Shown piece after piece: positions 1 through 64,000 of a DNA stretch of 64,000 nucleotides; position 1 is the stretch's first letter; each line of letters starts with the position of its first letter. The stretch covers positions 19,112 to 83,111 of the forward strand of contig JAZGEQ010000048.1 of the NCBI GenBank assembly GCA_036478775.1. Direction: 5' to 3'. Below the pieces are notes generated by a model. The model did not search any database, was not told where the DNA came from, and worked only from the letters and a program-made list of their open reading frames with translations. A program made the translations under genes and the position numbers. The DNA is from Cellulophaga sp. GTDB taxonomy: Bacteria; Bacteroidota; Bacteroidia; Flavobacteriales; Flavobacteriaceae.

Positions 1-605
1 TAATAAACACCAGTTTCGTGGGGTAAGTTATCGATAACAGATTTCGCTAATAAAGGAGGAAGTGTTGCTTGTCTAGATTTTGGGTTTAAAAAAGAAAGGA
101 CAACACCATTAGTATCTAAGGCGAGTAATTTTTCAAATAAAGTAACAGTAGCTTCCGCATCTCCTTTGGCACGGTGTCTACCATTAATTTTAATACCTAA
201 ACTGGTACATAGACTACCAAGGCTATAGGTGCGTTGTCCGGGTATTAGTTTTCGAGAAAGTCGTACCGTACACAGTTTTTTCCGTTTAAATTCGGCACCC
301 AATTCTTCAAACTCCGCTTTAATAACATTGTAGTCAAAATTCACATTATGTGCCACGAAAATACAATCCTTTGTATAAGCAATAACTTCTTTAGCAATTT
401 CGTGAAACTTTGGCGCTGTACGCACCATATCATCTGTAATACCTGTTAAGCCAGAGATTTTATAGTTGATAGGTATTTCCGGATTTACTAAAGTGGTAAA
501 CTCTTTCACAACCTTTTTTCCATTGTATACAAAAATGGATATTTCGGTGATTTTATTGCCTTTTCCGCCAAGGCCTGTAGTTTCTATATCAACAATAGCG
601 TACAT
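1..605 (-). CDS. DEDDh 3'-5' exonuclease (Pol III epsilon-like) with the start of a GIY-YIG domain; runs off the left edge
   Basis: Not in the ORF track; translated by hand from ATG at 605: MYAIVDIETTG (ExoI), FVAHNVNFD (ExoII), RHRAKGDA (ExoIII), then NLPHETGVY typical of a GIY-YIG N-terminus. Confidence 0.9.
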   Translation of the reverse strand, partial: MYAIVDIETTGLGGKGNKITEISIFVYNGKKVVKEFTTLVNPEIPINYKISGLTGITDDMVRTAPKFHEIAKEVIAYTKDCIFVAHNVNFDYNVIKAEFEELGAEFKRKKLCTVRLSRKLIPGQRTYSLGSLCTSLGIKINGRHRAKGDAEATVTLFEKLLALDTNGVVLSFLNPKSRQATLPPLLAKSVIDNLPHETGVY

Positions 606-666
606 TAAACTTGAGTTATGTGATTAGAGAAACGTAATGAATAGATTTTGAAATTCATTTTTAGAG

Positions 667-1443
667 TTAAATAGCTAGATTTTTATCTATAGATTTAAGT
701 TCTACTTTCAGTTCTTGAAACATAGTAATAATACTACTTAGCTTTAGTTCTTCAACATCATATTCCTGAGTGTTTATACAACAAGTAAATTCCCAGAGTT
801 CCAGAATATCTTCTGTTTTTACTTCAAAGGGTTTATACGTTTTATTGTCAGAAGAGAGTAATAAACTATTATTCAATTCAATTTTATTGTAAACTCTTTT
901 ATATACTAATCCGTCGTCCTTAGTAAGTACAATATAAGTTCTACCATCTTTAACATCCCTAATGTCATCTATAAATTTAGCAACGATAAAAGCACCATCT
1001 TTAACAGGAAGCATAGAATCACCTTTTATGGGGAAAGCCCTATGCGTACCCGTAGGTAAAAAAGGAAGCTTTATTTTTTGTAGCTGCTCAATATATTCTG
1101 GATCATCGTAACCGCTTAAATATCCAGCGGATGCTTTGGTAGGTATAATTTCTATTAATTCTTCATTGTCTTCGGTAACCGTAATAGGAAATAAAACTCT
1201 TTTACTCCCTATTTCTATAAAAGAGGTAGTTTCTGCCTTTCTCAAATCGTTTCTCACTAAAATATCAATAGGAATTTTAAAGTAATTTGAAAGGTCTATA
1301 AGTTTATCAATAGAAGGTTCTGATCGTCCTTCTTCATAAGATCCAACCATGGAGCGTGTCCATTTTAAATCCTCGGCAAATTGTTCTTGCGAAAGTTTCT
1401 TGGTGGTTCTTAAATGTTTTAAGTTAGTTTGTATGTACTTCAT
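667..1443 (-). CDS. XRE/CI-type HTH plus S24 peptidase repressor (non-canonical LexA-like)
   Basis: N-terminal HTH_3 (LKHLRTTKKLSQEQFAEDL), Ala-Gly cleavage site (KASAGY), catalytic Ser (GDSM) and Lys (VYKRV). Confidence 0.9.
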   Translation of the reverse strand: MKYIQTNLKHLRTTKKLSQEQFAEDLKWTRSMVGSYEEGRSEPSIDKLIDLSNYFKIPIDILVRNDLRKAETTSFIEIGSKRVLFPITVTEDNEELIEIIPTKASAGYLSGYDDPEYIEQLQKIKLPFLPTGTHRAFPIKGDSMLPVKDGAFIVAKFIDDIRDVKDGRTYIVLTKDDGLVYKRVYNKIELNNSLLLSSDNKTYKPFEVKTEDILELWEFTCCINTQEYDVEELKLSSIITMFQELKVELKSIDKNLAI

Positions 1444-1459
1444 ATAAATATATCAACAT

Positions 1460-1504
1460 ACTACAAAATTAAGCAATTAAAACTACAAATTGTAGTTAAT
1501 TTTG
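1460..1504. promoter_or_regulatory. Divergent promoters with operator palindrome AACTACA-AAT-TGTAGTT
   Basis: Perfect 7-3-7 inverted repeat at 1481-1497; TAATTTTG -7 elements at 1464-1471 (minus) and 1497-1504 (plus); second ACTACAAA half-site at 1460-1467. Confidence 0.7.
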
Positions 1505-1525
1505 AAAAAAGTAAAATCTGCTAGT

Positions 1526-4498
1526 TTGTATCTCAATTGTCACACATATTATAGCCTGCGTTACGGAACCATAAAACCTGAGTTTTTACTATCTCTTGCT
1601 TTAAAAAATAAGGTAAGTTCTATAGCGCTAACAGATATTAATACAACTTCGGCTTGTATGGATTTTGTACGCCTATCACCCAAGTATGCTATAAAACCAG
1701 TGCTTGGAGTCGATTTTAGAAACGGAGCACAGCAACAATTTGTACTCTTAGCTCGGAATAATAATGGTTTCGAAAAGATAAATAGTTATTTGTCTGGTTT
1801 TTTGCATGCTTCGGAAAATGAAATTCCTGATAGATCTCCACAATTGGCAGATACTTATGTTATTTATCCTTACGAGCACACCAAAAATTACAGTCTTAAA
1901 CAGAATGAGTTTTTAGGAGTAAAGTCCCAAGATTTGAATAAGCTTCGGTTTTCAGAATGGAATAACAAACGCAACAAGTTGGTTGTTTTACAAACGGTGT
2001 CCTTTCAAGGTAAAAAAGGATTTAATACACATCGGTTATTAAGAGCGATAGACAAGAATACTTTACTAAGTAAATTAGAAGTTTCGGAACAAGGAAAGGA
2101 ATTGGACACCATGTTACCGTTATCAAAGCTATACGAAGCATACCACGATTATCCCGAACTTATTGGGAATACAAAACGTTTGTTAGCGGGTTGTAAAATT
2201 GAATTCGATTTTTCTAAAACGACTCCTAAGAACCAACAAGCGTACACGGGGAATATGCAGTTAGATTATAGGCTTTTGAAAAAACTGACTTATGGCGGAT
2301 TAGACTACCGATACAAAACAGCAGATAATGAAGTAATAGCAAGAATAGAAAAAGAGCTAAAAATTATAAAAGAGAAGTGTTTTGTGTCTTACTTTTTAAT
2401 TAACTGGAAAATTTTAAAATACGCCAGAAGCAAGGGCTACTTTTATGTAGGTAGAGGGAGTGGCGCCAATAGTATTGTGGCATATTTACTTCGTATTACA
2501 GATGTAGATCCTATAGAATTAGATTTGTATTTTGAACGGTTTATAAACCTGTACAGAAAGAATCCGCCAGATTTTGACATCGATTTTTCTTGGAGAGATC
2601 GGGACGATATTACCACATTCATTTTTAATCGTTTTAAGCATGCGGCATTAATTACGGTGTACAATACTTTTAAATTTAAAGCATCGGTACGAGAGTTGGG
2701 AAAGGTTTTTGGTTTGCCTAAATCTGAAATAGATATGCTGAGCAGAGGTAAGTATATTATTGAGAATTTAGACAAATTATCACAGTTAGTACTTCGGTAT
2801 AGCGAGTATATATTGGGGTTCCCAAATTATTTAGGAATTCATGCCGGAGGTATATTAATAGCAGAAAAGCCAATACATTATTATTGCGCCACTTTTTTAC
2901 CACCTAAAGGATATGCAACAACTCAATTTGATATGCTAATAGCGGAAGATATAGGTCTGTATAAGTTTGATATTTTAAGCCAACGTGGTTTGGGAAAAAT
3001 TAAAGAAGCAGTAGAAATTGTACAGTATAACCACCCAAATTTGGAGCCACTAGATATTCATGATATAAAAAGTTTTAAGGAAGATAAACAAATCAAGCAT
3101 ATTTTAAAAAATGCGCAAGCTATAGGTTGTTTTTATGTCGAATCTCCGGCAATGCGTATGTTGCTTAAAAAATTACGAGTAGATGATTATTTGGGATTGG
3201 TGGCTGCCAGTTCTGTAATACGACCAGGAGTTGCGAAATCGGGAATGATGCGAGAGTATATTTTGCGTAGTAGAATACCCGAGCGAAGAAAAGAAGCACA
3301 CCCTATTTTGTTAGAAATTATGCCCGAAACTTTTGGGGTAATGGTTTACCAAGAAGATGTTATTAAAGTAGCACATTGTTATGGCGGATTAACCCCTAGT
3401 GAAGCAGATATGTTACGACGCGGAATGTCTGGAAAATTCCGCTCTAGGGAAGAGTTTTTAACAGTAAAACAACAGTTTTTTAATAATTGTAAAGCAGTGG
3501 GAAGAGCCGAGATTTTAACCGCAGATATTTGGCGACAAATAGAAAGCTTTGCTGGTTATGCATTTGCTAAAGGCCATTCCGCATCGTACGCAGTAGAAAG
3601 CTACCAGAGCTTGTATTTAAAGGCGTATTATCCTTTGGAATATATGGTGGCTACACTTAATAATTCAGGCGGATTTTACAGTAGAGAGTTGTATGTAAAC
3701 GAAGCAAGAATGCATGGCGGAATAATTGAAGCTCCCTGTGTAAATACTAGTAATAAGGAAACAATTATTAAGGACAAAACTATTTATTTAGGGTTTCACT
3801 TTTTACATGCTTTAGAAGCGAATACTATAGCAAGAATTCTTATAGAGCGAATCAAAAATGGCGTATTTACAAGTTTGAATGATTTTATAGAACGAGTTCC
3901 TATTTCCATCGAACAGCTTAGCATTTTAATAAAAATTAATGCATTTCGGTTTACAAGAATTAATAAAAGAGAACTGTTGTGGAATGCTCATATGAAAGTA
4001 AATAAAGCAAGTTTTGAAGAGCTGGTAATAACACTATTTCAAACCGAAAAAACAACTTATAAAACACCAAAATTACACTGTACAAATTTGGAAAATGCAT
4101 TTGACGAAATAGAGATGTTGGGATTTCCTTTATGTAGCCCTTTTCAGTTACTAACAAAAGAATATAAGAGTTCGGTTTTAGCAATAGATTTAGTACGCCA
4201 TAAAGATAAAATAGTTACGTTGTACGGCTATTTGGTAACCGTAAAAAATACAAGAACAAGTACAGGAAAAGGCATGTATTTTGGAACCTTTTTAGATCAA
4301 AGTGGAAATTTTATAGATACAGTACATTTTCCGTTTGTAGCCAGTAAATACCCTTTTAGAGGTAAAGGAGTGTATGCTATTATAGGTAAGGTAGTAGAAG
4401 AATTTGAAGCCGTTTCTATTGAAGTTTCCAAAATGTATCGGTTGGCAGTAATAGAAGACCCTAGATATACAGAACCTATTAAAACAGTAGAAATATGA
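1526..4498 (+). CDS. dnaE2: Error-prone DNA polymerase III alpha subunit (DnaE2-like)
   Basis: PHP start YLNCHTYYSL, GRGSGA, PDFDIDF catalytic motif, AFAKGHS, C-terminal OB fold; TTG at 1526 preferred because the TTG at 1502 lies inside the -7 promoter element. Confidence 0.9.
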   Translation: MYLNCHTYYSLRYGTIKPEFLLSLALKNKVSSIALTDINTTSACMDFVRLSPKYAIKPVLGVDFRNGAQQQFVLLARNNNGFEKINSYLSGFLHASENEIPDRSPQLADTYVIYPYEHTKNYSLKQNEFLGVKSQDLNKLRFSEWNNKRNKLVVLQTVSFQGKKGFNTHRLLRAIDKNTLLSKLEVSEQGKELDTMLPLSKLYEAYHDYPELIGNTKRLLAGCKIEFDFSKTTPKNQQAYTGNMQLDYRLLKKLTYGGLDYRYKTADNEVIARIEKELKIIKEKCFVSYFLINWKILKYARSKGYFYVGRGSGANSIVAYLLRITDVDPIELDLYFERFINLYRKNPPDFDIDFSWRDRDDITTFIFNRFKHAALITVYNTFKFKASVRELGKVFGLPKSEIDMLSRGKYIIENLDKLSQLVLRYSEYILGFPNYLGIHAGGILIAEKPIHYYCATFLPPKGYATTQFDMLIAEDIGLYKFDILSQRGLGKIKEAVEIVQYNHPNLEPLDIHDIKSFKEDKQIKHILKNAQAIGCFYVESPAMRMLLKKLRVDDYLGLVAASSVIRPGVAKSGMMREYILRSRIPERRKEAHPILLEIMPETFGVMVYQEDVIKVAHCYGGLTPSEADMLRRGMSGKFRSREEFLTVKQQFFNNCKAVGRAEILTADIWRQIESFAGYAFAKGHSASYAVESYQSLYLKAYYPLEYMVATLNNSGGFYSRELYVNEARMHGGIIEAPCVNTSNKETIIKDKTIYLGFHFLHALEANTIARILIERIKNGVFTSLNDFIERVPISIEQLSILIKINAFRFTRINKRELLWNAHMKVNKASFEELVITLFQTEKTTYKTPKLHCTNLENAFDEIEMLGFPLCSPFQLLTKEYKSSVLAIDLVRHKDKIVTLYGYLVTVKNTRTSTGKGMYFGTFLDQSGNFIDTVHFPFVASKYPFRGKGVYAIIGKVVEEFEAVSIEVSKMYRLAVIEDPRYTEPIKTVEI

Positions 4499-5712
4499 AA
4501 GCACAACGAAGTATTGTACATATGGATTTGGATACTTTTTTTGTGTCCTGCGAGCGTTTATTAGATAGCAAATTAATAGGTAAGCCAGTGCTTATTGGAG
4601 GTACATCAAACAGGGGAGTAGTAGCCTCTTGTAGTTATGAAGCCAGAAAATTTGGAATTCATTCTGCAATGCCTATGCGGATGGCAAAACAATTATGTCC
4701 AGAAGCAATAGTATTACGAGGAAATGCAGGGATATACACAAAGCAATCCAAATTGGTAACCGATGTAATAAAAGACAGTGTACCGTTATATGAGAAATCG
4801 TCTATAGATGAGTTTTATATAGACCTTACCGGAATGGATAAGTTTTTTGGGTGCCACCAATTGGCATCAGAGTTGCGGCATCGGATAAAGAAAGAAACAG
4901 GCTTGCCAATTTCTTTTGGATTGTCTATAAATAAAACAGTATCTAAAATAGCTACGGGAGAAGCTAAACCTAATAATGAAATCCGAATTATTAGTGGGGA
5001 GGAACGTTATTTTTTGGCACCATTATCTGTACGGAAAATACCAATGGTAGGCGAAGTAACGTATAAATCTTTATGCGATTTGGGGGTGAAAAAAATACAG
5101 ACAGTACAAGAAATGCCCATGCAATTAATGCATAGAGTATTGGGAAAAAACGGACTTAATATTTGGAAGAAAGCAAATGGGATAGACAATTCACCCGTAA
5201 TACATTATCAGGAGCGAAAATCTATATCTGTAGAACGTACGTTTGATAAGGATACTACAGACATGCAAAAACTAAGAACAATTCTGATAGCGATGGCAGA
5301 GAATTTGGCATACCAATTACGAAGAGGAAATAAGCTAACCGCCTGTATTACGTTTAAAATTAGGTATTCCGATTTTCAAACATATACCCAGCAATTACGA
5401 ATTCCCTATACGTCTATGGACCATATAATAACTCGCATAGTTTTAGAGCTGTTTGCTAAGTTGTACAATAGGCGTTTGTTGGTGCGTTTAATAGGACTTC
5501 GTTTTAGCCATTTGGTAGAAGGAGGCTACCAGATTAACTTATTTGAGGACAATGAAAAACGAATTAATTTAACACAGGCTATAGATGAAATTCGGGAACG
5601 TTATGGCGATAGAGCCGTTATTAACGCAGGGGGAATGGGGGCTAAAAGTATTAGTAGATGGAATCCTTTCTCTGGAGAACCACCGCCTTTATTGCCAAAT
5701 AGGAGGCGGTAA
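4495..5712 (+). CDS. dinB: DNA polymerase IV (Y family)
   Basis: HMDLDTFFVSCE, SYEARKFG and SIDE motifs; clamp-binding QINLF; ATGA overlap with dnaE2. Confidence 0.95.
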   Translation: MKAQRSIVHMDLDTFFVSCERLLDSKLIGKPVLIGGTSNRGVVASCSYEARKFGIHSAMPMRMAKQLCPEAIVLRGNAGIYTKQSKLVTDVIKDSVPLYEKSSIDEFYIDLTGMDKFFGCHQLASELRHRIKKETGLPISFGLSINKTVSKIATGEAKPNNEIRIISGEERYFLAPLSVRKIPMVGEVTYKSLCDLGVKKIQTVQEMPMQLMHRVLGKNGLNIWKKANGIDNSPVIHYQERKSISVERTFDKDTTDMQKLRTILIAMAENLAYQLRRGNKLTACITFKIRYSDFQTYTQQLRIPYTSMDHIITRIVLELFAKLYNRRLLVRLIGLRFSHLVEGGYQINLFEDNEKRINLTQAIDEIRERYGDRAVINAGGMGAKSISRWNPFSGEPPPLLPNRRR

Positions 5713-5726
5713 TTTTTGGTTTAGTA

Positions 5727-6224
5727 TTATTCCCTCCCCATAGAATTTTCAATACTCTCTTCTAATTGGTGCTGAATTGCTGTATAGGATATAATTTTCC
5801 AAGAATCGGACTTTTTAACGAGAGTAATAGTCGCTTTTGCAGTTGTTATTTCGCCAGATTCCGTTGTCCATGTCTGGTCAAATGCCACCCAGGAAAGATG
5901 TTTGTCATGAAGAATAAGGTAATTCGAATTTGCAAAAATAGAAGTTATTGGTTCAGGGTTTTCTTTAAAAAAGGTTCCCCAATTTTTGCCATTATTCTCC
6001 CAACCTCGTTTTTGTTCAAAACCCGATTTGGTAACATCCAATCTTAAAACGTCTTTGCTATGGTCCCAAAAAGAAGCCCATTTTTTATAATCCTTTTCCA
6101 TATAGGCTTTAGTTTCCCCAGTAATGGCAGCTTTGATAGCTTCTTCCTCAGCTTCTGCGGAGGTATTTGTAGTCTGACAAGAGAATAAAACTAGAATACA
6201 TAGTCCAGATATAAAGTTCTTCAT
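5727..6224 (-). CDS. Lipoprotein, NTF2/SnoaL-like fold
   Basis: Lipobox LFSC; ITGETKAY..DYKKWASFW and a C-terminal WKII strand pattern typical of NTF2-like proteins. Confidence 0.6.
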   Translation of the reverse strand: MKNFISGLCILVLFSCQTTNTSAEAEEEAIKAAITGETKAYMEKDYKKWASFWDHSKDVLRLDVTKSGFEQKRGWENNGKNWGTFFKENPEPITSIFANSNYLILHDKHLSWVAFDQTWTTESGEITTAKATITLVKKSDSWKIISYTAIQHQLEESIENSMGRE

Positions 6225-6314
6225 GGAAGTTATTTTATTTTATCGAAAAATACAAAAAATTTAGATACTTGCTTGTTCTATTAATCTTTGAGTACTGCTA
6301 ATGTTAGAATAGAG

Positions 6315-6992
6315 CTAGTCGTTTATCCACGGAGAAGAAAAATGTATTTCATCTTTACCAGAGTAAATAGGAGTAAGAGGATCTGTTGTAATATACCAAG
6401 ATCTAGTTTTACATAGTTTCATAGCATCAATCTGGAACAATCCTTCTGTTAGAATTTCTTCTGCTTTAGACTCAAAATTTTTATGGAAAGCAAAACCAAC
6501 AAGTTGGTAATCTGATTCAGAAAAATAGAAATACCATTTTTCCTTTACAAAGTCTATGGTTACTTTGTAACTTGGAATGTTGTGAAAGAGAGTTTGTATA
6601 ACAGATTCATGAACTACTCCATCATCGTTTTTAAGGGTCATAGGTAAACCAAGAATAAAATGATAAAAATTCTTAGTCCAAGCAGTCTGCTCACAAGTTT
6701 TATCGCCCATTATAACCGTACAAGAAGTATCTGTGAAATCAACGCGTTGCGCTAATGTGGTATTTGTATAGGAAACCCGCTTGTTAGGATTGTCTAATCC
6801 AATAAATAACTTATAAAAAGAACTATCAGGATAGACAAAATTACTTTGGATCGCTATTTTTTGCTGTAAATTATTCCATTGACTTTTAGGGTCGTGAAAA
6901 GCGATACTCTTTTTCAATATTTCCTTGCCTGAAGGGGGAGTAGTACACGCGGAGATTAGAAATAGTAGGAATAGATATTTTTTGCAGATCAT
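6315..6992 (-). CDS. Lipoprotein, DUF6503-like
   Basis: Lipobox ISAC; KSIAFHDP..W and YHFILGLPMTL motifs; ATG at 6992 preferred. Confidence 0.6.
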   Translation of the reverse strand: MICKKYLFLLFLISACTTPPSGKEILKKSIAFHDPKSQWNNLQQKIAIQSNFVYPDSSFYKLFIGLDNPNKRVSYTNTTLAQRVDFTDTSCTVIMGDKTCEQTAWTKNFYHFILGLPMTLKNDDGVVHESVIQTLFHNIPSYKVTIDFVKEKWYFYFSESDYQLVGFAFHKNFESKAEEILTEGLFQIDAMKLCKTRSWYITTDPLTPIYSGKDEIHFSSPWIND

Positions 6993-7436
6993 TTTATTAT
7001 TTCTTTTAATCAATTATTTACCTCTGCAAAAGAAAACAAATTACATGGATTGTTAGTTAGTTATGGTATAAATTTGAAAATGGGCACAAGAAATGTTTGA
7101 AATTATGTACAAAAAAGCATCCTTGATTTTAATAGATATCCCATCATTTTAATTCTGCTTATTTCGTATAGAAATAAAGTAATTTTTCGGATAGCGTATT
7201 TAATAACTATCTATTGTTTAGGTAGTTGATGTTTTGGTGAAATTAAAAATATTTTAATGAAATTTTATTCTAGTGTAGAATAATAACAAAGTTTTACTAC
7301 TCTTCAAAAATAGATACTTCGTTTTTACAATAATGGCATTTTTCTTGCGTTTCATACTCTTATACTTTATTTAAATATGCTATAATTCTATGTGAAATGG
7401 CAAAACAAATAATAATGCATATTAATAGTTAAAACA

Positions 7437-7926
7437 ATGATAAAAAAACAATTGCCCTCTTTTTAATGGTCGGATTTTTAGCTTCTTGCGGAGGTACAAA
7501 AGTAATTCGGCAATCAAAAAAATAATGAAAGGAACATGGGAACTGTCCAATATTACGTACAGTGAATCTGGAAACTTTAAAGTAAACTTATTTAGTGACA
7601 CGAGTAAAGAGTGTTTTAAAGGCAGTATATGGCAATTTATTCCAAATAATAATACTGGGATATATACTATTGACAACAATACATGTTCTACGGGTTCTAG
7701 AGATTTTATTTTTAAAATTCAAGTGATAAACGCAGAAACAGGATTGTACGATTTTTTATTAAAGCCTACGGATAACAAGCATAAATCGGAAACAAATAAT
7801 GGATTTAGAGTACATCTAGAACAACTTTCGGAGGAAACTATGCAATGGAAACAAACTATTTCTTTAGAAGGAAAACCTTTTTATATCTATATGCATTTCT
7901 CGAAACAAATAAAACAAATAAAGTAA
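7437..7926 (+). pseudogene. Lipocalin-like lipoprotein with two -1 frameshifts
   Basis: ATG at 7437, signal peptide (TIALFLMVGFLASCGG) and mature domain (KGTWELSNITY...) lie in three different frames; each junction is an A7 run (7442-7448, 7516-7522). Confidence 0.7.
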
Positions 7927-8083
7927 TATCTATAGAACTGTGAAACGAGCATTAATTTTTTTAATCAAAAAATACTCCTAAGAGTATGATTAAAATAAAT
8001 TTATGAGAGAACGAGTGTAATGAGAGGTTACATGGGTTCTTAAAATTTTAAATAATTTTCACCATTTACAAAATTTTAAACAT

Positions 8084-8794
8084 ATGAAAAAAATAATAAA
8101 AAGCCTTTCTATGGCTACACTTACAGTAGCTTTATCCCTAAATTTGGGAAGTTGTACGGCATTAAAAAATACAAATAACAAACAAAAAGGTGCCGCCATA
8201 GGTGTAGCAGGGGGTGCTATTTTAGGTGCTATAATAGGGAATAACACAGGGAATAAACAAAATTCAGAATTAGGTGCTGTTTTAGGAGGTGTTATTGGTG
8301 GTGCTGCGGGTGTATTAATTGGCAAAAAAATGGATAAGCAAGCGCAAGAGATAGAGACCGAAATTCCAGGGGCTGTTGTTGAACGTGTTGATGATGGTAT
8401 TGTTATTACTTTTGATGAAAAAAGTGGTGTTTATTTTGCAACAGGAAAATCAAACATAAATAGTTCGTCACAAATAACTTTAGATAAGTTAACTAGTGTG
8501 TTGAATTCATATTTGGATACTAATGTTTTGGTTATTGGGCATACAGATGATGTAGGTTCAGATGATCTTAATATGAATTTATCGAAAAAAAGAGCCAATG
8601 CGGTAACTGATTATTTCGTAAAAACGAAAAGTTTAAACGCACAAAGGTTCACTACACAATGGTATGGTGAAACACAACCAAAATTTGACAATACAACAAA
8701 AGAGGGACGTTCTAAAAATAGACGTGTAAATGTTGTTATTCTACCGAATGATAAGATGAAGGAAGATGCTAAAACCGAGTCTTACGGAAATTAA
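8084..8794 (+). CDS. OmpA family lipoprotein with glycine zipper
   Basis: Lipobox LGSC, GAAIG..GGAILGAIIG zipper, GHTD..G..N..LS..RA and NRRV OmpA motifs. Confidence 0.92.
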   Translation: MKKIIKSLSMATLTVALSLNLGSCTALKNTNNKQKGAAIGVAGGAILGAIIGNNTGNKQNSELGAVLGGVIGGAAGVLIGKKMDKQAQEIETEIPGAVVERVDDGIVITFDEKSGVYFATGKSNINSSSQITLDKLTSVLNSYLDTNVLVIGHTDDVGSDDLNMNLSKKRANAVTDYFVKTKSLNAQRFTTQWYGETQPKFDNTTKEGRSKNRRVNVVILPNDKMKEDAKTESYGN

Positions 8795-8816
8795 TCTTAC
8801 CTAAAAAACACATAAT

Positions 8817-8846
8817 AAAAGCCTTTCGATACTTCGAAAGGCTTTT
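8817..8846 (+). terminator. Intrinsic terminator after ompA
   Basis: AAAAGCCTTTCGA-TACT-TCGAAAGGCTTTT. Confidence 0.8.
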
Positions 8847-8914
8847 CTATTTAATATGAATATGATGAATTTCTGCTCTATCGCGTTGACCTTTATTTTT
8901 TAAAGTTCTGCCTA

Positions 8915-8938
8915 TATTATTATTATTATTATTATTAT
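8915..8938. repeat. (TAT)8 microsatellite
   Basis: Eight perfect TAT units read directly. Confidence 0.9.
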
Positions 8939-9033
8939 CTTTAAAAGGGAGAGCGAATATAAAAGGTTTGTTTCTTAGTAATTCCTCTGGGATTTCCCGC
9001 AGTATCATTAAGTTAAGGAGATTTATTCTATTT

Positions 9034-9128
9034 TGTCATTGCCCTATTCTTCTTCGCTTAAGACAGGCTAAAGTCGAAACGCAATGGGAATAAGAATTTA
9101 AATATCTTCGACTGCGCTCAGACTGATA
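9034..9128. repeat. REP-like palindromic element cluster
   Basis: 9096-9128 matches the reverse complement of 60135-60167 at 29/33; GTCATTGC...GCAAT arm upstream. Confidence 0.7.
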
Positions 9129-9206
9129 TTTCTACTCTCAACTTAATGGTATTGGGTTTTATCGAGGTTGGTTATTGAAAAAATATGGGTCTACAATGGT
9201 TATAAA

Positions 9207-11300
9207 TTAGACTATTGTTTCAGGAGCTTTTCTCCAAATATTTAATTGTTTTACCAAAATAATACTGGCAACTGCCATCAATAATAAAATAAATATTTCT
9301 GAATAGTTGGTAGCTTCATGTAAAATGGCCTCTACCACATGGTAGCAATTAAATAGGGCTACAACAATTGCCCAAATAAGCGAAGTCCATCTAAACCATT
9401 TTTTGGAAAGCTGTACGGTAAGCAAAGTGAATAAAAAGGCAGAGCCTTCCATTAAAATACGCCACTGATGTGCCCAAAAAGGGGTTTCTCCCGTAGCACC
9501 TTCCATAAGAACCGATTCATTAAAAAACACGGAGGCTAGCCCGTAAATATGATGAAATATATATCCTAAGATTAGGAGTGTCCATAAGGTAGTTATTTTT
9601 GTTCTCATTGGTATGTGATTTTGATTATTGTTTTTTGTAGTAAGTATATTATGTTCTGGCAGATGTTTATTGCTTTGTATTTCTGCGTGCATTTTAGTTT
9701 CTTCTTCTTTTATTTTTTTATAATCAATTGGAGCTTTGTTAAATGTACTCTGCATTTGAGCTTGTGGTTGTATTTTAAAATAGAAGAATAAAGAAGTTGT
9801 GGAAATCAATAACCAAAGTACATCAATTGTTAAAATTTCGTATTGGTTATTGGCATAGGTAGTCCATAACCAATTTCCTGAAATTACGCCATTAACAATT
9901 GGAATTAGAAACCCAAAAATAGCTCCTAAAAGAAGACTCATTTTATTGGTAAAGTAATTATTTCGCTTAAAGCGGAAAAAGAAAATAAATGCCAGCCAAA
10001 TTAGAAAGTAAAAGTAATATATAGCCGATTGTTTATCCTCAAAATAGCCGTTAGCAAATTTTACAAACAAAAACGAAAGTGCCGTAACAGGTAACATAGA
10101 TAAGCAGATTGCTAAATAAATATGCCCTACTTTTGCCGTATATAAGCGCTGGCTTAAGGTCATGCCTTTTTTATTTCTTGCTTCAATCCAAATTAAAACA
10201 CCTGTAATGACTACAAAACAGGTAATGAAAGCTAAAATAAAGTAGATTATTCGCGTTGTAAGACCTCCAAAATCGGCATAGTGTAAACGCCCAAATAGGC
10301 GTTGAGAATCTTCAATATAACTTAATTTGTTAGGGTCTTTTTCAAATTCTATATTGCCAGAATATGGATCAAAAGATATATATCCCATTCCGATAAAACG
10401 CTTATTATCATTTAGTTCTCCCGAAAACATATATTTCATATTCGTACCGCCGTAATTTTTAATAAATCCGCGAGTTAGATGAAATTCGTCCCATTTTTGG
10501 GCAGTTTGTTTTACAAAATAATTAAAACTTGGCGTGTCTTTTTGGCTAGATTTGGCAACCCATTCGTAGTTCTTTCTTGTAGGACGTAAATCTTCCAATA
10601 ATTTGGTTTGGTCACCATTATACAAGAAATTTGCGGGTAACAAGACAAAAAGGCTTAAACAAAAATAGGAGCCTGTTACAGCAAATATAAATTGAAATGG
10701 GAGACCTATTACTCCTAGCGCGGTATGAGCATCTGTCCAAACTCGTTTTAAAACAGTTTTGGGGTTAAAGGTGTAGAAGTTGGGAATAATCTTTTTCCAA
10801 TGAACAATGATACCTGTAACAATGGCGAACAAAAAAAATAGAGATACAAACCCAGCAAGGTATATTCCCAAATTAGGCAATTGCGAAAAAAAGTGTAATC
10901 GATATAAAAACTCACCCAAGCTATACTGTTCTGGGTATGTTACAGTTTCAACAGAATTAATATCAGCGTATAAAAAAGTTCTTTTTTTTCCTTTTTTTGA
11001 AGCCAACGAATCTTTACTAGCGCTCATAGATACCGAAATTTTATCGGTTTCTCCGCCAAAATTCAGTTGTATATCACGCCCGGTTAAGTCATAGGTTTCA
11101 TCGAGTTTTGAAAGAATATTGTCAAAATCTATATCTTTACGTTGTGTGTGTGAAATTGTAGTCCCTTCCTCCCAAAGTTTAATTTCATCCTTAAATAAGG
11201 CAAATGCACCTGCAAAGAAAATAACGTAAAGAGCAACACTAATAACAATACCGCTTACCGTATGTGTATTAAAAAAGACATTGTAGTTTTTCTTACTCAT
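9207..11300 (-). CDS. PepSY-associated TM helix protein with an extra C-terminal membrane domain
   Basis: FNTHTVSG, LYRLHFF, WTDAH and GRLHYADFGG motifs of PepSY_TM proteins; additional ~134-aa hydrophobic tail. Confidence 0.85.
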   Translation of the reverse strand: MSKKNYNVFFNTHTVSGIVISVALYVIFFAGAFALFKDEIKLWEEGTTISHTQRKDIDFDNILSKLDETYDLTGRDIQLNFGGETDKISVSMSASKDSLASKKGKKRTFLYADINSVETVTYPEQYSLGEFLYRLHFFSQLPNLGIYLAGFVSLFFLFAIVTGIIVHWKKIIPNFYTFNPKTVLKRVWTDAHTALGVIGLPFQFIFAVTGSYFCLSLFVLLPANFLYNGDQTKLLEDLRPTRKNYEWVAKSSQKDTPSFNYFVKQTAQKWDEFHLTRGFIKNYGGTNMKYMFSGELNDNKRFIGMGYISFDPYSGNIEFEKDPNKLSYIEDSQRLFGRLHYADFGGLTTRIIYFILAFITCFVVITGVLIWIEARNKKGMTLSQRLYTAKVGHIYLAICLSMLPVTALSFLFVKFANGYFEDKQSAIYYFYFLIWLAFIFFFRFKRNNYFTNKMSLLLGAIFGFLIPIVNGVISGNWLWTTYANNQYEILTIDVLWLLISTTSLFFYFKIQPQAQMQSTFNKAPIDYKKIKEEETKMHAEIQSNKHLPEHNILTTKNNNQNHIPMRTKITTLWTLLILGYIFHHIYGLASVFFNESVLMEGATGETPFWAHQWRILMEGSAFLFTLLTVQLSKKWFRWTSLIWAIVVALFNCYHVVEAILHEATNYSEIFILLLMAVASIILVKQLNIWRKAPETIV

Positions 11301-11602
11301 TATACAAACGGATTATTTTGATTGCCTAGATAATACAATCCATAAAGAGCACCACTAATTGCTATGTATAGTAGCCAAACTTTCCAACCATTTTTAAAGA
11401 GGAAAGGAATGATTATAAGAGTACACCAGACTATAAAGAATGTGAAAATGGATGTAATTAAGACACCTTTTGGGTTTGGTAACCATAATGGCAAACACAT
11501 ATGCAAAAACATACAGATACTATATCCTCCTATAATCCCAGCTGATATTTTTGCAAATTGCTGCCAAGGTGATTTATTTAAATATTTTGGGTTTGCAGGC
11601 AT
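11300..11602 (-). CDS. Small membrane protein of iron-uptake operons (DUF3649-like)
   Basis: MPANPKYL..W.QFAKISAGIIGGY; three TM segments; coupled to the PepSY gene. Confidence 0.7.
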   Translation of the reverse strand: MPANPKYLNKSPWQQFAKISAGIIGGYSICMFLHMCLPLWLPNPKGVLITSIFTFFIVWCTLIIIPFLFKNGWKVWLLYIAISGALYGLYYLGNQNNPFV

Positions 11603-11604
11603 GG

Positions 11605-11931
11605 TTAAATAATTTCTAGTAGTAAAATGACAATGAATAGAATTAAAAAATAGTAGAGATTTCCTTTATGTAATGGAGCTATAATAATGATTAACCCTAA
11701 AATTGTCATTAAGGAAACTAACCAAAATAGAACTCCTGAGGTAGTCCCAAAGTTTAAAGTCATTAAACTTAGTGAAGTCAATAGAAAAAACAATCCGACT
11801 AACTTTGATAAGAAAGCGTGAGATTGTATCCATTTTTCAATGTGAAAGTTTTGGTTCAAAATTGCTTTTTTCGAGGTGTTATATAGAACCCAACTTCCTA
11901 AAAAAAGTAAAAATAGATTACTAGTTATCAT
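11605..11931 (-). CDS. Small membrane protein (DUF3325-like)
   Basis: Four hydrophobic segments; position in a TBDR-PepSY operon. Confidence 0.65.
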   Translation of the reverse strand: MITSNLFLLFLGSWVLYNTSKKAILNQNFHIEKWIQSHAFLSKLVGLFFLLTSLSLMTLNFGTTSGVLFWLVSLMTILGLIIIIAPLHKGNLYYFLILFIVILLLEII

Positions 11932-11945
11932 TTCATATTTATAAA

Positions 11946-11982
11946 TTATGCAACTCTAAAAAAGATGTTTAGAGTTGCATAA
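11946..11982 (-). terminator. Strong intra-operon hairpin after the TonB receptor
   Basis: TTATGCAACTCTAAA / TTTAGAGTTGCATAA 15-bp stem. Confidence 0.65.
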
Positions 11983-11992
11983 ACTAATTCAC

Positions 11993-14479
11993 TTAAAATT
12001 TATAAACGACATTCGCTAAAAACGTACGTTGTGCTTGCGGATTTATAGTACTCCATCCTTTGTAATATTCTTTATTAGACAAATTATTTGCTTTTATGCC
12101 AACTCTAAACTTTTTGGTATTATAATATATAGTGGCATTAAAAACAGTATAGTCTGGTAGTTCAAATTTCCCAGAAACAGCATTGTTTATGGTATAGTAT
12201 TTTGATGCGCCATCTAGACCAGCTCCAATTCCAAACCCATTTAATGCAGAACCTTCAATAAATTTATAGTCGGTCCAAAGGTTATAGATTGTTTGTGGAC
12301 CAGATTCCTCTGGCCTAGTTCCTTGTAAAGCAGCAATTTTTGTTTTAGTAACTTCGGTATTGTTATAGGCAATTGATCCACGAATATTTAACCCATTTAT
12401 TGGATTTGCATTGAGTTCAAACTCCACACCTTTACTTATAATCTCATCTAAAATTGCACGAGCACCAAATGGTTCGGATGGGTTTAGTGTATTTCTGTTA
12501 TTCACCACAATGTTGTAATAACTTAGTCCAGCATTTATTCTTCCACTAAAAAAGTTCGTTTTAATACCACCTTCAAACTGTTTTGCTTTTTGGGGTTGAA
12601 ATGTTGTGACTACTCCAGTAGTTATATTTATATCTGGATTTGAATTTATAAAGCCAGTTTGATAGTTACCGAATAAAGATAATTTGTTTGGAATAGTTTG
12701 GTATACAACACCAAACTTAGGCGAAATTGTTGTTTTTGTATAATCATCTAGAGAGGTATCTTCATTTCCATCTTGATCAAAATGATCTAAACGCAAGCCT
12801 AGCATTGCTGTCAATTTTGGTGTAATGTTTACAACATCCGATATATAAGCGGCAAAAGTTTGAGCTCCTGTATTTATTGGTACAGCAGTAATCTGATCGA
12901 AAACGGGGTCTAATTGTGCCCTTGTTATATCATAAGTTCCTGTTGGTGTAAATGGAGTTGGAAATACATCGCCATTTGGTAAAAAGAAAGCATCAAAATA
13001 TGGGAAACCAGGAAGCGCTGGGTTACTAAATTTGTTATTAGTATCCAGAGATTTATTTACGTAGTCTAACCCGATTACCATTCTATTACGTACTTTTCCT
13101 ATTTTAAAATCTCCAATAAAGTTTTGTTGAATATTTACTGTACTGGCTTCAGAATCTCTTTTGTCAATAATTCTTGTAAATATATTTTGTTGTAGTAGGA
13201 GATTAGCAAAACCCTGCGTGGCGGGATCTGGCGATGCTAAAAAAGCAACCGAAGCACCTTCAATTAAATATTGGTAATAGCCTTTGGTTTCTGTTTTACT
13301 GCTGGCAAAAACAGTTTGTGAAGTCCATGTATCAGAAATCTTATAATCTGCAATAGCTCTAGTTGAAAATGTAGGGATGGTTAAAAAAACATCGTCTGTT
13401 GTAAAGGATTTGTTACGGTCTAAACCTAATTCATCGATATTTTTAGCAACAACAGGATAGCCTCTACGTACAAATAACATAGCAGGGTTTGTTTGTTTAG
13501 TTTTAGAATATTCGATACCAGCAGAAATATTTAATCTATTATTAACACGGTATGATAAAGATGGAGCTACGAAAAAAGTGTTTTTAAAACCAGCATCTTG
13601 AAAACTATCTTGTGTTAAATAAGACGTGTTCAATCTAAAGTAGGGTGCGTTTTTACTTCCTAATGCTGTATTAATGTCAGCAGAAACACGATGTGTACCA
13701 AAAGAACCGCCGGTATAAGAAATACTTCCCCCAAAACCCTCGTACGGTTTTTTGGTAACTACATTAATTAATCCTCCCAAAGAGGTGATAGTACTTCCAA
13801 ATAATGTAGCAGAAGGCCCTTTTAAAACTTCAATGCGCTCAATATATGATGGGTCGATAGCGCTAAATGTATAGCCTAAAACTCCATCAACGATACCCGG
13901 TTGTGCAGAAAATCCACGAATGGAGTAATAGCCAGTTCCGTCTCCAGAACGTCCAGTTGCTTCCCAACGTTTATCTACTCCAGTTGCATTTTTAAGCGCA
14001 TCATCAAAATTAGTAACTACTTGTGATTCTAACAATTCGGATGTTACGGTGCTATATACTTGCGAATTTTCCAAATCCTTTAGAGGCAGTTTTGAAACAT
14101 AGGCAGTTTTTTTACGAGAGAATTTATTTTTACGGTCGCCTACAACTACAACTTCCGTCAATAGTTCGTTACCTTCATATAAAATAATACTACCTAAATC
14201 TTTTGTTTCGTTGTTTGTAATGGCAAATAGAATTTCTTTTGTTTTAAACCCAAGATAAGAGAGCGAAAGAGTATAATTTCCGTTTGTAAGTTTGGTGATT
14301 TCAAAGTTTCCATTTTCATTGGATTGTGCTCCCTGAATCGAATTTTTAATTATAATATTAACACCCAATAATGGTGTTTGCGTATTATCTGTTAAGGTAC
14401 CTTTTATGCTTCCGCTTTGTGCGAAAGAAAAAGTGAGCGATAGGAGTAAAGCTATGTTTAGTAGTGATTTGTTTTTCAT
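11993..14479 (-). CDS. TonB-dependent siderophore receptor
   Basis: Signal peptide, CarboxypepD_reg-like N-domain, plug (IERIEVLKGP), C-terminal NLSNKEYY...VVYKF. Confidence 0.92.
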   Translation of the reverse strand: MKNKSLLNIALLLSLTFSFAQSGSIKGTLTDNTQTPLLGVNIIIKNSIQGAQSNENGNFEITKLTNGNYTLSLSYLGFKTKEILFAITNNETKDLGSIILYEGNELLTEVVVVGDRKNKFSRKKTAYVSKLPLKDLENSQVYSTVTSELLESQVVTNFDDALKNATGVDKRWEATGRSGDGTGYYSIRGFSAQPGIVDGVLGYTFSAIDPSYIERIEVLKGPSATLFGSTITSLGGLINVVTKKPYEGFGGSISYTGGSFGTHRVSADINTALGSKNAPYFRLNTSYLTQDSFQDAGFKNTFFVAPSLSYRVNNRLNISAGIEYSKTKQTNPAMLFVRRGYPVVAKNIDELGLDRNKSFTTDDVFLTIPTFSTRAIADYKISDTWTSQTVFASSKTETKGYYQYLIEGASVAFLASPDPATQGFANLLLQQNIFTRIIDKRDSEASTVNIQQNFIGDFKIGKVRNRMVIGLDYVNKSLDTNNKFSNPALPGFPYFDAFFLPNGDVFPTPFTPTGTYDITRAQLDPVFDQITAVPINTGAQTFAAYISDVVNITPKLTAMLGLRLDHFDQDGNEDTSLDDYTKTTISPKFGVVYQTIPNKLSLFGNYQTGFINSNPDINITTGVVTTFQPQKAKQFEGGIKTNFFSGRINAGLSYYNIVVNNRNTLNPSEPFGARAILDEIISKGVEFELNANPINGLNIRGSIAYNNTEVTKTKIAALQGTRPEESGPQTIYNLWTDYKFIEGSALNGFGIGAGLDGASKYYTINNAVSGKFELPDYTVFNATIYYNTKKFRVGIKANNLSNKEYYKGWSTINPQAQRTFLANVVYKF

Positions 14480-14505
14480 TTATTAGTTGTTTTTTGAAAA
14501 AATAC

Positions 14506-14532
14506 TATTCTTATTTAGAGTAAATAAGAATA
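14506..14532. promoter_or_regulatory. Putative Fur-type operator palindrome
   Basis: TATTCTTATTTA-GAG-TAAATAAGAATA perfect 12-3-12 inverted repeat 27 nt upstream of the TBDR start. Confidence 0.6.
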
Positions 14533-14870
14533 ATTTATATATTTCTTGCGAATCTATTAAGAATAATTATAAATAAAAATAATTTTGTTGTTTATTAGTA
14601 AAGAATCAGCTTCGAATTAAGATCTCCTTAGAATATTTTAGGTCTTATTTAAAATGGAAAATTTGAATTTCAGTCATTTATGTTGTGTTTTCAAAAGTTC
14701 AAACGGTACTTACAGAAATTTCTTTTAGATTAATAGGCGTTTATAATGTATTTTTAAAAATTGATTCTGTAACAGTCTTTCATAGTTCTAATTGGTTGTT
14801 TAAAGAATACCATTTTATTGAAACTTAATTATTTATTCAAAAGAAAAAACGTACTCGGGTTATTAGAAAA

Positions 14871-16739
14871 ATGAAGAAAATAATACTACTTGCTTTACTT
14901 ATAGGGAACCTATCTTTTGCTCAAAAACCAACCAGCGATAGTATACATAAAAATATAATAGATAGTTTGGCTAGGCTTTCTGGTCGCCTTTTGGGTGTAA
15001 ATATAGATTCATCAGAGACAATAGCTAATTACATGCTAAAATATTCAGAAAAGCATCATTTTTTAAGAGGACAAGGACAAGCACTAGGGACACTTGCAGG
15101 AATATATAATTCTCAGGGGGATAACGGTAAATCGCTTTTATATCACAAAAAGACAATTTCTATTTTTAAAGAACTAGGAAATGATATTCTTACTAACAGA
15201 ATGAGAGTTTCAACTAGTATATTATTTTTACAAGCAAAGGAGTATAAGCAAGCCTTAGCATATGTTAAAAAAGCGCAAGAGTATTATTTAGAAAGTAATA
15301 ACAATTCAGATTTGGCACGTACATATCATATTATAGGTATAATTTATGAAAATACTAATAAAGGTTTTGATGAGTTGATGTTTTATTTAAAAAAGGCAGA
15401 AGAAGTTAGCAGGTCTTTTATTAAAGATACAAGTAATACCAAAGCACATATTAATCTTAATACTATTACGCTTTGCGGTATTCTTAATTCACAGAGTGAG
15501 GCTTATATTAATAGAGATAAAGGCTTGACTTTTGCAATAGATCTTGCAAATAAATCTCTGAAAACAATTAAAAAATCTACTCCAGATAAACATTATTTTT
15601 TAGGTATGTCTTATTTCCTCCTTGGCAAAGCATATTGGAAAAAAAAAGAATTTAAAAAAGCACTCTTGTATAATGATAGTTCTTTAGTAGCTTATAAAAC
15701 TATGAATTACATTATAGGGTTAAAGAGAACTTATGAGAGTAGGAAAGACATATTCGCTAGTTTAGGTAATTTTAAAGACGCATTTGAAGCTGCAGAGATT
15801 TTAAGTATAAAAAAAGACACTTTAAATAAAGAAGACCGAAAAAAAGAATTCAGCAGAATGAAGGTTGAGTATGAAACAGACCGTATTGCAGCAGAGAAAG
15901 ATGCTGCGGAAGCTAGAGCTCAATTGGCGGAAGCTACCAATAAGCAAAATAAAAATTACCTTATTGGATCAATAGTAATAGCAGTGTTAATATTGTTGAG
16001 TTCACTATTTTATTTTGCAAGATTAAAAGCGATTAAAATATCCGAGGGGGTAGCAGCAGAATTAAGGGAAGCACAAAGTCGGCTAGTACTAGAACAGAAA
16101 TATAAAGAGAGTGAGCTTAAAGCTCTAAAATCGCAAATGAATCCCCACTTTATTTTTAATGCACTTAATTCTATTCAAGAATATATTATAACCAATAAAA
16201 AGAATGAGGCGAGTGATTATTTGGGCAGGTTTGCAGATTTAATCCGCCGGTACCTAAATCATAGTGATTCTCGGAGCATATCATTAATAGAAGAAGTAGA
16301 AAGTCTTCAAATGTACTTAGATTTAGAGGCCTTACGTTTTGAAAAAGAGCTTAGTTATTCTATCTCATTGTCTAAAACCTTAGATAATGAAACTATTCAT
16401 ATACCCACAATGATGGTACAGCCCTATTTAGAAAATGCCATACGACATGGACTGCTTCATAAAAAAGGGAAAAGAAAATTATTAGTTTCTTTTACAAAAG
16501 GAGAAGAGGGTATTGTTATATGTGTTATTGAGGATAACGGGGTTGGTAGAAAAAGAAGTGTTGAATTAAATCAAAAAAGAGATAAGAATCATAAATCTTT
16601 TGCAGAAAAAGCTACTCAAGAACGACTAGATTTAATTAACCATGGTAAAGAACAGAAGGTAGGCGTTCTAATTACAGATTTATTTAAACAAGGAGAACCT
16701 TCTGGAACCAAGATTATTTTAAGCATACCCATTTTATAA
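14871..16739 (+). CDS. TPR-containing LytS-type sensor histidine kinase
   Basis: Signal peptide, TPR-like helical region, single TM, SQMNPHFIFNALNSI H-box, QPYLENAIRHG and EDNGVG ATPase motifs. Confidence 0.9.
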   Translation: MKKIILLALLIGNLSFAQKPTSDSIHKNIIDSLARLSGRLLGVNIDSSETIANYMLKYSEKHHFLRGQGQALGTLAGIYNSQGDNGKSLLYHKKTISIFKELGNDILTNRMRVSTSILFLQAKEYKQALAYVKKAQEYYLESNNNSDLARTYHIIGIIYENTNKGFDELMFYLKKAEEVSRSFIKDTSNTKAHINLNTITLCGILNSQSEAYINRDKGLTFAIDLANKSLKTIKKSTPDKHYFLGMSYFLLGKAYWKKKEFKKALLYNDSSLVAYKTMNYIIGLKRTYESRKDIFASLGNFKDAFEAAEILSIKKDTLNKEDRKKEFSRMKVEYETDRIAAEKDAAEARAQLAEATNKQNKNYLIGSIVIAVLILLSSLFYFARLKAIKISEGVAAELREAQSRLVLEQKYKESELKALKSQMNPHFIFNALNSIQEYIITNKKNEASDYLGRFADLIRRYLNHSDSRSISLIEEVESLQMYLDLEALRFEKELSYSISLSKTLDNETIHIPTMMVQPYLENAIRHGLLHKKGKRKLLVSFTKGEEGIVICVIEDNGVGRKRSVELNQKRDKNHKSFAEKATQERLDLINHGKEQKVGVLITDLFKQGEPSGTKIILSIPIL

Positions 16740-16748
16740 GAATAAAGA

Positions 16749-17498
16749 ATGAAAGCAATTATTATTGATGATGAGCAAAGAGCTAGGAATTTACTAAAGA
16801 TTTTGTTGGAAGAAAACTGCCCAGAAATAACAGAGATAATAACGGCTGAAAATCTTTTAGAAGGGGTAGCGAAAATCAAATCAGAAGCCCCTAATATGGT
16901 CTTTTTAGATATAGAAATGCCAGAACATTCGGGACTCGAAATCATGAATTTTATAGATCAGGAAGCTTTAGATTTTGAAATTATTTTTACTACGGCGTAT
17001 GAAGACCATGCATTACAAGCGTTTGAATTAGCAGCAATAGATTACTTATTAAAACCACTACGCGCAACCCAAGTAAAAAAAGCGGTAGATAAATGTATTG
17101 CTTTAATGGGAAAATCCCAATTAAGTCTTAAACTACAAGAGTTAAAAGAAAGTTTATCCTTAGTAGAGTTTAAAAAAATAGGATTACCTGTTGCAGATGG
17201 TATTAAGTTTATTGAGTTGAAAAATATTATTTCTTTTGAAGCGGATGGTATGTATACTACAATAGACACCACTACAGAAGGAAAGATCCTTATTAGCAAG
17301 CCCATTAAATATTTTGCTAACCTTTTAACGAAAGTCCCTTATTTCTACAAACCACACCGTTCGTTTTTGATTAATTTAAGGTTTATTAAACAGTATGTAA
17401 AAAGTGACGGGGGGTATATGATACTGGATAATGGCAAAACGGTTTCAATAAGTAAAGAGAAGCGAGAAGAGTTCTTGTTGATTATAAATACTATTTAA
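16749..17498 (+). CDS. LytTR family response regulator
   Basis: IIDDE, FLDIEMP, AIDYLLKP receiver motifs; C-terminal HRSFLIN LytTR motif. Confidence 0.93.
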   Translation: MKAIIIDDEQRARNLLKILLEENCPEITEIITAENLLEGVAKIKSEAPNMVFLDIEMPEHSGLEIMNFIDQEALDFEIIFTTAYEDHALQAFELAAIDYLLKPLRATQVKKAVDKCIALMGKSQLSLKLQELKESLSLVEFKKIGLPVADGIKFIELKNIISFEADGMYTTIDTTTEGKILISKPIKYFANLLTKVPYFYKPHRSFLINLRFIKQYVKSDGGYMILDNGKTVSISKEKREEFLLIINTI

Positions 17499-17512
17499 TT
17501 CCTCATTAAAGG

Positions 17513-17590
17513 TTTAATTTCCAGAGGCTTGCCTCGAAATTAAAAATTGCTTTTCAGAAGAATACCTCGTACCCTTGGGTCGAGACCGTT
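17513..17590. repeat. REP-like hairpins (GAGGC-TT-GCCTC and CCTCG.ACCC-TT-GGGTCGAG)
   Basis: TTTAATTTC...GAAATTAAA-flanked hairpin at 17513-17544; 17562-17590 is 23/29 identical to 30996-31024. Confidence 0.6.
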
Positions 17591-17681
17591 GGTTAATGTA
17601 AAACGGATGGAATTGTAATTTTCAGCATTCCAAGCTGTTCTTTTTGCAACAATACTAATTTATTTTTAGTTCAAAACATCT

Positions 17682-17711
17682 TTTCATAAGCTGAAAATTG
17701 GGTTTCATAAA
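17682..17711 (+). promoter_or_regulatory. Putative LytTR binding site (9-12-9 direct repeat)
   Basis: TTTCATAAG-N12-TTTCATAAA upstream of the cadherin gene. Confidence 0.5.
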
Positions 17712-17974
17712 GTTCCATGAAATTGTACTTATAGGTTTTCTCACCTTTACATTTCAAGAACCTACTGAATATTTTATAGGTCTTAATTTAATGCTAGATA
17801 ATGACCTTTGTGTTTTTCAGATCGTCCTCATTCGAGGCTCGAGATAATCCATATAAACAGGTTTTAAACAACTATTTAATAGCGAGTTTCTGAAAAGAAA
17901 CCTCTGCTATTGGGATGCATATGACTTTTAAAATACAACGTACTTAACCTAATTCTTAATCAATATATAAAACC

Positions 17975-28283: not shown

Positions 28284-28330
28284 GTTTTACTATTTTTTAT
28301 GGATGTTACATATATCAGAAGATTATATTT

Positions 28331-28398
28331 TGTTATTCCTTTGAAAAAAGGAATCTAGGTAGTTTCATGGTGGGTTTCTTTCTTCAAATGGATGACAG
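28331..28398. repeat. REP-like element copy A (TGTYATTCC...GGATGACA)
   Basis: Aligns along its length with 29662-29723. Confidence 0.7.
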
Positions 28399-28502
28399 TT
28401 AGTGTTGTTTTGAAGCACTTACAACCAAAAGTAAAAGGTTCAATTTCACCCTTTCATAAGAAAATGAATTTGCAAAAATTTGCTATTCTCAAAAATTAAT
28501 AG

Positions 28503-28515
28503 TATCATTATGATA
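28503..28515. promoter_or_regulatory. Putative Arc/RHH operator TATCAT-T-ATGATA
   Basis: Perfect palindrome 17 nt upstream of the SPFH start. Confidence 0.45.
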
Positions 28516-28531
28516 TTAAAATAATATTATA

Positions 28532-29383
28532 ATGAAAAAAGAAAATAGAATAAAACCAAAAAGTGGCTATACAATGTTCATGGTATTACTGCTGATTGTA
28601 GTAGTCTTAATTTTGGGAGTTGCGGTTATGAAAAGCCCATTTTTTTTAATCCTAATAATAGGAATCCTGTTTATGTTTAAGGGGTTCTTCGTTGTAAATC
28701 CTAACAATTCTAAAGTGCTTGTGCTTTTTGGGGCATATGAAGGAACGGTTACAGAAAATGGTTTCTTTTGGGCGAATCCTTTTTATACGAGACAAAAAAT
28801 ATCTCTTAGAGCGAGGAATTTTGATAGCGAACGTGTAAAAGTTAATGATAAAATTGGGAATCCAATTTTGATTAACGTTATTTTGGTGTGGAAAGTGAGT
28901 GATACCTATAAGGCAGCTTTTGAAGTGAATCAATATGAAGAATTTGTACGTATTCAAACAGATGCAGCAGTGAGGAAACTTGCAGGTTCATATCCCTATG
29001 ATAATTTTGATGATGCTCAGGCAGAATTAACTTTACGCTCAGGAATGGATGGAGTAAATGAGGCTTTAGAAAATGAGATTACAGAACGGTTGACTATGGC
29101 AGGAATTGAAGTCATGGAAGCAAGAATTGGATATTTGGCTTACGCTCCGGAGATTGCAAGTGCCATGCTAAAAAGACAACAAGCAGTTGCTATTGTTGCT
29201 GCTCGAAAAAAGATTGTAGAAGGTGCAGTTTTAATGGTAGAAGATGCTTTACAACAATTATCGGATAATGGTATTGTTGAATTTGATGAAGACAAAAAAG
29301 CATCTATGGTTAGTAATCTAATGGTGGTGCTTTGTGGAGATAAAGAAGCGATTCCTATTATAAATGCTGGGTCGTTAAACTAG
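28532..29383 (+). CDS. SPFH domain (band 7) membrane protein
   Basis: GFFWANPF, KVNDKIGNPI, EARIGYLAYAPEIASAMLKRQQA. Confidence 0.92.
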   Translation: MKKENRIKPKSGYTMFMVLLLIVVVLILGVAVMKSPFFLILIIGILFMFKGFFVVNPNNSKVLVLFGAYEGTVTENGFFWANPFYTRQKISLRARNFDSERVKVNDKIGNPILINVILVWKVSDTYKAAFEVNQYEEFVRIQTDAAVRKLAGSYPYDNFDDAQAELTLRSGMDGVNEALENEITERLTMAGIEVMEARIGYLAYAPEIASAMLKRQQAVAIVAARKKIVEGAVLMVEDALQQLSDNGIVEFDEDKKASMVSNLMVVLCGDKEAIPIINAGSLN

Positions 29384-29390
29384 AATAAAA

Positions 29391-29576
29391 ATGAGTAAGA
29401 GGAAATCATTTGTATTGCGGATTAATCCGGAAACTTTCAAGTTAATTGAAAAGTGGGCGGATGATGATTTCCGTAGTGTTAATGGACAATTAGAATGGAT
29501 GATTAATAAGTGTCTTAAGGATGCTAAGCGATTAAAACCAAAACCAAAACTTGGAAACTCGAAAGAAAACGAATAA
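29391..29576 (+). CDS. Arc/ribbon-helix-helix DNA-binding protein
   Basis: KSFVLRINP...WADDDFRSVNGQLEW. Confidence 0.85.
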   Translation: MSKRKSFVLRINPETFKLIEKWADDDFRSVNGQLEWMINKCLKDAKRLKPKPKLGNSKENE

Positions 29577-29578
29577 AG

Positions 29579-29605
29579 ATAGCCGCTGTACTGTGGCTAT
29601 TTTTT
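29579..29605 (+). terminator. Intrinsic terminator
   Basis: ATAGCCGC-TGTACT-GTGGCTAT plus T run. Confidence 0.7.
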
Positions 29606-29661
29606 GCAGATAATACCCTCTTGTATTTTTTAGGAGGAACCTGAAATAGTAAGATAGATTT

Positions 29662-29723
29662 TGTCATTCCTAAAGTAATCTATATAGTTTTATGATGGAT
29701 CCCTTTCTTCAAAGGGATGACAG
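29662..29723. repeat. REP-like element copy B
   Basis: TGTCATTCC...GGGATGACA terminal inverted repeat; aligns with 28331-28398. Confidence 0.7.
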
Positions 29724-29758
29724 TAGTACCATTTGTTCACTGTTTTTTTTATCATCAA

Positions 29759-30862
29759 TTATATCTTAATAAACGTATTATTTTTATACATATACCACAG
29801 TAATAAATAGAGAAAGGCAACTCCACTAATAATTGTAATGGCCTCATAAACTTCGCCGGTATATTGTTCTAATCCAAACAGGACGGAATCAGCGATTTGC
29901 GAAAAATCGATTATATGGGATAGAACATATGCGGTGATGGCATTCATGCCAATTATTTTTAGCGGGAAAGCCCATTTCGTTTTTCCTTTAACATCTATAA
30001 TCCAATAGAATAAGGAAAGTAGCATAAAACACACTCCAGAAGAAGCAAGTACAAAAGAGCTTGTCCATATTTTTTTGACAATAGGTTGCCATAATCCCCA
30101 TAACAGTCCTAATACCAATGCTGTAAGACCATAAAGGAATAGTTGTAGCGCTACTTTCTTTCTTGGGAGATTAGATTTTATGATTTCTCCAGCAAATATG
30201 CCTGATAGTGTAGTGGCGATAAAGCCTAAGCCACTAAGAAGCCATGTGTATTGTGTACCGTCATCAAACCTTCCGAGGATCATATGGTCAATGTATAGGG
30301 CAAAGTTTTTACCAGGAAATATCTGGCTTTTCCCCATTTCAGGTATAGAAGGAAGAGCTAGCAATAGTGCATAAAGTATAAGACAGCTAGCAAAAAGAAC
30401 GTAACGCCATTTTTTATTCAAATGAATATAGGCAATACAGTTAAATAGGTAGCCTACGGCAATAGCTTGAAGCGTATTACTGAAAACATGAAACTGAGTA
30501 CTATCCAAAGCTAATAAGTGTCCTTGTACTATCCATCCAAGGATAAATAGAATAAGAAAGCGTCTAAAAAATTTGAGGTATATGGTAGCGATGCTTTTCT
30601 GTTCTTGTACTTTTTTAGATAAAGAAAAGGGGATTACAGCCCCTACTACAAATAGAAATAAAGGCATTATAATATCGTAGAAAGTGGATCCAAGCCATTC
30701 CGGATGATCAAATTGTGTTGCTAAGAACCCTGTGAGAGGAGAATTTACGCCTTCATGTAAAGAATGAAAAAATTGATCTATTCCAATAATAAACAACATA
30801 TCGAAACCTCTTAGAGCATCGATGGAACGAATTCGTTCCGATTTTAGTAAACTGGCTGGCAT
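29759..30862 (-). CDS. HGSNAT-like/DUF5009 membrane acyltransferase
   Basis: RIRSIDALRGFDM, DIIMPLFLFVVG, PIVKKIWTSSFVL, IGMNAITAY. Confidence 0.85.
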   Translation of the reverse strand: MPASLLKSERIRSIDALRGFDMLFIIGIDQFFHSLHEGVNSPLTGFLATQFDHPEWLGSTFYDIIMPLFLFVVGAVIPFSLSKKVQEQKSIATIYLKFFRRFLILFILGWIVQGHLLALDSTQFHVFSNTLQAIAVGYLFNCIAYIHLNKKWRYVLFASCLILYALLLALPSIPEMGKSQIFPGKNFALYIDHMILGRFDDGTQYTWLLSGLGFIATTLSGIFAGEIIKSNLPRKKVALQLFLYGLTALVLGLLWGLWQPIVKKIWTSSFVLASSGVCFMLLSLFYWIIDVKGKTKWAFPLKIIGMNAITAYVLSHIIDFSQIADSVLFGLEQYTGEVYEAITIISGVAFLYLLLWYMYKNNTFIKI

Positions 30863-30995
30863 AAGGTTGGTTGTTGAACTATATTAAGTATTAAACTTAT
30901 TATTATTTGAACTAGTATGAAATTGGATTGGTTATTCTTTTAGTTTATTACAATAAAAAGGGAACTTTTATAGCTGTAAATTTAAAAGATAATTA

Positions 30996-31024
30996 ATACT
31001 ACGTGCCCTTAGGTCGAGGCCATT
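30996..31024. repeat. REP-like hairpin related to 17562-17590
   Basis: 23/29 identity to 17562-17590. Confidence 0.6.
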
Positions 31025-31045
31025 TATTCGCAAAATATTGTGGAT

Positions 31046-31077
31046 AAAAAAAGCCCTATCACGGAATGATAAGGCTT
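31046..31077 (-). terminator. Terminator after the cold-shock gene
   Basis: Minus strand AAGCC.TATCA-loop-TGATA.GGCTT plus T run. Confidence 0.7.
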
Positions 31078-31103
31078 CTATAAAAAAATTAAAAAGTATA
31101 TTA

Positions 31104-31295
31104 TTAGATAACTTTCACATTTACTGCGTTTAATCCTTTTTTACCTTCTTGTAGGTCGAATTCAACGTCATCGCCTTCACGAATCTCGTCAATTAATCCA
31201 GAAATATGCACAAAATGATCTTTGTCCATACCTTCTTCAGTGATAAATCCAAATCCTTTAGCGTCATTGAAGAATTTTACTGTTCCTTTACTCAT
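31104..31295 (-). CDS. Cold-shock protein (CspA family)
   Basis: GTVKFFN..KGFGFI (RNP1) and FVHIS (RNP2); TATCTTTG promoter at 31329-31336. Confidence 0.97.
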   Translation of the reverse strand: MSKGTVKFFNDAKGFGFITEEGMDKDHFVHISGLIDEIREGDDVEFDLQEGKKGLNAVNVKVI

Positions 31296-31554
31296 TGTTA
31301 AAATTTAAAATTAATATGTACTATAGTACAAAGATAATACCAAAATTGTAATAGCAAGTGTTTAGAGCGTTTTTTTTTACCCTTAAATGCCTATTTGCGA
31401 CCTTTTATCTGTGTTCTTGTAGTGTTTACTACTAAAACTCGGCATTTATTTCTCTCATTTTTTTTCTATTTAAGTATGTTATAGCACATTAAGAGTCCTA
31501 GAATGTGTTGTTTAGCTTATTCTTTACACTACATTTTTTTATGTTTAAAGCAAA

Positions 31555-32625
31555 TTAGTAAAGTAAAAATGAAATAAATAGCATAAAAAAAGCGGCTATA
31601 GGTATTACTATGGTCATATAAATAAAGGATAAAATGACAGCTTTAAATATAGATGCAAAAAAGCTTTGTTCGTAAAAACGCCGTAAGCTTAGGACTAAAT
31701 AGAAGAAAGTAGAGAAGACTATGAGCGTATCAATCCAATCAGGAATTTCGAAGAATAAATTTATCAAAGATAAGAACGTTACTACAACAAACATAAACGT
31801 AAAGTAATAAAAACTAAACACCATATGATGTGAAAAATGTCCTTTTTTGTAATACATAATTTTCAATAGAAGAGCGAAAAGAGGTAACAAAAAGAACATT
31901 GAAATAGGTATGGTATCGTAAAACGATTTTAATATTCCTCCTCCTTGTTGTTCGTATATTTTTAACCCTTGTTTTGTAACTAGTCTTTTAAAGCTGTTAG
32001 TGTCTTCAGAAACTCCTAGTACGGTTAATTTTTCATTCAAAGAAGCATCAATCTTAATAAGAGAATCTAATTTGTTTTTGTTTATTGAAAAATCGTTATA
32101 TTTTATATTGACAGTTGAGTCTGTTAAAAAGGAATCAACAACCATTAATCTATCTTTTTGTATTTCAGATAAAGAAGTAAATGCAGAATCTTTTTTTATG
32201 CTGTCGAACATAGCTTGCACTTCTTTGGCCTCATTAGCAGGTATTGCAATAGTGTTAGTGGAATCACTGAAGTCTATGTTAATTTCTTGTTTTATTATAG
32301 CATCTAAATCTTGTTGGTGCTGTCTTGTGACAATGGAGAACAAAAAGAAAAACACCACAGAAATAAAAAGATAAAATTGAGCAGGATGTAAATATCTTAG
32401 TCTTTTACCATCTACAAATTTTCTAGCCAAATCTCCTGGTTTAAACATTAGAGGGATAAAACTTCTAAAAAACCGAGCATCTACAGAAAAATAATTACTT
32501 ATGGTGTTACTAAATAAAACACCCATGGTAAGTTCATCATTAGACTTTTGTCCACAATTTGGACAATAATTGTAGGAATCATTAAATTCTAAATCACAAT
32601 TTTTACAAAGAAATTTTTTACTCAT
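31555..32625 (-). CDS. DUF3667 membrane protein with an N-terminal zinc ribbon
   Basis: CKNC...YCPNCGQ, PG.L...FVDGKR.RYL.P motif, multiple TM segments. Confidence 0.85.
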   Translation of the reverse strand: MSKKFLCKNCDLEFNDSYNYCPNCGQKSNDELTMGVLFSNTISNYFSVDARFFRSFIPLMFKPGDLARKFVDGKRLRYLHPAQFYLFISVVFFFLFSIVTRQHQQDLDAIIKQEINIDFSDSTNTIAIPANEAKEVQAMFDSIKKDSAFTSLSEIQKDRLMVVDSFLTDSTVNIKYNDFSINKNKLDSLIKIDASLNEKLTVLGVSEDTNSFKRLVTKQGLKIYEQQGGGILKSFYDTIPISMFFLLPLFALLLKIMYYKKGHFSHHMVFSFYYFTFMFVVVTFLSLINLFFEIPDWIDTLIVFSTFFYLVLSLRRFYEQSFFASIFKAVILSFIYMTIVIPIAAFFMLFISFLLY

Positions 32626-32784
32626 AGTCCTGTTTTAAAATAAAATAGCATCAAAAAAAAGAATAGACACTAATTTTTGATGCGATTAAGATACTACTTT
32701 GTATGCAATTGAACAGGTGAAACATTTATAAACAATGCTTCGAGGATGGTTAGTTGCAAAAAACGGCTTAGTTAATATATGTAT

Positions 32785-33489
32785 TTACTGGCCGCTTATT
32801 TTTGTTAATTCCCACCAAGATAAAAGTTTTCCTTTTTTGTTATAGCTTTCAGATTTAATAATACCAATACCTTTTACATACCATTCTATTCCACTACCTT
32901 TCATTTTGATGAAACCTAATTTAAATTCATAATCAAAGGACATTTTATAGCCATCAAAGCTACCAGCCTTAGTTGTTAATTTTGTTCCTTCTAACACTTT
33001 TCTGTTAAATATTTTAGTAGTAGAGGATAAGATACTTACCTCGCTAGTCCCAATTTTTAGCGTGACTTCACCATTTTCTAGGGATTGTCCCTCGGTGAGT
33101 TCTGAAGGGAATAGAAGAAAATCCCCAGAGGCTTCTATTTTGAGTCCACCATTTTTATTCTCTCCTTGTTGCTGTTGGGGAATATAGCTATTCATATCTA
33201 TAAAGAAGTTTCCGTTTTTACATTTTAAAGCATAGGAAATTACCGCATCGGTATTTTTACTCTTTTTTGTAAATACCTTTGAGGATTCTAAATTCATAAT
33301 AAAAAAACCATCTTCGTTTTCTGTTGAAGTGATGGTGTGATTTTGAATAAATTCTACCTTTCCTTTTTTGTTGTAATGTGTTTGTTCTAGCTTCATTCCA
33401 GCCTTCATTGGAGAAATGGCTTCACAATTTTGTGCAGAAGTAAAAGATATAAAACAGATAAATAAAAGAGATGCAATAATTTTTTTCAT
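32785..33489 (-). CDS. Exported protein (DUF3108/TapB-like)
   Basis: Signal peptide; TTKAGSFD and EWYVKGIGIIKSE motifs. Confidence 0.6.
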   Translation of the reverse strand: MKKIIASLLFICFISFTSAQNCEAISPMKAGMKLEQTHYNKKGKVEFIQNHTITSTENEDGFFIMNLESSKVFTKKSKNTDAVISYALKCKNGNFFIDMNSYIPQQQQGENKNGGLKIEASGDFLLFPSELTEGQSLENGEVTLKIGTSEVSILSSTTKIFNRKVLEGTKLTTKAGSFDGYKMSFDYEFKLGFIKMKGSGIEWYVKGIGIIKSESYNKKGKLLSWWELTKISGQ

Positions 33490-33577
33490 AATAGTTATAG
33501 TTATTCCCGTTGTGGGGCTTATACTCCGACGTTTGTGTCGAAAATAAATAGTTTGTTTACTTTAAAATCAAGACGGA

Positions 33578-34912
33578 TTACAGAAGACCTCTGGCCTTTA
33601 TTTCCAAATACTTATTAATGGTATTAATGGTAAGGTCTTGTGGATTGGTTAGTATGGTTTGTATACCATGTTTTTGTAGTTGACTTACAATAAGATTTTT
33701 TTCGTAAACAAATTTTTCTGCGATAGTTTTTTGGAAAATCTGTTGTGAATTGGTTACTTTTTTATTGGCGAATTTAATTAATTCTGTGTTTTTAAAAAAG
33801 ATAACGACCAAAAGATGTTGCTTTGTGATAGCTTGCAAGTAGGGGAGTTGCCTGTTTAGGGCATCCATAGTTTCAAAATTTGTATAGAGAAGAATTAAGC
33901 CCCTTTGGGTAATATTCCTTTTAATGTCTATATACAATCTACTAAAATCACTTTCTACAAAATCGGTTTTTATGCTGTAAAGAGTTTCTAGAATTCTATT
34001 CATTTGGGAACTACGTCTGTCGGCAACAACTCTATTACCAATAGAATTCGAAAAGGTAAACATACCAGCTTTATCTTGTTTTTTTATTGCAATACTAGAG
34101 ATAACTAAAGTTGCATTAATGGCATAATCTAATAGGCTTAATTCCTCAAAAGGCATTTTCATAACTCTACCAGTATCTATAACTGAATAAATAGGTTGTG
34201 ATTTTTCGTCCTGGTACTGGTTTACCATTAATTGGTTTTTCTTAGCAGTAGCTTTCCAGTTAATATTTCTAATATCATCCCCTTGAACATACTCTTTAAT
34301 TTGTTCAAACTCCATCGTATGGCCAATTCTCCTGATTTTTTTTAAACCAAATTCAAACAGCCTGTTTGTAAAAGCAATTAGATTGTACTTTTTTAATTGT
34401 AGGAAAGAAGGATAGACGGGGACCTCATATTGTCCGTTAAAAATGTATCTTCTAGATATAAAACCAATAGGAGATTTTACAAAAACATTTAGGTTTCCAA
34501 AAGAATACACACCTCTTTCTGTTGGTTTAAGAGAATAGGTGAAATTTTTAGATGCACTGGATTTTATTGTAGTATCAATTTTAAAATCTCTCTTTTGAAA
34601 TTGAAAAGGAATTTCATCAATAAGCGTTATACTGCTTGTGAAAAAGTAATTGTTGGTTACGGAAATTTTTAAAATGTTTTCATCGCCATTGGATAGTTTT
34701 TCAGGAACTAATCGTTCTGCATAAACGGTTCCTTTAGAGATAAAAATCAGAATAAAATCTACAATTAAGAATAATAAAACGATATAGAAAACGATTTTTA
34801 TAACGCCAAATAAGGCTACAATCATATAGGACAAAATGAGCAATGCTACAATTGTGGCTATGACGATAAAAAATCGTGGATTTATATATAGATTTTTAAA
34901 GAATTTCTTCAC
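33578..34912 (-). CDS. DUF58 (vWA-like) protein
   Basis: EFEQIKEYVQGDDIRNINWKATA, DTGRVM. Confidence 0.92.
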   Translation of the reverse strand: MKKFFKNLYINPRFFIVIATIVALLILSYMIVALFGVIKIVFYIVLLFLIVDFILIFISKGTVYAERLVPEKLSNGDENILKISVTNNYFFTSSITLIDEIPFQFQKRDFKIDTTIKSSASKNFTYSLKPTERGVYSFGNLNVFVKSPIGFISRRYIFNGQYEVPVYPSFLQLKKYNLIAFTNRLFEFGLKKIRRIGHTMEFEQIKEYVQGDDIRNINWKATAKKNQLMVNQYQDEKSQPIYSVIDTGRVMKMPFEELSLLDYAINATLVISSIAIKKQDKAGMFTFSNSIGNRVVADRRSSQMNRILETLYSIKTDFVESDFSRLYIDIKRNITQRGLILLYTNFETMDALNRQLPYLQAITKQHLLVVIFFKNTELIKFANKKVTNSQQIFQKTIAEKFVYEKNLIVSQLQKHGIQTILTNPQDLTINTINKYLEIKARGLL

Positions 34913-35898
34913 TATCTAGGAATTTCTATAGTTTCTATAAGTTGCTGAATTACTTTTTCCGTGGTGTAACCTTCCATTTCTCGTTCTGGAGTTACTATTA
35001 TTCTATGGCCTAAAATTGGAAAGGCAATCTTTTTAATGTCTTCGGGTGTTACGAAATCTCTTCCATTTATTGCCGCAAGAGCTTTGGAAGCATTCATTAT
35101 TGCAATAGAAGCTCTAGGCGAAGCGCCTAAATATAGATTGGCGTTATTACGGGTATTGTTAACGATAGTGGCAATGTATTTTATTAAATTATCCTCTATT
35201 ATAATATCTTGAATTGTACTTTGGTATTCCGCTATTTGCTTTGCTGTTAGTGTTGATTTTACAAGAGATTCTTCAGCTACATTTTTTTGTTGGTGCTTGC
35301 TCTCCAGAATTTTTATTTCTTCCTCTAAAGAAGGGTAATCTACTTTTATTTTAAACAAAAAACGATCTAATTGTGCTTCAGGTAATCGGTATGTTCCTTC
35401 TTGTTCAATAGGATTCTGTGTTGCGAAAACTAAAAAAGGAGCTTCTAGTTTAAAAGTATTATTATCTATGGTGATTTGTCTTTCTGCCATAGCTTCAAAT
35501 AAGGCAGCCTGAGTTTTTGCTGGAGCCCTGTTTATTTCATCAATTAATATAATATTAGAAAATATTGGTCCTTTTTTAAATTCGAATTCCGAAGTTTTCA
35601 CATTAAAAATAGAAGTTCCAAGAATATCACTAGGCATTAAATCTGGCGTAAATTGAATTCTATTAAAATCGACATTCATTGTTTTGGCAAGTAGTTTGGC
35701 TGTAACGGTTTTTGCAACACCAGGAACACCTTCGATTAAAGAATGACCGTTTGCAAGTATTGATATAATCAGTAATTCGATCATATTATGTTGCCCAATG
35801 ATGACTTTTCCTAACTCCAATTTAATGGCAGTAACAGCTTTTTGTAATTCTTGTAAATCTACTCGGCTATTAAATTCTAAAGGATTTTGTTCTTCCAT
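34912..35898 (-). CDS. MoxR family AAA+ ATPase
   Basis: EGVPGVAKT, RIQFTPDLMPSDI, DEINRAPAKTQ, ATQNPIEQEGTYRLPEAQLDRF. Confidence 0.95.
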   Translation of the reverse strand: MEEQNPLEFNSRVDLQELQKAVTAIKLELGKVIIGQHNMIELLIISILANGHSLIEGVPGVAKTVTAKLLAKTMNVDFNRIQFTPDLMPSDILGTSIFNVKTSEFEFKKGPIFSNIILIDEINRAPAKTQAALFEAMAERQITIDNNTFKLEAPFLVFATQNPIEQEGTYRLPEAQLDRFLFKIKVDYPSLEEEIKILESKHQQKNVAEESLVKSTLTAKQIAEYQSTIQDIIIEDNLIKYIATIVNNTRNNANLYLGASPRASIAIMNASKALAAINGRDFVTPEDIKKIAFPILGHRIIVTPEREMEGYTTEKVIQQLIETIEIPR

Positions 35899-35902
35899 GA
35901 TT

Positions 35903-37081
35903 TTATTTTTTAAAGGCTGCTATTTTTTTATTTAGAGCAATTAAATCGTGCTCCGTATTTATTTTTTTATTTTTTAGATGTATTAGGTACTCCAAGAGTT
36001 CTTTGCACTCCGCTATAGTTTTTCCAGATTTAGCTGCTAAATTTGCTGCCGTTTTTTCTGTTATAGAGGTAATATTAAGGTAATAGTTGGTGCGAATAAA
36101 AGCTGTAAAAAAGTTACTTTTCTTTGCGATAATATCATTAAAATCTCTGTGTTGATAATATAGAGTACCAACAGTTTTTGCGAATTCTACAGAGGAGTTT
36201 TTTAAGGGTTCTATGACTGGGATAATTCGTTGGTTTCGTTTCGCTCTAAAAATAACAAAGAGCAATAGACAGATGATAGTGGTGTAGTATGCCCATTTTA
36301 AAGAGGCTTGCGTAAGTACAAAGCGCATAGGAGATTTTATAACCACTCTACCCTCTTTTTTATAATCATCCCATATAATTGGGGCATCATTTAAGTAGGA
36401 AAAGGCATTTGCAATATACTGTGTGTTTCCTTTCAGCATATAATAATTTCCAAAAGCCTGTGGTGTCGTATTAATTAGGAACTTTCCCTTTCCAAAAGGC
36501 ATTTCTATAAAGTTAATTTCTTTATTCTCGTCTTCTATTTTGGTATACGAAAGAACTTTAGCCTTTACCGTATCAATTTTATTAAAGTAAGTGTTATTTA
36601 GACCTTTAGAAAAGAGGTGTTTTTTACTAGAAAAATGTTTATTTGTATAGGTTATAGCAATGGTGTCTTCTATAATACCATAGTTTCTTGTTGCATTGAT
36701 GTTTAAAGTATCTGCTAGGACACCACTAAAATAGGTAGCTGCCAAAAACACAGTATTTCCTTTTGCTGCATATTCTAAGAGTTTATTAGACTCTTGTTTA
36801 TCAAAAGCTAAGTGGGTATTTATAAAGATGTAATTGGACAGTTCTGGAAGTTTTTCTTCTGTTAGAATTTGGTAACAGCTTTTGTTAAAAACCGTAATTT
36901 TTCTATTGGGAAAAAGAGAAGGTAATTCTTGTGTAAGAATGTGAGAGCCAAAAGGTCTTTTGTGGTAAGAGGTATAGGACGAAGACCAGTTAATAGGTTT
37001 AGGACGCACAAATTCTGTTACTATTATAGTAAGCAGCACAGTAGCGAAAATTCCAATTATTATTTTTAATCTTTTATCCAA
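35903..37081 (-). CDS. DUF4350 protein
   Basis: N-terminal TM, GNTVFLAA, C-terminal TM then RNQRIIP and EFAKTVGTLYY; operon context. Confidence 0.8.
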   Translation of the reverse strand: MDKRLKIIIGIFATVLLTIIVTEFVRPKPINWSSSYTSYHKRPFGSHILTQELPSLFPNRKITVFNKSCYQILTEEKLPELSNYIFINTHLAFDKQESNKLLEYAAKGNTVFLAATYFSGVLADTLNINATRNYGIIEDTIAITYTNKHFSSKKHLFSKGLNNTYFNKIDTVKAKVLSYTKIEDENKEINFIEMPFGKGKFLINTTPQAFGNYYMLKGNTQYIANAFSYLNDAPIIWDDYKKEGRVVIKSPMRFVLTQASLKWAYYTTIICLLLFVIFRAKRNQRIIPVIEPLKNSSVEFAKTVGTLYYQHRDFNDIIAKKSNFFTAFIRTNYYLNITSITEKTAANLAAKSGKTIAECKELLEYLIHLKNKKINTEHDLIALNKKIAAFKK

Positions 37082-37083
37082 CG

Positions 37084-37809
37084 TTAACTTTTCAATAAAT
37101 TGTTTAATACTGCAAATCTGTTGTTTGTAATAACGTAAATTTTTTCATCAATTTCTAGTTCTCCATACCATATATATTCATAAGCATAGGATACTTTTTG
37201 AAAAGCATCTTTTAGGTCTTTGTTTTCTATTTCTTGAAGGTAATCAGAATTGGTTTTGTCAAAATGCCAGTTAATAATTTCTTCAAGAGAGAGAAGTTTT
37301 AATGCTTTTAAATATTGATATCTTACAGCCAATCTATAATCCTTAGTTTTTAAAGCATCCTTAATTAAAGTATCTATATCGATGTTTTCTATATGTTCTT
37401 CGGACAAGTTTATATCTGCAATAGGCACAGCTTTTTTTGTAAAAAGAACATTCATTCGTTCATTTATAAAAAAACGAATTAGCAAATAAATAACCAGAAT
37501 GCTCATGACAGCATAAATAGAATATTCAATAATTTTCAACAAATTAGGGGGAATATTGAACCCAAAAGAGTCTTTAAAGAACTTGGATACCCAGTCTAGT
37601 GCTCTGGTGAGTAAATTTTGAGCGTCACCTTCATTACTATCATAATTATAGGCATCTCCCGTATACTTTTTGTCAAATCCTTTTTCAAATTGTCTAACGG
37701 TAATAGTAGAATCGGTATCTATAGCAATAGTTAGGCTATCCTTTTCTTGAAAAGCATGGGCAACCGAAGTTATTAATATAAGTAGTAAGAGGTATATTTT
37801 TTTAAGCAC
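37084..37809 (-). CDS. DUF4129 protein
   Basis: YRLAVRYQYL, KTNSDYLQEI, YEYIWYG motifs. Confidence 0.8.
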   Translation of the reverse strand: MLKKIYLLLLILITSVAHAFQEKDSLTIAIDTDSTITVRQFEKGFDKKYTGDAYNYDSNEGDAQNLLTRALDWVSKFFKDSFGFNIPPNLLKIIEYSIYAVMSILVIYLLIRFFINERMNVLFTKKAVPIADINLSEEHIENIDIDTLIKDALKTKDYRLAVRYQYLKALKLLSLEEIINWHFDKTNSDYLQEIENKDLKDAFQKVSYAYEYIWYGELEIDEKIYVITNNRFAVLNNLLKS

Positions 37810-38737
37810 CCAAATTTCCTATTTGATCTATTTTATTTCTAGTGTTGGTGTTGTATGTTTTCTCATGCAAAGTAAAGTATAAAATACCATTTATAAATTG
37901 AGATAAACAATGGGAAAAGGTAATGACAATTAGGATGGAACACATGCCTAAAGTGTAAATTATTTTCGTGACAATATCAGTTGTATATGCCACATCATTT
38001 TCTACTACATGCCAAGTATAGAGTCCGATAAGAATTCCAGGAATCATTAAAACTAAAAGAATCAATATGCCAATCAATATGCCCAGGATAAGATTTACGC
38101 CAACGGATTTCCAAAAGTTTTTAGTAACTAAATGCCATCCTTCGCTAAAAGAATCTCCAATATCTTTTCCTTCTTTAAGCATAACAAAAAAGGAAACACC
38201 TATCCATGCGGCAAGAAAGAACTGAAGTATGTATTGGGCAAATATTCCAATAATTGGAATAATAGCACAAATTACACTAACAATCATAAAGCCAATGTAT
38301 ATTGGAATAAGTATTAATACAAAAAGTATAATTTTCCCTAATTTATCTTTTACGAAACTCCATACGTTTGTTTTGTCAAAATCATTGCCATTTGCACTGT
38401 CGTAGTGTATCATATAGGAAGTAGATAGACTATAGTTTAATAAGGCAGTAACTAGGAAGATAATAAAGAATAAAATAGCACTGAAACCAATATACATATA
38501 GTAAGACATATTGTTATCTGAAGCCGAAAAAGCGTTAGAATTTTCTTGGTGAATAAGACCAATAGCACCAGATACAAGAAGGTAGCTAATGATTAGTAAG
38601 CCAATAAGAAATATACCATTATAACGGATAAACACATTGGAGAATTTCTTTATATTTTGCTTAAAAAAGTCAAAGTAAATAGTGATAATATCGCCAAAAT
38701 CACGATTTATTTTAAGCTCTAAGTATTTGTTCTGCAT
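37802..38737 (-). CDS. Multi-pass membrane protein of the MoxR locus
   Basis: RDFGDII N-terminus, about six TM segments, overlaps both neighbours. Confidence 0.75.
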   Translation of the reverse strand: MQNKYLELKINRDFGDIITIYFDFFKQNIKKFSNVFIRYNGIFLIGLLIISYLLVSGAIGLIHQENSNAFSASDNNMSYYMYIGFSAILFFIIFLVTALLNYSLSTSYMIHYDSANGNDFDKTNVWSFVKDKLGKIILFVLILIPIYIGFMIVSVICAIIPIIGIFAQYILQFFLAAWIGVSFFVMLKEGKDIGDSFSEGWHLVTKNFWKSVGVNLILGILIGILILLVLMIPGILIGLYTWHVVENDVAYTTDIVTKIIYTLGMCSILIVITFSHCLSQFINGILYFTLHEKTYNTNTRNKIDQIGNLGA

Positions 38738-39686
38738 TCTTTTTGTTTAGTTGAATTGGGTAAATAATATAATAAAATACAATTAGCGAAAATGAGGCTG
38801 TAATAATAGTTAACGCTAACCATACGGGCATATTGGAATAACGAGTAATAAACCCTTCAATAAACCCGGCAATTATAAAAAAGGGAAAGGTGCTAATAAC
38901 AACTTTTAATCCGTCTTTAGCTCCTTTCATAAAGGAGACGCGCCTAGAGTATGTCTTTGGAAAGAGAATACTATTTCCCATTATAATCCCTGCACATCCT
39001 GCAATTATTATAACGGATATTTCTATAGTACCATGTAACCAAATCTGTTTGTTAGCTTCAAAAAAGACACCCTTTGTGTAAAAGAAAGTTATAAAAGCAC
39101 CAAGCATAACGCCGTTGGTGAACAAGATGTAGATAGTGCCAATACTGGTAATAACACCAAATGCAAAGGCCAAAAAACCTACTCTAATATTGTTTATGGT
39201 AATGCCAAGAAAAGTTCCTATTTCACTGCCACCTTTGTAAATAGCAGTAGGGTCTCCTTTTTCTATATTATTAAGCGTTTCATTAACGTAACCATCTCCT
39301 AGGATTAGCCTTAGAAAAGTGGCATCATTTATAGCGGAGACACAGCCAATAGCAACTGCAAAAGCAAAAATTAAAAATGTAAACCCTAAAGTTTTATGGT
39401 ATTGTTTAAAAAACAAAGGAAATTCTTTTAGCCAAAAAGCAGCTATCTTGTTTTTACTCTCTTTTTTATTTTTATATATTTTTTGATGTGCCTGAGATGC
39501 CAGAGAGTTTAAGTAGAGCAAAGTCTTACTATCTGGGTAATACGTTTGCGCATATGACAAGTCATTGGTTAGCTGAATGTACCCATTTGCAAGTTCATCA
39601 GGAATTATTTTTGAATTTAAATAGATAGCCTTTTCAAAAGCCATCCATTTTTCTTTATTTTGCTTCACAAATGCAGCTTCACGCAT
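38712..39686 (-). CDS. SpoIIM (DUF95) family membrane protein
   Basis: MREAAF, NDLSYAQTYYP, NNIRV, HGTIEIS, AGFIEGF. Confidence 0.9.
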   Translation of the reverse strand: MREAAFVKQNKEKWMAFEKAIYLNSKIIPDELANGYIQLTNDLSYAQTYYPDSKTLLYLNSLASQAHQKIYKNKKESKNKIAAFWLKEFPLFFKQYHKTLGFTFLIFAFAVAIGCVSAINDATFLRLILGDGYVNETLNNIEKGDPTAIYKGGSEIGTFLGITINNIRVGFLAFAFGVITSIGTIYILFTNGVMLGAFITFFYTKGVFFEANKQIWLHGTIEISVIIIAGCAGIIMGNSILFPKTYSRRVSFMKGAKDGLKVVISTFPFFIIAGFIEGFITRYSNMPVWLALTIITASFSLIVFYYIIYPIQLNKKNAEQILRA

Positions 39687-39722
39687 AAATTTATTTACTT
39701 AAACGATAAAAATAATTTAAAT

Positions 39723-40445
39723 ATGTCAAATCTGGTTATCAATACAACGCAAAATGTCAATTTAGATTATAAAGTGGCAAGTATTGGTGAACGAATACTC
39801 GCTTTTTTTATAGATGCATTTATTCTTTACCTCTATGCATTGTTGGTAGAAGTAATTGGCGATGCCATAGCTTTCACTTTTGATGATTATTGGACCTCTA
39901 GAGGAATAGTGGCACTTATATTTTTACCAGCCATGGGCTATAGTTTACTTATGCAAAGTTTTTTTAATGGGCGTACTGTTGGTAAAATGCTTTTAAAAAT
40001 TAGAGTGGTTCGTTTAGATGGAGCTCCAGTTGACTGGTCTAATTATTTGGTAAGATGGATGCTAAGAATAGTAGATATATGGTTGTTTTTTGGTTCTGTA
40101 GGGGTGTTGTCTATTTTGTTCACAGAAAGAAGGCAAAGATTGGGAGATGCAGCTGCTGGAACGGTAGTTGTTAGTACAAAGAACAAAACTAAAATAACGC
40201 ACACCATATTGGAAGAAGTTACGGATGATTACGAACCAACATTTTTGAATGTGACTATTCTAACAGACAAAGATGTACGGTTGATAAAAGAGACATTTTT
40301 GATAGCTAAAAGAGGGGATTATAAAACCCTGAAAGCTCTGCGAAACAAAGTAGAAGGATTGTTAGAAACTACGTCAACACTTTATGATATGGAATATATA
40401 GATACTGTATTAAAAGACTATAATTATTATACTCAAAAACTATAA
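39723..40445 (+). CDS. RDD family membrane protein
   Basis: ASIGERILAFFID, GRTVGK, RQRLGDAAAGTVV; ATG at 39723. Confidence 0.9.
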   Translation: MSNLVINTTQNVNLDYKVASIGERILAFFIDAFILYLYALLVEVIGDAIAFTFDDYWTSRGIVALIFLPAMGYSLLMQSFFNGRTVGKMLLKIRVVRLDGAPVDWSNYLVRWMLRIVDIWLFFGSVGVLSILFTERRQRLGDAAAGTVVVSTKNKTKITHTILEEVTDDYEPTFLNVTILTDKDVRLIKETFLIAKRGDYKTLKALRNKVEGLLETTSTLYDMEYIDTVLKDYNYYTQKL

Positions 40446-40448
40446 CCA

Positions 40449-41063
40449 ATGTTTTATTTTACAATAGATATTCTTGGAACAATAGCTTTTGCAATTTCGG
40501 GAGTTTTAGTCGCAATGGATAAGAAATTAGACCTTTTTGGGGTGTTTATTATTGCCTTTGTGACTTCGGTAGGGGGAGGGACTTTAAGGGATTTAATTGC
40601 AGGACATTCTCCTGTATCTTGGCTACAAGAGCCAGTATATATGTACGTGATTATAGGAACTGTTATTTTTGCAATTCTATTTCAAAAACAGATAAAATAC
40701 CTAAGAACCTCTTTGTTTTTGTTTGATACAATTGGAATAGGACTGTACACTATGCTAGGCGTAGAAAAAGGATTAGCATTTGGGTTGTCTCCAATAATGT
40801 GTATCGCATTAGGAACTATAACGGCATGCTTTGGTGGTGTAATAAGAGATATGTTATGTAATGAAATTCCTGTGATTTTCAGAAGAGAAATCTATGCAAC
40901 AGCTTGTATTTTAGGAGCAACAGCTTATTTTTTATTAGACCAACTCCCTTTTGATGCTACCTACGCATACATAGCGGGAATAGTAATTGTAATAGGTATC
41001 CGTGTTGCAGCGGTTAAGTTTAAAATAGCACTTCCTAGTATTTATAGGAAAAATGAAAGTTGA
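40449..41063 (+). CDS. TRIC/UPF0126 family membrane protein
   Basis: GTIAFAISG, GGGTLRD, DTIGIG, FGGVIRDML. Confidence 0.9.
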   Translation: MFYFTIDILGTIAFAISGVLVAMDKKLDLFGVFIIAFVTSVGGGTLRDLIAGHSPVSWLQEPVYMYVIIGTVIFAILFQKQIKYLRTSLFLFDTIGIGLYTMLGVEKGLAFGLSPIMCIALGTITACFGGVIRDMLCNEIPVIFRREIYATACILGATAYFLLDQLPFDATYAYIAGIVIVIGIRVAAVKFKIALPSIYRKNES

Positions 41064-41151
41064 GAAAGGAAAATAAGAAGACTTTTATGGCCAAGAGACA
41101 AGAGACAAGAATCTGCTCGAGTAGTAATCATACTCGTACATTATTAGTTAA

Positions 41152-41859
41152 CTAATCTACCACTTCCGCTTTAAAAATATAAATATTCTGTGATGGCCAA
41201 TCACCATCATCAACAGGTTGTTGGTTAATTTTATCTACCACATCCATTCCTTTAATTACTTTTCCGAAGGGAGTATAGTTTCCGTCTAAATGGTAAGATC
41301 CTGGCTTTGTAACTACAATAAAAAACTCAAAAGGTGATGCTAGCATATGTGGGTTGTCAATCTCGCTACTCGGCATAGAAAGTGTTCCTCTATGGTGTTT
41401 GTATCCTTTTCTTGTATCTGGAGGAAAAAGGTACCTTCCTATTACTCTTCTTTTTTTAGCTGTTTCTATATTATCGGCATTACCTCCTTGTATTATAAAG
41501 TTTTTGACCACACGATGAAAATAAGTGTTGTCAAAATATCCTTTACGAGTTAGGTAGATAAAATTTGCTTTATGGTAAGGGACATTATCATAAAGTTGCA
41601 CAGTAAAACTACCCAAGTTAGTCGTAAGTTTCACTTTGTTTTTCTTTAAGGTTTTGCTGTAGTTAAAGAAGAATTCGATAACATTATCATCATTAAGTAC
41701 AAAAGGCTCTTCCTCTTTTTCTATTTTTTCGGGAATAGAATCTACCGTGATGGTGTCTTTTTGAGTTTCCGTAGCTATTTTTTTCTTTGCTTCATTTTTA
41801 CAGGCAGCTAAGGAAAATAATAGTATTATTGTATAGAAAGATAATTTTTTAAGTATCAT
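41152..41859 (-). CDS. Cyclophilin-type peptidyl-prolyl isomerase lipoprotein
   Basis: Lipobox LAAC; FHRVVKNFIIQGG, HLDGNYTPFGKV. Confidence 0.9.
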   Translation of the reverse strand: MILKKLSFYTIILLFSLAACKNEAKKKIATETQKDTITVDSIPEKIEKEEEPFVLNDDNVIEFFFNYSKTLKKNKVKLTTNLGSFTVQLYDNVPYHKANFIYLTRKGYFDNTYFHRVVKNFIIQGGNADNIETAKKRRVIGRYLFPPDTRKGYKHHRGTLSMPSSEIDNPHMLASPFEFFIVVTKPGSYHLDGNYTPFGKVIKGMDVVDKINQQPVDDGDWPSQNIYIFKAEVVD

Positions 41860-42499
41860 GTATTTCAATCAATTTTCTGAACGAATTTCAAAAATAGAAA
41901 ATCTCTCGCTTCCGGGCATTGCATCGCATTATAAAATGATACCAATAAATCGGATTAAGGAATTGGAGTCAGATTCCAAAACACGAAAAAATGTGAGGAA
42001 GGCTGCGGTAGTGGCATTATTTTATCCAGATGAAAATCTAAAAACGAAGTTGCTTCTTATTTTACGAAAAACGTATAAAGGAGTACATTCTAACCAAATT
42101 GGTTTTCCAGGAGGTAAAGTAGAAGACGAAGATTTCGATTTAAAGGCTACAGCACTAAGAGAAACATGGGAAGAAGTTGGTGTAGCATCAGAATATATTA
42201 GTTTGGTAAAAACTTTAACATCAGTTTATATTCCACCTAGTAATTTTGAAGTCCAGCCTTATATAGGCATTTGTAATCGAGAATTGCAATTTACAATTCA
42301 AGAAGAAGAAGTAGCATCTTTAGTTGAGGTTTTTGTGACAGATTTAATGAATGATGAAAATAGAAATACCCAAAAAATGAATACTTCTTATGCTACAGAA
42401 ATAGATGTACCAATCTTTAAATTAAATGGTTATACGGTTTGGGGAGCTACAGCAATGATGTTGAATGAAATTAAAGACCTACTTAAACAGTTGTTATAA
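41858..42499 (+). CDS. NUDIX CoA pyrophosphatase-like hydrolase
   Basis: HSNQIGFPGG, ALRETWEEVG Nudix box, WGATAM. Confidence 0.92.
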   Translation: MYFNQFSERISKIENLSLPGIASHYKMIPINRIKELESDSKTRKNVRKAAVVALFYPDENLKTKLLLILRKTYKGVHSNQIGFPGGKVEDEDFDLKATALRETWEEVGVASEYISLVKTLTSVYIPPSNFEVQPYIGICNRELQFTIQEEEVASLVEVFVTDLMNDENRNTQKMNTSYATEIDVPIFKLNGYTVWGATAMMLNEIKDLLKQLL

Positions 42500-42539
42500 G
42501 GTTCATATTTTGTAATTTTGAATCTACTTTAAAAAAATT

Positions 42540-43343
42540 ATGGGGCTATTAAAGAGGAATCCTTTTGGACATATTTTAATTATCAAAAAAATACTTATTC
42601 GTTTTTTGGGTATAATAACACACCAACGCTATAAGGGATTTAATAAATTAGAAATTGAAGGATCCGAAATTCTTCGAAATTTACCAGATAATAATGTTCT
42701 TTTTGTTAGTAATCACCAAACCTATTTTGCAGATGTAGTCGCAATGTTTCATGTGTTTAATGCAAGCTTAAGCGGAAGAGAAGATAACATAAAAAATATT
42801 GGATACATCTGGCATCCAAAGTTGAATATGTATTATATAGCCGCGGCAGAAACAATGAAGAAAAGTCTGCTAACAAAGATATTTGCCTATGCGGGATCTA
42901 TTAGTATACAAAGAACATGGCGTTCTGAAGGTAAGGATGTTAAAAGGCAGGTTAAATTTAGTGATATTTCTAATATAGGGATTGCCTTAGATGATGGTTG
43001 GGTAATAACCTTTCCTCAGGGAACTACAACACCATGGAAACCGTTAAGAAAAGGGACTTCCCATATTGTGAAAAAGTACAAGCCAATTGTTGTGCCAGTA
43101 GTAATAGATGGTTTTAGACGTTCTTTTGATAAAAAAGGGCTTCGTATAAAAAAGAAAGGTATTTTACAATCTATGGTTATTAAAGAGCCGTTGGATATTG
43201 ATTATGAGAACGAGTCTTTTGATGAAATCATAAAGAAAATAGAGTTCGCAATAGAACAACACCCTTCCTTTTTGAAAGTGATTTCTAAGAAAGATTTAAT
43301 AGCTATGGAAGAGGAGAATAAACAACGCGAATGGGGTGCCTAA
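42540..43343 (+). CDS. Lysophospholipid acyltransferase (PlsC-like)
   Basis: SNHQTYFAD (HxxxxD), TFPQGTT. Confidence 0.9.
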   Translation: MGLLKRNPFGHILIIKKILIRFLGIITHQRYKGFNKLEIEGSEILRNLPDNNVLFVSNHQTYFADVVAMFHVFNASLSGREDNIKNIGYIWHPKLNMYYIAAAETMKKSLLTKIFAYAGSISIQRTWRSEGKDVKRQVKFSDISNIGIALDDGWVITFPQGTTTPWKPLRKGTSHIVKKYKPIVVPVVIDGFRRSFDKKGLRIKKKGILQSMVIKEPLDIDYENESFDEIIKKIEFAIEQHPSFLKVISKKDLIAMEEENKQREWGA

Positions 43344-43352
43344 TTCTATTTT

Positions 43353-44006
43353 TTATACTTTAAGTTGTTTTAATTCTTTATAGTTTTCGTTAAGCCTTTT
43401 AAGTAAAACACCATAAATAAGTTTGTAGAAGAACCATATAAATGCAAGCATTAATACGGTAACTAGCAGAAAGAATACAGCGGCTAATAGCCAGAATTTA
43501 AATTCCGAATTATCATTCTTTATGGTATTAAGTAACTCTATAGCTTTAGGGTCACTAGTAAATATTTGGTAGAAAGCAAACAACACAGAAACTGCAGCAA
43601 TTCCCAAATTACAAATGACATAGTATTTTATAATTTTTCTGGTTTTCAGAATATTTTTCATTAATTCTCTTACGCTATCTTCTGTAGAAATTGCTTTGTA
43701 AGATTTGTATAGGTAAAAGATGAAAACGGCAATTATAACAAAGGTAACTGTAGTTATTATTGAAAGAATAATACCGCTACCTCCAGATTCCATTTCTCCA
43801 AAGCGTTCCTTGTAGGCGTCCCAGAAAAATGGGGCAATATTCAAAATTATCCAGAAGAGTAATTCTCCAATGCTAATGTAGAATAGCCATTTTACCACAG
43901 AAGAGGATTTCTTCCAAATCATTTGGTAAATCTCGTTGTAAGACAATTTAGGAATAGTATCTCCTTTTTTTTGCCAATCTTTTTTTAATAATTCTAATCC
44001 ATCCAT
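43353..44006 (-). CDS. Membrane protein, probable anti-sigma factor
   Basis: Directly follows the ECF sigma gene; short cytoplasmic N-terminus (LELLKKDW) then about four TM segments. Confidence 0.65.
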   Translation of the reverse strand: MDGLELLKKDWQKKGDTIPKLSYNEIYQMIWKKSSSVVKWLFYISIGELLFWIILNIAPFFWDAYKERFGEMESGGSGIILSIITTVTFVIIAVFIFYLYKSYKAISTEDSVRELMKNILKTRKIIKYYVICNLGIAAVSVLFAFYQIFTSDPKAIELLNTIKNDNSEFKFWLLAAVFFLLVTVLMLAFIWFFYKLIYGVLLKRLNENYKELKQLKV

Positions 44007-44012
44007 AATTTC

Positions 44013-44507
44013 TTAGGGATTAAGTATCGTTCTTAGTTTGTTTTTTATACGGTTCATTTTTACTCTGGCATTTACTTCTGTAATACCAAGAGTTTCTGCT
44101 ATTTCCGTATAATTTTTATCTTCTAAATATAAAAAGACTAAAGCCTTATCTATATCGCCAAGCTGTTTTACAGCTTTGTACATTAGTTTTAATTGTTGTT
44201 CCTCCGTTTCGTCATATTCGTCGGCTTTTATTTTGAAAATTACAGAATCAAAATCTTGGGTACGAACTCTCCTTTTAGATTTTCTATAGAGAGTTATAGC
44301 AGTATTTAGTGCCACTCTATACATCCAAGTGCTAAATTTGGCATCTCCACGGAACTTTGGGTATGCCTTCCATAACTGAATGGTTATTTCTTGAAACAGG
44401 TCTTTATGTGCATCCCTATTATTTGTATAAAGGCTACAGACTTTGTGAACAATGTTTTGATTGTTTTCTAATTCTGTTACAAAACTATGCTCTAGCTCTT
44501 TATTCAC
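44013..44507 (-). CDS. ECF RNA polymerase sigma factor
   Basis: DLFQEI, FSTWMYRVALN (region 2), YTEIAETLGIT..NARVKMNR (region 4); GTG start. Confidence 0.93.
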   Translation of the reverse strand: MNKELEHSFVTELENNQNIVHKVCSLYTNNRDAHKDLFQEITIQLWKAYPKFRGDAKFSTWMYRVALNTAITLYRKSKRRVRTQDFDSVIFKIKADEYDETEEQQLKLMYKAVKQLGDIDKALVFLYLEDKNYTEIAETLGITEVNARVKMNRIKNKLRTILNP

Positions 44508-44530
44508 GTATTTAATAAGGTTGGTTACTA

Positions 44531-44560
44531 ATAAGTAGCAATTGTTACTTATTTGTTACA
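44531..44560 (-). promoter_or_regulatory. Putative ECF promoter TGTAACAAAT-N11-GCTACTTAT
   Basis: The same motif with the same spacing occurs at 60331-60360. Confidence 0.65.
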
Positions 44561-44687
44561 GTATTTCTAAAAAATAATGCGCTTAAATGGATTTGAAAAC
44601 TGTGTGATTTTAAAATTAAATGTGCAAGTATCTTAATTTAAATGAAATACAATAATTATAAAATAAAAAAATGTTTAAAGTTGATTT

Positions 44688-46112
44688 CTAATTTCTATAC
44701 TCTAAGGCAGGAGCTCTATCTCCTAACAAAGGAATGTATTTGAAATTTGCACCACGAATTTCTAAAAATTCGGCTTTAGCTTTTGCAATCAAATCTTTGT
44801 TTTTTAATAAGTCTATGGCCGTAAGCGCAATTGTTTTTGCCGCAACCATCATTCCTTTATTTCCAATACTAGTTCCGCCTGCAGCAACTGCTTGCCAGCT
44901 ATGTGCGGGAGTTCCAGGAACCCATGTGGCAGCACTCATGCCAACAGTAGGAACTGCAAAACTAACATCACCTACATCCGTAGAGCCAAAAGCTTTACCT
45001 ATAGGATTGTAAGGTTGAATACTTTCTACTCTTTGGATATCAACGTCAGTATACCCAAGTGAAACTGCAATTTTGTCGGCAAATTCTTTTTCTTGTGCGG
45101 TGTATGTAAATCCGCCAATTTTAGAAAGATTCTCATGCATTAATTTTTGGAGCGTTAAATTAGGTAGTAATTCATGTGTGCCACCAATCATTTCGTATTT
45201 CATCGTTGTTCCTGTCCCAAGCGCCGCACCTTTTGCAGCATTTACGATACGGTCAAAAATAGAAATAACAACATCTCTAGTATTGTGACGTGCATAATAA
45301 TATACTTCGGCGTAGTCTGGTACAACATTAGGTGCCTTTCCACCATCTGTAATAACATAATGTATTCTTGCTTCTTCAGGAATATGTTCTCGCATCATGT
45401 TTATCATCATATTCATGGATTCAACACCATCTAAAGCCGAGCGTCCTTTTTCTGGGGAAGCAGCGGCATGAGCAGAGATACCATAAAACCTAAATTTGGC
45501 AGATTTGTTAGCCAGAGCAGCGCCAGCATTTGCAGAATTCTGAGCGCCAGGATGCCAATGTAAAGCAACATCTACATCGTTAAAAAGACCTTCGCGAACT
45601 AAATAAACTTTACCAGAACCACCTTCCTCTGCAGGGCAACCGAAAAAACGAATCGTTCCCGTAGTTTTATTGGCTTTCATCCAATCTTTTGCGGCGATTG
45701 CGGCAGCTACGGATGCAGTACCGAATAAATGATGTCCGCAGGCATGTCCCGCTACTTTGTTAGCCGATTTTTTCTCAGGAACTGCCTGTTGCGAAAGTCC
45801 AGGAAGCGCATCGTATTCACCCATAATTGCTATGACAGGACTACCGTTGCCGTATTCCGCAATAAATGCAGTAGGCATACCAGCAACGCCTTTATTGATA
45901 GAAAAACCATTATCACTCAGTGTTTTTTGAAGTAAGGCAACTGTTTTTTCTTCCTGATAGCCCATCTCGGCCAAATTCCAAATGTTTTGTGCAATTACTC
46001 CGTAAGCAGCACTTTTATTATCCAAACTTTTAAGAACATCCTTATTACTTTTCTGTGCAGTAGAATTTAAATAAAAGAGAATAGAAAATAGAATTATTAG
46101 TGGTTTCTTCAT
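44688..46112 (-). CDS. M20 family amidohydrolase (AbgB-like), exported
   Basis: GEYDALPG, GHACGHHLFG, PAEEGGSG, GSTDVGDVS. Confidence 0.9.
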   Translation of the reverse strand: MKKPLIILFSILFYLNSTAQKSNKDVLKSLDNKSAAYGVIAQNIWNLAEMGYQEEKTVALLQKTLSDNGFSINKGVAGMPTAFIAEYGNGSPVIAIMGEYDALPGLSQQAVPEKKSANKVAGHACGHHLFGTASVAAAIAAKDWMKANKTTGTIRFFGCPAEEGGSGKVYLVREGLFNDVDVALHWHPGAQNSANAGAALANKSAKFRFYGISAHAAASPEKGRSALDGVESMNMMINMMREHIPEEARIHYVITDGGKAPNVVPDYAEVYYYARHNTRDVVISIFDRIVNAAKGAALGTGTTMKYEMIGGTHELLPNLTLQKLMHENLSKIGGFTYTAQEKEFADKIAVSLGYTDVDIQRVESIQPYNPIGKAFGSTDVGDVSFAVPTVGMSAATWVPGTPAHSWQAVAAGGTSIGNKGMMVAAKTIALTAIDLLKNKDLIAKAKAEFLEIRGANFKYIPLLGDRAPALEYRN

Positions 46113-46178
46113 GGTTGATTCATTTATTATGTTGTCTGCTAAAGGTACTAAAAAGTGACAGTATTAAATTTCGAAATT

Positions 46179-47078
46179 TTAGGATTTTCTAGGATGAAAT
46201 TTTTGCAGAACATTAGCTAAGTCAGAACGGTCTAAATGCATATAAACCTCTGTGGTAGTAATGCTTTCATGACCTAGCATTTGCTGAATAGCCCTAAGGT
46301 CTGCACCATTTTTTAATAAGTGAGTAGCGAAAGAATGCCGAAACGTATGGGGGCTAATATTTTTATTTAAATCAATTTTCACAGCCAATTGCTTAATAAT
46401 AGTGAAAATCATTGCTCTTGTTAGTTGTTTGCCCCTTCTGTTTAGGAATAGCGTATCTTGAAATCCTTTCTGTATTTTTAAATGACACCGAGATTCATTT
46501 TTATAAATAGTAATGTACTTTTTATTAATAGTGCTAATCGGTACCAAACGTTGCTTATCTCCTTTACCTTCGACTAAAATAAAATCTTCCTCAAAATAAA
46601 GGTTTGAAATCTTTAAATCAACAAGTTCAGATACCCTAAGTCCACAACCATAAAGAGTTTCTAACATAGCCCTATTTCGTTCCCCTTCTTGGGTAGATAA
46701 GTCAATTGCATCTATTAGATTGTTTATTTCTTCTTCAGATAAAGTATCCGGTAGCTTGCGTCCAATTTTAGGAGATTCTACCAAATCCATCGGATTGTCT
46801 TCTCTATAATTTTCGAAAACAAGGTAATTAAAAAAACTTTTTAGTCCAGAAATAATACGTGCTTGTGATCTTGGGTTGATCGATTTAGCAATAGAATATA
46901 TAAATTGTTGTACGCTGCCTTTATTAATGTTCAGAGGTGTTTCTGTTGAGTTGCATTCTTCCAAGAACAGAATTAATTTTTTTACATCTAAAGAGTAATT
47001 TTGAATAGAATTAGGAGAAAGTCCTCGCTCAATATTTAGGTAATGCTGGTAATCTTGCAAGCTCTGTTTCCAATTCAT
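46179..47078 (-). CDS. xerD: Site-specific tyrosine recombinase XerD
   Basis: LYGCGLRVSEL, GKGDKQRLVP, HTFRHSFATH, LGHESITTTEVY; no island context. Confidence 0.88.
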   Translation of the reverse strand: MNWKQSLQDYQHYLNIERGLSPNSIQNYSLDVKKLILFLEECNSTETPLNINKGSVQQFIYSIAKSINPRSQARIISGLKSFFNYLVFENYREDNPMDLVESPKIGRKLPDTLSEEEINNLIDAIDLSTQEGERNRAMLETLYGCGLRVSELVDLKISNLYFEEDFILVEGKGDKQRLVPISTINKKYITIYKNESRCHLKIQKGFQDTLFLNRRGKQLTRAMIFTIIKQLAVKIDLNKNISPHTFRHSFATHLLKNGADLRAIQQMLGHESITTTEVYMHLDRSDLANVLQKFHPRKS

Positions 47079-47185
47079 GGTTTAAAGATAGACTAATGAT
47101 GTTTATTTTAAAATAGAATTCATTGAGATAAAAAGGAGTTGGATAAAGTTTTTTATATTTGAAAAACACTAAAATTATATTAATT

Positions 47186-47779
47186 ATGAAAAAATTACTT
47201 TTTATTGCTGTTATAACATTTTTTACTTCGGCAACTTTAAGTGCGCAAGGAGTTAAATTTGGAATAACAGGCGGTTTACTTAATACTAATGCAGATATAA
47301 GTATTTCTGCTTTGGGTTTCGATATTGCTAATTTTAAAGTAGCAAAAGGAACGGGCTTTTATATTGGAGCTATAGTAGATATAGAAGCAACAGATAAATT
47401 GCATATTCAACCAGAAGTTACTTATGGTAGTGCAGGAGATTTGGCCTACGTATATGTTCCAATAATGTTAAAATACTATGTGGTTAGTAAGTTAAACATT
47501 CAGGTAGGGCCACAGTTTACTTTTTCTTCTAATTTATCTGAAATAAAAGGAGCAATTAAAGATATTGAAGGAGTTTTAGGCTCTAACGGAAATGTTGATG
47601 ATGTGCTTAAAAGTTTGGGTGTAGATATAGGTTTTGGTGCAGGTTTCGATATTACGGATAATTTTTCTGTACAAGCCAGATATGCTATAGAGATGACGAA
47701 TAGATATTCAGGACCATTGTCTAATTCACTTAAAATAAAATCATCTACCTTAAATATTGGTATCGCTTACTTCTTCTAA
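47186..47779 (+). CDS. Outer membrane beta-barrel (porin family) protein
   Basis: Signal peptide, KFGITGG, IQPEV, GPQF and terminal Phe; TATATTTG promoter at 47154-47161. Confidence 0.85.
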   Translation: MKKLLFIAVITFFTSATLSAQGVKFGITGGLLNTNADISISALGFDIANFKVAKGTGFYIGAIVDIEATDKLHIQPEVTYGSAGDLAYVYVPIMLKYYVVSKLNIQVGPQFTFSSNLSEIKGAIKDIEGVLGSNGNVDDVLKSLGVDIGFGAGFDITDNFSVQARYAIEMTNRYSGPLSNSLKIKSSTLNIGIAYFF

Positions 47780-47802
47780 AAAAAATGAATTTATAAAATA
47801 GT

Positions 47803-47839
47803 AAAGTGAGATTTCCGCATTTGGATTTCTCACTTTTTT
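47803..47839 (+). terminator. Intrinsic terminator
   Basis: AAAGTGAGA...TCTCACTTT plus T run. Confidence 0.75.
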
Positions 47840-47988
47840 ATGGGATGAAATGATATAATTCGGAGAATCAATAATATTAATAACGAAAAGAAGATTCTAC
47901 AACCTATTCCTTTAGTTATACAACAAAAATTGTGGATGAAGCTATAGAGTATCTAGTTTTGATAAGATAATATTAAAACTAAACTACA

Positions 47989-48498
47989 ATGAAAAAGTAC
48001 ATTTTAACGCTAGCCTTTGCCATATTCGCTTTTGCTTTACAAGCTCAAGAAGGGATTAAACTAGGGCTACAAGGAGGATTACCACTAGATGAATTTAATG
48101 ATACAGTAGGCGTTGTTCTTGGCGTAGATGCTGGTTATATGTGGGCGCTGGGAGAAGTTGTAGATCTTGGCGTAATGACAGGATTTATTAATGGGTTTCC
48201 AGAAAAGTATAACACAAAACAAGTGGTTAATACCAATCCAAATGTACAGTTTGTACCAGTTGCGGCATCTGTAAGAGTGTGGCTTTCTAATTCTTTTTCC
48301 TTTGGAGTAGATGGAGGAAAGGCCTTTGGTATAAATAAAGGTAATGATGGAGGTATTTATTACAGACCTGTTATGGGATATTTATTAGGGCCAAATACAG
48401 AATTGAATGTTTCCTATACAGGAGTTAAATTGGATAATGTTACTTGGACAACGGCTACTATTGGTGTGGTGTATACGATTAACATGCGAAAATTATAA
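47989..48498 (+). CDS. Small outer membrane beta-barrel protein
   Basis: Signal peptide; alternating beta-strand pattern; GGIYYRP motif. Confidence 0.75.
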   Translation: MKKYILTLAFAIFAFALQAQEGIKLGLQGGLPLDEFNDTVGVVLGVDAGYMWALGEVVDLGVMTGFINGFPEKYNTKQVVNTNPNVQFVPVAASVRVWLSNSFSFGVDGGKAFGINKGNDGGIYYRPVMGYLLGPNTELNVSYTGVKLDNVTWTTATIGVVYTINMRKL

Positions 48499-48591
48499 CA
48501 AATAGTTAAAAAACCATTAAAATTCATCAAACAATACTACAGAATGTTACTAATGTATAGATTTTGATGAACAATTTGTTATTTTTGAATT

Positions 48592-49008
48592 ATGAAAATT
48601 ATCATTATTAACGGACCAAACCTAAACCTTCTTGGTAAGAGAGAGCCAACAGTATATGGAAATACAACTTTTGAGGAGTACTTCTCAGAATTGAAATCCA
48701 AATACACAAATGTTGAGTTGTCGTATTACCAATCCAATATTGAAGGTGAATTAATTGATAAACTACAAGAAGTTGGATTTTTATATGACGGAATTATTTT
48801 GAATGCAGCAGCATACACACATACCTCTGTTGGGATGGGAGATGCTGTAAAGGCTATTAATACCCCAGTAATAGAGGTGCATATTTCTAATACGTTTAAA
48901 AGAGAAGATTTTAGACACGTTTCTTATATTTCAGATGGTGCCGCAGGCGTCATTTTAGGATTTGGCTTAAAAAGTTATGATTTAGCGATTCAAAGTTTTA
49001 TAAGTTAA
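48592..49008 (+). CDS. aroQ: Type II 3-dehydroquinate dehydratase
   Basis: INGPNLNLLGKREP.VYG, QSNIEG, NAAAYTHTS, EVHISN. Confidence 0.97.
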   Translation: MKIIIINGPNLNLLGKREPTVYGNTTFEEYFSELKSKYTNVELSYYQSNIEGELIDKLQEVGFLYDGIILNAAAYTHTSVGMGDAVKAINTPVIEVHISNTFKREDFRHVSYISDGAAGVILGFGLKSYDLAIQSFIS

Positions 49009-49132
49009 CTTAAAATCTTTGTGGATTAAAAGAATCTTTTAAGTAGTATAAAAAGGTTAGATTTAATAAGCAAAGATTGCATAGGATTATTGAAAATGTA
49101 AAATAATCTTATGAAAAATCCTCAAAAGTTTC

Positions 49133-49873
49133 ATGCAAAAAGCATATTTTAATTGGAGTAGTGGTAAAGATTCTACCTTAGCTTTATATAAAGTTCTGCA
49201 AGAAAAAGAATATTCAGTAGAACAACTTGTAACTGCTGTAAACAATGATTTTAATAGGGTTTCTATGCACGGGTTACGTGCATCTTTGTTAGAAGAACAA
49301 GTAAAGAGTATTGGTTTGCCATTATACGAAATCGAACTTTCAGGAGATATTTCGATGCAAACATATGATAGTCGAATGCGTTTGGAAACAGAGAAGCTAT
49401 TAAAGCAAGGGTTTAAATACGCCATCTTCGGAGATATTTTTCTAGAGGACCTCAGGCTATATAGAGAAGAGAAACTTTTAGAGGTGGGTATTAATGCTGT
49501 TTTTCCTTTATGGAAACAAGATACCAAAGCATTACTATTAGAGTTTTTAAGTTTAGGTTTTAAGGCGATAACGGTATGCGTAAATGCTAAGTTTTTAGAT
49601 GAATCTTTTGTAGGAAGAGAGGTAAATGAGCAGTTTTTAGCAGATTTACCAGAGAATGTAGACCCCTGTGGAGAAAATGGAGAGTACCATACCTTCGTTT
49701 ATGATGGTCCTATATTTAAGTATCCTATTCTGTTTGAAATAGGGGAGAAAGTAAAACGTGGATACGAGCCTTCTAAAGATGGAAATGACTGCTATAAGAA
49801 AAAGCCAACTTGGGACTTTTCGTTTTGGTATTGTGACTTATTACCAATTGATACTGAAAAGTTTAAAATTTAA
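49133..49873 (+). CDS. Diphthine-ammonia ligase-like ATP-binding protein (DUF71)
   Basis: WSSGKDS, FGDIFL, DPCGENGEYHTFV. Confidence 0.9.
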   Translation: MQKAYFNWSSGKDSTLALYKVLQEKEYSVEQLVTAVNNDFNRVSMHGLRASLLEEQVKSIGLPLYEIELSGDISMQTYDSRMRLETEKLLKQGFKYAIFGDIFLEDLRLYREEKLLEVGINAVFPLWKQDTKALLLEFLSLGFKAITVCVNAKFLDESFVGREVNEQFLADLPENVDPCGENGEYHTFVYDGPIFKYPILFEIGEKVKRGYEPSKDGNDCYKKKPTWDFSFWYCDLLPIDTEKFKI

Positions 49874-50022
49874 CCCACATTGCGTAGTGAAATTTACTAC
49901 TTATAGAAACTGAAATACATCTTTTTCTATTACATAATGTAGGTTATTAAAAATAATACTCGGTATGTGTTTTAATATTCAACCCGAATTATATAATGAA
50001 TTCTCTATTGTGTAATGGAGGT

Positions 50023-52425
50023 TTATAGCCTATTTTTTTCATCTTGTAAGTCAATTTGTTTGGTAGATTTTCTTTTTCCTGAACCAAAATTATAAGTAGC
50101 GGAGAGGGTAAACCTTCTTGTTTCCCATTTGTTGGTCCAATCGGTACGAACATTCCCCTGTGTGATGATGGAACTGAAGAAACTTGTCTTTAAAATATTA
50201 TCCCCTTTAAATTGAAGCCTCAACTTTTTATCGAACAACATTTTTTTGATGCTGAAAGACATATCATAGGAAGATTTGTTGGCCCAGTTCCCATAAGTAC
50301 CACCATTATCATAAAACACTTCGTGATTAAACGTCCAATTATTTTTTAACGCTAGAGTATTCGTCAACATTACATACCAGTTATATCCCTCGGTATTAAA
50401 TTCGTAATCAGGAATATTGGATTCTGATCGATTGTAAGAAGCATTTCCATTAAAGTGGATAGACCACCATTCGGTAGGTGTTATTGTAGTTGTCAATGAC
50501 AGTCCGGCATTGGTAGATGTGGCTATATTGTCACTATATGAAGTCGTTATTTTAGTAATAGGATCGTAATCCACAATATACTGGATAACATCGGTGCTAA
50601 AATTACTATATACAGATATAGAAGTATTTTGTTTATGCACCCATGTAAAATTAAAATTATCGGAAAATTGAGGTTTTAAATCAGGATTGCCAACAGTAAC
50701 ATTATAAGTGTCTATATATTCATAGAATGGGTTTAGGTCCAAATACCGAGGTCTGTTTATTCTTTTGCTATAAGAGAATTGCAATTTGTCGTTTTCTAAA
50801 GACCTATTCATACTGAAAGAAGGGAATAGTGCCGTATAATTATCTTTGGTTATTTGATCAATGGTAACCGAGGTTGCCTTAAAATTAATATATTCTGTAC
50901 GTAAACCGACTTGTAGGCTCCATTTTTCCGAGTTCCATGATGCAATACCATAGCCAGATAAAATCGATTCTTTGTAAACCAATTGGTTGTTTCTGGAAGT
51001 ATTCGGGATCCATTCCCCTTCCGGGGTTAAATTTGCGTAATCGTTGTCATAATCGTTATTTACATAACTATACTTAAGTCCAGCTTCCAAGGCATACCCT
51101 TTTCCAAGTTTACGTTCATAATCTAGTTTGGTATTAAAAATATGGTAGCGCGCGGGATTATTGTGTTTTAATACAAAATCGTCTTGATATTTGCTATTGT
51201 TGTTTACCAAAAAGTATTCATTTGTGGTCGTTGTATTTTTTTTATTGTTGTAATGTGCATAGTTCAATTGTATATTGAATTTGGTATCCAAACTATCGGA
51301 AGCAAAACTGTAGTATAGGTTACTCGTTAGTGTTTTGTTATCAATGACACCTTTTTTATCCAAAATAGTGTAACGCAGGTAGTTTTTGTTATAGTATTCG
51401 TTGGTCCGTCCTTCTGTATTTTCATCACTGGTATAGGAATTATAATTTACAGAAGACCCAATAGTTTTATTTTTGTTTATGGTATACTCCACACCAAATT
51501 TCCCTGAGGCAGATCCAGATTCAGGGTACCAGTCATTAAGTTGTTCAAATACAATTTGATCTCCAGGGTTATTTATCGTTTGAATTATTTCTCGGTTATT
51601 GACGGAGTTGAATCTTGCAAAACGACCTCCACCATTAAGGCTCCATTTTCCTTTTTGATAAAACAGGTTCATGGCATTTGAATGCCTGAAAAAGTCGGCT
51701 TGGGCAACAGAAGAACTAATGTTGCCCGTTAACCCATTATCTTGAGATTTTTTAAGCAGAATGTTAACTATTCCTGCCGTACCCTCTGCATCGTAACGAG
51801 CAGAAGGATTGGCAATGATCTCAATGTTTTTAATGTTTTCCCCACCTAATGTCTTTAAGTATTGAGTAAGCGCATCTCCCGTCATCAAAGAGCGTTTACC
51901 ATTGATCATTACTTGTATATTGGTACTCCCTCGAAAAACAATATTTTCATCTTTGTCCAGTCGCATTCCTGGTATTTTTCGTATGACCTCTAGCCCATCT
52001 TTACCATCACCAACTCCTGAGTTTTCTACATCGTAGACCATTTTGTCCCCACTAAGCCGAATGAGTTTTTTCTTTTGAAGAAGTACTACCTCTTCCAATT
52101 CTTCAGTGTTTTCCTGAAGCATGATATTCTTTTTATTGACTCCTTTTGACGGAAGGATTTTTTCAGAAGTATATTCCAGATATCCCAACAATTCCGCTTT
52201 TACATAGATAGCGATACCGGCATCGATATTCAGGGTGTAATGGCCTTGAGCATCAGAATAGGTATAAGTGATTAATTTGTTGCTAGCACTATTAAAAACT
52301 GTGATGGCAGTTACTTCCAATGTGTTTTTGGAGCTGGAAGCATGTACCGTTCCTTCAAGCGTGGTTTGTTGGGCGTTTAAAATAGTGATCGAAGCAAATA
52401 GTAACAGGAATATAAATGATTTCAT
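50023..52425 (-). CDS. TonB-dependent-like outer membrane beta-barrel protein
   Basis: Signal peptide, carboxypeptidase-regulatory-like domain, plug (IEIIANPSARYDAEGTAGIVNI), barrel ending in YNFG. Confidence 0.88.
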   Translation of the reverse strand: MKSFIFLLLFASITILNAQQTTLEGTVHASSSKNTLEVTAITVFNSASNKLITYTYSDAQGHYTLNIDAGIAIYVKAELLGYLEYTSEKILPSKGVNKKNIMLQENTEELEEVVLLQKKKLIRLSGDKMVYDVENSGVGDGKDGLEVIRKIPGMRLDKDENIVFRGSTNIQVMINGKRSLMTGDALTQYLKTLGGENIKNIEIIANPSARYDAEGTAGIVNILLKKSQDNGLTGNISSSVAQADFFRHSNAMNLFYQKGKWSLNGGGRFARFNSVNNREIIQTINNPGDQIVFEQLNDWYPESGSASGKFGVEYTINKNKTIGSSVNYNSYTSDENTEGRTNEYYNKNYLRYTILDKKGVIDNKTLTSNLYYSFASDSLDTKFNIQLNYAHYNNKKNTTTTNEYFLVNNNSKYQDDFVLKHNNPARYHIFNTKLDYERKLGKGYALEAGLKYSYVNNDYDNDYANLTPEGEWIPNTSRNNQLVYKESILSGYGIASWNSEKWSLQVGLRTEYINFKATSVTIDQITKDNYTALFPSFSMNRSLENDKLQFSYSKRINRPRYLDLNPFYEYIDTYNVTVGNPDLKPQFSDNFNFTWVHKQNTSISVYSNFSTDVIQYIVDYDPITKITTSYSDNIATSTNAGLSLTTTITPTEWWSIHFNGNASYNRSESNIPDYEFNTEGYNWYVMLTNTLALKNNWTFNHEVFYDNGGTYGNWANKSSYDMSFSIKKMLFDKKLRLQFKGDNILKTSFFSSIITQGNVRTDWTNKWETRRFTLSATYNFGSGKRKSTKQIDLQDEKNRL

Positions 52426-52447
52426 TTTTTTTTTTTTTTTTTTTTTT
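52425..52447 (-). repeat. 23-nt homopolymer (poly-A on the coding strand) abutting the start codon
   Basis: T run 52425-52447 read directly. Confidence 0.9.
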
Positions 52448-52515
52448 GAATGTATTTAAGGAAGTATAAAAGCCAGCTATCGAGTCGTTTTATAGGGGTG
52501 TTATGTAATTGTTTT

Positions 52516-53190
52516 TTACAAGGAGTAAAGGTTCTTTTTTGTTCGTATGAAAACAATGATTACAAGAACGGTCCACACTGTAACTAGAATAGGAGAACCC
52601 AGAACCCAGTAGTCGCTTAAAATTCCCTTGGCAAGTAAGGTATTCAGGAACACTAAAACGATAAGGATGTCTATTAGTAAGGGGGCTACAAAAAATAATA
52701 AGAACAATCCAACTCTTTTTTTATTTTCAATGCACAGAAATGCTTTATAAAGAGGAACAATAGTTAAAAGTAGCACTAAAAATAATCCAATTCCCCAAGC
52801 CAAAGGATGGTTGTACAACAATTTATTTAAACCAAAAACTTCATCTCCGCCACCGAGAGAAGCTGTTAAGATTCTTCCAAAAGGCAAGTTGGCAAAAATT
52901 AAAGAGAAGCCCAGCGACTTTAGCTTTCCGGAGTTGCTGCTTTTCAGCATAGCATAACCGATCCATATCATCAGATAAGTGAATATTGGACCTGCAAATG
53001 TTGCAATCATAGAGAACGGATGCTGAACTGAACAGTTTTTGCCCAATTCCCAGGTATTAAAATCACGTTCCCCCCAACAGCCACAGATAAGGCGTCCTAT
53101 ACTTGTGTGTACAATTTCATGAGCTTCGTGCATAACAAAAGTTAACGCTAGAAATGCTAGAATATATATCGCTGTTATTTGTATTTTCAT
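52516..53190 (-). CDS. M50-like (site-2 protease-like) membrane zinc metalloprotease
   Basis: HEIVH (HExxH) at the first TM, FAGP motif, NLP...GGGD candidate third ligand. Confidence 0.65.
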   Translation of the reverse strand: MKIQITAIYILAFLALTFVMHEAHEIVHTSIGRLICGCWGERDFNTWELGKNCSVQHPFSMIATFAGPIFTYLMIWIGYAMLKSSNSGKLKSLGFSLIFANLPFGRILTASLGGGDEVFGLNKLLYNHPLAWGIGLFLVLLLTIVPLYKAFLCIENKKRVGLFLLFFVAPLLIDILIVLVFLNTLLAKGILSDYWVLGSPILVTVWTVLVIIVFIRTKKNLYSL

Positions 53191-53202
53191 TTTGAGGTGC
53201 TG

Positions 53203-54110
53203 TTAGTATTGATAAGGACGAATTATTTTAAACTCTGGAGAAGCATCAAATAAATGCTCAAGGATCGGAATATGGCCACTTCCATAAATAACAAGGATCC
53301 TGTCCGTGGACTTTGGATTCGTTTTAAGGATATTGTTAAAAATCCGTACATTTCTACTATACCATTTCAGAGCATAGGCGTCAGGACCATTGTGATTGTC
53401 CGTTTTTAGTGTGACGAGGTAATGCCCTAAAGCCCTTTTGATGTTGTTTGGGTGGTTTTGGATCTTAAACATTGGTCTATGGTATATTTATGAACGAATG
53501 CATCATTTTGGCTATACCACGCACTGTATTTTTCGTTCCATTTATTGGCAGTTAGGGTATCGAGGTAATGTTCATTGTCCCAAAGCCTGGATAATGGGGA
53601 GTATTGCTCATAATTATCCCTAAGCCATCCATAGACATCTACGGCATGCATTTTTTTGAGGTTGAGTTGTTTGCCTACTCGGAATCCCAATTGCTCCGTT
53701 TCATCGATTTCTAATTGGTATTCGTTTTTGAGGTAAGCATTGTATGAGGAATCGATCCTTTTTTGATTTTGGGATTCTATACAGATGATGGTAGGATTAA
53801 AATCTTTTAACCGTTGAACTACGGCCTTGATTTCTTTTTGTCGCTGACCGGAAGAAAGGTCAACGATATCTTCGGTAGCTGTTTTATGGGAATCGTTATT
53901 GTAGTAGGCAAAGTGCCAGGACCCCAACAGCATTACTTCTGTTGGTGTGCTGTCCCCTAATAAAATGTCATCGGCTATTGGGATTTCGATTTCGTTTGTT
54001 TCAACTGTTGTTGAGGTCTCTGTGCCTTTTTCTTTTTCAGTACAGGAATAATTAAGGATGGAAAGAAGCGCAATGACTAGTACTGATTGTTTTTTGATAG
54101 GTAATTTCAT
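53203..54110 (-). pseudogene. DUF5694-like lipoprotein split by a -1 frameshift near 53473
   Basis: LLGSWHF...QKEI...FNPTIICIE and ILVIYGSGH motifs are split across ORFs 53427-54134 and 53203-53472; GACCAATGTTT needs one more base. Confidence 0.75.
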
Positions 54111-54314
54111 ATTTACTGGCTTTTTATAGTACAAGAATATTGCTTAAGAACACCTCTTTATCTTTTATTACACCAGTGCTAGAATTTTTTATACCAACGA
54201 AATGAAATTGGAGTAGTTCTTTTTTCGTCGTGTAAACTCGATCGGTCGTATAAGAAAAGAGCAGGTTTATCCTAATTTTTTATGTGGGACAATAAAGAGA
54301 CTTATTTTTGTAGC

Positions 54315-55343
54315 ATGAGCAAAGAATTAAAATACAATATCATCCTGGTCACGATATTGGTCGTAATGGACTTTCTATGGAAAATGATGACATTGCATAA
54401 AGACGCGGATTATCAATTCGAGCATCCTTTTTATATTTTGAACATCACGTTTTTTATCTGCTTTTATGGAATTTATACCCTTAATTATTTAGTTTTCGCA
54501 CCTAAATATTTAGGGAAGAATAAGTTCTTATGGTACGGAGTAGCATTTGTATTTATGATATTTCTATTTGCTGGGGTACGTTTTGTGTTGGAAGAAGTTA
54601 TCTTTTTTAAAATTACGGGTTTTCATAATTATGGGTTTAACGATACACTGTTCAGTAGGTACATGTTCGATTCTTTTTACTACGTCCTGCGTGCATGTTT
54701 ATACAGTAGTATTGTCTTTTTATTGTTTCGGTTTATTAAGAACAAAGACAGAATCCATCAATTAGAGATAGAAAATGGACAAGCACAATTGACCATGCTA
54801 AAGTCTCAATTAGGACCACATTTTTTATTCAATACCTTAAATAGTTTCTACTCGGAACTGTATGATACAAAGCCAGAGACTGCCAAGGATATTATGAAAC
54901 TGTCTCAATTATTGTGGTATGTTACCTATGAGTCGGAAGCCGATTTTATGCCACTGAACAAAGAAATTACTTTTATAAAAGATTACCTTTATTTCTTTAA
55001 AAAACGATACGAAACCAATTTTTATGTAGATTTTAAAATTCATGGTGACGTAGGAACCCAACAAATTCCGTCTTTGGTATTGATACATTTTGTCGAGAAT
55101 TTATGTAAGCATGGGGTAATCAATGACCCTGATAATCCAGCAGGGATTTCAATAACCCTTCAAGATAATTCTTTGACGATAAAAACACGAAATGCCATTA
55201 ATATGGCGGAGAAATATATGGATTCCGGTATCGGTTCTATCAACATTCAAAAACGGTTGAATGTATTGTTAAAAGGGGAATACGAATTAAAATCAGAAGA
55301 GAATGATGGTATGTATACCAGTTTTCTAAAAATATCGATATGA
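54315..55343 (+). CDS. LytS-type sensor histidine kinase
   Basis: Four N-terminal TMs, KSQLGPHFLFNTLNS, IHFVENLCKHG; ATG at 54315 follows TATTTTTG. Confidence 0.9.
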   Translation: MSKELKYNIILVTILVVMDFLWKMMTLHKDADYQFEHPFYILNITFFICFYGIYTLNYLVFAPKYLGKNKFLWYGVAFVFMIFLFAGVRFVLEEVIFFKITGFHNYGFNDTLFSRYMFDSFYYVLRACLYSSIVFLLFRFIKNKDRIHQLEIENGQAQLTMLKSQLGPHFLFNTLNSFYSELYDTKPETAKDIMKLSQLLWYVTYESEADFMPLNKEITFIKDYLYFFKKRYETNFYVDFKIHGDVGTQQIPSLVLIHFVENLCKHGVINDPDNPAGISITLQDNSLTIKTRNAINMAEKYMDSGIGSINIQKRLNVLLKGEYELKSEENDGMYTSFLKISI

Positions 55344-56047
55344 GCCAGACCTTAAAATGTATTATTGTTGATGATGAGCCACCTGCGTTGCGGCTATTGG
55401 AAAAATATGTATTGCAAGTTCCTTTTTTAGAGTGTATAGCAACATTTACCAACCCTTTGGAAGCTTTAAAAGAAATTGAGGCACAGGAGGTAGATCTGGT
55501 GTTTTTGGATATACAGATGCCAGAGATTACCGGAATCCAGCTTTCCAAAATATTAAACAAGCAGGTAAAGGTTATTTTTACCACGGCTTATCCTCAATTC
55601 GCTATAGAAGGATTTGAATTGAATGCAGTGGATTATCTTTTAAAACCTATAGATTTTGACCGTTTTTATACTGCAGTACAAAAAGTTAAGACAGAAACGG
55701 TAACTATAGAATCAGCCGTGAGCGATGCTTGTTTTTTCTTTAAAACCGATGGGAAAAATAATTACGAAAAGGTTCATTTGAATGATATCTCCCATATAGA
55801 AGGATTAAAAAATTATGTATCGATTTATGTCAGATCAAAACGGATCATCACCTACAATACCTTGAAGTATCTTCAGGAGAATTTACCAACGGCTCAATTT
55901 GTACAAATTCACAAGTCCTATATTGTTTCCTTACAACACATAGATAAAATAGAAAATGATTTACTATGGATAGGAGATAAGGAACTTTCAATAGGAAACA
56001 CCTTCAAAAAAGCATTTTTTGAACGCATAGCGGAAAGAAGAATATAA
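55340..56047 (+). CDS. LytTR family response regulator
   Basis: IVDDEP, FLDIQMP, AVDYLLKP, FVQIHKSYIV. Confidence 0.93.
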   Translation: MSQTLKCIIVDDEPPALRLLEKYVLQVPFLECIATFTNPLEALKEIEAQEVDLVFLDIQMPEITGIQLSKILNKQVKVIFTTAYPQFAIEGFELNAVDYLLKPIDFDRFYTAVQKVKTETVTIESAVSDACFFFKTDGKNNYEKVHLNDISHIEGLKNYVSIYVRSKRIITYNTLKYLQENLPTAQFVQIHKSYIVSLQHIDKIENDLLWIGDKELSIGNTFKKAFFERIAERRI

Positions 56048-56147
56048 GATCAAAAGAGCAGTGCTAAAAGCGACGACTATCCATTTTTACAATCAATTCG
56101 CTTATCCCCAGATTCGCACATCGTTTTATCCGTGTATTTATAAGAGC

Positions 56148-56423
56148 TTAAGCCCTTAAATATTTTTTATCGATATAAAATGTGCCAAAGGGTAGGAGTG
56201 AAGCGACAAATAGAATTAGGAATCGGCCAATACCCCATTTTTTCTCCATACAGAAAACAATGGCCAAAACCACATAGGCAATAAATAGAAATCCGTGCGC
56301 ATAGCCAATATAGATGTTCGGTTCGGGGATATCCGCCATATATTTTAAGGGCATACCGACACAAAAAAGCAACAAAAATGAGATTCCTTCTAAAATAGCA
56401 ATAGTTCTAAATGTTTTTAACAT
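56148..56423 (-). CDS. DUF3817 membrane protein
   Basis: LEGISFLLL..GMPLKY, G.AHG.LF, SLLPFG. Confidence 0.88.
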   Translation of the reverse strand: MLKTFRTIAILEGISFLLLFCVGMPLKYMADIPEPNIYIGYAHGFLFIAYVVLAIVFCMEKKWGIGRFLILFVASLLPFGTFYIDKKYLRA

Positions 56424-56554
56424 AGCATGGTTTGGATAAAATTTAATTAGTTATAGAAGGGCCTTGTTTTGAAAAAATAAAGCCCTTTCCTATACGTTGT
56501 ACTCAAATATAATAGTAACCCGTTGTGCATTTAGATTTGTTTGGTCGTATTGAA

Positions 56555-56631
56555 TGTCAGTTCGAGTGCCACGTGGAATAGCGAGGTGTATCGAGAGCAG
56601 TTTTGAAAATTGAAAATTTGCTTCTCTATAC
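56555..56631. repeat. REP-like element TGTCAGTTCGAGTG...GTATCGAGA...TCTCTATAC
   Basis: TGTCAGT foot as at 60135; imperfect inverted pair 56588-56596 / 56623-56631. Confidence 0.5.
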
Positions 56632-56691
56632 TCCCGAGGCTTTGAGACTGCCCCTTCTCGTTCGTAAAATTCAAATGCACAATAAGTTATA

Positions 56692-58083
56692 TTACAAATG
56701 GATTACTTCATCATATGCGTCTGCTACAGCTTCCATAACGGCTTCACTCATGGTTGGGTGTGGGTGGATAGCTTTTAAGATTTCGTGCCCTGTAGTTTCT
56801 AATTTACGTGCAACAACAGCTTCAGCGATCATGTCGGTAACCCCAACACCGATCATATGGCAACCTAGCCACTCGCCATATTTTGCATCAAAGATTACTT
56901 TGACAAAACCATCGGAATGCCCACTTGCTTGCGCTTTTCCAGAAGCAGAGAAAGGGAATTTCCCTACTTTAATATCGAACCCCTTTTCTTTGGCTTGTTT
57001 TTCGGTAAGTCCAACAGATGCAATTTCTGGCATACAATACGTACAACCGGGAACATTTCCGTAATCGATTGCTTCTACATGCATTCCTGCAATTTTTTCC
57101 ACACATAGGATACCTTCAGCAGAAGCAACATGTGCTAACGCCTGACCTGGTGTAATATCTCCGATCGCATAGTATCCCGGGATATTTGTCTGGCAATAAT
57201 CATTCACCAATACTTTGTCCCTATCAACGATAATACCAACATCTTCTAAGCCTATGTTTTCGATATTGGACTTAATACCAACAGCAGAAAGTACGATATC
57301 GGCATCAATGATTTCTTCTCCTTTACTTGTTTTGATATAAACTTTTACGCCTTCACCGGAAGTATCTACCTTGGTAACTTCGGAAGAGGTCATGATTTTT
57401 ACGCCTGCTTTTTTAAAGCTACGAGCCAATTGTTTGGAAATATCTTCATCTTCTACTGGAACAATATTCGGCAGGAATTCAACAACGGTTACTTCGGTAC
57501 CCATTGAGTTATAGAAATAAGCAAATTCTATTCCTATAGCTCCACTACCAACAATGACCATTTTTTTTGGTTGTTCCGCCAATGTTAACGCTTCCCTATA
57601 TCCGATTACTTTTTTACCATCTTGAGGTAGGCTGGGCAGCTCTCTACTACGTGCGCCGGTAGCCACAATGATATGGTCGGCACTATATTCCGTTACTTTA
57701 CCATCAGCATCGGTAACATCGAGTTTTTTGCCGGTTTTCAACTTTCCAAAACCATTGATTACTTCGATCTTGTTTTTTTTCATCAAGAAGGAAACACCTT
57801 TGCTCATTCCATCAGCAACACCACGACTTCTTTTAACAACAGCAGTGAAATCTTTGTCCACATCGTTGACTTTAAGACCATAGTCTTCCGCATGTTTTAG
57901 GTATTCAAAAACCTGAGCGGATTTCAATAATGCTTTTGTAGGGATACATCCCCAGTTTAAACATACACCACCTAGGCTTTCTTTTTCTACAATTGCGGTT
58001 TTTAACCCCAATTGTGAAGCCCTGATCGCAGTAACATAACCTCCTGGTCCACTACCTAAAACAATAACATCGAAATTGCTCAT
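56692..58083 (-). CDS. lpdA: Dihydrolipoyl dehydrogenase
   Basis: GSGPGGY, GGVCLNWGCIPTK, HPHPTMSE. Confidence 0.97.
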   Translation of the reverse strand: MSNFDVIVLGSGPGGYVTAIRASQLGLKTAIVEKESLGGVCLNWGCIPTKALLKSAQVFEYLKHAEDYGLKVNDVDKDFTAVVKRSRGVADGMSKGVSFLMKKNKIEVINGFGKLKTGKKLDVTDADGKVTEYSADHIIVATGARSRELPSLPQDGKKVIGYREALTLAEQPKKMVIVGSGAIGIEFAYFYNSMGTEVTVVEFLPNIVPVEDEDISKQLARSFKKAGVKIMTSSEVTKVDTSGEGVKVYIKTSKGEEIIDADIVLSAVGIKSNIENIGLEDVGIIVDRDKVLVNDYCQTNIPGYYAIGDITPGQALAHVASAEGILCVEKIAGMHVEAIDYGNVPGCTYCMPEIASVGLTEKQAKEKGFDIKVGKFPFSASGKAQASGHSDGFVKVIFDAKYGEWLGCHMIGVGVTDMIAEAVVARKLETTGHEILKAIHPHPTMSEAVMEAVADAYDEVIHL

Positions 58084-58326
58084 ATATCTATAATTTGAAA
58101 ACTAAATTTTGAAGCCCAAAGTTACGAAACCAAATTGAAAACCCATAGTAGGGATTTAAAAATTCAGGGAAATCATTTTTAACATTAATGGAAATAATCC
58201 ATGGCCGATGATTTAAAGGAAATGTTTATAATCAGGTTTGCGTACCAAGAATCATGGTTTTTGAATGTCGATTTGAAGTAGCGTATCTAAAAAGAAATGT
58301 TAGATTGCAATTGCTACCTTTCAAAA

Positions 58327-58854
58327 TTACTTGGAAAACATCTTTTTGTTGAAGACTTCTGAACCGCCTTTAGGAATGGAAAGTGGGTTCCAGTATTTTC
58401 CTTTTATCATTTTACCCAATAACATAAGTTGTCCAACATGGTTTGCGTAATGTGCTAATTGCCGGTTTACAGCTTCGGGAATTGTATGTGTTTCGTTTCT
58501 GATTTTAATGGAAGTAGTAAAATTGTTTTCATTTATGGCGGATAAGCTTAAAAATAAACATAGCCAAGCTTCTTCCCATGCTTCAAGCATTTCCTTTTTA
58601 GAGGCATAGGGGTCTCTAAATTCATATTCTCTATTACGCCAGGGTTTCTCTCCATCTTCGGTTAGAAAATTTGTCCATCTGCTTAACATATTGCCAACGA
58701 TGTGTTTTACGATAAGGGCAATGCTATTACTCTCTTCGTTGTATTGCCAATGGATATCATTTTCGTTTAATTGTTTGAAAGTAGCATCGCCTAAAGTTTT
58801 ATAGCGATTGAATTCAAAGACACAACTTTTTATATAGTTTGATGGAAAGTTCAT
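58327..58854 (-). CDS. DUF1572 (DinB-like superfamily) protein
   Basis: NSIALIVKHIVGNMLSRWTNFLTEDGEKPWRNR; TAATG coupling with the upstream gene fixes the start at 58854. Confidence 0.88.
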   Translation of the reverse strand: MNFPSNYIKSCVFEFNRYKTLGDATFKQLNENDIHWQYNEESNSIALIVKHIVGNMLSRWTNFLTEDGEKPWRNREYEFRDPYASKKEMLEAWEEAWLCLFLSLSAINENNFTTSIKIRNETHTIPEAVNRQLAHYANHVGQLMLLGKMIKGKYWNPLSIPKGGSEVFNKKMFSK

Positions 58855-59297
58855 TAGCGACAGTAAATAGTTAAATAAATGAATCCAATAAAAATAGCTC
58901 CGTTCAAAATAGTTCGGATAAGGTGGAGGCCTCCCCATTTTATAATATCCGCAGAAGTTTGTTCAGAAAGAGGATCAACATCCTTATGCATTAAACGATT
59001 ATTAAGTGGCATCATTAAGAATATAGTATAAGGACCATTTAAATGCATAATTAGAGAAACTCCGAACCACCACCAATTTCCTGTACTAAAAGAGTAGGCC
59101 AATGCCAACAATGTAACAATAATGGATAGTACAAGGACCCAGATATGTGTTTTGTCAAAAAAAGGTTTAAATATTTCTATGGCGGTTGTCTTCTTGGCCA
59201 TAACCATAATTGGATGGACAATAACGGTAGCGGTCAAAGCAATCCCAAATTGGGCACCCATAAGTAATAGAATCAGTACTACTAATAGTTCGGTCAT
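58854..59297 (-). CDS. DUF1772/anthrone oxygenase-like membrane protein
   Basis: Four TM segments, MPLNNRL, KWGGLHLIRT. Confidence 0.75.
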   Translation of the reverse strand: MTELLVVLILLLMGAQFGIALTATVIVHPIMVMAKKTTAIEIFKPFFDKTHIWVLVLSIIVTLLALAYSFSTGNWWWFGVSLIMHLNGPYTIFLMMPLNNRLMHKDVDPLSEQTSADIIKWGGLHLIRTILNGAIFIGFIYLTIYCR

Positions 59298-59536
59298 AAG
59301 TTCTAGTGTTTTTAAGTATATTGTAGGCGCAAGTTCAACGCTCCCAACAAGATAAGGAAAATAACCGAAATTGATTTTTTGTGACTAATTCTGAATTGGA
59401 TTGGTCCTTTTTTAAATAGAGAAAACAGATGGGGTTCGAAGTAAAACTCAAAGGAGAACGACAACGAAACCTTTTAATCTGTTCTGAATTCAGAATACTA
59501 CCTTCAATGAGAGTCTCTTTTATATTGAAGTGGGGA

Positions 59537-60055
59537 CTATTTTTTTTCAGGGATAAAGGTTAGTGCCGCTCCATTAATGCAATGTCTTTCTCCAGTGGTA
59601 TCGCTAGGACCATCGTCGAATACATGGCCTAAATGCCCTCCGCAAACAGCACAGTGCTCCTCTGTTCTCCTATACCCAATTTTATAATCCACATCAAAAA
59701 GAACGTTTCCTTTTATCTCTCGGTCAAAGCTTGGCCACCCTGTACCCGATTTAAATTTATGACTGCTTTTGAATAAATGTGTACCACAGCCAGCGCAAGC
59801 GTAGGTGCCTTTTTCTTTATTGGTGAGAAAAGAACTGGTAAAAGGGTTTTCGGTACCAGATTTTCTAAGAATGTAGAATTGGATATCCGTAAGTTGTTTA
59901 CGCCATTCACTGTCTGTTTTTGTCACTTTATAGGTGCTTGTTTTGCTTGAAACTTCTTCTGTAGCAGCTTCCTTTTCTTGTGAAACTCCTTTGCAACTTG
60001 TCATCATTATGAAAAGTACAACTAACATTTTGTTTACTATAGTATTCATATTCAT
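59537..60055 (-). CDS. msrB: Peptide-methionine (R)-S-oxide reductase, lipoprotein form
   Basis: GTENPF, YACAGC, SGTGWPSF, CGGHLGHVFDDGP, RHCING; lipobox TSC. Confidence 0.95.
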   Translation of the reverse strand: MNMNTIVNKMLVVLFIMMTSCKGVSQEKEAATEEVSSKTSTYKVTKTDSEWRKQLTDIQFYILRKSGTENPFTSSFLTNKEKGTYACAGCGTHLFKSSHKFKSGTGWPSFDREIKGNVLFDVDYKIGYRRTEEHCAVCGGHLGHVFDDGPSDTTGERHCINGAALTFIPEKK

Positions 60056-60134
60056 ATTATTTTACTTTTTCTATTCCATCAGTGGGTTTAATACCTCGAC
60101 AATTGTTCTATGTCATTTAAGTTTAGGCTATAAA

Positions 60135-60167
60135 TGTCAGTCTGAACGGAGTCGAAGACATTTAAAT
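60135..60167. repeat. REP-like element
   Basis: 29/33 identical to the reverse complement of 9096-9128. Confidence 0.7.
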
Positions 60168-60330
60168 CCTTAATTTATTGATATTGGATGCTTACTTACG
60201 TCGAATATAAAGGCTTTGTTTCTTGTTAATGCCTGGGTTTGCCCCAAGGTTGTTTACTTAGACGTAGGCCTTTGTAAATACTTTCAAAGGGGTAAATATC
60301 TTGAATTAGTGAATGTTTTTTTTAGTTTTT

Positions 60331-60360
60331 TGTAACAAATTCAAATAAAAAGCTACTTAT
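60331..60360 (+). promoter_or_regulatory. Putative ECF promoter TGTAACAAAT-N11-GCTACTTAT
   Basis: Same motif and spacing as upstream of the ECF sigma gene. Confidence 0.65.
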
Positions 60361-60388
60361 ATAGTATAACAATCAAAAAACAATCAAA

Positions 60389-60751
60389 ATGGAAGTCATC
60401 AATCAAAAAACAGTGCGTACCGACACCAATTTAATAGTTATAACGCACTTAACACAATTGTTAACCTATATAATTGGTTTTGGAGGACTAATTGTTCCTT
60501 TAATAATATGGTTAACTTCAAAAGATTCTGTAGAAGGAATGAATGAGCATGGTAAATCTATCATTAATTTTCAGTTAAGCATGCTACTTTATATTGTAAT
60601 ATGTATTCCGGGAATATTATTGTTGGGATTAGGAATATTGGGTATAATAGGTGTAGCAATTATGGGATTTGTAATGCCTATCGTAAATGCGGTAAGAGCT
60701 GCAAACGGAGAAGAATTAAGTAACTTTATGACAATACGTTTTATCTCATAA
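60389..60751 (+). CDS. DUF4870 membrane protein
   Basis: HLTQL, PLIIWL..KD, HGKSIINFQLS. Confidence 0.88.
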   Translation: MEVINQKTVRTDTNLIVITHLTQLLTYIIGFGGLIVPLIIWLTSKDSVEGMNEHGKSIINFQLSMLLYIVICIPGILLLGLGILGIIGVAIMGFVMPIVNAVRAANGEELSNFMTIRFIS

Positions 60752-60771
60752 AACACGGACAGTTATAGTAT

Positions 60772-60803
60772 AAAAATCCAGGCAAGAAATTGTCTGGATT
60801 TTT
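60772..60803. terminator. Bidirectional terminator
   Basis: AAAAATCCAGGCAA-GAAA-TTGTCTGGATTTTT between convergent genes. Confidence 0.8.
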
Positions 60804-60848
60804 AGTTTACTTCTTTTATGTGAATATAGGTTTACTACTATGTAAGTG

Positions 60849-61205
60849 CTATAAACTAGCTAAAGATGCATATAGTTTAAAACTTTTTCTGTCATGATGG
60901 TAGATAATAAAAAGAGATAATTTTTCTTTTAAATCTTTTAGTACGGTTGCATCACTGTTTATTTCAGTAAGAAAATTTTGATATATTTTTTTCATTGTTT
61001 TACTATGCTTAAAGTCAGACTTTATGCTACGCATAACAAAACTAATACCGTCTTTAGTTTTAATATTTTTAATCTTGGTTAAATCCTCTGTTAAAATTTC
61101 ATTCTCCCAATAAAAATTGGTGTTTCTAGTTGTGGATTGCGAGAAACCATTTGATAGAAAACTTAGAAATAATGCGAAAACGAGTACTTTTTTTACTTTT
61201 TTCAT
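60849..61205 (-). CDS. Exported hypothetical protein
   Basis: ATG start, signal peptide ending GFSQ, fills the gap between terminators. Confidence 0.6.
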   Translation of the reverse strand: MKKVKKVLVFALFLSFLSNGFSQSTTRNTNFYWENEILTEDLTKIKNIKTKDGISFVMRSIKSDFKHSKTMKKIYQNFLTEINSDATVLKDLKEKLSLFIIYHHDRKSFKLYASLASL

Positions 61206-61381
61206 CTTGAATTGATTTTAAATTTTTGGAATCTTTTTTTTGCCTTAGTAAGTACTAATGCTTTGCAAATATAATTCCTTGTTGGACTATTTGAATGGTC
61301 CAGATGATTTAGAATTAATAGTCCAGAAGTGATATTGAAATATGTGAATAGACAATGAGGAGTGCCAAAGGTTCTAGAAAC

Positions 61382-61411
61382 AAAAAAACCACAACTATTA
61401 GGTTGCGGTTT
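61382..61411 (-). terminator. Terminator after dnaN
   Basis: Plus-strand AAACCACAAC-TATTAG-GTTGCGGTTT stem; T7 tail on the minus strand. Confidence 0.7.
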
Positions 61412-61432
61412 CTCTTTATAAATCTTATTTTT

Positions 61433-62551
61433 TTAGTTATTCAACATAACCGGCATAACAAGCATAACAACATTTTCACCTTCATCTAAACCATCAATAG
61501 GAGTTAAGATTCCAGCTCTATTTGGTAAGCTCATTTCTAATGAAACTTCTTCAGAGTTAAGGTTATTAAGCATCTCAACGAAAAAACGCGAGTTAAAGCC
61601 AATTTGCATATCGTCTCCCTGGTAAGCACAAGTTAAACGTTCCTCTGCTTTATTACTGTAATCTATATCTTCTGCTGAAATATTTAATTCAGCTCCAGCA
61701 ATTTTCAAACGTATTTGATGCGTAGTCTTATTAGAGAATATAGAAACACGACGTACAGAGCTCAAAAACTGATTTCTCGCAATAGTCAATCTGTTAGGGT
61801 TCTCTTTAGGAATTACCGCTTCATAGTTAGGATATTTACCATCTATAAGTCTACATATCAATTCTGTTCCTTCAAAAATGAATTTAGCATTGCTTTCATT
61901 ATACTCAATGGTAACATCTGTTTCGCTACCAGCCAATATTCCTTTTAATAGGTTTAATGGTTTTTTAGGCATTATAAATTCTGCAACCTCAGATGCTGTA
62001 ACATCTGTTCTTTGGTATTTTACTAATTTGTGCGCATCTGTCGCAACAAAGGTCAAATTCTCTGGAGAAAACTGAAAGAATACGCCGCTCATAACAGGTC
62101 TTAAATCATCGTTACCAGCAGCAAATATAGTTTTGCTAATTGCCGTAGCCAAGATGTCCCCAACAAGTGTAGTAGAACTAGGATTAGAAAGCTCTACCGC
62201 TTTAGGAAACTCTGCGCCATCTGCATAGGCCAAAGCATATTTACCATGATTAGAGCTAATTTCAACAGTATTGTTTTCTTCTATAACAAAGGTTAACGGT
62301 TGTTCTGGAAAAGTTTTTAAAGTCTCTAGTAATAATTTTGCTGGTACCGCAATAGTTCCTTCGTTATCTGAATCGACCTCTAAAACAGAACTCATTGTTG
62401 TTTCTAAATCCGAAGCAGAAACAGTCAATTGGTTTTTGCTTAAATCAAAAAGAAAATTATCTAAGATTGGTAAAGTATTACTACTATTAATGACACCTCC
62501 CAATACTTGTAATTTCTTTAATAAATAGGTGCTAGATACTATAAATTTCAT
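61433..62551 (-). CDS. dnaN: DNA polymerase III beta subunit (sliding clamp)
   Basis: LPILDNFLF, SASDLE, RPVMSGV, VATDAHKL, RLIDGKYPNY, IGFN, VMPV. Confidence 0.98.
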   Translation of the reverse strand: MKFIVSSTYLLKKLQVLGGVINSSNTLPILDNFLFDLSKNQLTVSASDLETTMSSVLEVDSDNEGTIAVPAKLLLETLKTFPEQPLTFVIEENNTVEISSNHGKYALAYADGAEFPKAVELSNPSSTTLVGDILATAISKTIFAAGNDDLRPVMSGVFFQFSPENLTFVATDAHKLVKYQRTDVTASEVAEFIMPKKPLNLLKGILAGSETDVTIEYNESNAKFIFEGTELICRLIDGKYPNYEAVIPKENPNRLTIARNQFLSSVRRVSIFSNKTTHQIRLKIAGAELNISAEDIDYSNKAEERLTCAYQGDDMQIGFNSRFFVEMLNNLNSEEVSLEMSLPNRAGILTPIDGLDEGENVVMLVMPVMLNN

Positions 62552-62997
62552 CTGCTAGTTTTTTTGTTGCCTCTTGGTAGGCTAAATTTTCGATTTAAAA
62601 ACCGAATTAAGTTTGATTAATTTTTCACTCTCTAAGGTTTACTTAGAAGGAATACACAAAATTATTTTTTATAAGTGTGTTTCTTTAGAAAAACATCTAA
62701 AAATCACAGCAAAGAAATCCTGAACTTGTGGGTAATTCTTAGAAACAAAGATATTTTAAAAGTCCTTTTATAACAACCAAACTTATTAACACTTATAGAA
62801 TATGCTTTTTCTATTTGAAACGACTAATTACGACCCTTAAAAGAAGTGTGATTAATACGGGAAGATCACTATTTACAAGCTGTTAGTTGATTTTTATATT
62901 TTATATGTCTTTCGGAAATAAAGAAAGATAGAATCCTTTTTATTTTTTTTTATGTTTATAAGTCCTTTTTTGACTAAAAGAGAATTGCTGTTTTTTG

Positions 62998-63297
62998 CTA
63001 AAAATTCTTTGGATCCATTTTATTCAAGCTCCAAGCTTCAGGCTTATCCGAAAACAATGTCTTCGTTTTTTTCCAAACGGATTTAAAAAATTCCGAATTT
63101 CTATAGGTATCTAAATCTGTTTCGGTATTCCAGTGGCTATAGGTAAAAAATAGGCATGGGTTTCCTTTATCTTGGTACAATTCTAAAAAACAACAACCTT
63201 CTGTGCCACGAATGGCTTCTTTAGAGTCTTCGAAAATTTGTTGAAATTTTTCAATATGTTCTCTCTTAAAAGTCAATTTTACAATCCGAACGAGCAT
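62998..63297 (-). CDS. ABM family (putative quinol monooxygenase) protein
   Basis: RIVKLTF, FFTYSHW...L..YR.SEFF. Confidence 0.85.
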   Translation of the reverse strand: MLVRIVKLTFKREHIEKFQQIFEDSKEAIRGTEGCCFLELYQDKGNPCLFFTYSHWNTETDLDTYRNSEFFKSVWKKTKTLFSDKPEAWSLNKMDPKNF

Positions 63298-64000
63298 TTA
63301 CAAAAAGTTTATTAGTATAGTGTCTCTATAGTCTAATCCAAGTAGTGTTGCGGCACCACCAACAGTATTAAGGTCGCTTTTATAAATAGCCAGTTCAATA
63401 TAGTCCGAAGAGTTAAATATAGCCATCATATCTCCAGGGCCTTTCCGTTGGTTTTTTTCCAATTCAAAATTTATAATATCGCTATATTTATTATGAATGG
63501 CTTTAATTTTTTTATTGCGAACATTAAGCTCAAAGGAACGCCCTTTTCTATAGGTTTCGAACAGTTTTCTTTGCACGTTAAAAACTACATTGCCATAATT
63601 ATCAATATAAATGACACTTCCAATTATAGTTTTTCCGTCATCCGTAATTCTTGGCGCAAATTCTTTTAATTCTTTTAGAGCGTTAAATTTTTTGCCAATA
63701 ACCTCTAATGTTCCGCCACGGGCTATATGGCATGCGGCCTTAACAAAAACATCTATAACAGGAAAAGAACTATTTGCTGTAGAGGGAATATTAATTTCTA
63801 CAGTTTTATCTGGTTTAATTTCAGAAGTTATTAAACCCATTACACCATTATTAGCAACAATAAAATAGTGTCCGTCTATAAGCGTAATGATATGTTGGTT
63901 TTCTGGTGTTTCTTCCGCATCTACACCTACTATGTGTATACTGCCTTTAGGAAAGGTTTTGTACGAACTTTTTAATATATAGGCACATTCTTGTATGTCG
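63298..64000 (-). CDS. SAM hydrolase / chlorinase-fluorinase family (DUF62) protein; runs off the right edge
   Basis: Frame extended by hand: FPKGSIHIVGVD, ANNG, FPVIDVFVKAACH, YIDNYGNVVFN. Confidence 0.9.
   Translation of the reverse strand, partial: DIQECAYILKSSYKTFPKGSIHIVGVDAEETPENQHIITLIDGHYFIVANNGVMGLITSEIKPDKTVEINIPSTANSSFPVIDVFVKAACHIARGGTLEVIGKKFNALKELKEFAPRITDDGKTIIGSVIYIDNYGNVVFNVQRKLFETYRKGRSFELNVRNKKIKAIHNKYSDIINFELEKNQRKGPGDMMAIFNSSDYIELAIYKSDLNTVGGAATLLGLDYRDTILINFL

What the first reader, a model, noticed from the sequence alone, without database searches (positions are those of the whole stretch)
1..5712. Self-contained mutagenesis cassette: CI-like S24 repressor, DnaE2, active DinB and an exonuclease/GIY-YIG protein, with no ImuA/ImuB
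Seen: a repressor with intact Ala-Gly, Ser and Lys autocleavage residues sits divergent from a coupled dnaE2-dinB pair. DinB keeps its catalytic DxDxFF and SIDE motifs and a clamp motif (QINLF). Established: canonical imuA-imuB-dnaE2 cassettes use a catalytically dead ImuB as clamp adaptor, and Bacteroidetes SOS genes are controlled by non-canonical CI-like S24 repressors. Inference: an active Pol IV may stand in for ImuB, giving a two-polymerase mutasome.
Basis: partly seen in the sequence, partly recalled or inferred. Interest (0 to 1): 0.68.

Follow-up and report, generated by a model that had tools for sequence, protein, structure and literature searches.

The report
Known flavobacterial SOS two-polymerase cassette
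This is a damage-inducible gene cassette, with a self-cleaving repressor facing two error-prone DNA polymerases plus a repair nuclease; it is real and intact, but this kind of cassette and the idea that its two active polymerases work together without ImuA/ImuB are already published for this bacterial family.

Summary
Observation confirmed. The four genes are present and intact: a DEDDh-exonuclease/GIY-YIG nuclease (454 aa, running off the window start), an HTH_3+S24 repressor (A106-G107, S143, K182), a DnaE2-type polymerase, and a Y-family polymerase with an intact active site. The Y-family polymerase also has a QINLF clamp motif and a RecA-N-terminus-like motif.

The 99.8%-complete genome has no ImuA, no ImuB, no UmuD and no other S24 protein. 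A perfect palindrome (AACTACAA-A-TTGTAGTT, core CTAC-N5-GTAG) lies between two divergent TAATTTTG -7 boxes. It is conserved in 16 related genera and is the only strong site in the genome.

In 151 genera of the family, DnaE2 (80) and the special PolY (79 of the same 80, none elsewhere) co-occur almost perfectly.

Timinskas & Venclovas (2019, 2026) describe this Bacteroidetes "DnaE2B-PolY-RecA" module with two active polymerases and no ImuA/ImuB. Sánchez-Osuna et al. (2021) describe the CI-like "non-canonical LexA", its dyad-N5-dyad operators, and its control of dinB-dnaE operons and GIY-YIG exonucleases.

This locus is an ordinary member. Local details: a CTAC/GTAG operator variant, an apparently cassette-only regulon, and a likely TTG start at 1526.

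The parts
1..605 (-). 5' part (N-terminal 201 aa) of the DEDDh exonuclease / GIY-YIG nuclease gene. The full gene is 454 aa and runs to genome contig C48:18352, outside the window.
   Evidence: RNase_T at 4-157 (E 2e-32) and GIY-YIG at 199-268 (E 1.7e-6). It lies 61 nt downstream of the repressor on the same strand, with no TAnnTTTG box in the gap.
667..1443 (-). Repressor of 258 aa: N-terminal HTH_3 domain, S24 autopeptidase domain, C-terminal helix. This is a 'non-canonical LexA' of Bacteroidota.
   Evidence: HTH_3 E 1.8e-12; Peptidase_S24 E 4.3e-8. A106-G107, S143 and K182 are invariant; the model's C-terminal domain matches LexA, lambda CI and UmuD (Foldseek prob 1.0; rmsd 2.3-4.4 A over 94-150 columns). 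It is the only S24 protein in the genome.
1459..1471 (.). Imperfect second operator-like site, CTAC-AAAAT-TAAG (6 of 8 dyad positions). It overlaps the repressor gene's own -7 box (TAATTTTG, 1464-1471, minus strand). Its CTAC lies 24 bp upstream of the main operator's CTAC (1459 versus 1483).
   Evidence: it is conserved as CTACAAATATAAGCAA in all 16 aligned orthologous promoters. Its function as an autoregulatory site is inferred.
1481..1497 (.). Main operator: perfect 8-1-8 palindrome AACTACAA-A-TTGTAGTT (core CTAC-N5-GTAG).
   Evidence: 100% complementary arms; conserved in orthologous promoters of 16 genera, whether dnaE2 or polY is the first gene. PWM score 24.8 bits; the next best site in 4.7 Mb scores 19.0 and is inside coding sequence; the architecture matches the published dyad-N5-dyad operators.
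1497..1504 (+). Bacteroidota-type -7 promoter box TAATTTTG of the dnaE2-polY operon, abutting the operator.
   Evidence: It is conserved in relatives. The TAnnTTTG consensus is from general knowledge of Bacteroidetes promoters.
1526..4498 (+). DnaE2-type (DnaE2B) C-family polymerase, 990 aa from the TTG at 1526. The ORF is open from the TTG at 1502.
   Evidence: The catalytic Asp residues are conserved. PHP metal ligands are degenerate (YLNCHT versus HxHxH). It ends after the OB fold, with no tau-binding C-terminal domain. NCBIfam DnaE1 and DnaE2 models are both far below cut-off (479.5 vs 1002; 437.1 vs 939). A separate replicative DnaE1 of 1463 aa is on contig C56.
4495..5712 (+). Active Y-family polymerase of 405 aa ('Bacteroid PolY2' type). 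It has clamp motif QINLF (346-350), a RecA-NT-like motif (~354-378) and a conserved tail WNPFxGEPPPLL (389-400). Its start overlaps the dnaE2 stop (ATGA).
5689..5722 (+). Terminator-like hairpin plus T-run at the end of the operon.
   Evidence: This is a consensus match only.

Best explanation
This locus is an ordinary member of the Bacteroidota damage-inducible translesion cassette, described in the literature as DnaE2B-PolY-RecA under a non-canonical (CI-like HTH_3 + S24) LexA.

Proposed mechanism:
1. In undamaged cells, repressor dimers bind the CTAC-N5-GTAG palindrome. It sits between two back-to-back -7 boxes and touches that of dnaE2. They probably also bind a weaker site over the repressor's own -7 box. 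This shuts off both divergent transcription units: repressor plus Exo/GIY-YIG nuclease on one side, dnaE2 plus polY on the other.
2. DNA damage produces RecA-ssDNA filaments. These trigger self-cleavage at A106-G107 by the S143/K182 dyad.
3. The four genes are then expressed. The two polymerases are translationally coupled by an ATGA overlap.
4. PolY is catalytically competent. It supplies the beta-clamp contact (QINLF) and a RecA contact (RecA-N-terminus-like motif), which ImuB and ImuA supply in canonical cassettes.
5. PolY works with the proofreading-deficient DnaE2B, most simply as lesion inserter and extender.

Shown here: gene content, intact motifs, operator conservation and uniqueness, absence of ImuA/ImuB/UmuD, and near-perfect co-occurrence of the two polymerases.

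Inferred: repressor binding, RecA-dependent cleavage, induction by damage, the physical complex, and the division of labour between the polymerases.
For: - Domains and catalytic residues are intact and conserved.
- The repressor model's C-terminal domain matches LexA, CI and UmuD.
- The palindrome lies between two TAATTTTG boxes. It is conserved in 16 genera and is the top-scoring site in the genome by 5.8 bits.
- Other clades of the same cassette carry the published operators instead: two GGA-N5-TCC sites, or CTAA-N5-TTAG.
- The genome has only 2 Y-family genes, 2 DnaE genes, 1 S24 protein and 1 RecA, and no ImuA.
- Of 80 related loci, 66 have PolY within 5 kb of DnaE2, in either gene order.
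- In 151 genera of the family, DnaE2B is in 80. A PolY2 orthologue (at least 60% identity) is in 79 of those 80 and in none of the other 71. The one exception is a locus cut by a contig end. Two genomes carry two adjacent pairs.
- The PolY tail resembles the N-terminus of the genome's own RecA: score 36 versus 17.6 +/- 3.3 in shuffles, with 3 of 5000 shuffles reaching it.
- In the PolY model the clamp motif sits in a disordered linker, followed by a helix at 354-370.
- Literature: PMC6511836, PMC12926913 and PMC8565304.
Against: - No expression, binding or cleavage data exist for this organism.
[quoted passage not shown] The operator assignment therefore rests on architecture and conservation.
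- No multimer prediction could be run here.
- The co-occurrence survey is not corrected for phylogeny.
- DnaE2 keeps a conserved xxTLF motif, so it might reach the clamp by itself.
- A few DnaE2B loci have no PolY within 5 kb.
Confidence: 0.8

Rival explanations
1. The two polymerases are co-regulated but act independently. PolY2 works alone with RecA (the common PolY-RecA type). DnaE2B is a separate error-prone gap-filler. The operon reflects shared regulation, not a complex.
For: - Both enzymes have complete active sites.
- DnaE2 keeps a conserved xxTLF motif where DnaE1 has its clamp motif.
- A few loci have DnaE2B without an adjacent PolY.
- PMC12926913 reports PolY-RecA as the most abundant type.
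Against: - Co-occurrence is near-perfect, and copy number covaries, in 151 genera.
- Linkage is kept through a swap of gene order.
- The genes are translationally coupled here.
- A strongly conserved PolY tail, WNPFxGEPPPLL, has no assigned partner.
- Published AlphaFold multimer models support complexes for all such modules.
Confidence: 0.15
2. PolY2 acts purely as an ImuB-like adaptor. Its catalytic activity is dispensable, and DnaE2B does all the synthesis.
For: By analogy with ImuB and with the Streptomyces iPolY-DnaE2 pair. PolY carries the clamp motif and the RecA-NT motif, as ImuB does.
Against: The catalytic residues D11, D105 and E106 are invariant in 33-71 orthologues. Adaptor-only homologues elsewhere have lost them.
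Confidence: 0.04
3. The locus is a remnant of a prophage or mobile element. The CI-like repressor is an immunity repressor, and the polymerases are cargo, without RecA-dependent SOS control.
For: The N-terminal domain is CI/Cro-like. The cassette is patchily distributed, in 53% of genera, with varying flanks.
Against: - There are no phage or integrase genes nearby.
- GC content is like the surroundings.
- The cleavage residues are invariant.
- It is the only S24 protein in the genome.
- Homologous regulators were shown to respond to mitomycin C and to bind such palindromes.
Confidence: 0.01

Closest known systems
Bacteroidetes DnaE2B-PolY-RecA putative mutasome ('Bacteroid PolY2' + DnaE2; e.g. 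Cellulophaga algicola; Timinskas & Venclovas 2019, PMC6511836; 2026, PMC12926913)
   Same: - A second, short DnaE with degenerate PHP sits adjacent to a catalytically intact Y-family polymerase.
- That polymerase has a clamp motif and a RecA-NT-like motif.
- The genome has no imuA, imuB or ImuB-C.
- Same bacterial family.
   Different: Nothing essential. Here the gene order is dnaE2 then polY with an ATGA overlap. A repressor and an exonuclease gene are attached on the other side.
Non-canonical LexA of Bacteroidetes (COG2932; P. actiniarum CTAA-N5-TTAG group; E. anophelis TTAC-AAATT-GTAA variant; Sánchez-Osuna et al. 2021, PMC8565304)
   Same: - HTH_3 plus S24 with Ala-Gly, Ser and Lys.
- A dyad-N5-dyad palindrome in its own promoter.
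- Divergent from an error-prone polymerase gene.
- GIY-YIG exonuclease and dinB-dnaE operons are in the regulon.
- A related genus (Winogradskyella sp. PG-2) is listed in their type-2 group.
   Different: The dyads here read CTAC/GTAG rather than CTAA/TTAG. No second site is detectable elsewhere in this genome, so the regulon appears limited to the cassette.
Canonical ImuA(ImuA')-ImuB-DnaE2 mutasome (M. tuberculosis, P. aeruginosa, C. crescentus)
   Same: An SOS-type, damage-inducible cassette. It pairs a DnaE2 with a Y-family protein that carries the clamp and RecA/ImuA-binding motifs.
   Different: There is no ImuA. The Y-family partner is catalytically intact and lacks the ImuB-C beta-barrel. 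The DnaE2 belongs to a different clade (DnaE2B) and does not reach the NCBIfam DnaE2 cut-off.
Streptomyces coelicolor DinB2-DnaE2 (DnaE2B-iPolY-RecA)
   Same: DnaE2B is coupled to a Y-family gene, without ImuA or ImuB-C.
   Different: The Streptomyces Y-family partner is catalytically inactive. Here it is active.
[quoted passage not shown]
   Same: A RecA-activated, LexA-type-controlled mutagenic polymerase with a RecA-NT motif. An SOS-controlled GIY-YIG nuclease is also present.
   Different: There is no UmuD. The second subunit is a C-family polymerase. The nuclease is fused to a DnaQ-like exonuclease.

Membership tests
Bacteroidota non-canonical LexA (HTH_3 + S24, COG2932) | N-terminal penta-helical HTH_3 (PF01381) DNA-binding domain | tested here: met
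   HTH_3 at residues 8-62, E 1.8e-12; five helices with confident pLDDT.
Bacteroidota non-canonical LexA (HTH_3 + S24, COG2932) | S24 peptidase domain with an Ala-Gly cleavage site and a Ser-Lys dyad | tested here: met
   (PF00717, E 4.3e-8). A106-G107, S143 and K182 are invariant in 24 orthologues spanning both regulator clades. The fold matches LexA, CI and UmuD.
Bacteroidota non-canonical LexA (HTH_3 + S24, COG2932) | Palindromic dyad-N5-dyad operator in its own promoter and in promoters of error-prone polymerase genes | tested here: met
   CTAC-N5-GTAG at 1483-1495 lies between the divergent promoters. It is conserved in 16 genera. The dyad letters differ from the two published consensus motifs.
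Bacteroidota non-canonical LexA (HTH_3 + S24, COG2932) | RecA-stimulated self-cleavage and induction of the regulon by DNA damage | not testable with these tools
   This needs biochemistry or RNA data.
DnaE2B-PolY-RecA putative mutasome | A non-replicative DnaE paralogue beside a full DnaE1. It has catalytic Asp residues, degenerate PHP ligands and no tau-binding C-terminal domain. | tested here: met
DnaE2B-PolY-RecA putative mutasome | Linked Y-family polymerase with an intact active site | tested here: met
   Linkage is seen in 66 of 80 loci. Co-occurrence is 79 of 80 versus 0 of 71.
DnaE2B-PolY-RecA putative mutasome | RecA-NT-like motif and beta-clamp motif in the PolY C-terminal extension | tested here: met
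   QINLF at 346-350 and L..QA.D.IR.RYGDRAV at 354-378 are conserved. The similarity to the genome's own RecA N-terminus is beaten by only 3 of 5000 shuffles. Helix at 354-370.
DnaE2B-PolY-RecA putative mutasome | Genome lacks imuA and imuB | tested here: met
   The genome is 99.79% complete.
DnaE2B-PolY-RecA putative mutasome | Physical complex of DnaE2B, PolY and RecA | not testable with these tools
   Only monomer prediction is available here. Published AlphaFold multimer models exist.
Canonical ImuA-ImuB-DnaE2 cassette | ImuA (RecA-like) gene present | tested here: not met
   The only hit of NF033429 is RecA itself (43 bits; cut-off 150). Caveat: the same model reached its cut-off in none of the 14 control genomes, so this search is a weak test on its own.
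Canonical ImuA-ImuB-DnaE2 cassette | Catalytically dead Y-family ImuB with an ImuB-C domain | tested here: not met
   The genome has only two IMS-domain genes, and both keep the catalytic motifs. The PolY tail is about 55 residues, with no beta-barrel domain.
Canonical ImuA-ImuB-DnaE2 cassette | DnaE2 reaching the NCBIfam error-prone polymerase model (NF004225) | tested here: not met
   437.1 bits against a cut-off of 939.
DnaQ-like exonuclease / GIY-YIG (Cho-like) nuclease | DEDDh exonuclease domain followed by a GIY-YIG domain | tested here: met
   The motifs DIETTG, HNVNFD, H..GD, GVY, YVG, R and N are visible in the sequence.

The most novel reading that the evidence does not exclude
In this genome the non-canonical LexA runs a fully private SOS circuit. 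One operator would control only its own four genes, and not recA or any other repair gene. The cassette-linked Exo/GIY-YIG paralogue would be a working accessory of the two-polymerase machine, for example as a trans-acting proofreader or incision nuclease for the PHP-dead DnaE2B. That would make this a four-component, self-contained mutagenesis module.
Probability: 0.1. Interest if true: 0.5.

Novelty: already known. Interest (0 to 1): 0.2.

Why it matters
The module itself matters. It is a widespread route to damage-induced mutagenesis in Bacteroidota, present in about half of the genera of this family. It uses two active polymerases and dispenses with ImuA, ImuB and UmuD, and no member has been studied biochemically.

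This particular locus adds no new principle. It does offer a compact example: four genes, one perfect operator, and no other S24 regulator in the genome. It also shows that the same cassette is wired to three different operator types in different clades.

Tried and rejected
- CTAC-N5-GTAG is not enriched genome-wide: 31 found versus about 44 expected. One-mismatch sites in promoters are no more frequent than their share of intergenic DNA.
- A look-alike site at the dnaE1 start (C56:131541) is coding sequence that overlaps the ATG.
- No site was found upstream of recA, the housekeeping dinB, the exonuclease paralogue or ydjM.
- The ImuA model hit on contig C21 is RecA.
- NCBIfam cannot assign the DnaE to DnaE1 or DnaE2, because both models fall below cut-off. 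I made no DnaE tree against reference DnaE2A sequences, since no reference sequences could be fetched.
- The exonuclease is not an obligate partner. The cassette-type paralogue is in roughly 56 of 80 genomes with the cassette but also in 13 of 71 without it. It is adjacent to the cassette in only about a dozen. These numbers were counted by eye.
- The prophage-origin idea was rejected for lack of any phage genes.
Full report
**What is there**

The window is C48:19112-83111 of an 86-contig, 4.71-Mb genome that is 99.79% complete. Its closest relatives are Flavobacteriaceae such as Yeosuana, Hyunsoonleella, Algibacter and Winogradskyella. The first 5.7 kb hold four genes.

On the minus strand:
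- 667-1443 is a 258-aa protein with HTH_3 (8-62) and Peptidase_S24 (100-211).
- 61 nt downstream, 605-3 is the start of a DEDDh exonuclease gene.

On the plus strand:
- 1502/1526-4498 is a DnaE-family polymerase with PHP, palm, fingers, HhH and OB fold.
- 4495-5712 is a Y-family polymerase. Its start overlaps the dnaE2 stop by ATGA.
- A terminator-like hairpin closes the operon.

**Are the parts intact?**

- The PolY residues D11/D13 and D105/E106 align with E. coli DinB D8/D10 and D103/E104. They are invariant in 33-71 orthologues.
- The DnaE residues D349, D351 and the Asp of KFDIL align with E. coli alpha D401, D403 and D555, and they are conserved.
- The DnaE PHP ligands are degenerate (YLNCHT). 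The protein stops after the OB fold, so it lacks the tau-binding domain.
- NCBIfam places the DnaE below the cut-offs of both the DnaE1 model (479.5 vs 1002) and the DnaE2 model (437.1 vs 939). This fits the separate 'DnaE2B' clade of the literature.
- The replicative DnaE1 is elsewhere (C56). It is 1463 aa with a fused N-terminal exonuclease.
- In the repressor, A106-G107, S143 and K182 are invariant in 24 orthologues that span two regulator clades.
- An AlphaFold model of the repressor is of moderate quality (mean pLDDT 64). Its HTH and S24 core are confident. The core matches LexA, lambda/186 repressor and UmuD.

**No ImuA/ImuB**

The whole genome has two IMS-domain genes only: this PolY and a 366-aa housekeeping DinB without a C-terminal extension. 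It has two DnaE genes and a single S24 protein, which is this repressor, so there is no UmuD and no canonical LexA. The ImuA model hits only the 335-aa RecA. That model also reached its cut-off in none of the 14 control genomes, so by itself it is a weak test.

**PolY extension**

Beyond the little finger, PolY has three features:
- A conserved Q[IV]NLF clamp motif at 346-350.
- A segment, L.L.QA.D.IR.RYGDRAV, that resembles the N-terminus of the genome's own RecA. The local alignment score is 36, against 17.6 +/- 3.3 for shuffles, and 3 of 5000 shuffles reach it.
- A strongly conserved tail, WNPFxGEPPPLL.

In the monomer model the clamp motif is in a disordered linker, followed by a helix at 354-370. 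The DnaE2 keeps only a weak xxTLF motif where DnaE1 has its clamp motif.

**Regulatory region**

The 58-bp gap between the divergent genes holds a perfect 8-1-8 palindrome, AACTACAA-A-TTGTAGTT, at 1481-1497. It lies between two identical Bacteroidota -7 boxes, TAATTTTG: 1464-1471 on the minus strand and 1497-1504 on the plus strand. An imperfect copy, CTAC-N5-TAAG, overlaps the repressor's own -7 box.

The TTG at 1502 lies inside the plus-strand -7 box. The TTG at 1526 aligns with the ATG of orthologues. The polymerase therefore most likely starts at 1526.

The whole core is conserved in 16 genera, whichever polymerase gene comes first. Its consensus is TTACTACAAATATAAGCAA-N5-ACTACAAATTGTAGCTAATTTTG.

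A weight matrix built from 18 orthologous sites scores the window's site at 24.8 bits. The next best site in the genome scores 19.0 and is inside coding sequence. No other promoter reaches 17. recA, the housekeeping dinB, the exonuclease paralogue and ydjM have no site. The regulon therefore appears confined to the cassette. One caveat: the matrix was trained on cassette promoters only.

**Comparative evidence**

DnaE2 relatives are abundant in Bacteroidota, with at least 587 confirmed loci.

Among the best 80 loci:
- 66 have the PolY gene within 5 kb, in either order. Near relatives have dnaE2 then polY. More distant ones have polY then dnaE2.
- About 29 have the repressor adjacent and divergent.
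- Two have the repressor as the first gene of the operon.
- Four others have the exonuclease behind the repressor, as here.

Where no repressor is adjacent, the promoter carries two GGA-N5-TCC sites 19 bp apart, or a CTAA-N5-TTAG site. These are the two published operators.

In a survey of 151 genera of the family:
- DnaE2B is present in 80.
- PolY2 orthologues (60-85% identity, clearly separated from housekeeping DinB at about 36%) are in 79 of those 80 and in none of the other 71.
- The one exception is a locus cut by a contig end.
- Two genomes have two pairs, each pair adjacent.

This supports functional dependence, though it is not corrected for phylogeny.

The cassette-type exonuclease paralogue is only loosely associated. 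It is in roughly 56 of 80 genomes with the cassette and 13 of 71 without it, and it is adjacent in about a dozen (counted by eye).

**What is already known**

[quoted passage not shown] They note that imuA is absent from the genomes and that a RecA-NT-like motif suggests RecA replaces ImuA.
- Their 2026 paper (PMC12926913) names it DnaE2B-PolY-RecA. [quoted passage not shown]
- Sánchez-Osuna et al. 2021 (PMC8565304) identified the HTH_3+S24 'non-canonical LexA'. They showed EMSA binding to GGA-N5-TCC, CTAA-N5-TTAG and a divergent TTAC-AAATT-GTAA palindrome. They also showed mitomycin C induction of a regulator and its divergent error-prone polymerase. They listed dinB-dnaE operons, the GIY-YIG exonuclease and the repressor itself in the regulon.
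- Their supplement places Winogradskyella sp. PG-2, a genus among the relatives found here, in the type-2 regulator group. It also contains CTAC-bearing variants in the motif set.
- I found no experimental paper on the DnaE2-PolY pair of Bacteroidota.

**Verdict**

The locus-specific details are minor:
- A CTAC/GTAG dyad variant.
- A regulon that seems limited to four genes.
- A probable TTG start.
- A facultative exonuclease neighbour.

An earlier first-stage note on the same palindrome (e1-5258920) agrees with my independent reading.

Noticed in passing
genome contig C21:91153-92020 (outside the window): A second HTH_3 regulator of 234 aa is 21% identical to the cassette repressor. It has an S24-like 'SDNSM ... 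CKE' C-terminal part that does not reach Pfam's S24 model and has no Ala-Gly site. Its promoter holds a perfect palindrome TGTAATT-C-AATTACA (GTAA-N5-TTAC). It may be a diverged, non-cleavable paralogue of the non-canonical LexA family.
   Followed up: partly
genome contig C48:17227-18231 (just upstream of the window start): A YdjM-family inner-membrane protein gene (PF04307, E 5e-35) lies convergent with the Exo/GIY-YIG gene. In E. coli ydjM is a LexA-regulated gene. No operator-like site lies upstream of it here.
   Followed up: partly
genome contig C46:39619-40980 (outside the window): A second Exo/GIY-YIG paralogue of 453 aa, 50% identical, sits in a housekeeping context without an operator. 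Across the family there are two paralogue classes, one often linked to the SOS cassette.
   Followed up: partly
genome contig C56:131548-135939 (outside the window): The replicative DnaE1 is 1463 aa with a DnaQ-like exonuclease fused to its N-terminus, as reported for some Bacteroidetes.
   Followed up: no
loci L036:1963-7961 and L046:1990-7964: In two Cryomorphaceae-like MAGs the repressor (about 41% identical, without the C-terminal helix) is co-directional. It is the first gene of a repressor-polY-dnaE2 operon rather than divergent.
   Followed up: no
window 215-258 of the repressor protein (DNA 670-801): The repressor has a roughly 40-residue C-terminal extension beyond the S24 domain, with a conserved helix (ELKLSSI..MFQELKVELK). 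It is also present in the GGA-N5-TCC clade and absent from LexA and CI. It could mediate higher-order oligomerisation on the two operator-like sites.
   Followed up: no
window 606-666: The repressor-exonuclease spacer contains an AT-rich inverted repeat (AATGAAT-N8-ATTCATT) and no -7 box. It may act as an attenuator or mRNA-processing site within the repressor-nuclease transcript.
   Followed up: no
window 5727-8794: The downstream neighbours are unrelated to DNA repair: a 165-aa lipoprotein without a family, a DUF6503 protein, a lipocalin-like protein and an OmpA-family protein with a glycine zipper.
   Followed up: partly
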